Shown here in pieces: positions 1 through 64,000 of a stretch of 64,000 bases of DNA. The DNA is from Salpingoeca rosetta. Taxonomy: Eukaryota; Protista; Choanoflagellata. The notes beneath the pieces are model-generated. The model was not told the DNA's origin, did no database searches, and saw only the letters and a list, made by a program, of their open reading frames with translations. Position numbers and translations under genes: made by a program. Every line of letters starts with the position of its first letter. Within the stretch, counting starts at the first letter, position 1. The stretch lies in NCBI GenBank assembly GCA_033442325.1, contig JAWQFM010000008.1, positions 372,001 through 436,000 of the forward strand, given 5' to 3'.

Positions 1-552
1 TGCTTGCGTTTTCACGCCAGTCGACGGACACGACGGAATTGGTGGAGCGGGTACTGGCCACTGTTCTCCACCCAGAATACGAGCCGCCACGCACAACAGG
101 TTGGCAGTGTATTGCGGCTGGTTGTTGGGTTGTCAGCGCGAGCTATGTTGTGTGCTTGTATCTGTGCGTGTGTCTGTGTCTGTGTCTGTGTCTGTGCGTG
201 CTTCTGTCTATCATCGCCTGTGGCTATCTCAAATTGTGTGTGTGGTTTTTGCACATTTGCCCCTTTTTTCATCAGCTGTTACCGCCCCTCACCGATTTGC
301 GTCATTTACTCCCCTCCTCGTCGTGATTGCAGATACAGGCACTGCTCGCTATTCGCTTCTGTCACAGGAAGAGCTTATGCAGATCATCCCATCGGCACAG
401 GCCGCCTTTGCTGCCGTAAGCAGTCGCGTTTTGCTGACTGATGTTGCCCTGGCAACTGTATGCGTGCCAGTGTGTGCCAGTGTGCGTGATTGTGTGTGCC
501 CGTGTGTGTGTTTGTGTGTGTGTGTGTGTGTGTGCACACACACACACACACA

Positions 553-586
<34 letters not shown>

Positions 587-2810
587 GAGACTCTCTCTCT
601 CTCTCACANNNNNNNNNNNNNNNNNNNNNNNNNNNNNNNNNNNNNNNNNNNNNNNNNNNNNNNNNNNNNNNNNNNNNNNNNNNNNNNNNNNNNNNNNNNN
701 NNNNNNNNGATTGGATAGTTTGCGGCCGTTTGGGTTTTGTGTGTTGTGTGAGTGTGTGAGTTTGATCCAATGTGTGTGAGTGTGTGTGTGAGTGTGTGTG
801 TGTGTCAGTCAATGTGTGTGTGTGTGTGTGTGCACTGGTCGCGTCTATCGCTTCATGAGTCACGTGACCCCCCATCCATGTCTCGAGTCACAAACCCGCA
901 AGCTCACACACACACACACACACACACGCACATCTGTACGCACAAACGCGCATGCGCAGGATGAGACGGTCACCGCTGTGCCTGCGCCCGTGAAAGTGTT
1001 TGGGGACATCCACGGGCAACTGCACGACATGCTTGCCTTCTTCCGCATCTATGGTGTTCCCCACACCATCCACGGTGACATTCACTACATCTCCTACCTC
1101 TTCATCGGCGACTTTGTCGATCGCGGCTCCCACTCCCTCGAGGTGCGCCACTGTTGTTGTTTAAGTTGTTGTTGTTGTTGTTGTTGCTGCTGCTGCTGTG
1201 TATGGTGGTATCACCAACGTGTTTAAGTTGTTGTTGTTGTTGTTGTCGTTGTTGTTGTCGTTGTTGTTGTTGCTGCTGCTGTGTATGGTGGTATCACCAA
1301 CGTGTTAGCATTGATGTCGTGTATGCTTGATCACGACTCTCGTGCGTGTACACTGCTGCTGTTGCCTGTGGTTGCAGGTCATCACGCTGCTCATGTGTCT
1401 AAAGCTGCGGTACCCCAAGCGTGTGTTTCTCGTTCGAGGTGAGCGCGCGCGCGTGCAAAGAGAGCTCGCAACGCCACCCGCTGTGTGTGCCGCTGCTCAG
1501 CGTCACGTTGCTGTCTTCGTGGCCATCTTGGCATGTTTCCATCCGCCCACACCTGCCGTCATGGCTCTTCTCACATATGTGTATGTGTGTGCATGCAGGC
1601 AATCACGAGGACTCGTGGGTGAACAAGTTCTTTGGGTTCAGGGACGAGTGTTTGCAGCGGCTGCCTGATGGCGTCATTGTGTGGCAGATGATCAACAAGG
1701 TTTGAAGCCATGGGTTGACTCTTGTGTGTGTTCGTGTACGTGTGTGTGTGTGTGTGCGTGTGCGCATGTGTGTGCATGTGTGTGTGTCTGTGCCGCTTGT
1801 GCGTAAGAGTTGCACTGTCATCGTCCTCTGCTCACAACTTGATGAACCCTGACGATGATTGCTTGTATGCGTGCATGTTGGCAGTTGTTTGAGTACCTGC
1901 CGCTTGGCGCAGTTGTGGACGACTCCATCCTGTGCATTCACGGCGGCATTGGAAGGGTGCGCTCACACCACACTTGCGTGCCTGTGTGCTGTTGCAAGCG
2001 AGGGTGCAGTCGTCTCCATGATCAGTGCTTGTGTACTCTCGCCCAGCATGACCTGAATGAATATGCACCATATCCACACGCGCCCCATACACACACGCGC
2101 AGGATTTTCGGTCTTTGGAGGACCTGCGCCGGATCAAGCGTCCATTCCGCCCATCTGAGGGCGATGACACACACGAAATCCGCGTTGCGCGAGACGCACT
2201 CTGGTCCGACCCAACCGAGAGCGACGAGCACCTAGGTGTGTGTGTGTATGTGTGTTTGTGTGTGTGTGCGTGTGTGTGTGCATGGAGGTTTGTTTGCGCG
2301 TTCTTGCATGCATGCATGCAAGTACGGTGCGTGTCCTCGCAGTCTTGGAGCCGTTTTTATTATCTCTCATCCCTGACACACACACACACACACATACACA
2401 CACGCGCGTGACATTTGGTGTCATTGCAGGGCTGCACGCAAGCGCGACACGCGGTGCCACCATTGTGCAGTTTGGTCCAGACATGGTTCGCAACTTCCTT
2501 CGGGAAAACAGTCAGTTGGGGGGGGGGGGAGAGGAGTATGGCGAGATGTCACACATCACTTGGCCGGTTTCATTCTTTCATCTGCCATGTTTTAAATTCA
2601 TATGCGCCCCACTCCCAGTCTGCTGCAGCCATGGTTGTATGTGCGTTTCGTCGCTCGTGCTTTCTGTCATTGTTAACACGAGCCCTTGTGTGCCCGGTGT
2701 GTACAGACCTGCAGATGATTGTGCGGGCGCACCAGTGTGTCAAGGATGGCTATGAGTTCTTTGCCGGGCAGCAGCTGGTGACTGTCTTCTCCGCAACAAA
2801 CTACTGCGGC

Positions 2811-2897
<87 letters not shown>

Positions 2898-3068
2898 CTC
2901 TTTGTCAGGTGCCTGAAACTTTTGATACCCGTGTGCTACCCCACCCACGTCCCCTCACGGTCGTTCATTTGTTTTCGTGCATTTTACCTCTCAGGTTCGG
3001 GAACGATGCTGCTATGCTCGTTATCAACCGTGAGCTCAGCGTCGCTGTGCACGTCATCAAGCCAGACG

Positions 3069-3124
<56 letters not shown>

Positions 3125-3413
3125 TGTGCTTGTGTGTGTGTGTGTGTGTCCGCGCGCTTTTGTGTGCAGCCTTGTAGTCGTGCCCAATGCAATGTTTTAC
3201 TGTCTGCGTGTCTGATACGCTTTTTGTGCGCTGTCTTCTCACACATCTCGTGTGAATGTGCGCGGCGTGTGCGGCATACAGAGCTATCTTGGTCTGTCAT
3301 CGTGGCAGCCACGCCAGCCCAGCAGTCCCCTGCCCCCATCACTCTGTGGCGGCGATGAAGATGAAGCTCCACACACCGTCACAGGCGAATACCCTCCCTT
3401 CAGTCTCGACTGA
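1..3413 (+). CDS. PPP-family Ser/Thr phosphatase, BSU1/PPKL-like catalytic domain (5'-partial, multi-exon)
   Basis: Frame-consistent GT-AG exons <1-99, 333-415, 960-1142, 1378-1438, 1599-1699, 1885-1956, 2103-2235, 2430-2510, 2707-2812, 2995-3067, and a probable last exon 3282-3413. The product has GDIHGQ, GDFVDRG, RGNHE, HGGIG, LWSDP, RAHQ and FSATNYCG motifs. Confidence 0.9.
609..708. other. Assembly gap (100 N)
   Basis: N run flanked by CA/CT microsatellite, inside an intron. Confidence 0.99.
1149..1306 (+). repeat. Intronic tandem duplication of a (GTT/GCT)n + GTGTATGGTGGTATCACCAACGTGTT unit
   Basis: The unique ~26-nt core occurs twice (about 1198-1223 and 1281-1306), each time after a triplet repeat. 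Confidence 0.8.
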
Positions 3414-4422
3414 TCTGCCGTGTGTAGCTTCTTTGCTTGTTTGTTGGTGGTGATGCTGGTGCACGCTTGCGTGCGCGTGTGTTGGATGAGCGATTGCATG
3501 TTTGATGCGCTGTGGTGCGTGTATTTGTTTGTGTGAGGTGTGCGTTGTTGCATTCAGCTAGGTTCGGACCGGATAATGCCGTTGCAAACGGGTGTATTGT
3601 AATTGCCTGACGGTATGTGTGTGTGTGTATTTTAATGCATAATTGCACGTGATTTGTTGTGGTTCCTTGCTGCGTGCTGCCTTGCCTGTCTTTGGCGTGG
3701 TTGATTTGTTTGCACTGTTGGTTGAAAACACAAGTAAAGCGTGCTGGGAAGCTGATGGCAAGGCAGAGAAGATCCACACAAAAGAAACGGTGTACAGTAC
3801 ACTACGTCGCCAAGACAGCAGTCTTTCGCTGAGCACAAACGCCCAAACACTTGCGCAAAGGGGGCGGGTTGAATTCGAGGGGAAGAATAAGAAAACTACA
3901 TCACACAAACATCCCGACGACGCGACGGCGACAGCGGCACCACTGTCTTACCTTGCAGTCAAGCACTTTGACCCGCTCGCCCGCTGGGTTGTCAAAGCAA
4001 GCGAGCGCACTTCAATGTCGGGGGTTGTGCGCGTTTGAACGTGTGGCAATACATTCGCACACGTGCTTGCTCGACTTGCAGCAGATGTGACGGTGGCCGA
4101 GTAAACACTGTTGGTGAGCGGCGTTGTTGTTGTTGTTGTTGTGTTGTTGTGTATGTGTGTGCGATTGATTGTAGGAGGATTCACGGCGTAGGGCCATTTA
4201 ATGCAGCACAATTCACACACATAACACGAAGAACACACTGCTCGAGGGTCGCTTTAAAGAGAGGGAAGCAACCATCATCGTCTCCAGCCCCACAACCAAC
4301 ACACACACACACACACACACACATATCCATCCAAAACAACGCACACACATGAACCCTTCTCGCACTCATACACACACGTGCGCGCTCTCCCACTCTGTCC
4401 AAGCCAAACACCCACACCCACA

Positions 4423-4522
4423 NNNNNNNNNNNNNNNNNNNNNNNNNNNNNNNNNNNNNNNNNNNNNNNNNNNNNNNNNNNNNNNNNNNNNNNNNNNNNN
4501 NNNNNNNNNNNNNNNNNNNNNN
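4423..4522. other. Assembly gap (100 N)
   Basis: N run. Confidence 0.99.
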
Positions 4523-4543
4523 ACCACACGCAGCGCACTCCAT

Positions 4544-7207
4544 TTAGAAGTACGCGCAAGCAATGTGCTGCATAATGTTGCGCAGCAGTGCTGCTGTCTC
4601 CTTCTTCTTGTCGTCGTCGCTCTTGTCCTGCAGCGCTGCTGTCTCCTTCTTCTTGTCGTCCTTGTCCAGCTTGTCCTGCAGTGCTGCTGTCTCCTTCTTC
4701 TTGTCGTCGTCGCTCTTGTCCTGCAGCGCTGCTGTCTCCTTCTTCTTGTCGTCCTTGTCCAGCTTGTCCTGCAGTGCTGCTGTCTCCTTCTTCTTGTCGT
4801 CGTCGCTCTTGTCCTGCAGCGCTGCTGTCTCCTTCTTCTCGTCCTTGTCCAACTTGGTCAACTTGGCCTCCAGCCACTGCAACAGGAACGCCTTGCCCTC
4901 AAGCAACCGGTACATGGCATCGGAGAGAGAAGTAGAGGAGAATACGTATGCAAACAGCAGCGATTCCCAATCCAGAACAACTTTTGCAGGAATCGCTTCT
5001 GCGTCGTGATGCAGCAGCCACTTGCGAGGGCGCTCCCGCAGCCGCGTGGAGTAAGATTCGGGAAGCGACGAAGGGGGGGTCTGTGCTTCATCCCGCGAGC
5101 GAGCCTTGCAGAGGAAACCAAAGTCGACGATGCAGCCGTTGCGCAGGATGTTGTGCGAGCGAATGTCACGGTGACAAAGATCCCGTTTCGACAAGCGGAG
5201 GAGGTACTCAGCAGCGGCCGCAAGCCCCGCTTCGTCCTTGATGCCCGTGCCATGAAGCGCCTTCTTGCCGTCGGTGCCCGCGCCCGTTATATGATTCGAT
5301 AGGTCGGGACAGGCAAACACGGGGCGTGACCGCTCGTGCACTTTCACCGTTTCCTCTGGATAGACGAGTTCCCAGCCCTCCCGTTCGTTGCTAGCCTCCT
5401 TGGCAGCGCCAATCTCGTGGCCGCCGCACACTTTCAACACCTCGCCGTTCACCAATGCAACCGTGACCGTATCCTCATCGCCTTTGTAGACGCACATCTC
5501 GTATCTCGTGGCAACTTTGGCAGACCTCGCCCGTGCTGCTTTTGTGACCGCAAGCTGCTGACGCTGATGCCCCTCCTTGCCGTTGTCTGCTGTGTCGGTC
5601 TGCGTGGCTGCCTTGTCGCGCTCTTCCTCATTCTGCACACCCCCATCAGCGCTATCGTTGGTGCCGCCGTTGCCACTGTTACTGTTGTCGCTCGCACCAC
5701 CGCTAGCTGCGGATGAATCTCTGTTGTCTCCGTGCTCCGGAATGGAGGTGAGACCGCTCCCCTTTCCCTGTGCCATGGCGTATGTGTGTGTGTGTGTGTG
5801 CGAGTGCGGAAGTGAGTATCATTGTTGATTGTTGAACGAAAGAAAGACGATACACGCACGCACACAGGATTTGTGTGTGCATATGCGTTTGTGTGCGAGG
5901 TGTGTCATGATGGCAGAATACCAAGGCAGCAAGCGAGCAAGACAGCAAGAAGACAAGCAGACAACAGAGTAAGTGGGCATCAAGTCACGCCTGCGACGGC
6001 TACCTGGGCAATGGCGGAAATATTCTCGTAATGCGCCATGTGCTCTTCGTCAAGCAGCCACGCAATGACATTCCCGAGTTTCTCCAACTAAAGTCCACAG
6101 CACAGGAAACCAATGTGAGCGCAGCGTCCAACGTGAATTAGCAGTATACAAGGCAACAGCCAGTCGACAGCAACTGCACATGCACACGTGCAGGAGCATG
6201 TGCCACACACACACACACACACAACGCACACCCTTCTTCTCTGTTCGCACATGCGGTGGCAACTCACTTTGGTGTCGCAAAGTTTTGTGTGGAGGACGCT
6301 GGGAAAGGCCTCCTTGCCGTGCACCTCATCGCCCAGCGTGCACGCGTACACGGACACGTTCTGCCCGCAGACGGTGATGGCAAAGGGAAACAAATACCCT
6401 TTCAAGTCACGCCACTCCGGCCCTGCAGACTTGATGGCCCGTGATGCGTACTCCAGCACCTGCGCCTTGGCAGCATCCTGTGTCGGCTCGCTGTCATCGG
6501 TCTTGAGCTCAAGCAACAGCGGGTAGAAGTCAAGGTTTGACATCAGACGCACAACATAGTCGGCGACAACAGCGGTGTCGGCCTCAAATGATGCATGGCT
6601 CTTGACGTCCACTTTTGCATCACCACAAGCCTTGAGCAGAGGTATCTTCATGCGGTCGTTGAACCGCGTCTCTGGCGTGCAAAATACGCCAGAAAAGCCT
6701 GCAGTGCGGTGGGCGTGCATGGTGCAGCGTTGGTGTGAGCGACAGAGAGACATCCCCTCAACGCTAGCACACCCGCGCACGAGCGCCAAAGACTCAACCA
6801 CCATGCATCAGCACCGACACACACACACACACACGCACACATGCCACGTTCTCTCGTGGAAAGGACGCTCACATGTGCACGTGTACACAGCAAGCAAGCA
6901 CATGCTCGACAACGACCTTACCCGTGTTTGTGCCCTCATCGACTGCCCGTTGAAACCCTTTGTTGTGCAGGTGCCAGTTGGGGCACAAGAGCTCGGCAGA
7001 GAACGGCTGCGAATAGACTGTTCTGTGGGCCGAATCCTTGTCCTTCTCCTTCTCCTTGGCAGCGCTGCTGGGGGTCACGCTTGACTCCAAATCTGCCACG
7101 AACCACATCAAACAGCCAATATGAGTTCAAAACAACCCGCAAGCAACGTGTCAGTCAACCAGGGTGCTCATGCACAGGGCTGCTCGCAGTAATCTAACAA
7201 CACCGAT

Positions 7208-7255
<48 letters not shown>

Positions 7256-8093
7256 GCATCAGCCCATTTGGTCACGCAGCCGCACATGAAAGGCTGAGTG
7301 AGACAGGCGCACCTTGTCGAAACTGCCGTTGCTCTTCGGACAGCCCTTTGCGTGTCACATTGTCAAGCTCCAGAAGGAACCCTTCCGCAACCTTCAAGGG
7401 CACCTGTGGCGTCGGCGTCTTTTTCTCATCCAGCACACTGCGGACTTGCTGGAGCAAGTTCTTGATGTTTTCCGTGTAGGGCTGCTTCAGCATGCTGTCG
7501 ACATAATTCTTTGCCTTGGGTGCGTTGTCGAGAGGGCCGGGTGAACCGATTTCGATCCCATGCCGGCCTGCAATTGTGCTGATCTGCTCGGCGAAGGCGC
7601 GGTATGATCGCTTGCAGTCTTGCAGAGTGCCCCCCAAAAGGCTCTCGTACTCTTTCATTGCTGCTTGCAGATATGCGCGCGCAAGCACAGCAGCCTGAAA
7701 GAAAAGAGGGCGGGTCGATTGAACGAAGTACAGCAGGTGCCCACAAAGTGAGATTATGGCTGGTGTGCACGTAGACAATTTTGGCGCCAAGAGGGTGTTG
7801 ATGATGTTTCCCCACCTGACACACACCCACACACCCACACACATATGCACACACACACGCACACACATGCACACAAACATACACACAGGTGCACACACTC
7901 ACACATACATAGGTGAGCACACTCACACATACACAGGTGCGCACATGTACATGCACATAACCATACACTCATACACGCGCCCTCTCGGGCTATCGCCACA
8001 CGTTCGCACACAACCCAAACAATAACTCACGTCGTTTGTCGACAGGCTTGTGATGTCAGACTCTTTGGTTTTCCTCTTTTGAGAGGTGGACAT
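4544..8093 (-). CDS. Crinkler/RHS-type effector-like protein: helical N-terminus, PD-(D/E)xK REase-like domain, low-complexity linker, divergent fungal-type (FunK1-like) protein kinase, tandem-repeat tail
   Basis: Phase-consistent exons 8093-8031, 7694-7313, 7092-6922, 6698-6268, 6087-6004, 5767-4544. REase-like: ADYVV...PLLLELK...AKAQVLEY. Kinase: VLKV..E, HRDIRSHNIL, IVDFG, DWESLLF. Confidence 0.7.
4586..4851 (-). repeat. Coding tandem repeat with a 93-bp higher-order unit (15-aa and 16-aa subunits, six ETAAL copies)
   Basis: CAGTGCTGCTGTCTCC recurs at 4586, 4679 and 4772. The protein alternates KKKETAALQDKSDDD and KKKETAALQDKLDKDD. Confidence 0.95.
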
Positions 8094-8312
8094 TGCGGTA
8101 CTGTTGTTTGAATCCTCTCCCTTGCATCGTGCATCATGTGCGTGTGTGTGCGTGTGTGTGTGCAGGCGTACATGTGTGAGAAACAAAAAGCGCGCGCATT
8201 TGTGCTAGCAGGCAAGTGCTTCGACAACAAGTGATGCTGGGCCGTCACGTTGCACACGCTGCGTGCGCTGCAACGCACGTTTGAACGGCTCCCTCTCCAT
8301 CGCTTGCTCAGC

Positions 8313-8412
8313 NNNNNNNNNNNNNNNNNNNNNNNNNNNNNNNNNNNNNNNNNNNNNNNNNNNNNNNNNNNNNNNNNNNNNNNNNNNNNNNNNNNNNNNN
8401 NNNNNNNNNNNN
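8313..8412. other. Assembly gap (100 N)
   Basis: N run. Confidence 0.99.
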
Positions 8413-8656
8413 CGAAGCCTGCCCGGCTGTCATCTGAGTGTCTGCGATGTCTGTTGTCTGTCGCGGGCGGTGGTAGCAGTTGATGTTGGTGGTGTTTCGT
8501 TTTTGAAAATCGAGCGAGGGAAAATGGCAAACCACAGGCGAAAAAATGATGATGATATACATGATTCCTCGGCAACAGCAGTTGTCTGCTTTGCTGTGGG
8601 CGTAACTGTCGTCGGCGGACTGTCTGTCTCTGTCTTGTCTCTGTATGGGCACGGCC

Positions 8657-9670
8657 ATGGTTCGACGTGCATCGATGTGCCGCAGAGGTGCTGTGGTGGC
8701 TGTTCTTGTCGCTATTGCTGCTGCTGCTGCTGCTGCTGCTGCTGTGCTCATGGCTGCACCCGCAGCTGCCGAGAACAACCACCACCACCATCACTCTTCC
8801 GACGACGACCACCACAACAGCTGCAGTAACAGCAACTTAACAAGTGCACTGTCAGCAACTTGAACAACAACAAGAACACCCGCGTTTGCGCAGGTGCGGA
8901 GCCGACATCCATGCGCAGCCTCGTTTGCTGAGTATAACGGCGGAGTGCGACGCAAATTGCTGCTGTGATCCGTCATGCACGACGCTGGTGAAAGCGCGCT
9001 TTGCCTACTGCAACACGCCAGACATCAAGCCCTGGCGCAGGTGCGTGTACGATGACTTCTTCGTCACCAACGAGGGCAGGAACCAGGCCATCCAAGCAGC
9101 AGAGGGCAGCAGCATCGCGTGCGTGCTGGTCGACAACACAAATGACCGCATCTCGTTCAGGGAGCCGCGCACGCCGCTCAATGACGCCGCGTTCCAGGCA
9201 TTCGCAGACGTTGCACGCCCCCGCCCCATATCCTTCAGCCTCGAGACGCTGCAGTACACGCCGGAGGAGGCCATCTTCATCCCGCCACGCAACACCATCC
9301 CACGCCAAGACCCTTTCCCCTTTTACGTCACGTATGGCGCGATCGTGTACATCACGCAGGACAGCACGACGCTCACACCGCTGCCTTTTCCCGCCGACAC
9401 GCTGCAGGAAGGGGGGTGCACCACGCAATCCAACGCGCGTCTTTGCGTCCGCGCCAGGCACGTGCACCCGCATCATCCCAGCGGCAGACGATGCCGAGCG
9501 TGTTCGGGCGATGTGCAGTCCTGGTGGCGACCTTGATGTACCGGTCCCGACAGACGCCGCGGTCCTTGCAACATACACAGGCATCACAACCAACATCCAA
9601 ATCATTTACAGTCAGTCGAGACCTTGGGAAGGAGGAGGGAGGAAGTGGGAAGTGATGTGGTGTTGTGTGT

Positions 9671-9720
<50 letters not shown>

Positions 9721-10390
9721 TGTGTGGGTGTGGGTGTGGGTGTGGGTGTGGGTGTGGGTGTGGGTGTTGTGTGTGAGGAGTGTTTGGTGTGTGTGTGTGT
9801 ATGAGTGTCTCATTGTCTGTGACTTCACCTGACCTCACATGACCCCGCATGACATTTTCCCGCCCTTGCTTTGCCTTTACAGGTGGATGTGATGGTGATT
9901 GCACCATCCGTTACAACGCATCCACCCAACGCTGCATCAACGCTGTGCAAAAGGTGTCGTGTATGTCTCTGTGCTGTGTGCTGCGTGTCTGTGTGCTGTG
10001 CCTCTGTGTGTGTATGTGCTGTGTGTGCATGCGCGTGTCTCTCTCTCCGCCCTTTGTTTCCGTCCTTCCCCTCTGTGTGTGCGCCTTCCCTCGTTGCGCC
10101 TTGCTGCCAACACCATCCCTCCATTGCTGCACGGCCCCTGGTGCCAGGTCGAGTACACCATCCAGCTTGGCCTCACTACCATCTCCTCCCTCAATGTTGC
10201 CGTGACCGTCGCTTCCTTTGACGCCTCGGCTACACTTCACTTGTCACCTTGGTACGGGCCCAAGCGAAACTGTCTCTGCAGAATAAAAATCAATTATTTT
10301 CTGGCGAATTTCAATGGCGGAGAAGGCAAACAACAACAACCAACCAACAACCAACCAACAACCAGCAGCAACCAGCGCAGCAGCGCTTGA
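8657..10390 (+). pseudogene. Tectonic-like (TCTN family) ciliary transition-zone gene, apparently frameshifted and 3'-truncated
   Basis: Signal-peptide-like start, Tectonic signature ECDANCCCDPSC...RFAYC...IACV, and later RCINAVQK|VEYTI...V.V. There is a +1 frame change near 9435 with no visible intron, and no RSGNPGY motif or C-terminal half. The family call is fairly firm; pseudogene status is uncertain. Confidence 0.6.
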
Positions 10391-10603
10391 CCAAGCTGCC
10401 TGCCGTCCCCTCCTTCATCCCCTTCGTCCCCGTGTCTTCTTGAACCGCACGCGTGTGGAGTCACCGTGTGACCTTGGGACGGCGCAGACGACAGGGTGTT
10501 GCTCAAGAACACGCAGCAGGAAAACAGCAGAAAGCGTCGCGAACGCCGTGGACTTGGCGATTGCCAGTGACGGCGGTTGCCACGCACGTAGCGATTGGCG
10601 GGG

Positions 10604-10946
10604 ATGATGTCCCGCTCCAATACAGGTGAGGTCCGCTTTGGCCGTGTGTGCGACAGGCGGTGTGGTGATGTGTAGCCTGTGGTGGTTGCGTGTCGTGGTA
10701 CACGCTTTGGCTGCCTCATTGCTGCTGTGGTTAATGCAACTGCCGTCATTGATACAGCTATGCTTCCCCCTCTCATCCAACACACACGCACGCACGCACA
10801 CACACACATACACGCACCCTCTCACCCAACACACACACACACATATCCTCTCACCCAACACACACACACATCCTCTCACCCAAACACACACACATACACA
10901 TACACCCACGTACCTACACACACACGCACACCACACCCACTCACAT

Positions 10947-10984
<38 letters not shown>

Positions 10985-11017
10985 GCACACACACACACAC
11001 GCACACACACACACACG

Positions 11018-11056
<39 letters not shown>

Positions 11057-13707
11057 CACGACCATCCACCGCATCACGAATTCGCATCTCGTCGTCAACC
11101 ACACACTATGTATCGTCCAAGCCGGCATCACAGCCGGGGCAGCAGCGGCAACAACAGCGGGAACAGCAGCGGCTGCAGTCCATCGACATGGACGATGATG
11201 ATGTGGAGCAGGCATTTGTCCAAGCCATATCCGAATATGTGACGGAGGATTGCTTGGTGAGTATTGCCTGGCCACAACAAATCCACCCTGCCATCTCGCA
11301 ACATACACACTCGCACAGATGGGTGCAGCAAGCCCACAACATGCTCGCAACACATTCTCACACTGCGTATGCTTGTCACGTCACCAGCGAGAAGCGAGTG
11401 GCAAGGACAACCTGGAAGACGTCGAGTATATCGAATTACAGGTGCGTGCGTGTGTGTATGCACGTGTGCAGGTTTCATGTGCCTCACTTGCACTATGCAA
11501 ACCGAGTAACCCTCTCCCCTGTCCCACCATGCTCACTGCCCGCCTCTTACATCCGACACTGCGGCGCCACGCGACGCACAGGCGGACACGAGCGAAAGTA
11601 GCCTGGCTCGACTGGGCCAGCTATTGCCGAATTTGAAGGAGTTGAAGATGGTTTCCAGCAACATCACAACAATCAGGTATGTTTCGGAAGGGTGTGCGAT
11701 GCGCGTGACTGCATACAATGTATTTGTGCACGTGAATTGATTCGGACGCGTGGAATGGATGGATAGCGCAAGAATTGAATGCAAGGCAGCCAACGCATGT
11801 ACAGCTGCTGGGCCACTGTCCTTGTATGCCCGCACGCCCGCTTGCTCACCACACCAACACGGCACGATGCAAGGGATCTTGGAACGGCACTAACAAACCT
11901 GCAAGTGCTGTGGATGTCCAAGTGCAACCTGTCGGACCTCAGCGGCATCAGCATGCTGACCTCGCTTCGTGTATGACGCCGCGTGACTGTTTCGGTTGTG
12001 TTGTGTTGTGTTTGCTTGTGGTAGGGGTTATACTTGTGGTTGTGGTTGTGGGGGTGCTGTCTTTCGTTCACTGTGTTGCAGGCGTTTGCACGGGAGACCG
12101 CCGTGGCCTGCACACACTTGCCCCAATACGACCCTCAACCCGCTGCCTTCATGTGTGCACAGGAGCTGTACGTTGCGTTCAACGATGTGTCGGAGTGCAG
12201 TCCGCTGTCAATGCTGGAGCAGCTGGAGGTCCTCGACCTCGAAGGGTATGGACACCTGCTGCCAGCACACCCCAGCACACCAATATCACGGAGAAGAACA
12301 AGAGCAATAGCCACAACAATACCAACAGCAGCAGCACTCACTGCAGTTGCTACCTCTCCACTACCACGACCACCACCAAAGCAATAGCTGCAACAAACTA
12401 CTGTTCATGTGGTTGAGAGGGACGTGGTGCGTGCTCATGTGTCATGTCACGTCGTTGCATCGTTCTAATGCCGCCACTGTTTGGTTTTGGTCTCGGTGTT
12501 TCCCTTCAGCAATTCCATCCGGGACACAGCGCAGGTGGGATCAACACCCGAACATAGGCGGTTATGTCATCATCGTTGTTTCACACAGACACACGCACGC
12601 ACGCACGCACACACACAGACAGAGGCCCACAAGGTTATGTACTCTCATGCGCGCCCATGCACATGCACACATAAACTACAGGTTGAGTACTTGAGTCTGT
12701 TGCCGCGGCTGCGAAGTCTGTCGTTGGACGGAAACCCGCTACTGAAAGCGTACAAGGTGAGACCACCGAACTAGACTGCCTGACAGATGATTCACTCGCT
12801 GTCACATCACGACAGAGCACACACATACACACAGACAGACACACACATGGGCACAACTGCAGGCAAAGGGGCACACAACCACTTGGAGAACATTTAGCCA
12901 TCCGCATTTCATGGCACGTGTTGCAGCATGGTGTCTGCATGTCTCACGCTTGCTTGCATCATGCCTGACGTGCAGTCTAAGGCCACATATCGACAGGCCG
13001 TCTTTGACATGATCCCAACGTACGGTGCAGCCACGGTGCTGCGTGCGTGTGTGAGTGAGAGAGTGAGATTGTGTGAACGTGTGTGTGTGTGTGTGTGCAT
13101 TCGGTTTACTGTCAAAGAAACATGCGTTCAATACATGCCCAATCCACCTCAATCCTCAATGCACACGTATATGTCTCTGCCCGAAACACACACACACACA
13201 CACACACACGCACTCACAAACACTTTCTCTCACCATCAACATGCATGTCCGTAATGCCGGCGCAGGTTGGCGCTGCTTGACGATGTGGCGAAAGGAGATG
13301 CTGTTGAGGAGACAACAGATGCTGCAACCTCAATCCTCATTCCAACGCTGCTCAAGAAGCGCCCAGATACCACCCAAGGTGCCTGCAAGCACACCTCTCA
13401 CTCTTGCATGCGTTGCCATGTGTGCGTTGCTTGTGCGTTTGCTTGCACGCACGCATGCATGTGCTTGTACGCATGCATGTGCTTGCACGCACGTGTGCTT
13501 GCGTGCGTGTCTGGGAATTAGTGCCCTGCATGCTCGCGTGCTCACGTGCTACTTGACTGAAACCGCCCCCCCCCAGATCCAAGCGTCAGGGAAACGGTTC
13601 GCCCTGGAACAGCGCGGCCGGCAACCAAACACACAGGTGTGTGTAAAAGTGGTGGTGGTGATGGTGGTGATGATGATGATGATGTGCATGCCCGTGTGCA
13701 TCTGAAA

Positions 13708-13738
<31 letters not shown>

Positions 13739-15239
13739 TGGGCGGGGGTGGGGGTTTGTCCACATGCATATGCAGCCAGCTGCTTCTTGTGAGTGTGAAG
13801 GCGCATCGACTGTATGCGCTGTCCTTCTCTGGCATCCATCTCATTGTCATCCCCATCACCACCACCACCACCAACAGTGCGGCCGCGCACGGCGTCCACG
13901 GCCCTCGCCCGCGAGTCATCGTGAGTCAACACAGCATTTATGATTGCGGACGGCGTGCACGCATGTGTGGTTGCGTGATGTGAAGGCGTGCATGGTTCTC
14001 TGTTTTCTGGCAGTTTCTGATGGACATCAGTGCTCTTCACTTTTGCACACTTCTGTATGCGATGCACCACCACCACCACCACCACCACCACCATGATTAC
14101 CATCACCACCATGATCACCATCACCACCACCATCACGTTGACCTCATGCATCGCCGATATGTCGGTGTGGTTGTGTTTGTGTTGTTGTAACAGGGTCGGC
14201 GGTGTTGATGATGATGACGAGGATGGCGACACGAATGACGGCAGCAGCAGCCTGACGCACGGCTCTGCTGTTGCATTTCAAGGCAACCCGCTCAAGGCGC
14301 TGCTTGCGCGCAGGAAGCAGACGTCCATTGATGTAAGACAGAAGCACAGGAGTGGCGGCCGGAGGGGGGGGGGACGGTGGTGATGCTGACGTTGGTGATG
14401 TCGCTTAGCGATTCATGATGTTAAAATTGGGTGGTTCTTTGTCACATACTCACGTAAGTTCATGCACGCACGACATACACACACACACGTACATACGTAC
14501 ATGCATGCATGCATACATACATACATACATACATACATACATACATACATACATACATACATACATACATACATACATACATACATACATACATACATAC
14601 ATACATACATACATACATACATACATACATACATACATGCATGCACGCTCACACATGCACGCGGCGCGTAGGGCGACGTTGATGGCACGCCGCTGGAGGA
14701 GCTGATGATGAGTGTTGGGCTGTTCGATGAAGAGGAGGAAGAGGACGACCCGTTTGCAGAGATGACGCGCGAGCAAGTGTTTGACGAGCTGCGGTCGTGG
14801 CGGGAGAGGTTTGCTGCGTTATCTGCCGAAGATGTGGCACGGAAGGCGAAGGAAACAGCGGCGAAGAACAGACACGCGGAGGAGCAGCAGGCCAAGTCCA
14901 ACACTGCGTCGCCAAGGTGCTGATGAGGGGGTGGGGGATGAAAGGCAGACGTGGTGGTGTACACAAAACTGCATGCAGGGTTGCATTGTGTGCGCGTTTG
15001 CGCGTTTGCATTGTCATGATTGCGTTGTGTGAGCTCGTGTTCAAACGACGAAGCACCCACGTGTTGGTTTTGTACACTTTTTCACCTTCAACAAACATGT
15101 ACATGCACACACACACACACATAACACAACACGCACACACACACACGCACGCACGCACGCACGCACACACGCACGCACGCACACAAACACACACGCACGC
15201 ACGCACACACACACACGCACGCACACACACACACAAGCA

Positions 15240-15310
<71 letters not shown>

Positions 15311-15963
15311 CGGCGGCCAGAGACAGCCCGGCCAGCGCGCGCCCGCCGCGTTCCCGCACCGCCAAGCGCTGCACTCTCACAGACACACACGCAGATGCAA
15401 CGGCGACAGCCGCAGCCGCCTGCGACGGGGCGAGCGCGGGCGAGGCCAGCACCGCCAGGGATGCAGCGCCCACAGACCTCTGCGGTGGGTGGGTGGTAGC
15501 AGTGGCAAGGGTGGCGATGGTGGTGGTGGTGTGTGATCACGGCTTTGTTTTGAATACTGTGCAGTTGTGTTCTCTCCAACCAACTCTTAATGTTACATTG
15601 TCATGCATTGACTTCCCTATCCCTTGTGCTCATCACATGTCCACCCTTTCTCCCGTCCCGACCAACCAACCAACCAACCAACCAACCAACCAACCAACCA
15701 ACCAACCCTTCCACAGGGCCCACGCGTGCGTCGGTTGCGGTCCATGCCTGGCCGCCGCCTCCCTGTGCTCCGCCCGCTCTCCGGCACCGCCATCCCCAGC
15801 GGTCGCGGCGGTGCAACGGCTCCATCGTCCGGTGGTGGCAACGGTGGTGGTGGTGATGGTGATGGTGATGGGTTGCGTCACTTGCCACAGCCACCCGGGC
15901 GGGCACCCCGGCCACCACGCCGCCCCAACAGATCCGCACATCTCTGACACGAAGGGTGTATGA
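10604..15963 (+). CDS. LRRC56: Leucine-rich repeat protein 56-like (ciliary dynein-arm transport/assembly factor)
   Basis: Exons from 10604-10625 and 11057 onward give EYVTEDCL|REASG..|[63 protein letters not shown], plus the [17 protein letters not shown] motif near 14250-14310. The low-complexity 3' exons and the stop are uncertain. Confidence 0.8.
14512..14637 (+). repeat. (TACA)n tetranucleotide microsatellite
   Basis: About 30 perfect units, in an intron. Confidence 0.97.
15661..15707 (+). repeat. (ACCA)n microsatellite
   Basis: Perfect tandem units. Confidence 0.9.
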
Positions 15964-16460
15964 AGATGTAGAGAGCGTGCGTGCGTGCGTGCGTGTGTGT
16001 GTGTGTGTGTATGTGTGTGTGTGCGCGATTGTAGTGTCGACTGTCGACAGAGGGTGTCACTTTTGCCTTTAATTTGTGTTCAGGAAGCAGTACAGCTTTG
16101 CATCATCGCATTCATCTCTTGTTTCAAGTCGCACGTGCGTGCGTGCATGCATTTGTATGTGTTTGGTTGCTTGTAGTTGTCGCGCGTGAATGCGCTCATC
16201 TGCATGTGTGTATGTGTGCACGTTGCCAGTGGTGGTTGCTTGCTTGATTGCCATGTTTGAGGCAATACACCGCAACATCCCGCAAGAGACAGCACGTGTG
16301 TGGCGCCCCCTCTCTCTTTGCAGTGTTTGTGGGATGGAAACGGCGTCGTTGTCATCGGTTTAGTGTCGGTTTGGGGTGCACGCACGCAAACGCAAACATA
16401 CACCACACACACAAATGCACACACATGCACACACAAATGCACACACAAATGCACACAAAT

Positions 16461-16496
<36 letters not shown>

Positions 16497-16925
16497 TAGA
16501 GCAGCCATCAATCACACGTAACACGCACACGCACACACGCATACACGACGGACACAGACACAGACACAAGCACACAGACGCACATGCACATGCACATGTG
16601 GGGATTAAGACGGGCAGTAGAACGAATTGCACTGCAAGACGAAACAGAAAGGGGAAAGAAGCAGAGAAGCGAAAAGGAGGGCAATCAAACAGTAAAAGGG
16701 AAGGGAGGGGGATTAACACGAGGAGAGTTCTGCAAGCAAGCAGGGACTCTTTTGTCACACGAGCACATGCGCTGTGTGAGGGAGCCAAGAAGCTGGCATT
16801 GGAGAGGGACAGAGTGAGCAAGGAAGGAAGGAGGGACGGGGAGAGATATGGAGGGAAAGAAAAAAGGAGATGAGGGGGAGGGGAAAGAAGAGTCAGAACT
16901 TATGAAGCGTGTTGTTGTGTGACCA

Positions 16926-18137
16926 TCACTCCTTGACCAAGCTGGCAATGCCGCCCTCCTCAAGCTGCTTCTTGCGGCGCGCAGCAACTTCCTCAGCGGA
17001 CATCTGTGGTCAACGACGCGGCAGTGAACATGAGAAGGAGGAGGTGTGAGTGTCAGTGGATGTTGTTTTGAAAGCAGAGCCAGGAGAGGGGGGGGAGCAG
17101 ACAGGCGAAATGGAGCACAAATACGAAGGAGCACACATACAAAGGAGCAAACACGCAGGCATTGACGCAGATACACACACAAATACACACACACATACGC
17201 AGATACACGCAGATACACACAAATACACACACACACACACAGCGGCACTTACGCCGCCGGTCATAAAAGCCATGACGTCGTCGCCAAACATCATGGGGTC
17301 CATGCCGGCATCTGCCGCGTGCTCGAGGACATCTGGCGCAATGGCCTCATTGGAGGTGGGCAGCGGATACACAAGTTGCACGGCCTGGTCGCCCTTTGTG
17401 CTCTTGAGGCTCTTGTCAAGCTGCGCCTCGACCAGGTCCCAGATGGACGCAAACAACTCCTTGCTCTTGCCGAGGCTAAAGCCTTCCTCCGTGCTCTTCA
17501 CGCGAATGTGCTTAATCTCTCCATTGGACCTGCACACACAAACACGCACAAAGAGAACAAGGGCAGGTGGTGTCGTGAGATGGAAGTGTATGAAAAGCGC
17601 TTCGTGGCAAGTATGCGGCAAGCGTGCGACCAACGGGAAAAAGCAAGCATGTGAAAGGATTCAGCAAAGCGCGTGAGAGGGAGCATGCGTCTTACTGCAG
17701 GGAGATGGTGTATGCGCCGGCCTGTGTTGCGCTCATGCGGAGCAGGAAGGCGCCGTCTGTGTTTGCGTTTTGAAGGCGGCGCACAGCCTCCTCACGGGAA
17801 ATGGTGCCATGGTAGTAGCTGTGGTGGTGTTGGTTGTTGGGTCGTTGGTTGTGTGGTGCAATTGAGGCAGGAGAGAGGTCAGGAAACGTGGGGGGGGGGT
17901 GGATTAAGAGGGGGCAAGAGTGAGGCAATGTTGAGGTGCAGCCCAATAGCACGGCCTGCGCAAACCACCTGTTCAACACCAAACGCGTACACGCAGACAC
18001 ACAGATAGACACAGACACGGGCACAGACAGACAGACAGACAGGCACACACACACACACGCACGCACACAAACGCATGCACAAGCTCTAACCTGCGGTCCA
18101 CGCCGGACTCGTCAACGTCGGTGAGCTTGCGAGACAT
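16926..18137 (-). CDS. Small stand-alone SH2-domain protein (~170 aa)
   Basis: Exons 18137-18091, 17818-17696, 17529-17253, 17003-16926. YYHGTISREEAVRRLQ..DGAFLLRMS..YTISLQ..IKHIRV..FASIWDLVE..LVYPL is a typical SH2 sequence with the FLxR arginine retained. Confidence 0.9.
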
Positions 18138-18332
18138 TGTGCTGCTTCTTTGTGTTTGCTGTTGCGCTGCTGATGACGGGGAAGGGGCGGTTTGTAACGT
18201 GTCACAAGAAGACGAGTTTGAACGTCTGCTGTGCTGTGTACGTGTGTCGTGTTTGTTTGTTGTGGTAATGTAAGACCGTCAATTCGTATGAGTTGTTGTG
18301 GAAAGTGAGAGCAACTGAAAGAATTGGGAGTC

Positions 18333-18392
18333 AAGAAGAAGAAGAAGAAGAAGAAGAAGAAGAAGAAGAAGAAGAAGAAGAAGAAGAAGAAG

Positions 18393-18422
<30 letters not shown>
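18333..18422 (+). repeat. (GAA)n trinucleotide microsatellite
   Basis: About 29-30 perfect units in the divergent intergenic region. Confidence 0.97.
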
Positions 18423-18423
<1 letters not shown>

Positions 18424-19167
18424 TGTTGTTGCAGAAGTTGTTGTTCAAGGGAATGTAAAAAGGTGCAAACGGTAAGGCGTGGAGGAAATAAGGTGCTGGA
18501 GGTACGGAGTTAAGACAGAAGGTAAGTCATGGGCCAGGTTGAGAAGGAAATGTGGAACCAGCAAGGTCTCAACCACGAGCCACGCAAACACAAACAAAAC
18601 AGTTGGTCAACAACACCAACAAACAAACAACCAACAAGAAACGACAGCAAGGCAACAAGCACCACACTCCTCCTTTCTGGCAGCAACGCCCGCAACGAAG
18701 CTCGCCCACTCACTCGCATTCTACGGCTGCCACATACAAGAGCATTGTCACAACACAACCCACACTGTCCACCAACCAGCCAAGCCACCAAGCCACCAGC
18801 CAGCCTCGCTCACCGCTCATTCCAAACAAACCTTTCGTCGTGCTTCGCTGTTGTGTGTGTGGAGAAGACAGCAGAAGGAAGAAGGAGAAAAAAAAAACTG
18901 TGCGCGAAAAACCCGCAGTGGTCGAGATTCCTGACCGTCCACGTCATGTCAAACTTGACAGCCGCACAGAGTGTTATCACTGCTTATGCTGTCGCTATCA
19001 CATTTCGCGTCCGCGTCCGCGGCGGCGCCTTGCTTTTGCGTTCTGTGTGCGTGTGCGTTGCTTTGCTCGCTTTGTCAGCCCACAAAACGACATGGCGTCA
19101 TTCCTCCCCAACGCAGCCAGCACCAGCCATCGAGAAGCACCAACCAGCCATCACGACGACGACGACC

Positions 19168-20175
19168 ATGGCCAGCACCACCGCGCACGCGTCTGTGCCT
19201 GGGTTCTACCCGAGCAAGCCGCGCTATGACCAGACCACGTTCGCGGGCCGGTTCAAGCACTTTATGGACATCGCTGATCCGCGATGCCTCGCACCGGGGC
19301 TGTTCTTTGGCATGCCACTGAACAAGAGCCGCGAGCTGATGCAGCAGTACAAGGCCAACAGGCTGCCGACCGGCGTCAACGCAGACACCATGTGGCTGGC
19401 CAAGAAGGTCCACGACTCCGCCATCCACCCAGACACGGGCGAGGTGATTCTGCAGCCCTTCCGCATGTCCGGATTTGCCGTCTACGGCACACCCATCGTC
19501 GTGGCCATGCTGCTGCCAAACCCGACGTTGGCCAGGACCATCATCTTCCAGGCCCTCAACCAGACCCACAACGCCTGCGTCAACTACAGCAACAGAAACG
19601 CCAGCCAGCCCACAAAGGTGTCCGATCTCGTGACGGGGTATCTTGGCGCCGTCGCCTCCAGCGTCAGCATCGCCGTCGGCCTCAACCAGGCCGTGGCTCG
19701 CGCCAACATCTCCGCCTCTGCCCGCACCGTGCTCTCCCGCTTCGTGCCGTACCCGGCCGTCGCAACGGCGTCCACGTGCAACATGCTGCTCATGCGGCGC
19801 TCCGAGCTCAAGACAGGCATCACCGTCAAGGATCACGAGGGCAACGTGCGCGGCGTGTCCAAGGAGGCGGCCAAGAGCGCCATCTTCCAGACCATGCTCA
19901 CGCGCATCGTGCTCCCTGCCCCGCTCCTCGTCATCCCGCCCGCCCTGATGATGGTCGTGCAGAAGACGCCGCTGCTCAAGCGCTTCCCGCGCCTGGCCAT
20001 TCCCGTGGAAAGCCTCATTTGCGTGTCCGCGTTTGTCTTCGGCCTGCCGTTTGCCATCAGCCTCTTCCCGCAGGAAGGGTCCATCGACGCAGCCAGCGCC
20101 GAGGCAGACTTCCACAACCTGCGTGACAGCGAGGGCAGGCAGGTCACCACCCTCTACTACAACAAGGGCCTCTGA
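19168..20175 (+). CDS. SFXN: Sideroflexin family mitochondrial carrier (SFXN5-like), intronless
   Basis: PRYDQTTFAGRFKHF..DPR, SAIHPDTGE, PFRMSGF, NQTHNACVNYSNRN, C-terminal YYNKGL*. Confidence 0.95.
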   Translation: MASTTAHASVPGFYPSKPRYDQTTFAGRFKHFMDIADPRCLAPGLFFGMPLNKSRELMQQYKANRLPTGVNADTMWLAKKVHDSAIHPDTGEVILQPFRMSGFAVYGTPIVVAMLLPNPTLARTIIFQALNQTHNACVNYSNRNASQPTKVSDLVTGYLGAVASSVSIAVGLNQAVARANISASARTVLSRFVPYPAVATASTCNMLLMRRSELKTGITVKDHEGNVRGVSKEAAKSAIFQTMLTRIVLPAPLLVIPPALMMVVQKTPLLKRFPRLAIPVESLICVSAFVFGLPFAISLFPQEGSIDAASAEADFHNLRDSEGRQVTTLYYNKGL

Positions 20176-20891
20176 CCACCGCTTCGGCCGTGAATGTGTA
20201 CACACTTGTGCGAACGGAAATGAGAGGGAGGCCTGGCAACTGAGGATGAGATCCGCTGTAAACGTTGCCTGTTGAGGTTGAGGTTAACGTTGAGCTTGTG
20301 GTGAAGCGGTCCTGCTCGAGGCCATCGATGTGAGGTGTTTGGTTTTGAGAAACACAGCCGAGTGTGAGGAGATTACAACGCGAGTAGGCTTGGCTTGGAC
20401 ACAGGGGCATGCAGGCTGTCACTGGCAACCATGTTGTTGTTGTTGATGGTGGTGGTGGTGTTGTTGTTGATGGTGGTGGTGGTGGTGGTGGTGTTGGGGC
20501 TGTGCCAAGTGCGTTGGTTTCATGACGTGACGGTGTTATGTTACTTGCCATTTGTCATTTTACTGCTTTGTTTGTCAGACACTGTGCGTGCGGCTGAGTG
20601 AGTGCTGTTCACCGTTCCTGCCGTCTTGAGTGTTGCTGCTTGTTGGACTTTAGTGATGTTCAGCGTTATTATTGCGCCGCTGTGTTGGGCGGCTTCGGTT
20701 GTGCTTCGGTTGCGTGTCACATCACACATGTCGCAGCATCAGTTAGGCGAAGAAATGAACCACTTGAAACGAACGGAACTGCAGGTCATGGCACTTGTTG
20801 CTCAGCCCGCAGCACACGCACAGAGACACACCCGCAGACACAGACACACGCAGGTAGGCAGACAGAAGAAGGCACACACACACACACACAC

Positions 20892-20948
<57 letters not shown>

Positions 20949-21130
20949 GACACACAGGGGGATGTCATGTGTTGAGGAAGGTTTCGATGGCGCGGGCGGA
21001 TCGGTGCCAGAGCATGGTCATCAGAAGGCCAAGATGCTGCACGACATCGCCAACACCAATGCCACCGCCACTGCACACAACAATAGCAGCAACACGGGAA
21101 GAGGGGAGTGAACAAGGAACCGAGAAAGCA

Positions 21131-21176
<46 letters not shown>

Positions 21177-21247
21177 CAACAAACAAGCGTGTTGACACAG
21201 AGACAAAGGCAACAGTGGGGCACAGGAGTGAAGTTGAAGATTACACA

Positions 21248-21328
21248 TTACTTGACGCGGCCCCATGCCGTCTTGCGTTCTCGCACAGTCGCCAGCGCTG
21301 TCACAGCATCTGCAGCACAACACAGAGA

Positions 21329-21398
<70 letters not shown>

Positions 21399-22011
21399 AT
21401 ACGTGTGCCGTGCAGGTAGGTGGTTGCAATTAAGTATGCGCGCTCTGTGGCTTTACTCGACAACCGCACCCCCCCCCCGCGTCACACGGGTGGCTCCATC
21501 CCAGCCAGCTTCATTGCCTCCCTCCCACTCCCCCACCCTCGCTCATCTGGCGGCTGACCTGCGGTGCCGCAGTAGGCGTGGACGGGGGTCTCGTGACAGC
21601 GCATAAAGGGGTTGAATGCCTTCTCCTCGCCAATGGTGGAGGGCACGGTGTACTGCCCAGCCTGTCGCTGCTCCTCTGCCCACGCCAACTTCTCTTGCAC
21701 AGCGCGGTTGTCCGGCTCGACCACGCGCGCAAACGTCAGGTTCTTCACCGTGTACTCGTGGCCAACGTACACCTGATGCGCACGGCGATGTGTTATGGCG
21801 GTGGTGATGGGGATGTTTGCATGCCGCGTTGATGGTGACGTGGTACAGTGGTGAGACCGGGAAGTCCTTGGAAAGGAGGCAAGATGTGATGCTGGAAAGG
21901 GTGGACGACAACGTGCTGCAAGCGAGGCAAGCGAGGCAAGCAACACGTGCATGCGCGCACCTCAACAAGCAATCACAGCAGCATGCACGCACGCACCCAC
22001 ACACCCACACA

Positions 22012-22052
<41 letters not shown>

Positions 22053-23221
22053 GCACGCACGCACACACGCACACACGCACACACACACACGTACGCATGC
22101 ACGCACACACACACACACCCTTGTGTCGTCTGGAAGGCGGCCAAGCTTGGTGTACAGCGCATCGTACATCATCTGCGGGGTGCCTTGGTTGAAGTTGCCG
22201 CAGCCGCCAATAAACAGCCTGTGATGCATGCCAGTGAGTGAGTGAGTGAGTGCGTGTGAAAGCGTCGTTGACCCATTGGGTTCCAATCCGCTTTGGTCAG
22301 CATACAGAGAGGACGTGGACTGCTCTCACGTGTCGCCGGTGAAGACGGCTCGATCGTCGCCCGCTGTCGCATAGTAGCACACGTGGCCCGGTGTGTGGCA
22401 AGGCGTGGCAAGCACCGACACCTTGATGGACCCAATGTCCAGCGAATCGTCATCCCACACCTGCATCCCGAGATGAGAGGGGAGCGAAAGGGAGAAAAGA
22501 GACAACGGGGATGTGAGGCTACGAGGTGAGTGGCGCTCGCGTGTGCCTTGAGGTGCGCGCGCGCGTGTGTGGTAAATGTTCAACGGGGTAAATTGCACGA
22601 CACACACATGTGCTGTAGTGTGCATACCTCTTGGTCCACGGCATCAGCGCCATCACCGCGACCGCCAAAGATGGTGACGCTCGGCCTCTGCGTGAACAAT
22701 GACGGTGAGTGAGAGCTTGTCAACGAGAATACAGAGAGGCAAACAGGGAGACGGGGGACATACAAGCAGACAGAGAGACAGACAGGAAGGCAGGCACGGA
22801 AATGGATACAGAAACACAGACACAGACACACAGGCACTCTCACGCGCGTACGCCTTCACACACTTTCACACGCACACAGACACACACAGGCACATACACC
22901 TCCACACAGAGAGACAACGACACAAACAGGTAGACATCTCACACACACAGACACATACAGACACACACAGACACACACAGACACACAGACACACACAGAC
23001 ACACGCTCACCAGTCGCTTGAACTCCGCGTTTCCACCAGCGTGGTCCCAGTGCGAGTGCGTTGTGAGCACGTACTTGATGTCGGCGTTGTTTTCCTCCGC
23101 TGCAGCAAGGACCTAAAGACAAGAAGCAGGAGGAAGAAAAAAGCAGTCGTGTGGATCATTGTGGTTTGAGTGATGAAGGAGGGGGAGCATGCTTCATGCA
23201 TCAACAATGCTGCCCACAAAG

Positions 23222-23258
<37 letters not shown>

Positions 23259-23517
23259 ACACAAACAACCACACACACACACACAAACAACCACACACAC
23301 AAACAAATAACCACACACACAAACAAATAACCACACACACAAACAAACAAACCCAAACAAACAAACCCAAACAAACAAACACACAAATACGCAACCACGA
23401 ACACGCGTGCACCTTCTTGGGCTCCACAGGGTCAATGGCGGCTGCTTCTCGTGTGGCCTTGTCCACCAGCAAGTAGCCATAGTTGTCCGACAACAGCGGC
23501 ACCACCACAGCCTCCAT
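21248..23517 (-). CDS. HAGH: Hydroxyacylglutathione hydrolase (glyoxalase II)
   Basis: Spliced motifs [76 protein letters not shown]. Last exon [20 protein letters not shown]. Confidence 0.95.
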
Positions 23518-23740
23518 GTTGTGCGTTGTTGTTGGTTGATGATTGTGATTGATGACTGTGATTACGACATACGACAGCATAAAATGGTCTCAAAATGTAT
23601 GTTTCGCACAAGGTTTCCTGCCGAATGCGCATTTAGACGAGCGGTGTTCTGCATATCCACCGGTGAACACGACCGCGGCACACAAGACAACCAAACACCA
23701 CCGCCACCATGTCGTCCATCGCCAAGACTCGTGATGGTGA

Positions 23741-23779
<39 letters not shown>

Positions 23780-24062
23780 GCGAACGTGCGCTGCTTCCCT
23801 CTTGCCTTGTCTCTGGGCTTGTCTCTTGCCTTTTCTCTTGCCTTGGTTTGAAAGCGGCTCTCTTGCCCATGGGTTTTGTTCGTTGTACACTGTGGCGTAG
23901 CCAAACCTCGTGTCTTGGTTCTTGTGTGCTGTGCTCGCCAGACACAATCACGTCGCTTGTCACACACCTCACATGTCACAACTCCCACACAACCACAACC
24001 ACACGAACACACACCCACACATAACAACAACGCACAACAACGCACAACAACCACCTGCCGCC

Positions 24063-24617
24063 ATGGCCATGCTCACCACCACACCACCACCACCACCACC
24101 ACCAGAAATCGAGGATGAGGTTGCGCGGATGCAAGCCAGCCGCGCCCAAGCCGCGCAGAGCGCTGACAATGCCAACCGCGTGAGCATGGCCTCCGCAGGT
24201 GGCTACGACGGCGATGTGGCAGGGTCGCAGAGCTTTGCCACATCCATCTCCACCATGGACGAGGATGCCGACGACGACGACGCGTCCAACTTTGAACGCG
24301 CCAGCAGATCCACTGGCGCTGTGCAGCGGCTGGTGGACAGCGTTCGCCTGCAGGGCGAGGAGCAGGACCCCTTTGCTGACAGCAAGAAGAAGACCATCCG
24401 CGACCGCGAGTCCGACTACCAGCTGCAGCGCTTCAACCGCATGATCTCGCCCGAGCGCGCAGACCCGTTTGCTGCCGACGCAACCCCACGCCCGCACGAC
24501 CGCACATACGCAGACGTCATGCAGGACTCCATGGTTGAGAACGAGCAGAAGCTTGTCATGCGCAAGATCCAACAGAAGCAGCGCGAGGAAGAAGAGAAGA
24601 AGAAGGAAGAAGAACAG

Positions 24618-24652
<35 letters not shown>

Positions 24653-27600
24653 ACGACAGGAAGCTCAGAAAGAGCAGCCGCAGGCAACGCCCGATTCCGG
24701 CGTGACCACCGCGTCGACGTCCTCCGGTACAGGCATGGCGTCGCGATGGGATGCAACGCCTGTGCGGCCCGAGAGTGGCAGCGGCGCGGGCGCGTCCCGG
24801 TGGGATGACGAGGGCACTCCTGCACGCAAGAAGTCGCGGTGGGACCAGACGCCAGCCGCTGCCGGCACGGGTCGCCGCAGGAGCAGGTGGGACGAGACGC
24901 CAAAGGACGCCATGGGCGCAGCCACCGCCGCCACGCCAAATTTTGCTGCAATGAGCACGCCCATGGCCATGGGCATGGCCACGCCAACGCCGGGCCAGAT
25001 GGGGGCGATGACCCCCGACCAGCGGCAGCGCGTGCGGTGGGAGAAGGACATGGACGAGCGCAACCGCCCGCTCTCCGATGAGGACCTCGACATGATGCTG
25101 CCGACAGAAGGGTTCAAGATCCTGGAGCCGCCGGCGTCGTACCAGCCCATCCGCACGCCGTCGCGGCGCATCTACTCGACGCCCACGCCCATGAGTGGCA
25201 TGGCCGGGTTCAGCATCCCGCTGGAGGACAAGGCGGCCAAGGCAAGCGACCTGGGTCTGCCCACGCTCGCCGACGAGTCGCTGCCGTCGCTCAAGCCCGA
25301 GGACGAGGCCCACTTTGCCAAGCTGATGCAGGACGTGGACGAGGGCCAGCTCGACGCCGACGCGCGCAAGGAGCGGGCGATTATGAAGCTGCTGCTGCGC
25401 ATCAAGAACGGCACGCCGCCCATGCGCAAGACGGCGCTGCGGCAGATCACAGACAAGGCGCGCGAGTTTGGGCCCGGCCCGCTGTTCAACCAGATTCTGC
25501 CACTGCTCATGTCGCCGTCACTGGAGGACCAGGAGCGCCACTTTCTGGTGAAGGTCATTGACCGCATCCTGTACAAGCTCGACGACCTGGTGCGCCCGTA
25601 TGTGCACAAGATCCTGGTGGTGATTGAGCCGCTGCTGATTGACGAGGACTACTATGCGCGCGTTGAGGGCCGCGAGATCATCTCCAACCTGGCAAAGGCC
25701 GCCGGCCTCGCCAGCATGATCTCCGTCATGCGTCCAGACATTGACAACGTGGATGAGTACGTGCGCAACATCACTGCGCGCGCGTTTGCGGTGGTGGCCT
25801 CTGCGCTCGGCATTCCCTCGCTGCTGCCCTTCCTCAAGGCCGTGTGCCGGTCCAAGAAGTCGTGGCAGGCGCGCCACACGGGCATCAAGATTGTGCAGCA
25901 GATTGCGGTGCTCATGGGCTGTGCTGTGCTGCCGCACCTGCGCAACCTGGTCAAGATTGTGGAGCACGGCCTGCAGGACAACGAGCCCAAGGTCAAGACC
26001 ATCACCGCGCTCGCCCTCGCTGCGCTGGCAGAGTCGGCTGCGCCGTACGGCATTGAGTCCTTTGATCAGGTCCTGCTGCCGCTGTACCACGGCATCAGCC
26101 AGCAGCGCTCCAAGGCCCTCGCCGCGTTTCTCAAGGCGATTGGCTTCATCATCCCACTCATGGACCCGGACGCAGCAAACTACTACACAAGGTCGGGTGG
26201 TGCCAGCAACGTTGGCTCCCGGGGCGGGGGGGAGGGCAGGTGATAGGGGGCGTTTGCGAGCTGTTGTGTGTGCGTGTGTGTGTGTGCGTGTGTGTGTGTG
26301 TGTGTTTGGTCGAGCGCGAGACCTCGTTCCTTGAGCCGTTTCATGGATTCTACTCTACTGTTGCTTTGTTTCTCACGCCCACTCCCCTCACCGTTTCGTG
26401 TGCTTTGGTCGTGCTGACCCAGGGAAGTGATGGGCGTTTTGATCCGAGAATTCCAATCCCCGGATGACGAGATGAAGAAGATTGTGCTTAAGGTACGGTC
26501 TTGTCGTGGTCTTGTTGTCGTTGTTGTTGACGTGTGGCACATGAGAACGTGTCGTCGTGTATGCGAGCACAGAGCGTCGCATGTGATGCCATTGCTATTG
26601 GAGGGCATGTCTTCGCGTCCTCACCTACACTCTTCCTGAGTCACACCAATCACCAATAATCACAAACCGTCACAATCGCACAAAATACTCACGGTTGTGG
26701 CCACCACCATCACTCAACTTCTCCATCTCCGTCTCCCCCACCTTCATCCTCACCCAAACACAACACACTGGCGTGCAGGTTGTGAAGCAGTGTTGCGGAA
26801 CCGACGGCGTGGACGCCGCGTACATCCGGGACGAAATTCTGCCGCACTTTTTCAAGCATTTCTGGAACGTGCGCATGTCGCTGGACCGCCGCAACTACGC
26901 GCAGCTTGTGGAGACGACGGTGGAGCTGGCCAACAAGGTTGGCGCGCCTGAGATGGTGTCTCGCCTTGTCAACGACCTCAATGACGAGAACGAGGGCTAT
27001 CGTAAGATGGTCGTCGACGCAATCGACAAGGTACGCTTGGATTCACCCTTCAGGGCGTGTTGTGTTGCTGTGTGTGTGTGGGGGGGGGGAGGGGAGGGGG
27101 ATTGCTTGTTGCTTTTGTACTATCTTGTGATCTGTGCTCGTGGGTGCTGCATTTTATGCTTGGGCTCGGCACTGGCCACATTGATTGTCAGAATGACGGG
27201 CATCTCACCATGTTTGTTTGTCTCCTTGCTTGCTCTTCTTTCTGCGGTTGCTCCGTCTCTCTATGTCTCCATATCTGTGTCTGTCTCTGTCTGTCTGTCT
27301 GGCTGGCTGGCTGGCTGGCTGTCTGGCTGTCTGTCCGTCTATTTGTCTGGCTGTCTGGCTGTCTATCTCTGTCTGGCTGTCTGTGCAGATTCTGCGCAAC
27401 CTTGGGGCGGCGGACATTGACAAGGAGCTTGAGCGGCAGCTGATGGAGAGCATGCTGTTTGCCTTCCAGGAGCAGACGACGGAGGACGATGTGCTCCTCA
27501 ACGGCTTTGGCAGCGTCGTCAACGCTCTTGGGAAGCGCACGCGCGACTACCTCCCACAGATCTGCGGTACCATCCTCTGGCGCCTCAACAACAAATCTGC

Positions 27601-29337
27601 AAAGGTGCGTTGCTGTTAGTGCTTTGTTGCGTGCTTTGTTGCGTGCTTCTGCGTTCATGTGTTTCTGCTGCTTTACTTGTGTTGCGTTTGATACTGTTCT
27701 ACTTGTGTGTTGCTGTGATGGTGCGATGGGCTGTGGTCCACGTTCAAGCTGCACGCTGCCGCGTTCGCCAGCATTTAATGTGTGATATGCCAATCCCCCG
27801 CCCCCAAACACAAAGCGACACCACATCTCACATGTGTCCACACATCGTGCGTCAGGTGCGCCAACAAGCGGCCGACCTCGTGTCGCGCATTGCGGTGGTG
27901 ATGAACGACTGCGGAGAGATTAAGCTGATGAACAACCTGGGCGTTGTGCTGTACGAGTACCTTGGTGAAGAGTATCCAGAGGTGCTTGGCTCCATCCTTG
28001 GCGCCCTCAAGTCCCTCGTCAACGTCATTGGTGCGTAGCATCACGTGGTTGTGGTGTGTCTTGTACAGGCCTGTCATTTTACATTGTACATGTGCACGTG
28101 TGTGCGTGGGTTGTGTATTGTGTGCTTGCGTTGTGTATTGTGTGCTTGCGTGTGCTTGAGCGCTTTTGCGTGTTCTTGTGTGTTCTTGCGTGTGTTTGAG
28201 CGCTTGCGTGTGCTTGCGTGTGCTTGCGTGTGCTTGTGTGGGTCGTTGGAAGTGGACGGAAAAGTGGACGGAAGGTGGTGGACACATGTGTGCACATTGT
28301 GTCTCATCCAATCCAAGCTCACCCTGTTGTGCATCACTCATGTTCTAACAACCCACCTCGCTCTTGGACTTGACACCACCACCACCACCACCACCACCGT
28401 TGCCACATCAGGTATGGAGCGCATGCAGCCGCCCGTGAAGGACCTGCTGCCGCGCCTGACGCCCATCCTGAAGAACAGGCACGAGAAGGTGCAGGAGAAC
28501 TGCATTGACCTCGTGGGCCGCATTGCCGATCGCGGCCCCGAATACGTCTCTCCAAAGGAGTGGATGCGCATCTGCTTCGAGGTGCGTTCAATGTGTGCGT
28601 GTGTTTGGGTGTTTGTGTGTTTGTGTGTTTGTGTGCGTGTGCGCGTGTGTGGTAGTGTGTCGTCCTGTGTAGTGTTGCAGCTTGTAATGCGCGCGCGAAC
28701 GTGAACGATGCAGTGTGTTCTTGCGAATGCGAATTCAATTATTTTTGCTCACACCGATACTTGCCCGTCGCGACGCGTGTGCGTTTCTGCTGCCTGCAGT
28801 TGCTGGAGTTGCTGAAGGCGCACAAGAAGGCAATTCGGCGCGCAACCGTCAACACGTTTGGCTACATTGCCAAGGCCATTGGCCCCCAGGATGTGCTGGC
28901 AACCCTGCTCAACAACCTCAAAGTGCAGGAGCGACAGCTGCGCGTGTGCACAACTGTGGCCATCGCCATTGTTGCCGAGACGTGCTCCCCTTTTACCGTC
29001 CTCCCTGGTCTGATGAACGAATACCGCGTCCCTGAGCTCAACGTGCAGGTGCGTGTGTGCATGTGCGTGTCTTTTCATTTGTGTACGTGTTTGCGTGTGC
29101 GTGCGTGTATGTTCATGCCTGTGCGTCCTTGTGTATGTGCGTGTCTTATTGTGTCTGACTGAAAACGTGCGCTCACCTACGAACAAACCCAATGTGCATG
29201 TGCATATGCATGTGCCTCTCTCTCACTCTCTCACTCTCACTCACTCACTCACTCTCTCTCACTCTCACTCTCTCTCTCACTCTCTCACTCTCACTCACTC
29301 ACTCACTCACTCACTCACTCACTCACTCACTCACTCA

Positions 29338-29424
<87 letters not shown>

Positions 29425-30393
29425 TCTCCCTCTCCATGTGATCGTTTACAGAATGGCGTGCTCAAGTCGCTGTCGTTCCTGTTTGAGTACATTGGTGAGA
29501 TGGGCAAGGACTACATCTATGCCGTCACACCGCTCCTGCAGGACGCCCTCATGGACCGCGACGCCGTGCACAGACAGGTGCGTTTGTTTCCTTGCATGTA
29601 TGTGTGTGTGTGCGTGCGTGTGTGGGTGTATGTATGTGTGCGTGTGCGTGCGTGTATGTGTGTATGTGTGTGTGCGTGCGTGTGTGCATATGTGTGTGTG
29701 TGTATGAGTGCATATGTGTGCATGCGTGTGCGTTGTACGCAGATGTGTGCGTGCGTGTCCGAGCCGTTTCGCCCTGAAGAGTTGCCACTTTGTCACATAC
29801 TTGTTTGTTGTCGTTGGCTGCGTTTGAAACACGTGCCAATATCCTCACCTTGCCGCGACGCCGCTCACACCACCTCCATCATCACTGCATTGCAGACTGC
29901 TTGCACGGCCATCAAGCACATGTCGCTCGGCGTGTATGGCTTTGGCAATGAGGATGCGCTCACGCATCTCCTCAACTTTGTCTGGCCCAACATCTTCGAG
30001 GTGTGTATGCGACGTAGGCGCCGTGGTCACTGTTGTTTTTGTTGGTTGCCTTGTGGCTCACCTGTGTTCCAAAAACGTGATCGTTGTTTAGAAGTGCTTG
30101 TTTTGTCGACGAAACAGCGTCTGCGCATGCACACTGCAGCACCTTAATCATGTGACGACTGCGGGCGCTCACCCACACCTACCTGACACACATGGACGGT
30201 GGATGCTGTATTGTTTTGCGTGTGCACAGACGTCGCCGCACGTGATCAACGCTGTGATGGATGCAATTGGTGGCCTTCGCGTTGCGCTCGGCCCATCCCG
30301 CATCCTCTCATACACACTCCAGGGCCTGTTTCACCCAGCAAGAAAGGTGTGAATGTGTGTGTGTGTGGTGTGTGTGGTGTGTGTGGTGTGTGT

Positions 30394-30476
<83 letters not shown>

Positions 30477-30747
30477 CAGTTGCGCATCATGACCCAGTTC
30501 GTGTGGACACGCAGCCCTGTCCGTCCCCCGTCGTCCCCCGTCTACACCCGTCCTGTTTCTGCTCCTCTCTTCTTCACTCACGTCCTCTCCCTTCATCCCC
30601 AACTTTTGGCAGGTGCGGCAAGTGTACTGGAAAATCTACAACACGCTCTACATTGGCTGCCAGGACGCCCTTGTTGCGTATTATCCCTCGTTTGATGACG
30701 AGAACAAGCGCTCATACCGCCGCCGCGAACTGGAATATGTCTTGTAG
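24063..30747 (+). CDS. SF3B1: Splicing factor 3B subunit 1
   Basis: N-terminal RWD (ULM) and TP repeats, [44 protein letters not shown] repeats, C-terminal [11 protein letters not shown] first exon of ~2.1 kb is followed by ~10 short exons. Confidence 0.98.
29219..29430 (+). repeat. Compound (CTCA)n/(CA)n/(CT)n microsatellite in an SF3B1 intron
   Basis: Seen directly in sequence. Confidence 0.9.
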
Positions 30748-31101
30748 ACGTCCGTGTGTGTATGCGTTGTGTGCACCTTTACATTCGGTGCAGGCGGTGG
30801 TTCACGTGGCGTCTTTTGTCAAGTTGTCACATCCCCTCCCTTCTTGATCTCCTTGCCCTTGTTTCTCCCTCTCTCGTGAAAGTGAATGAACCTACTTCCT
30901 CAAACATCGCGTTGGTAAAGCACGCACACGCGCACGCACACCCACACAAAAAGTCTCGTCCGCGTTGAAAGCCACCTTGAAGGGTTTAATCTGTACCGAC
31001 ATGAACCGTGCAGAAGGAACAACCAATCAACAACCACACAACCACCACCACACAGCCGCGCACATGGTTATGGTGGCGGTCTCACACATGCAACAGGCCG
31101 T

Positions 31102-31371
31102 CTACGACGCAATGGTGACCTCGAAGTTGACATCGGGGTCAATGTTGATGTGAGTGATGTCGCGCACGTGAGCGCTGGTCGCAACAAAGTCGATCAGGCG
31201 CTTGTGGATACGCAGAGAGTAGCGGTCCCAGGTCTTGGAACCCTCACCGCAAGGGGTCTTACGGGTCGTGATCTTGAGGTTCTGTGCACATCAAAAGTTA
31301 CAGGCAGCACAAGCGGCAGGGGTGCCAAGGCGACAAAAGGCGTGAATTACATGGCCAAAGAATGTATGCAT

Positions 31372-31403
<32 letters not shown>

Positions 31404-32827
31404 GGAGGGGGGGGGATACGCAAGCATTGTGTTGTGTGTGCTTGCTGGGTTCGGCAATCAAGAACCGACAAGGCAAAACAACCACAGCCACTCCAATAGA
31501 GCAGTGGCCACAACAGCCGTGCCTCTACATAAACACCACCATAAATGGGCTAGTTCAGCTGCAACACAAGCGCTAACAAGCAGCAAGCCCAGGACATCAC
31601 CACACGTCCTGCAAACGGGAGCAGCAGCGAAGCAGACTTACGCGGGTGGGCATGCGGACGGGGCCCTTGACGTTGATGTTCTTGCCCTTGGCGTTACCGA
31701 GAATCTCGGCGCACACCTTCTCGAGCTTCTTGGGGAAAGAAGAGGTGAGGGTCATACGAATGCGGTGGTGCTTCGTGTCCTCGACGCCTTGCTTGTGCTG
31801 TGTGTTTCGAAAAGGAGAGGGACGGAGAGAACGAGAAAGAGAGAAAGAGAGAGAAAAGGAGGGGCGAGGGGGAACAGCAAACAAAGGAGAAGAACACATT
31901 TGAAACAAGGGAAGAGAGCAAGAGAAAGCAGGGGTTGTGTGGAAGCAGGTGGGCAACAGCGTGAGAACCAGTATTCTTCGACAGCGCCGACGTTCGTGCA
32001 TGTTTGAATGAGGTGGACATGCGACACATAGGACACTGATACAACAGCTGGTCTGGCAGGTAAAAAATCATCGGCTGACTGCTGCTGCTGATTCAAGTGC
32101 TAGAGTTGTAGAAGAGGGGGGGGAGGGGGTTGTGCGTGCACTGACACCCTCACCCACGCGCAACGACGCTGTGATCGGTGTCTGGTCGAAAGCACACGCC
32201 GTTGTGCATGCGTGTGCACAATCTCTGTCACTTCCTCAACCGCCTTGCACTTTGTTGTCATCATCGGCAGCAGCATCGGGCGCGAGTGGTGTCGGTGTGT
32301 CTCGTGGCACCATCATCATCACTAGTGTTCTGACCACGCACGTGACGGTGCAGAAGTACGTCTCTCTGGTACACGTGCTTGGGCCATCCTCGACACTTTG
32401 ATGATAAGCAGCAACAGAAAAAATCACCACCCGCATCGCTAGCCGCCAAGCAGGTACACCTCACTCAATCATCAACCGCTGAATCATCGCCTGTGCATCG
32501 ATGCCTTGTGGCTCGCTGTGGCTGTCTGCTTGCTGTGGCTGTTGGCTGAGGTCGCTTGCTGGTGCGGCTCGTTCGTTCGGTGGTTGGTTGCAGCAGCAGC
32601 TGAAAACTTCCCTCACGCGTACACAAGTGCACAGTGCACGCGCGCGAAGAGCGAAGACGGGCACATCCACATAACGTACAAACAGCAACACGAGGTACGC
32701 AACGCACCCACAAACAAACACACACACACACATTCACAGACATCAACACACATACAATCACAGACGCATACACAGCAACATTGACAGCAGCACCACAAGC
32801 GCACATATCCGCCCTTACCGCGCTCAT
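31102..32827 (-). CDS. RPS20: 40S ribosomal protein S20 (uS10)
   Basis: Exons 31797-31642 ([23 protein letters not shown]) and 31281-31102 ([26 protein letters not shown]). The first coding exon is probably ATGAGCGCG|GTAAG at 32827-32819 (less certain). Confidence 0.95.
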
Positions 32828-33225
32828 GGTTGGTTGTTCGCCAGCGACAGGTGGTGATGGAAGGAAGGAAAAAGGCACAGCGCACACATGCACTGAATCT
32901 TGAAGCAAGCCACCCACAAATTCTCTGCGAGGTGTGAGTTTCCCACATAAAATATCACGAAAGAAAAATTGCAAATAAAAGGCACACCACAAATGAAACT
33001 GCGACTGAATTCAGGCGCGACAGTGCGTTCTCGAGGAGCGCGACAGCGCGACACACAAAAGTTTGGGCGTCCTCCTTTCAATGCACACGACATTCACGCA
33101 CAACGTGCAACACTCACACACACACACTCACGCTTGCTTTGCTCCAACGCCAAGGCAGCCAGCGAGAGCCAGAACAATATCAACAAAGGAGGAGGAGAGG
33201 AAGAACAAACGCTGCGTTTGGGCCG

Positions 33226-33465
33226 ATGGATGTGGAGGTTGAGGTGTTGGACGAGCATGGCGAGCCGCTGGTGATTCCGCCGTGGCCAGGCGGCATGAAG
33301 GCATGGGTGAATGAGCTGCCCAAGGTCGTTGATCCAGAGCACCCGCACCGCCTGCTCTACTCCAACCAACTCCTCGCCACCATTGGGTTCAGCCTCAGTA
33401 TGAATGACACCATTGCGCACTTGCGCAGCGCCCTGGAGAAGGTACGCGTGTGTGTGAAGAGAGAG

Positions 33466-33497
<32 letters not shown>

Positions 33498-34563
33498 TGT
33501 GTGTGTGTGTGTGTTTGTTGTACATGTGTGTGAAGTATGTGCAAGTGTACGTGGCTGGGTGAATGTTCATGTGTATGCGTTCGTGTGTGCGCGTGAAGGC
33601 GCAACTGTACACATTCATGGCCTGCTGGGAAACACACCCATGCCACAGACATCCAACACCCATCCCACTCACAGCCTTGTCGTGTTCCATCCACACTTGC
33701 CCCTGCTGCAGGGCTTGCCATACTTTGATGACAAGCTGGCCGTTGGGCTGGTCATCAAGGAGTTCCGCTTCCTGGGCGAGCTGGTGTCCGAGACTGCAGT
33801 CTTGGGTGACCTTGATGTGAAGGTGGTCAGCACAGTTGAGTCACGGTCCTCCCTCGTCGGGCACAGGGACTGCCTGCAAGTGGTGACGCAGGTCGTCGTC
33901 CGCGTGTTCCTGCCAGACAAGTCGAAGCTGCTCGCTGTGACGCTGGACAACTTTGACCCAGCCACCCTCACCTGCGGCGACATCCTCAAGCGCCTGCAGT
34001 CGTTTCGCGACGTCATGCCAACCATGCGCCTGATTCGGGAGTATCCAACAGTTCGCCCGTTTATCTGCGACCAGAGCACACACGTCTACGGCTTTCCTGG
34101 CAAGGTGAGCAAGCTCAACCATGTGCACAACACACAATTGCATTCAAGGTGTATGTGTATGTGTGTGTGTGTCTGTGTGTGTGTGTGTTGTTGTTGTTGT
34201 TGTTGTTGGCGAGGACGGTAAGGATGTGCGATGCACTCCTTGCTCTGCGCCATGATTCACACTGCAACTGGCCCTCACTTCTCTGTTTCCCGCGCTCGCA
34301 TCACGACGACGTGGTGCACCTTTACCAGCGAGACCGCGGGTTGTGGGTGCAGCGGGCCACATAAAGGCCCCTTGCAGCCATGCAAGCTCACGTCTCCACC
34401 CCCCGATCTGCCTTCCGTCTCGTCCGGCCAGAAGACACGGCGCATCTCAAAAAAAGAAGTGGGNNNNNNNNNNNNNNNNNNNNNNNNNNNNNNNNNNNNN
34501 NNNNNNNNNNNNNNNNNNNNNNNNNNNNNNNNNNNNNNNNNNNNNNNNNNNNNNNNNNNNNNN

Positions 34564-34653
<90 letters not shown>

Positions 34654-34882
34654 GAGTGAACATGAATGACAACACTTGGGATTGCATGGTGCATTTTTTG
34701 TCACATATTTGATGCATGCCATGAATTACCCATGCTAGCTAATGACAATGCTCTGTTCGATCTGTCCTTGTGCAGTCGGAATGGTGGTCCCTGATTGGCG
34801 CGCAAGCAGGTGTGTACACGTGCATGCTTTTTCGGAATCAAGACAACAGTCATCATTTCATTGGTCCTACAGCGAGGCGTTT

Positions 34883-34919
<37 letters not shown>

Positions 34920-34944
34920 CGCACACACAGACACAGACAGACAG

Positions 34945-35008
<64 letters not shown>

Positions 35009-35380
35009 TTTGCACATCTCACACCACGTTTACTGCCACCACGCTGACACGTTGCTGCTGTTGTTGCACTGCATTGGCAGGCTGGGTCGGGCACCAGGAG
35101 ACGTTTTGTGGCGCAAAGGAGCCCGTCACGCTGATGCTGCACCCGCCACAGGTGCCAACATGGGTCAATGTGTCGTTCCCAGACACCGCAAAGCCAATCA
35201 AGTGCCACACCTTGTGGAAGGTTTGTTGAATGTGTGAGTGCGTGTGCGTTTATGTGTGTGCGTGTGCGTTTGTGTGTTTGTGTGTGTTTGTGCGTTTGTG
35301 TGTTTGTGTGTGTGTTTGTGTGAGTGCGTGTGCGTTTGTGTGTGTTTGTGTGAGTGTGTGTGTTTGTGTTTGTGTTTGTG

Positions 35381-35411
<31 letters not shown>

Positions 35412-38400
35412 TGGGCTCTTCTTGCGTGCTTCCTGTTCTGCATCACGCTGTAGTTCCAGCGCTAACCAGACCGAACCCTGTCACCACCTGCATCACATGA
35501 CAATCGACAGAAAAAGATACATGCGGCTGGCGGGTCGGGGTTGCGCGTTGCTGTGCAGCCCCACGAAGGCCTCTACCCAAACCAAATCACGCTCCACCCC
35601 GATGCCACAATGACACCCTGCGAAGGTCGTGCGTTTGTAGCCCTCAGTGTGCATGCATGACTAGGTGTGCAGGCTTGGAGATCGAGAAGTCTCCGTCGAC
35701 ACAAAGAAATGGATGTTGCACCCGCCTACTCGCACACGCACTCACACACATGCTCGCATACACACACACACACACACAAACACTTGATTTTGTTTTTGTT
35801 TTGTATTGTTTTGTTGTCAGATGGGATGTATCTTCCGACACCAAAGGAGATGGCGTTTGAGGGCGAGACGTACGGCGCGTGCGAGCCCGGCACTTCGTTT
35901 GGCACGGGCTCGCTCAAGAGCGGTGTGCGCGGCAAGGCGCTTCAGACAACATACAAGGTCTGTGCATGTCGAAGTGTGATTGAACACGTGTGTGTGTGTG
36001 TGTATGTGTGTGTATGGTGTGTGATCGAATTTGTGTCTGTGTTTGTGTGTGAGGCTGTGGGTATGCTGCGTGCGTGAGGTTTTGTCAGGTGCGTATGTTG
36101 TCACGCGTGTACGCATGTGCCTGTGCGCGCACACGATGGGCTTCTGTGTCGCAGCACCTTGCCTGTATGCCCTCACACAACTCCAACCAACTCGCTGCGA
36201 CCCCAACTGTGATCATCACGAACACCAGCTTGAGGTGCGGGCGGACGGCGATGTGCACGTGCTTGCATCTGCACCGGACAGTCAGGTGCACACGGAGCGC
36301 AGCGACCAGGTCCCCGAGCACGTGTACGAGGGAACGCTTGCAACAGGTCTGTCGGGGGTCTGTCGAGGGTCTGCCGAAGTCGCACGTGCGCATGCACATG
36401 TGTATGTGTGTGCGTGTGTGCACATGTGTGTGCGTGTGTGCATGCTCGCGTCCGTGTGCGGACTCACTCATCAACGCATACGGACTCATGTGTGTTGCCA
36501 GGGTTGACACAGTGCCAGTACTTTCGCGGGGTGCATTATTACCGCTGGCCGGGCGAACGAGACGTGCCCGACTCGCGCAAACTCCCATTCTGCCTCTTCC
36601 AGCTCACACAGAACAACAGAATACCAGACGTCATGACCAGGTGCGTATGTGTGTGTGTGTGTGTGTACATTTGTGTAGGCATGTGTGTGGACATGTCTAT
36701 GCATGTGCGTGTATGTGTGTGTTTGGGCGTGCGTGTGGTGATTGTGGCCATGTGCGGTGTTTTGTTTCGAATGGCGTGAGCCCAGTCAACCATGTATGTT
36801 TTGGGTACGTCTTTGTCCACGTCCACAAATTCACACCACATAATCACAAACACGCACCCATACACACACACATTCACACAATGCACACACGTAACCTGCA
36901 CACGCGTGCACGTTTGATTGGTGTCCAGCCCGCTTGGAAAGCGGTACGCCGGCCTGAAGGACAGGAGCTTCTCCATTCTGCCCCCGCAGGGCGGATGTGA
37001 GTGTGTCGTGTGTATGTGTAATTGTGGCATGTGTGAGTGTTTCGCGTAGTTGTGTGGTGCATGTATGTATATGTGCGCGCATGCGCGCACCACTCGCATG
37101 TACTTGTGTGGTGTACCTGCTGTCCCCTGCTTAACTTGTGCCATCTTCCCCAATTGGAATGCACGCACTCATTCGCACCACACGTCCAACCACACGTCCA
37201 ACCACGCCGCCAATCATACCCCCCCTGCCACCTGTTGCTGTCTTTCTTCCCCCCTCCTCCGCCACCAGCTGCCGTTGTCGGCTACCAGGATGCGTTTGTG
37301 CCTGCGCACGACTTCTTCACGTCCTATCTTGATGAGGAGCCACGCCTTGGTTGTGCACGCTGCTCATGTTCGCCCCTGCCCCTGCTGTGCTGGTGTTGGT
37401 GTTGCGGGCTTGCGTGTGCATGTGCGTGAGCGTGTGAGCGTGTGCATGTGCGTGTGAGCGTGTGCATGTGTATGAGTGATGTTATGACCGAGTGGTGTTT
37501 GAGCACATGCACAATTCAGCGCATGCACACCATAGCAGGCACCCCCTCCCCCACATGCACACTCGTGGCTCACGCGTGATGTCATTCAACGTGTCTGTTT
37601 ATGGTGCCGAACCTGTCTGCAGTGCTTGCGCAGTTGGCGTTTCTGGACGAAGGTTTGCATGTGAACGTGTCTGCGTTTATCCTGTGGAACATGGTGTCAC
37701 TGGATGAGCTGCGAATGCCGTTGAACGAAGCCAACAGAATCAAGGCCACAGCAAGCGTTATCATTCGCGCGCGCTCCCAGGTGACCACCAATGTGCCCGT
37801 TCTCCACACACACACACACACATGTGTACACATACATGTGTACATACACACAGACACAGACACACACACACAGACACACACACACGCACACAACGCTGAC
37901 TTGTCGATCACCCTGTTGCCTTATCAGGAGGACGTGCAGGAGCATCTGCGTGAGTGCGGAAAGCTGTATGGTGTTGGTCCCGATCCTGCCACCATTGCGC
38001 CCAAGAAGTTCGCCTTTGTACCAGGTTCGCTCTGCATGTGCGTGCTGTTGATGCCAGTGTTATATCTGTGCGTGTATGCATGTGTGTGTTTGTGTGCACG
38101 TGCATGCGCGCGCTTGAACGAGGCGAGAAGTAGCCCGGTTCCAAATATGACACGCTGCCCCAAAGCTATGGCAGCACAAACCAAACGTCACGTTGACCCC
38201 GCCCCGCTTCAACACACCACACGATCATGTACACTGCGTTCCTCTGCCAGGGACGCTGCAAGCACCACCGTCATCCAGCGAGGCGCTCAACAGGTCCAAG
38301 TCCGTGTCGGTGTCATCGTCCCAGCCGCAGGGCGCACACACGCAACAGCAACAGCAACAACAGCAGCAGCAGCAGAGGTCAATGACGATGGGCGGGAAGC

Positions 38401-39275
38401 GGGCGTTCAAGCTACAGTCCACGCCTTCACCCGCGACACCAGCTGCGAGATCGGTGACGCCAACCCAGCAACAGCAGCAGCAGCAGCAGCACGATGGCAG
38501 CAACGAGTCGTCTTCTGCTGTGCATGGCAGTGGCAGTGGCAGCGGCGCGGCGTCAAAGAGCATGTCGCAGCGGTCGTCCCGGTCATCACTCGTGCTGACC
38601 CTCTCTGACTCGCACGACGACGCAACGACAACGGATGCAGAGCACCAGCACCAGCAGCCGCGGCAACATCAGCAGCATCAGCAGCAGCGAAGGTCTTCAA
38701 GGCGGGCATCATCTCGACAGCAACAGGAGCAACCGCCACTGCAGGAGGGGGATGAAGACAGGATAGAGCAGCGGACAAGGAGCACGAGCAAGAAGAAGCA
38801 GAAGGACAAGCAGAAGGACAAGAAGAAGGACAAGCAGAAGGACAAGAAGAAGGACAAGAAGAAGGACAAGAAGAAGGAGAGGGAAGTCAGCGAAGAGCAG
38901 CAGGGAGCAAGGAGGAGAGAAAGGAGGGAGGAGGCGGCGTACGGGAAGCAAGTCGATGAAGCGGAGCACAGACTCGGACGACGGGAAGAAGGAGTGCGTC
39001 ATCTCTTGATGTCGTCATGTCACAACGCGTGCGTGTGGGTGGGGGGTGTCAAAAGGGAAGGACGGCTGGTCGCTGCAGTGGCGATGCGATGGGTCGCTCG
39101 CTTGCATGTTGTTGGTGGCGGTGGACAAGACGACGGCGATCCCATGTCGCGTGCATACGTTCTGCTTGTTTGTTTTGTTTGTTTGTTTGTTTACATTTCC
39201 TGGTGCTCTGGCACTGTGTGGCACTGTTTGGGCCAGTCCGAGGGCAGTGACGAAAATTGTCCATATTTTGCATAA
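33226..39275 (+). CDS. Large multi-exon protein of unknown function with possible N-terminal ubiquitin-like domain(s), a SAM-like helical segment and a Q/S/K-rich disordered tail
   Basis: Coding-like exons with GT-AG ends at 33226-33441, 33712-34103, ~35081-35220, ~35821-35957, ~36229-36346, ~36503-36640, ~37600-37780, ~37928-38023, ~38251-38993. Interrupted by a gap. Domain guesses are weak. Confidence 0.6.
34464..34563. other. Assembly gap (100 N)
   Basis: N run next to (GT)n. Confidence 0.99.
38790..38877 (+). repeat. Coding 12-bp repeat encoding (K-K/Q-K-D)n
   Basis: AAGAAGAAGGAC/AAGCAGAAGGAC tandem units. Confidence 0.85.
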
Positions 39276-39418
39276 ACGATCTTCATGAGCACATTTTTCT
39301 GCCTGCAAAGCGCGCACAGCAACATCAGTAACGAACGTGCAATGGTGCATTGACCGTGCTGAGGTGCTTTGATCGACAAGCCAGGAAGCACGGAAGAGCA
39401 AGCAAGTGAGGGGAAACG

Positions 39419-41570
39419 ATGGTGATGATGTCGCTGAAGCCCGTCGTGGGCTTGGTGGGTGCTGGCGTGCTTGCCAGCGAGCTCATCCACCAATACAGGT
39501 GCCGCAGCGCCCTGCGCTCTGCTCAAGGTTGGTTGGTGCACGTTCGTGTGAGTGCTCTGTTTGTGTGCATGCGTGTGTGCGTGTGTGTGCTCTGTTTGTG
39601 TGCGTGCTCTGTTTGTGTGCGTGCGTGTGTGTGCGTTCGTGTGTGCGTGCGTGTGCATGCGTTCGTGTGTGCGTGCGTGTGCGTGCATGCGTGCATGCGT
39701 GCGTGTGCATGTGTGTGTGTGTACGTATGCACGCTGCTTGCGGCTGTGTTTGCTGGAGCGCTTGTGCAGCGCTTGCCAAGTGCTTGCCCAGCGCATGCAT
39801 GCATGCACGTTGTTGGTGTCCGTGTTCCTTATGTCACCTTTGGCTGCAGTGCTGTCCTTGTTTACATGACGACTCTCTGCGTTCATGTGTGTATGTGTGT
39901 GTGTGTGTTCACCTGTCTTCCTTGTGCGGCTCATGTTGAGCGTTGCAGGGCGGTTTCTTCCGGCCAAGCCTGGCGAACGCGTGGTGGTCCTGGGTGCCGG
40001 CATAGCAGGCCTGACCGCCGCGCGAGAGCTGAGCGAAGCAGGCATGGACGTCATTGTCGTGGAGCGGCGCCACGGTGTGGCGATGGAGACCTCTGCTGCA
40101 AACGCAGGCACCCTCAACTTCACAGCCCGCACGATGGTGGCATCTCCAGAGAACGTCAAGTACGCGCTGCAGAAGATGTGGCACAGCTTTCTTGGTGAAA
40201 AGCCCGAGCTGCAAGAAGAGGCTGTGGAGCACGTCGCAACGCCGCCACAGCATCAGCACACACAGCAAGGGAGCCGCATCGATGCAGCCCCTGGTCACGC
40301 AGCAACAACAGCAGCGACTCAAACAACAGAAGCAGATGCGAATCACCAGCAACAGAAACACCCGCACAAGCAGCCGCAAAACCAGAAACAGAAGCAGCCG
40401 CAGGAACAGCAACAGGAACAACAGCATCACCACCACCGTCTTCACCACCACCACCACCACCACCATGGGGATGAAGGCATTGTGACAGAGCTGATTGAAG
40501 ACTTTCGGTACTTCTTCTTTGAGCGGCGGCTCCTGTTTACGCTGTCGTTCTGGAAGTGGGCTGCAAACTTTGTCTCGCTGGCGCTGACACACACAGAGCA
40601 GCGCAAAGCGTTTGTGGACGACCTTGTTGCCGAGAGCCTGGCTGCGCTACAGGACACGCGCCGCACCACCCGCATGCCCTTCGAGTATCGACGGGCGGGC
40701 TCACTGTACATCCACTCGGATGCAGACCTGTTCCACCAGCGGGCACGGGAGGGGCTGCTGGCTGGGCGCGGGGAGGTGGCCGTGACGGCGGCCAAGGCGC
40801 AGACGATGGAGCCCAGCCTGAGCAATCTCACGTTTGTGGGCGCCATGCACCGCCGCAACGATGCCGTGGGCGACTGCCAGCTGTTCTGCCGGCACATGAG
40901 CGAGTGGCTGACGGCGCGCGGCGTGGCCATCCGGTTTGGGCTGACGGCAACAGATGTGATGCTTGACGGCGACGGGCGTGCGTGCGCAGTGCAGCTGTAC
41001 AACACGCAGCACGGGTCGAGCGAGCAGCTGCAGTGCGACCACGTCGTCGTCTGCTGCGCGTGCGACAGCGCGACGCCGCTCGCCACCACGGGCCTGTCGT
41101 GGCTGCCCATCATGCCTGTGCGCGGGTACACGCTGACGGGACGGGCAAACCAGGACCCGCGCAAGTGCCCCACCAACTACCTGCTGTTTGAGGAGCCGAT
41201 TGAGATGGCGGTGACGCGGCTCGGCGACCGGATTCGCTTCTCGTCGTACGCGGAGATCACGACGGCGCTGGAGCCCAAGGAGGAGCGACTGAAGGATCTC
41301 CGGCGCATCGTGGACCGCCTGTTTCCAAACGCGTTTGACGAGGACGACCCCGATGCGCAGGAGTGGGTTGGCAGGCGCCCCATGACGTCAGATGCGCTGC
41401 CCATCGTCTCCCAAACGCACATTCCAAACGTGTTTCTGCACACGGGCCACGGCGCAGACGGCTGGCGGTGGTCGCACGCGACGGCGCGGGTGCTGCGGGC
41501 GATTATGCTTGACGAGCGCTCGCCACTTGACCCGCGCTTCCTCGCTCTCGACCGGTTCTGGTTCCTCTGA
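39419..41570 (+). CDS. FAD-dependent D-amino acid dehydrogenase (DadA-like, DAO superfamily)
   Basis: Exons 39419-39527 and 39949-41570. Motifs VVVLGAGIAG, ETSAANAG, GDCQLF, PVRGY, RLGDRIR, WVGRRPMTSD, HTGHGADGW. Confidence 0.88.
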
Positions 41571-41599
41571 TGCACTGCCCGTGTTGTGTGTGTATGTGG

Positions 41600-41643
<44 letters not shown>

Positions 41644-41867
41644 ATTCGGACATATGTGTGTGTGCATGCGCGCTTGTCACAGTTCTCCTGGATGTTATTT
41701 GAATTCCTTCTTCCAGAGCTCTGCTGCTCTCCGAACAGTTTCCCTAGTGCACAGTTCCACATACAGCCCTTCTCATTCATATGCGTGCGTGAATTGCAGA
41801 GACACATGTAATGACACAGCGAGTAAGTCACGCCTCACAGCAGAGACGGTTCACACATTCACCCACA

Positions 41868-41960
<93 letters not shown>

Positions 41961-42104
41961 CACATGCGCGGGGTCTCTCGCGATGGCACATGGCGGGTCA
42001 GCTAAGATTGTGTATTGTTAAAATGGACTGCCGCAATTGCAAGTGTGCAACGGGACAGGTACACGCCATCTACCGCGAGGGGCAGCAAACTGCACACACG
42101 CACG

Positions 42105-42161
<57 letters not shown>

Positions 42162-42188
42162 GCACACACACACACACACACACACGCA

Positions 42189-42278
<90 letters not shown>

Positions 42279-42791
42279 CACACGGAAACGTATGCCAGCG
42301 ACCGGCGCTGGACAGTAAGAATCAACACCACACGACCATCTGCGTGCGGGTTGCATTGCAAGCCACAAGCCACTGCCACTCATATGTTACGCGGACCAAG
42401 GGAGAAGGGGGAAAGGGTTACACAAACGCTAATGTCAACACACACAGACACACAAACAGTGGAAGAAGAACAGATACATAGCCACGGCAGCTGCAGCCAC
42501 AGCAGCGCTTGCGCACACACCAGCAAGCACAGGGGAAGGTGACAGGAACCATGAAAAAAAAAACACGGGGCACACACACACACACACACACACACCGCAC
42601 CCACCTCCAAACGCACAGTCACACGCACCCACAGGAGAAGAAGGAGGAGAGGCAAGAGACAACACGACGCTCGAGCGACGGTAACGGCAACGGCCAAGGT
42701 GGAGTAGTGTGACATGTAATGACAACAACATCACGCAAAAGAAGGTGCAGCCACATGTGCGGACGGGCCAGGTCGGCTAGTAAAGCTGGGT

Positions 42792-42844
42792 GCCAAGCCG
42801 CCTAGTTCGCTTAGTTTGACGTAAGCGAACATCAACGGCTTAGC
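42792..42844. repeat. Nested inverted repeat / stem-loop
   Basis: GTTCGCTTA (42805-42813) pairs perfectly with TAAGCGAAC (42822-42830). Outer GCCAAGCCG pairs with CGGCTTAGC (one G-U on the minus strand). Confidence 0.85.
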
Positions 42845-42860
42845 GGTGTCCATTAGGACA

Positions 42861-42927
42861 ATTACAGAAATTGAACCCCCGTCTTCCAACTCGTTTCCGA
42901 GCGCGCTAACGACTGCGCTATCGCACG
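42861..42927 (-). pseudogene. Degenerate tRNA-Arg(ACG)-like sequence, possibly a SINE head with Pol III A/B boxes
   Basis: Minus strand TAGCGCAGTCGTTAGCGCG (intact D arm / A box), ACG at canonical positions 34-36, GGTTCAATT (B box). Acceptor, anticodon and T stems are poor. Confidence 0.55.
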
Positions 42928-42980
42928 GGTTTTTGCTCCTGCTGGTGATTGACGCCCTCAATTCGTTTTTCAAACCGCAG

Positions 42981-44171
42981 TTACAGCGTTGTCTGCTTGG
43001 AAGGACTGCACACAGGCGGTTGTAGCGGCGCGCCAGCATCGCCCGGAGTCGTGCACACAGCGGCAGACACGCCGCGCCCACTCTCGTCCACGCCGCTGCC
43101 GTGTGGTTGCAGTGGTGGCGCCGACCGCGGGTGGTGGTGGTGGTGGTCCACGCTTGCAGGTGCGTGGCTCTCCTTCTGGTCGCTGTGATCGCCATGGCCA
43201 GCGTTCTCAAACGTGAAGACGGGGCGGCGAGGCGAGGAGACGGGGTCCGTGGCTATGCTCGCTGTACTGGCCGTCGCTGAGGACGCTGCCGTTGACGGCG
43301 GTGTGGCTGGTGTGGGTGGAGAAAACGGTGGCAGAGGCCCCAGCCCGTCTTCCACCGAGAGTGTGGCTGCGATGGCAAGGCGTGGTGCTACGCCTGTGCG
43401 GCGGGAGCTGTGTCGAGGGGACGACGTGAGGTTGGCGGGCGCTGTCGACGGCCGCCGCAACCCATAGGCGACGTCTGCTGCTTCGTCATCCACATCAGCA
43501 TCGACAGCATCGACAGCATCGACAGCATCGACAGCATCGACATCATGGTTGTCATTGTGATGGCCCGAGGGCGCACACAGCTCCGCGTGTTGGTTGACAG
43601 TGGTGGTGAGGAGCGTTGCAAACCCGCCGTACCCGCGTCGCCGCGTGGCTCGCCGGCGGCCGCCGCGCCTGGGCACGTCCCGACTCACGCCCCCGCCATT
43701 GAAGCGGTCGAGGTCGTGGTCATCCGACGCCGCTCCGGTGGTGGTGGTGGTGGTGGTGGTGGTGGTGGTGGTGGTGCCGAGATGGACATCGGCACTGGTG
43801 TGCCGTCGCAGCTTGAACGCGGCCTGCGGGCTGCTGTCGTGGCTTGCGCCCCTGCGTGTCCTGTTGTTGGAGGATGGCTGTTGCGTGGCTGGAGACTGCG
43901 CGCCGCCGACGGTGAGCATGTCGATCGCAGGCAGCGATGACCGGCTTCGTGCGTGGCCGTGTTGGCGTGGGTTTGGTGGCGGGGAGGAAGGGGATGAGGC
44001 GGACGTGAACAGGGCGGCAGGCTTTGGACCTTGTGCGTCATCTCCTGGGCTTGGCGCAGCTGGCGACGACTGGCGACGGACAGCAACCTCATGCCAGAAG
44101 GCTTCAAAGTTGCAGCGTCGCAGCGCATCGTCCAGCGTCGAGTCTGCTCTGGCAGCGACTCTGCGTGGCAT
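42981..44171 (-). CDS. Orphan, largely disordered S/T/P/R-rich protein (~396 aa, single exon or 3'-spliced)
   Basis: Long microsatellite-free GC-rich ORF preceded by a CAAA-rich 5'UTR-like tract. Contains poly-Thr and DAV repeats. No recognisable domain. Confidence 0.6.
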   Translation of the reverse strand: MPRRVAARADSTLDDALRRCNFEAFWHEVAVRRQSSPAAPSPGDDAQGPKPAALFTSASSPSSPPPNPRQHGHARSRSSLPAIDMLTVGGAQSPATQQPSSNNRTRRGASHDSSPQAAFKLRRHTSADVHLGTTTTTTTTTTTTTGAASDDHDLDRFNGGGVSRDVPRRGGRRRATRRRGYGGFATLLTTTVNQHAELCAPSGHHNDNHDVDAVDAVDAVDAVDADVDDEAADVAYGLRRPSTAPANLTSSPRHSSRRTGVAPRLAIAATLSVEDGLGPLPPFSPPTPATPPSTAASSATASTASIATDPVSSPRRPVFTFENAGHGDHSDQKESHAPASVDHHHHHPRSAPPLQPHGSGVDESGRGVSAAVCTTPGDAGAPLQPPVCSPSKQTTL

Positions 44172-45369
44172 GGCTGTGTTTGCTTGTTTGTTTGTGTTTG
44201 CTTGTTTGCACTGGTGCTGCTTGGTGTTGATGAAGCCGTGTCACGGTGTTTCGGTGGGGACGACAGAGGAGTGGTCACGCATGTGGCGCGAATGTAAACA
44301 CCGACAACTCGCTTGCTTGCTCGCTTGTCGCAGTGTTGCTGTCTGTGACGACAATAAATGAAATGAAGCACACAGCTGTGTGCGCAAAATGTTGACAAAG
44401 TTGGGGGGGGGGAGGGGAGAAGCGCAAGGGAGCTTCTTGTGTGCTGTGATGTGAGGAGGGAGAGGAAGCCTGGAAGCAGTAGAAGCCCGTCAGGTTGTGC
44501 GGCAAGTGGGTGCTGGGTTTGTGTGCGATGTATTGTGACAGGTCTTTGTGTGTTGGTGTGTTGGTTTGTTGTTGGTGCACCAAGATGGAAGAAGACACAC
44601 ACGAAAGCAGAACAAGGAAATGGATCGACAGCTTTGCTTGCTTGCTTGTTGTTCGCTGAGCACTTGCTGGCTTTGTAGCTGTGTGTGACTTGCTTCCCTC
44701 ACAAAAAGCCTTGCTGCGCGTTGCGTGGGAACGGTTTGCCCCGCGCAGCAACACCAAGGATTGCACACGAACGTAACATACCCAACCATTCGAAGTAGCG
44801 AAGTGGCGAAATAGTAGCGAAGTGTGATCCGCACGAGCACACGCAGAGCGCACGCACGCGTGCAAACACAGAACCAACAACAAGCCACACGAAAAGGAAG
44901 GAAGAGCAACGAAGGACGCAGAGAGACAGGTGGGTCAGCGCGAGCACCACCCACCCACGAGCCAAGCAACCACACTGAACGTCAACGCAGAAGGGGAGGA
45001 GCACTGCCCACCCTTTCCACACCACATATCATGAGTAAGGGCTGTGATTGGCTTCTTGTACTACTGCTTACGTGTCAGGTTCACAATGTACAACTATACA
45101 TGCACATGCTACGCTACCCCTTCACCCACCATCTGAGCGACTTTGGGAAAAGACACCCCGCACACTTTCACACGCACACATACACACACATCAGTCAACG
45201 ACGTGCCATCAATGTCACACACACACACACACACACATTCGTGTACTACACATTACTTTACGTTACGTTACGTTTTGTCACACTGGACCACGACACATGT
45301 AATGTGATGTGATGTGATGTGATGCATCTACGCTAACAACGCCACTCCGCCTCCCGTCTCCAATGACCA

Positions 45370-52100
<6,731 letters not shown>

Positions 52101-52434
52101 CTCTGCCGTTTTGGCAAGGACGAAGCTGTGGTGTGATGTTGTGCTGTGATGTATGTGTAGAGTAATAGCTGTGTGCTGTTGATGGTTTGTGGTGATGGTG
52201 ATGGGGGGTTTTGCTATGTATGCGTGTCTGTGCGCGCGCTTGTTTGCGGCTGAGCCAGCGGCTTGCCTTGCTGTTCGTTTGGTGTTGATTGATGATTTGA
52301 CAACACTGACAGCGCTGGCTGGAGGTGGAGGGGGCTGGGTGCTGCGTGGTTGTTGGAAGACAGCGGTTGAAAGCAAACCCAGCGAGCAGCAAGCGTGCGC
52401 GAGGCAGCAGGGTACGACAGCATAAAAAGTAGCA

Positions 52435-53878
52435 ATGGCAACTGCTGCTGCTGGTGTTGTTGTGCTTCTTGTTGTTTGTGCAGCGGTGGGGTGTGTTGGT
52501 GGAGATGGAGGACGAGTGGCCGGCAGCATCAGCAGCGGTGGTGGTGGCATCCAGCTTAACGTGTCCATCACAGGCACCGGAACACACAGGTGTGTGTGTG
52601 TGTATCTGTGTGTGTATGATTGTGGTTGTGGCAGGTTTGTTGTTTTGTGTGTGTGCGAGAGTGTGTAATGTGTGAGTACGTGTGTGTGTGCTTGGTGTGT
52701 GATCGTTGGCAAGCATGGACATGTACATGAACATGTGTTCACGACACGTTGCCACACTCACCATGACGTGCTTGCGCTCGTTGCTGTTTGGGTTAGGACT
52801 TTGGTCATTGATGCTACGGTGACAGGGATACTGGAACCCAGCAGCGATGACGCTGAGGATGTTGTCATTGCAAATGCATCATCGCTTCTGCTCTTTCAAC
52901 TATCGTCGGCGACATCGGCCACGTTCTTCGATGACGACGAGTTGCAGCGTGCGTGTGGACCAACCGCGTTCTTGCAGGTCAGCATGCTTCCGTTGGTGTG
53001 TTGAAGCGCTTTGTGATAAACACCATGACAACGTTTGTTCCTTTTTGTGTGTGCGTGTGCGTGTGTGTGCCGTGTGTGTAAAACGAGCCGAGTCACCGTC
53101 ATGTTTGTGGTGGGTGGGCGTTTGCTCGCGTGAGCTTTCTCTGCTGCACCACGTTCTCGCCTCAACCTCACCCAGTGTTTCTTTGGCGCAGGCACGAACG
53201 CTTGGACATGTGGACATTGAGGCGCCAGAATGGTTGTCGGAGCCGTGCGCTGCTTGGGTGGTGACCAGTGCAGGGCCCATGACAGCAACAGCGACAGATG
53301 CAACTGGTGCAGGCACACCCGCTGCACCACCACCAATGAGAACGGCAGCCGAATCAGCAGCCACAGCACCAGCACGTGTGCGAGCCGTCACAGTTCGCGT
53401 GCCGTTTCACACGCGCTACTGCCGACCACATCGCAGCGGGTACAGATTTTCAGCGGCGCCACAGGTGCGCGCGGCGTACCTGCTCCAACGACAGCACGAC
53501 ACGACGCCGACACGGCAGACGCGCGACACATCCACTGACATTCATTGGCTGGAACGTCTCGGCGAGTGCTTGCACGAGACCAAGTGCTCCACCTCCACGT
53601 GCATTGCCACGTCGTGCCTCCACCCCAACGGCCTGGCGCTGGTGTATGTGACTGAGACTGCAACGACTGCTGGCAGTGACCGTGGTAGGGACCAAGACGC
53701 CAGTGGCAGTGAAGGCGACAGCCAAGGCATCCGCATCCCAGTTGGTGTACCAGCACACGCCGACGCAGCAACCATGGCAACGCAGCTCGTTGTGTGGCTC
53801 GGGGTTGGCTTTGTCCTGTGGCATCAGTGGGGCGACCGCCTTGTCTCGTTCCACTCACGCCACGCCAAGGAGGACTGA
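52435..53878 (+). CDS. PIGX: GPI mannosyltransferase I subunit PIG-X/PBN1-like
   Basis: Exons 52435-52589, 52797-52977, 53192-53878. Signal peptide, GTHR|TL, FFDDDEL, VDIEAP, VPFHTRY..P, IPVG..H, and a C-terminal TM segment. Confidence 0.78.
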
Positions 53879-54224
53879 TGTGACGCCCCCCCCCACTATC
53901 TTCTGTGATCCCTGCACCTACGTTCCTTGCAACGTACACACGCGTTGTGCACACGCGCACTCTGATATCTATCCATGCTCTGCAAGTGCGCTCGCTCCTC
54001 GCCGCCTTTTGCTTGTCAACATCACCGCCATAGCTGCGGGTGGCGTGTTTTATGAATGATATAAATGAATTTTCCGCTGTTTTGCCCACCAAAACAAAAC
54101 ACCACCAGACTGCGGAGACGAGAAGGTGGTTTTGGTTGTTGGTCGTTCGTTGGTGGAGACAAAACAAAGGCAAGTAAGTGGGAGTGCGTGGAGAGCAACA
54201 ACAACAACAACAACAACTGCCACG

Positions 54225-64000
<9,776 letters not shown>

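What the first reader, a model, noticed from the sequence alone, without database searches (positions are those of the whole stretch)
1..3413. BSU1/PPKL-type phosphatase in an apparent holozoan
Seen: [62 protein letters not shown] and FSATNYCG. Known: these match the plant BSU1/BSL and alveolate PPKL catalytic domain (GDI-Y-DYLFLGD insert, HGGIGR, WSDPTEND, SATNYCG) rather than PP1 (HGGLSP, SAPNYCG), and PPKLs are generally described from green plants and alveolates. Inference: algal-derived HGT, or a wider ancestral distribution than assumed.
Basis: partly seen in the sequence, partly recalled or inferred. Interest (0 to 1): 0.72.

Follow-up and report, generated by a model that had tools for sequence, protein, structure and literature searches.

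The report
Known choanoflagellate EF-hand Bsu1-type phosphatase
This is the 3' half of a real Salpingoeca rosetta gene for a BSU1-type serine/threonine phosphatase that carries EF-hand-like repeats instead of Kelch repeats, and this gene in this species was already published in 2021.

Summary
All six peptides are at the stated places. They lie in 11 GT-AG exons (window 21-3413, + strand) that close into one frame ending at a stop codon. The gap at 609-708 sits in a microsatellite inside intron 416-959. The exon 2|3 junction aligns without an indel to every homologue, so no coding sequence is missing.

The genome is Salpingoeca rosetta. In a 52-row tree the catalytic domain falls in the BSU1-like clade (98/99), sister to S. 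rosetta's own PP1s. AU tests reject grouping with PP1 (p 0.022) and with the green-plant Kelch clade (p 0.0008).

There is no Kelch domain upstream. The gene has a long low-complexity region, then a degenerate EF-hand-like module with no canonical Ca2+ loop.

Kerk et al. 2021 (PMC8249667) already list this S. rosetta sequence as a Bsu1 with EF hands, alongside Monosiga, Thecamonas, Basidiobolus and Nannochloropsis. So the finding is already known. The HGT reading is rejected and the wide-ancestry reading stands.

One small addition: a second, 5'-truncated copy about 92% identical lies on contig C68 and the end of C9. It has changes in conserved catalytic motifs, one of them otherwise invariant.

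The parts
21..99 (+). First exon of the gene inside the window. It encodes the N-terminal helix region ahead of the catalytic core. It continues from an exon at G000:C8:371766-371839 (L009:9766-9839).
   Evidence: AG at 19-20 and GT at 100-101; frame continuous with upstream and downstream exons
333..415 (+). Exon 2 in the window (ends ...AAFAA)
   Evidence: AG/GT bounded and in frame; aligns to the STPPase_N-like helix of homologues
416..959 (+). Intron that contains the assembly gap 609-708. The sequence on both sides of the gap is microsatellite.
   Evidence: GTAAGC donor and CAG acceptor; no residues missing at the junction; the C68 copy has an uninterrupted intron of about 320 bp here
960..1142 (+). 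Exon 3. It holds GDIHGQ (1002-1019), the BSU1-type insert GDIHYISY, and GDFVDRG (1107-1127).
   Evidence: Pfam Metallophos E 1.3e-6; best solved-structure hit is BSU1 9tp7, 64.5 bits, E 5.6e-17; phmmer against 1.84 billion proteins
1378..1438 (+). Exon 4 (ends in the R-G of RGNHE)
1599..1699 (+). Exon 5 (NHE, FGFRDEC)
1885..1956 (+). Exon 6 (HGGIGR)
2103..2235 (+). Exon 7 (LWSDPTESD)
2430..2510 (+). Exon 8 (substrate-clamp Arg, VQFGPD)
2707..2812 (+). Exon 9 (VRAHQ, SATNYCG)
2995..3067 (+). Exon 10
3282..3413 (+). Last exon: a 43-codon C-terminal tail and the stop codon TGA at 3411-3413
409..4127 (.). Segment that occurs a second time in the genome, about 92% identical: C68 reverse complement 1501-2060, plus C9:1940947 to the contig end

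Best explanation
Window 21-3413 (+) is the 3' part of a single native Salpingoeca rosetta gene. It runs from G000:C8 about 366032 (ATG at L009:4032, if that is the start) to 375413, in roughly 21 exons and about 1630 codons. It encodes a PPP-family Ser/Thr phosphatase whose catalytic domain belongs to the BSU1/BSL/PPKL clade, the sister group of PP1.

Shown here: every metal-binding and catalytic motif is intact (GDIHG, GDFVDRG, GNHE, HGG, RAH, the two clamp arginines, and the Tyr of SATNYC). The clade's signatures are also present: a 7-8-residue GD(I/V)xxxxY insert before GDxVDRG, HGGIG in place of HGGLSP, and LWSDPT.

The accessory domain differs from plant and alveolate members. In place of the N-terminal Kelch propeller there are about 1000 residues of low-complexity sequence, an EF-hand-like module of about 170 residues of the NCS/KChIP/CBL kind, and a poly-Gln linker.

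Inferred: the enzyme is an active binuclear-metal phosphatase, and the EF-hand-like module acts in cis as a regulatory or targeting domain, much as Kelch does in BSU1 and calcineurin B does in trans for PP2B. None of the S. rosetta loops fits the canonical Ca2+-binding pattern. The one loop that is canonical in most of the relatives checked appears to be missing. Direct Ca2+ control is therefore doubtful for this species.

The gene is inherited from an old eukaryotic lineage of EF-hand-type Bsu1 enzymes and was not acquired from algae. It is the sequence that Kerk et al. 2021 already listed.
For: Gene model: 11 GT-AG exons in the window and 10 upstream, all in frame.

Organism: P0001 is PTSG_11524 [Salpingoeca rosetta], and most of it is encoded on contig C68 of G000 at 97-100% identity. 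The genome is 55.4 Mb with window GC 56%.

Placement: in the careful IQ-TREE (52 rows x 298 columns) the gene sits in a 43-row clade (98/99, stem length 0.66) with plant BSLs, Chlamydomonas, Prymnesium, Telonema and the Thecamonas EF-hand enzyme. That clade is sister to S. rosetta's three PP1s. AU tests reject the gene with PP1 (dlnL 41, p 0.022) and with the green Kelch clade (dlnL 49.5, p 0.0008). Identity over the whole domain is 45-50% to both Kelch-type and EF-hand-type members. Against S. rosetta's own PP1s it is 31-56% per matched segment. Exon 3 scores 64.5 bits to solved BSU1, and no PP1 chain reaches E 1e-9. The Thecamonas relative scores 284 bits to BSU1 and 215 to PP1.

No Kelch: none in the ORFs within 7 kb upstream, none in the Pfam scan of the upstream exons, and none of 63 Kelch matches in the genome lies beside a PPP locus.

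EF-hand: exon L009:7514-7645 matches KChIP1 at E 1.5e-4 and CBL4 at E 1.4e-3, and all 40 PDB matches are EF-hand proteins. Five EF-hand Pfam models match below threshold, best E 0.0023. The same exon, and the conserved FRGTxxLLRL exon, match the N-terminal regions of EF-hand-type relatives.

Literature: PMC8249667 section 8 and supplement Note 3 give this S. rosetta sequence, including the exon join at ...SIRE|LFNVYSDGR that I derived independently.
Against: The splice model, especially the join around the third EF-hand position (L009:7854-8327), rests on frame logic and comparison with homologues.

EF-hand support within S. rosetta itself is weak: it is below the Pfam cut-offs, and no PROSITE PS00018 loop occurs in any forward frame.

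Not every exon discriminates. Exon 9 scores slightly higher to PP1 (45.7 bits) than to BSU1 (43.9). Exon 7 finds no solved structure.

The outgroups in the tree are partial sequences stitched from tblastn matches to S. rosetta's own paralogues. Most ingroup rows are unnamed environmental proteins chosen because they resemble exon 3. When more divergent sequences were added, a quick tree kept the gene in the BSU1-like group at only 86% SH-aLRT.

The internal split between the Kelch side and the EF-hand side has moderate support (96/81 and 93/82). Whether the 1006-codon low-complexity ORF belongs to this gene, and where translation starts, is not shown.
Confidence: 0.9

Rival explanations
1. A Kelch-type PPKL/BSL gene that a choanoflagellate acquired recently from a green alga or an alveolate by horizontal transfer.
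For: The catalytic motifs HGGIGR, LWSDPTE and SATNYCG are identical or nearly so to the plant and Chlamydomonas Kelch-type sequences. Identity to Kelch-type members (45-49%) equals identity to EF-hand-type members.
Against: There is no Kelch domain upstream. The gene lies outside the Kelch-containing clade, and the AU test rejects union with the green clade at p 0.0008. The gene has about 20 spliceosomal introns full of the host's TG microsatellites. A Monosiga brevicollis counterpart with EF hands is on record (PMC8249667).
Confidence: 0.02
2. A fast-evolving PP1 paralogue that has converged on BSU1-like motifs.
For: PP1 is the sister family. Exon 9 scores marginally higher to PP1 than to BSU1.
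Against: S. rosetta has three separate PP1-type genes that form their own clade (99/97). The window gene is separated from them by a 98/99 branch. The AU test rejects the union (p 0.022). The 7-8-residue insert is shared with all BSU1-like rows and is missing in the PP1s.
Confidence: 0.04
3. A member of the other EF-hand-associated PPPs: PPEF/rdgC, which has C-terminal EF hands, or calcineurin.
For: It has EF-hand-like sequence fused to a PPP domain.
Against: The EF-hand-like exons are N-terminal to the catalytic domain. The genome's own PP2B falls in the outgroup. For exon 9, rdgC and PP5 score about 25 bits against about 45 for PP1 and BSU1. The Thecamonas relative scores 284 bits to BSU1, about 140-184 to PP2B chains and about 140 to PP5, and rdgC is not in the top 60.
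Confidence: 0.02
4. Contaminating plant, algal or alveolate DNA in the assembly.
For: None found.
Against: The gene lies 372 kb into a 2.02-Mb contig. Intron style and composition match the rest of the window. The same genome encodes PTSG_11524 of S. rosetta. Its PP1 matches the S. rosetta PP1 printed in the paper's supplement, not the Monosiga one.
Confidence: 0.01

Closest known systems
EF-hand-type Bsu1 phosphatases (Kerk, Mattice, Uhrig, Moorhead 2021, Sci Rep 11:13681): Thecamonas trahens XP_013758396.1, Monosiga brevicollis XP_001746829.1, and the S. rosetta sequence within XP_004995703.1
   Same: This is the same gene. The supplement's S. rosetta sequence matches the upstream ORF and the first EF-hand exon join. 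The catalytic domain is Bsu1-type, the EF-hand region is N-terminal, and the conserved FRGTxxLLRL motif follows the EF module.
   Different: S. rosetta has about 1000 extra low-complexity residues and a poly-Gln linker. It lacks the canonical loop (DTDGDGTISGSE in Thecamonas) that 6 of 8 relatives checked retain. The RefSeq model is fused to a nucleoporin domain according to the paper's Note 3.
BSU1/BSL (plants) and PPKL (Apicomplexa): Kelch-repeat PPPs; solved BSU1 catalytic domain 9tp7/9tp8
   Same: The catalytic-domain clade, the insert before GDxVDRG, and the motifs HGGIGR, LWSDPTE(N/S)D and SATNYCG. All catalytic residues are shared.
   Different: There is no Kelch beta-propeller. The gene falls outside the Kelch-bearing subclade.
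PP1 catalytic subunit
   Same: Sister family with the same fold and active site. Identity to S. rosetta's own PP1s is 31-56% per matched segment.
   Different: PP1 lacks the insert and has HGGLSP and SAPNYCG. PP1 has no fused accessory domain.
Calcineurin (PP2B + calcineurin B) and PPEF/rdgC
   Same: A PPP catalytic domain combined with EF-hand regulation. The EF module resembles the NCS/KChIP/CBL group.
   Different: Here the EF-hand-like module is fused N-terminally in cis. The catalytic domain is not of the PP2B or PPEF clade, and the loops look unable to bind Ca2+.

Membership tests
BSU1/BSL/PPKL in the strict sense (Kelch-PPP) | Catalytic domain in the Bsu1 clade, separate from PP1 | tested here: met
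   43-row clade at 98/99 with plant BSLs; PP1 union rejected, p 0.022
BSU1/BSL/PPKL in the strict sense (Kelch-PPP) | Signature insert GD(I/V)xYxxY before GDxVDRG, plus HGGIG and SATNYCG | tested here: met
   Motif table; exon 3 best match is solved BSU1
BSU1/BSL/PPKL in the strict sense (Kelch-PPP) | N-terminal Kelch-repeat beta-propeller | tested here: not met
   No Kelch in the upstream ORFs or exons. Of 63 PF24681 matches in the genome, none lies next to any PPP locus. The nearest on this contig is 47 kb downstream on the other strand.
EF-hand-type Bsu1 (Kerk et al. 2021) | Bsu1-type catalytic domain | tested here: met
EF-hand-type Bsu1 (Kerk et al. 2021) | EF-hand accessory domain on the same polypeptide | tested here: met
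   Exon L009:7514-7645 matches KChIP1 at E 1.5e-4, and all 40 PDB matches are EF-hand proteins. Pfam EF-hand models match below cut-off. An in-frame GT-AG exon chain links it to the catalytic exons. No RNA confirmation.
EF-hand-type Bsu1 (Kerk et al. 2021) | Functional (canonical) Ca2+-binding loop | tested here: not met
   PROSITE PS00018 pattern is absent from all forward frames of L009:3700-10000. It is present in 6 of 8 relatives used as controls.
EF-hand-type Bsu1 (Kerk et al. 2021) | Identity with the published S. rosetta entry | tested here: met
   The supplement text matches the L009 ORF and the 7049|7234 join. Only the first ~500 residues of the entry are held, so the catalytic part could not be compared.
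PP1 | Groups with PP1; HGGLSP and SAPNYCG; no insert | tested here: not met
PPEF/rdgC | C-terminal EF hands and a catalytic domain of the PP5/PP7/PPEF group | tested here: not met
   The EF-hand-like exons are N-terminal. rdgC scores about 25 bits against 45 for PP1/BSU1 on exon 9. No named PPEF was in the tree.
Active PPP phosphatase | Metal ligands and catalytic His/Arg/Tyr intact; measurable activity | tested here: inconclusive
   All motifs are conserved. Enzyme activity is not testable with these tools.

The most novel reading that the evidence does not exclude
S. rosetta carries a young, 5'-truncated second copy of the Bsu1-type catalytic region (exons 3-11). It is placed behind an unrelated upstream ORF (PTSG_11524) and has changes in conserved catalytic motifs, one of them otherwise invariant. 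It may be a chimeric pseudophosphatase in the making and not just an assembly artefact or dead pseudogene. Separately, the main gene's EF-hand module has lost every canonical Ca2+ loop. The choanoflagellate enzyme would then be regulated by something other than calcium.
Probability: 0.2. Interest if true: 0.3.

Novelty: already known. Interest (0 to 1): 0.15.

Why it matters
The finding shows that BSU1-type phosphatases are not confined to plants and alveolates. A second architecture, EF-hand plus Bsu1, reaches into the closest unicellular relatives of animals. That points to an old eukaryotic origin followed by loss in animals. This point was made in print in 2021 for this same gene, so the finding adds confirmation and no new knowledge. 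The practical gains here are three. There is a checked exon model across the assembly gap. The S. rosetta EF-hand loops are shown to be degenerate. A partial second copy is identified that could confuse annotation, read mapping or knock-out design in this genetically tractable species.

Tried and rejected
- Word search with the 1006-residue upstream ORF found nothing. The likely reason is that the RefSeq model, fused to a nucleoporin domain, exceeds the tool's length window.
- Two Pfam calls failed on coordinates or length and were corrected.
No RNA-seq or read evidence was obtained, and read laying was not used.
- Exon 7 finds no solved structure. Exon 9 does not separate PP1 from BSU1.
- The Monosiga brevicollis orthologue was not among the proteins retrieved. 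A choanoflagellate-only sister relationship could not be tested here.
- A larger quick tree with kinetoplastid, gregarine and insect sequences lost resolution and was not used for conclusions.
- P0001's first 34 residues do not map to C9. Placement of C68 in the C9 gap stays an inference from colinearity.
- An alternative reading frame in exon L009:8275-8327 would give an EF-hand-like loop (SSTFNGTVANME). It cannot be joined in frame to the conserved next exon at the strongest splice sites, and the chosen frame matches Monosiga better. It was set aside but is not excluded.
- No spliced (joined) protein was handed to any search tool. All database searches were exon by exon, by reference. The spliced model was assembled only inside local scripts, from window.fa and the fetched loci, for translation, local BLAST, alignment and trees.
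Full report
**What is in the sequence.** Reading window 1-4200 and its ORFs shows short coding blocks on the + strand separated by TG/CA-rich introns. Eleven exons lie at 21-99, 333-415, 960-1142, 1378-1438, 1599-1699, 1885-1956, 2103-2235, 2430-2510, 2707-2812, 2995-3067 and 3282-3413. Each is bounded by AG...GT. Together they give one open frame of 367 codons ending at TGA 3411-3413. Pfam recognises exon 3 as Metallophos on its own (E 1.3e-6).

**The gap.** The N run at 609-708 lies inside intron 416-959 and has microsatellite on both sides. The exon 2|exon 3 junction (...AAFAA|DETVT...) aligns with no insertion or deletion to EF-hand-type, Kelch-type, PP1 and PP2A sequences. No coding residues are hidden in the gap. 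A second copy of this stretch on contig C68 crosses the same intron without Ns. Between the same landmarks it shows only microsatellite.

**Organism.** The window is G000:C8:372001-436000 in a 55.4-Mb genome of 68 contigs; the window's GC is 56%. The best hit of exon 3 among 1.84 billion representative proteins, P0001 (98% identity), is 'hypothetical protein PTSG_11524, partial [Salpingoeca rosetta]'. Most of it is encoded on contig C68 of this genome, at 97-100% identity. The genome's PP1 on C17 carries the residues that distinguish S. rosetta PP1 from Monosiga PP1 as printed in a paper's supplement.

**Upstream architecture.**
- I fetched the 20 kb upstream. The 7 kb nearest the gene hold no Kelch repeat.
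- They hold a 1006-codon low-complexity ORF starting from an ATG (L009:4032-7049).
- After it come exons at L009:7234-7302, 7514-7645, 7854-7889, 8275-8327, 8526-8589, 8819-8903, 9137-9330, 9490-9553 and 9766-9839. All are GT-AG and all are in frame with window exon 21-99.
- Exon 7514-7645 matches five Pfam EF-hand models below their cut-offs (best E 0.0023). In the PDB it matches KChIP1 (E 1.5e-4), CBL4 (E 1.4e-3), centrins and NCS-1, and all 40 matches are EF-hand proteins.
- The same exon, and the exon that holds FRGTENLLRL, match the N-terminal regions of EF-hand-type relatives.
- A genome-wide scan with Kelch model PF24681 gives 63 matches. None lies next to any of the roughly ten PPP loci.
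- No forward frame of the region holds a canonical PROSITE EF-hand loop, whereas 6 of 8 relatives have one.
- The join around the third EF-hand position is the least certain part of the model.

**Classification.**
- Searches were run exon by exon, by reference. Exon 3 gave 2628 hits at E <= 0.001. Among the 59 hits of 330 residues or more, 7 carry Kelch domains and 6 carry EF hands.
- In local scripts I assembled the spliced model, took the catalytic domains of 42 full-length hits, and stitched eight PPP paralogues of S. rosetta from tblastn matches: three PP1-like, four PP2A/4/6-like and one PP2B.
- The careful tree (IQ-TREE, LG+C20+F+G4 PMSF, 52 rows x 298 columns) puts the gene in a 43-row clade with 98/99 support and a stem of 0.66. 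That clade is sister to the three PP1s (99/97).
- Inside it, a 10-row group (96/81) holds the Kelch-bearing plant sequences, a Chlamydomonas sequence, Prymnesium and Telonema. A 33-row group (93/82) holds the window gene with the Thecamonas trahens EF-hand enzyme and others.
- AU tests reject the gene with PP1 (dlnL 41, p 0.022) and with the green Kelch clade (dlnL 49.5, p 0.0008).
- Exon 3 alone scores 64.5 bits to the solved BSU1 domain, and no PP1 chain reaches E 1e-9. The Thecamonas relative scores 284 bits to BSU1 and 215 to PP1.
- The motif table shows that the insert before GDxVDRG, HGG(I/L/V)G and LWSDPT are shared by the whole clade and absent from PP1 and PP2A. All catalytic motifs are intact.

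**Limits of the classification.** Exon 9 does not discriminate. The outgroups are partial sequences. The ingroup was selected by similarity to exon 3. A larger quick tree lost resolution.

**Comparison with what is known.** Kerk et al. 2021 (PMC8249667, section 8) reported Bsu1s that lack Kelch but have EF hands in Thecamonas trahens, Monosiga brevicollis, Salpingoeca rosetta, Basidiobolus meristosporus and Nannochloropsis gaditana. They concluded that the two architectures diverged very early. Their supplement prints the S. rosetta sequence. It matches the L009 ORF and includes the join ...SIRE|LFNVYSDGR. Note 3 says it was taken from XP_004995703.1, whose N-terminal nucleoporin domain they regard as a mis-prediction. 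That over-long model probably explains why my length-limited word search found nothing. The finding is therefore already published for this very gene.

**Mechanism.** Shown: an intact PPP active site of the BSU1 type on the same inferred transcript as an EF-hand-like module. Inferred: an active Ser/Thr phosphatase whose N-terminal module regulates or targets it in cis. The loops are degenerate, so Ca2+ dependence is doubtful in S. rosetta.

**A second copy.**
- Window 409-4127 occurs again: as C68 reverse complement 1501-2060 (exon 3 region, about 84-91% DNA identity) and as C9:1940947 to the contig end (91.8% over 2937 bp).
- C68 stops at the equivalent of window 1186, and C9 resumes after its own gap at the equivalent of 1232. 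C68 probably belongs in that gap. This is not proven.
- The copy keeps every splice site and an open frame for exons 3-11.
- It has RGNHE changed to RDNHE, where the Gly is invariant in every other row that covers the motif. It also has an extra Val before GDFVDRG, and SATNYC changed to SATDYC.
- dN/dS between the copies is 0.30, from 9 synonymous and 9 non-synonymous differences.
- Its upstream sequence is unrelated, and RefSeq models it as PTSG_11524.

**Verdict.** Novelty: already known. Interest is low.

Noticed in passing
G000:C9:1940947-1943789 (L020:947-3790) and contig C68 (L002, reverse complement 1501-2060); equals window 409-4127: A second, 5'-truncated copy of exons 3-11 plus the 3' flank, about 92% identical. 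Splice sites and frame are kept, but it has RDNHE for RGNHE, an extra Val before GDFVDRG and SATDYC. dN/dS is 0.30. Its upstream sequence is unrelated and is annotated as PTSG_11524. C9 has its own assembly gap (L020:808-907) where C68 would fit.
   Followed up: partly
L009:4032-7049 (G000:C8:366032-369049): A 1006-codon low-complexity ORF rich in His, Gln, Asp and Ser with no Pfam domain, spliced in frame to the EF-hand exons. According to the paper's Note 3, the RefSeq model extends further upstream into a nucleoporin domain. The true start codon is unknown.
   Followed up: partly
window 50595-51941 (-) = G000:C8:422595-423941: A Kelch-repeat ORF (965-residue open frame, PF24681 69 bits) on the opposite strand, 47 kb downstream. 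It is unrelated to the phosphatase gene.
   Followed up: no
P0182 (Plodia interpunctella LOC128683592, 757 aa): An insect protein with a weak N-terminal EF-hand match and a C-terminal PPP domain. It forms a separate long-branched clade with unnamed sequences, outside the BSU1-like group, in a quick tree.
   Followed up: partly
P0006 (611 aa) and P0002 (975 aa): Environmental relatives with other layouts. P0006 has the catalytic domain first and a region after it that looks EF-hand-like by eye, ending in the conserved RGTSSLFRL motif; Pfam found no EF-hand there. P0002 has two tandem catalytic domains. Others carry FHA (P0018), LRR (P0126) or PH (P0011) domains.
   Followed up: no
window 4544-5776 (-): A 410-residue ORF with a tandem repeat of the KKKETAALQDK type next to a second assembly gap (4423-4522). 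Another first-reader note already covers it.
   Followed up: no

Follow-up and report, generated by a model that had tools for sequence, protein, structure and literature searches.

The 64,000-nucleotide stretch of Salpingoeca rosetta DNA analysed here (the window) carries on its minus strand a spliced gene with exons at 8093-8031, 7694-7313, 7092-6922, 6698-6268, 6087-6004 and 5767-4544. All introns have GT-AG ends, their phases are 0, 1, 1, 0 and 0, internal stops are absent, and the product is identical to the deposited protein EGD82468/PTSG_03118 (P0001). The existence of the gene as a spliced unit is confirmed: the six phase-compatible exons proposed in the initial annotation are borne out by the intron ends, the phases and the identity to PTSG_03118, while the product is 784 aa long rather than about 770 aa.

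The full gene probably extends further upstream. A likely first exon (8413..8433, minus strand; ATG at 8433, MTAGQAS in the translation of the window) enters an N gap at 8313-8412, with its last codons and donor inside the gap; it is absent from both the initial and the deposited annotation. L001, a second copy, has sequence across the gap region and reads MTAAQASTP followed by a GT donor, P0002 and P0005 start with the same peptide as the predicted exon, and at least six introns are annotated in four of the paralogs checked. An acceptor precedes position 8120, upstream of the annotated start at 8093, which gives a second exon at 8031..8120 (minus) with a 27-nt upstream extension (GEDSNNSTA). 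Because L001 bridges the gap with a GT donor and the paralogs have at least six introns, the full gene is, as judged from the sequence, most likely one of seven exons and about 802 aa.

To examine splicing we used two raw RNA-seq runs labelled as the same species, covering introns 2-5. Introns 3 and 4 were seen as direct joints and intron 2 as reads with loose ends running into exon 2 (7313-7694), whereas intron 5 (6004/5767), the join to the kinase exon, was indicated by near-zero read depth and paralog-type joins, a repeat adjoining the joint. The proposed junctions were thus observed for introns 2-4, and the attachment of the kinase exon is supported indirectly. Most of the reads over the gene come from near-identical paralogs, with the letters specific to the window copy at 7012 found in 5/54 and 0/74 reads in the two runs.

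Domains of the encoded protein

The exon at 7313..7694 (minus, as are all features of the gene) encodes aa 22-149, which make up most of a header predicted with low confidence to be all-helical. The header is the most variable folded part of the protein and is exchanged between paralogs; the Atlas gave no usable match to it, and no sensor domain was recognised in it. A connector exon follows (6922..7092, aa 149-206), with a conserved QPFSAELLC stretch and both flanking introns represented in the reads.

The exon at 6268..6698 encodes a domain that we assign from its model, fold matches and conservation to the PD-(D/E)xK nuclease fold, as the initial annotation had proposed for this exon. The model is confident (pLDDT 83.6) and has an alpha-beta-beta-beta-alpha-beta core (H8-23 E29-37 E40-51 E60-65 H70-90 E105-110). 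Its best structural match is BpuSI (3s1s; Z 11.1, rmsd 2.4, 111 residues aligned), HsdR (3h1t, Z 9.0) ranks third and DrdV (7lo5) scores Z 8.4; the top 7 of 48,161 chains are all of restriction-endonuclease (REase) type. Foldseek by itself returned nothing at E<=0.001, its best match (1.7e-3) likewise being a REase, and the Atlas feature search matched BpuSI_N and HSDR_N. The conserved residues are E215 (6672) on helix 1, D252 (6561) on strand 2, E269-x-K271 (6510-6502) on strand 3 and Q285-x3-Y289 (6462-6448); as is usual in the PD-(D/E)xK family, E215, D252 and (D/E)xK would be catalytic. The D/E/K triad is intact in 10/14 copies, E215 and QxxxY are present in all 14, and triad and QxxEY are retained even between copies with just 20-28% overall identity. 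Conservation also peaks in the nuclease exons (72-82%, against 54% in the header). The fold is predicted confidently, and the domain may be an active nuclease. A short exon (6004..6087, aa 350-377), whose joint to the nuclease exon is seen in the reads, supplies the two closing helices of the domain.

The last exon opens with a low-complexity linker (5498..5767, aa 378 to about 467) that differs between copies in both length and sequence; aa 378-440 share a mean identity of 47% among 10 paralogs, with pLDDT below 50. Next comes a pared-down protein-kinase-fold domain (4874..5497), identified by Foldseek, Z scores and conservation. Foldseek found 42 PDB matches at E<=0.001, all kinases among the matches listed; the model scores Z 10-11 against kinases, and a PDB sequence search gave weak matches to kinases only. 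The key residues are K489 (5434), H576-x-D578..N583 (5173-5150), DFG (5125-5117), E622 (5035) and D643 (4972). The kinase had been described as stripped-down: the GxGxxG loop before K489 is indeed missing, but the domain is less reduced than was thought, since K489 and E622 (the Glu in ERP) are invariant in all 13 kinase-bearing copies. HRD itself is atypical of the family (2/13 of these copies, with HCD in 7/13). All motifs noted at the outset were found, namely D252, E269-L-K271 and Q285-x3-Y289 in the nuclease domain and H576RDIRSHN583, D592FG and D643WESL in the kinase. The assignment to Pkinase_fungal (PF17667) was not upheld: none of the eight close members listed match it, and the distant P0015 reaches 18.6 bits against a gathering cut-off of 24.1. 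The sole Pfam match above cut-off among the members scanned was APH in P0017; single exons gave none. Prediction of a complex between the nuclease and kinase domains, run without an alignment, scored 0.03.

The kinase is followed by an in-frame 45/48-nt tandem repeat (KKETAALQDKSDDD-type; 4585..4856), whose copy number differs among paralogs and which is followed by a conserved final helix and the stop codon at 4544. A crude hydropathy scan of all 14 copies revealed neither a signal peptide nor a transmembrane stretch.

Copies, flanks and expression of the family

At least 14 copies, spread over 12 scaffolds, make up the family, a lower bound since annotated proteins were counted, and 13/14 contain both domains. 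The pairing of a REase with a kinase in one gene, as in the Crinkler/RHS-type (CR) class, therefore holds, given the two folds, their co-occurrence and the read-supported splicing. All 10 triad-intact copies keep the kinase catalytic residues; loss of the kinase or of the DFG Asp occurs only among nuclease-degenerate copies (2/4), a weak pattern (Fisher p=0.066) among related copies, and P0011 may lack its kinase in the annotation only.

Trees of header, nuclease and kinase conflict. The grouping of P0001 with P0002 is rejected by the header tree (p-AU 1.6e-6) despite 95-97% identity in nuclease and kinase, and that of P0005, P0002 and P0004 by the kinase tree (p-AU 1.8e-4), the tested groups having been picked after viewing the other trees. 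These comparisons show apparent exchange of domains between copies by recombination, a signal that assembly chimeras of near-identical copies could mimic. Between the window copy and L001, dN/dS is 0.30 in the nuclease exon and 0.85 and 1.39 in the header, the latter values resting on 28 and 63 codons of a single pair in which L001 indels may be errors; by this estimate, purifying selection is acting on the nuclease exon and not on the header. Introns and flanks are common to the copies, as in ordinary segmental duplications.

Head-to-head with the gene lies a tectonic-like (DUF1619_N) sequence (8674..10390, plus strand). In three-frame translations it appears broken by stops and frame changes, as a pseudogene would be, and it may travel with the gene because its 5′ part also flanks L001. 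A transposon was considered and rejected for want of evidence, as neither a terminal inverted repeat, a target duplication nor a helitron-like end was found, although a 100-N gap lies shortly beyond the stop codon of the nuclease-kinase gene; the accessible text of the S. rosetta transposon survey mentions neither ‘kinase’ nor ‘nuclease’. A fold search in viral proteins matched generic phage nucleases (best E 4.7e-4) and gave no indication of a viral origin.

In published tables, all 14 copies reach a higher mean FPKM in samples of free-swimming or colonial cells than in those of attached cells (1.8- to 27-fold), and a second study gives the same bias for 11/12 copies checked; a neighbouring control gene is also biased, by 2.1-fold. 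Nuclease-degenerate copies are expressed and rank among the most colony-biased. Most copies checked lie outside the repressed chromatin cluster, provided that ‘Matrix n’ corresponds to ‘Cluster n’.

Relatives were sought in several collections. Searching 1.84 billion proteins with a profile yielded 11 matches, none named from another species and no named fungal protein among them; with distant members, the large-collection profile search placed a single match among 7,991 candidates, crowded out by the rest. Scans with narrow patterns found none in 145 stretches of viral contigs and none in 14 prokaryote genomes, and the metagenomes yielded two identical loci (2/27). The Atlas feature search returned kinase-bearing eukaryotic clusters at 0.92-0.94 (oomycetes, chlorophytes, rotifers, fungi and haptophytes), in keeping with the CR nuclease-kinase class (PMC5289972); among these look-alikes, Pkinase_fungal occurs in 11-37% of members and DUF6826 in 26-28%, and a structure match at TM 0.41 has Crinkler in 17% of members. 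Judged by title and abstract, none of the papers found in literature searches describes the family, although Zhang et al. 2016 and its supplements may include Salpingoeca proteins. Twelve identifiers (11/14 genes) are absent from the main texts of papers, and none of six tags occurs in the supplements of PMC11934334. The kinase table of the S. rosetta genome paper lists the window gene as ‘discarded’ and remarks ‘No strong NCBI blast hits’; the same paper reports two nuclease-degenerate paralogs as colony-enriched and ‘NoDomain’; the fold assignment gives such colony-associated unknown genes an identity.

Possible functions and comparison with known systems

By analogy with fungal Spok proteins, the protein may be a self-guarded intracellular toxin, a reading to which we give an even chance: the nuclease would cut DNA and its own kinase would restrain it. 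E215, D252, E269 and K271 would bind metal and cleave, with QxxxY binding nucleic acid, and the kinase (K489, D578, N583, D592) would phosphorylate its own protein or a target and so block toxicity, in cis and probably also in trans. The fast-changing header would set specificity, which is why it would be swapped between copies, and copies with a degenerate nuclease and a retained kinase, such as PTSG_06416, could be antidote-only or regulatory. Genetic conflict would maintain the family as an addiction or killer element harming cells without the matching kinase, possibly with a partly domesticated role in the defence of swimming and colonial cells. A shared fold, on the other hand, does not show function, and cell-type-biased expression fits a host function equally. 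The conflict role suggested initially accords with a multicopy, recombining family; against it, neither transposon ends nor a target duplication were found. A more specific version, which we consider improbable, is an active Spok-like toxin-antidote killer whose copies harm cells or meiotic products without the matching kinase; header swaps would create new specificities, and the colony-up-regulated, nuclease-dead PTSG_06416 and PTSG_08100 would be host-tamed antidotes or decoys. If true, this would place a selfish killer gene family, tied to colony life, in the sister group of animals. In a published S. rosetta cross (Rosetteless x Isolate B, PMC4381721), 78% of markers were inherited in Mendelian fashion, which counts against a killer element; 13 of 60 markers were distorted, and the accessible text names causes for nine of these.

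The same biochemistry could serve a different beneficiary. As domesticated defence, the kinase-gated nucleases would destroy invading DNA (that of viruses, mobile elements or engulfed bacteria) or kill the infected cell, with headers as sensors, to the advantage chiefly of feeding swimmers and colonies. The swimming and colonial expression bias, the location of most copies outside repressed chromatin (if the cluster labels correspond) and a lineage-specific expansion with a variable header all fit, and CR proteins may, as has been proposed, have originated as a counter to invasive DNA (PMC5289972). We nevertheless regard this as unlikely: the header shows no recognisable sensor domain, PADLOC matches occur in at most 2/14 members and none is tied to the nuclease domain, and the strong colony bias of nuclease-degenerate copies is hard to square with DNA cutting. 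Those degenerate copies (4/14 lack the catalytic residues, yet are expressed), together with introns and flanks shared as in ordinary segmental duplications, speak for the alternative that the proteins are signalling kinases, the nuclease fold merely binding nucleic acid or protein and copy number reflecting neutral segmental duplication. That is quite unlikely given the retention of triad and QxxEY between highly divergent copies and the superior conservation of the nuclease exons. We think it very unlikely that the proteins are outward effectors, delivered unconventionally to prey bacteria, competitors or other protists with the header as delivery module, as in oomycete CRNs. Free, feeding cell types express the family more strongly, but there is no hydrophobic stretch and no Ubl, LxLFLAK or HVLV header, and no delivery route is known for a free-living phagotroph. 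Translocation is the role usually ascribed to CR headers, classical signal peptides have been ruled out for them, and in CRN8 cell death needs the REase and not the kinase (PMC5289972). Nothing found here supports calling the protein an ‘effector’ if that means one secreted and aimed at a host. Genome editing and crosses exist for S. rosetta, so whether such proteins serve selfish killing, defence or signalling in a free-living animal relative is directly testable with this family.

The nuclease resembles the N-terminal nucleases of BpuSI, DrdV and HsdR and DUF820-type proteins in core fold and catalytic layout. Unlike type IIG and type I enzymes, with which it shares at most about 15% identity, it is joined to a kinase within one spliced eukaryotic gene, and a methyltransferase, a helicase and a specificity subunit are all absent. 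Nuclease-kinase CR proteins occur widely among eukaryotes, and what is reported of their function comes, in the accessible literature, from CRN8 and the architecturally similar fungal Spoks. REase plus kinase is a recognised CR class, making up about one-sixth of CR C-termini and present in free-living eukaryotes as well (PMC5289972). Like members of this class (e.g. Phytophthora CRN8, Zhang et al. 2016, as reviewed in PMC5289972), the S. rosetta proteins have a variable N-terminal region, which may correspond to the CR header, then a REase fold and a kinase, lack a signal peptide, and are multicopy and recombining. They differ in the absence of a Ubl/LxLFLAK/HVLV header from all 14 copies, in a predicted helical header without recognised relative, in that none of the members scanned matches Pfam Crinkler or Pkinase_fungal above cut-off, and in showing no sign of secretion or of a host.

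Podospora Spok has the same order of N-domain, PD-(D/E)xK nuclease with QxxxY, linker and kinase, a likeness of architecture and predicted fold. The Spok3 nuclease, whose reported best match is the V. vulnificus HsdR that ranks third here, also carries QxxxY, and Spok point mutants show killing by the nuclease and protection by the kinase (PMC6660238); kinase-dead Spok1 causes DNA damage (PMC9972908). Gene conversion and pseudogenisation are known in Spok and wtf as well. Unlike Spok, none of the 14 S. rosetta copies has a C-x3-C-x13-C-x5-H-x7-H cluster before the kinase, the variable repeat is C-terminal rather than an N-terminal coiled coil, and no carrier element was found at the locus; S. 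rosetta also has no shared ascus, and so no known route for killing siblings. The claim of an undescribed system needs narrowing, as the architecture is already known, including from free-living eukaryotes, and a worked-out functional model exists in fungal Spok, which the initial annotation did not mention: what is undescribed is a family specific to this lineage, whose header belongs to none of the known families, rather than a new kind of system.

Gene structure and transcription

The initial annotation had joined six phase-compatible exons on the minus strand into one gene. All introns of this model are GT-AG and it contains no internal stops; it does encode a single protein, of 784 rather than about 770 amino acids by translation, identical to S. 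rosetta EGD82468 (PTSG_03118, here P0001), deposited as a 'kinase subdomain-containing protein'. The model is probably too short at its 5′ end. In the window translation, an upstream ATG at 8433 opens MTAGQAS and then enters the N gap, and an acceptor before 8120 adds GEDSNNSTA. L001, a contig of 2,622 bases carrying a second copy of the gene, bridges the gap with about 40 bases and reads MTAAQASTP followed by a GT donor. Since the paralogs P0002 and P0005 share this type of starting peptide and five of the six paralogs checked have 6 or 7 annotated introns, the full gene likely comprises seven exons encoding about 802 amino acids.

We mapped RNA reads from two raw runs, along with two sets of contigs, on 4900-7180, a region bearing on introns 2-5. 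The reads are stranded and fit minus-strand RNA given the usual library type. Introns 3 (15 and 20 skipping reads in the two runs) and 4 (16 and 22, with a further 11 and 24 in a paralog form) were recovered as direct joints. Many of the mapped reads are paralog-derived; the window's own letter at position 7012 is carried by 5 reads out of 54 in one run and by none of 74 in the other. Intron 2 shows 48 and 50 loose ends at its 3′ end that continue into exon 2, and depth inside intron 5 is 0-3 versus about 50-125 on both sides. The exact intron 5 joint is missing from the joint listing because the repeat at 5772-5814 was excluded from it; this repeat has 66 and 151 loose ends and a consensus that is a paralog mixture. 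Three plus three reads connect 6003 with a site inside the kinase exon. Given these joints, loose ends and depths across introns 2-5, it is unlikely for the family, and less firmly so for the window copy, that the kinase exon and the upstream exons are separate genes.

Predicted enzyme domains and their conservation

The exon-4 domain (6698-6268) had been proposed to adopt a restriction-endonuclease fold, and the predicted structure agrees. Built from a 16-row alignment (pLDDT 83.6, pTM 0.77), the model has the alpha-beta-beta-beta-alpha-beta order of PD-(D/E)xK nucleases. Its best match among 48,161 chains in VIA-align is BpuSI (Z 11.1, rmsd 2.4, 111 aligned), with further matches to 3ijm (Z 9.3), V. 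vulnificus HsdR (3h1t, 9.0), TT1808 (8.9) and DrdV (8.4). Foldseek gave no match to this model at E ≤ 0.001, its first ten rows being restriction-endonuclease-type or uncharacterised proteins; an Atlas feature search with the nuclease exon found BpuSI_N (0.90) and HSDR_N (0.87) clusters. Modelled at full length, the protein is predicted weakly as a whole (pLDDT 59) and fairly in both enzyme domains. The model matches BpuSI (Z 11.6) and protein kinases (Z 10-11; 42 matches in Foldseek at E ≤ 0.001), supporting a kinase in the same protein; the fungal-type Pfam family suggested for it did not hold, as Pfam returned no match above cut-off on the studied protein. The N-terminal header is predicted, at low confidence, to be all helical, and the Atlas gave no usable look-alikes for it.

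Close relatives, all from S. rosetta, numbered 8 and, in a later search, 10. Searched with a profile, 1.84 billion representatives yielded 11 hits, made up of three known relatives, four new S. rosetta proteins (P0011, P0015-17), two L001 pieces and two unnamed fragments. With these four added to the 10, the family has no fewer than 14 annotated genes, spread over 12 scaffolds; this is a lower bound, with scaffolds told apart by length. P0014 and P0018, unnamed fragments from short contigs, are distant nuclease-domain relatives, at 37-40% to the studied gene and with QxxxY altered, and could come from another species.

The subdomain roles of the kinase and nuclease residues are assigned as is usual for these enzyme families. 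E215 and QxxxY do not vary among the 14 copies, ten of which have D252/E269/K271 intact. All 13 kinase-bearing copies retain the kinase Lys, HxD, Asn, ER Glu and D643; HRD itself, noted initially, is present in the studied gene but is no family hallmark (2 of 13). None of the ten nuclease-intact copies has lost the kinase residues. Among the four nuclease-degenerate ones, P0007 retains the full kinase, P0016 has an altered DFG with its Asp present, the DFG Asp is lost in P0010, and in P0011 no kinase is annotated, a pattern that is weak (Fisher p=0.066) because the copies are related. In P0003 (PTSG_11132) the linker and the N-terminal part of the kinase are duplicated internally.

Mosaic copies and genomic surroundings

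Judged by sequence comparison, the family copies are mosaics. The P0001 header is 93% identical to P0009 and 61% to P0002, while its nuclease and kinase are 95-97% identical to P0002. Trees of the three parts conflict mutually. Of six cross-tests, five reject the grouping taken from the other part (p-AU<0.05, one of them barely), the groups having been picked after the trees had been seen. L001 is either a paralog or an allele of another strain. Its flanks and introns are 90-96% identical to those of the window gene, against 63% in the header exon's 5′ half; dN/dS is 0.30 in the nuclease exon and 0.85-1.39 in aligned header codons. By eye, no single annotated paralog corresponds to L001, which combines a P0005-like header, a P0009-like connector-exon end, carrying a 24-base duplication, and a P0004-like nuclease exon; small indels in its header exon may be errors. 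Introns and flanks common to the copies point to DNA-level duplication and argue against retroposition.

The gene sits between a PPP-family phosphatase, whose 3′ part lies at ~890-3400 on the plus strand, and, head to head, a tectonic-like (DUF1619_N) sequence (8674-10390, plus strand) identified by domain match and translations. The latter seems too short and appears broken by stops and frame changes, with in-frame stops near its start and another apparent frame change near 9440. Read against the CxCDL motif, which we take to be that of tectonics, it is without 11 bases, found in L001, that encode the motif's first two cysteines. Its 5′ part also flanks L001 (L001 1-400). Decay of a duplicate is the probable explanation; errors in sequencing or an overlooked intron may account for the breaks instead. 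Downstream lies a leucine-rich-repeat gene (~11190-13600, plus strand; weak LRR_4 matches below cut-off). No transposon ends were found around the studied gene. The gene and the tectonic-like piece stand between the two arms of a 23-base inverted match (22 of 23; 3468-3490 and 10772-10794). A 14-base core of this match is exact at these two window sites only, and two near-copies lie next to the right arm. Half of the match is dinucleotide repeat, no target duplication accompanies it, and it is probably due to chance. The adjacent tag PTSG_03117 is a phosphatase marked foreign, with a green-algal best hit, in a supplement of PMC7971027.

Candidate function and comparison with known systems

By analogy, we give about even chances to a kinase-restrained intracellular DNase: the nuclease domain would cut DNA inside the cell, the kinase would phosphorylate and so restrain it, the header would be the specificity part that changes, and genetic conflict or drive would maintain the family. 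In a published S. rosetta cross (PMC4381721), whose parents may or may not differ at family loci, most markers segregated in Mendelian fashion; 13 of 60 were distorted, which other causes explain in part. Less probably, the same biochemistry would serve a domesticated role in defence. A signalling family that does not cut DNA appears rather unlikely, and an exported effector more doubtful still.

Expression values may be blurred by cross-mapping between near-identical copies. In supplement rows of PMC4054682, mean FPKM is higher in the five swimming/colonial than in the three attached samples for all 14 copies (1.8- to 27-fold; 4.0 for the studied gene versus 2.1 for the single control, a neighbouring gene). 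PTSG_06416 and PTSG_08100, which have lost nuclease catalytic residues, both stand on that paper's colony-enriched list, labelled NoDomain. Supplement rows of PMC12572184 give swimmers above thecate cells in 11 of 12 copies checked, the exception being PTSG_12416.

The gene had been put forward as an undescribed system. The family is real, undescribed and lineage-specific, but of a kind already known. Our literature searches found no paper describing it; the defining Crinkler-RHS (CR) paper and supplements, outside the search, may include it. Its main interest is that S. rosetta makes function testable. It lacks LxLFLAK and is hence not a classical Crinkler. Among systems whose mechanism has been tested, the nearest is Spok, the Podospora spore killers, described in PMC6660238 as an N-terminal domain, an HsdR-like PD-(D/E)xK nuclease with QxxxY, a linker and an atypical kinase; killing requires the nuclease Lys, and resistance the kinase Asp, in cis and in trans. 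Spok1 with a dead kinase damages DNA in E. coli (PMC9972908). The Spok Cys cluster is absent from the studied family. Because the whole protein has its Atlas look-alikes in kinase-bearing eukaryotic clusters from many lineages, we suggest that the family would work in the manner of Spok and of CR nuclease-kinases, a likeness drawn from architecture rather than from sequence homology.
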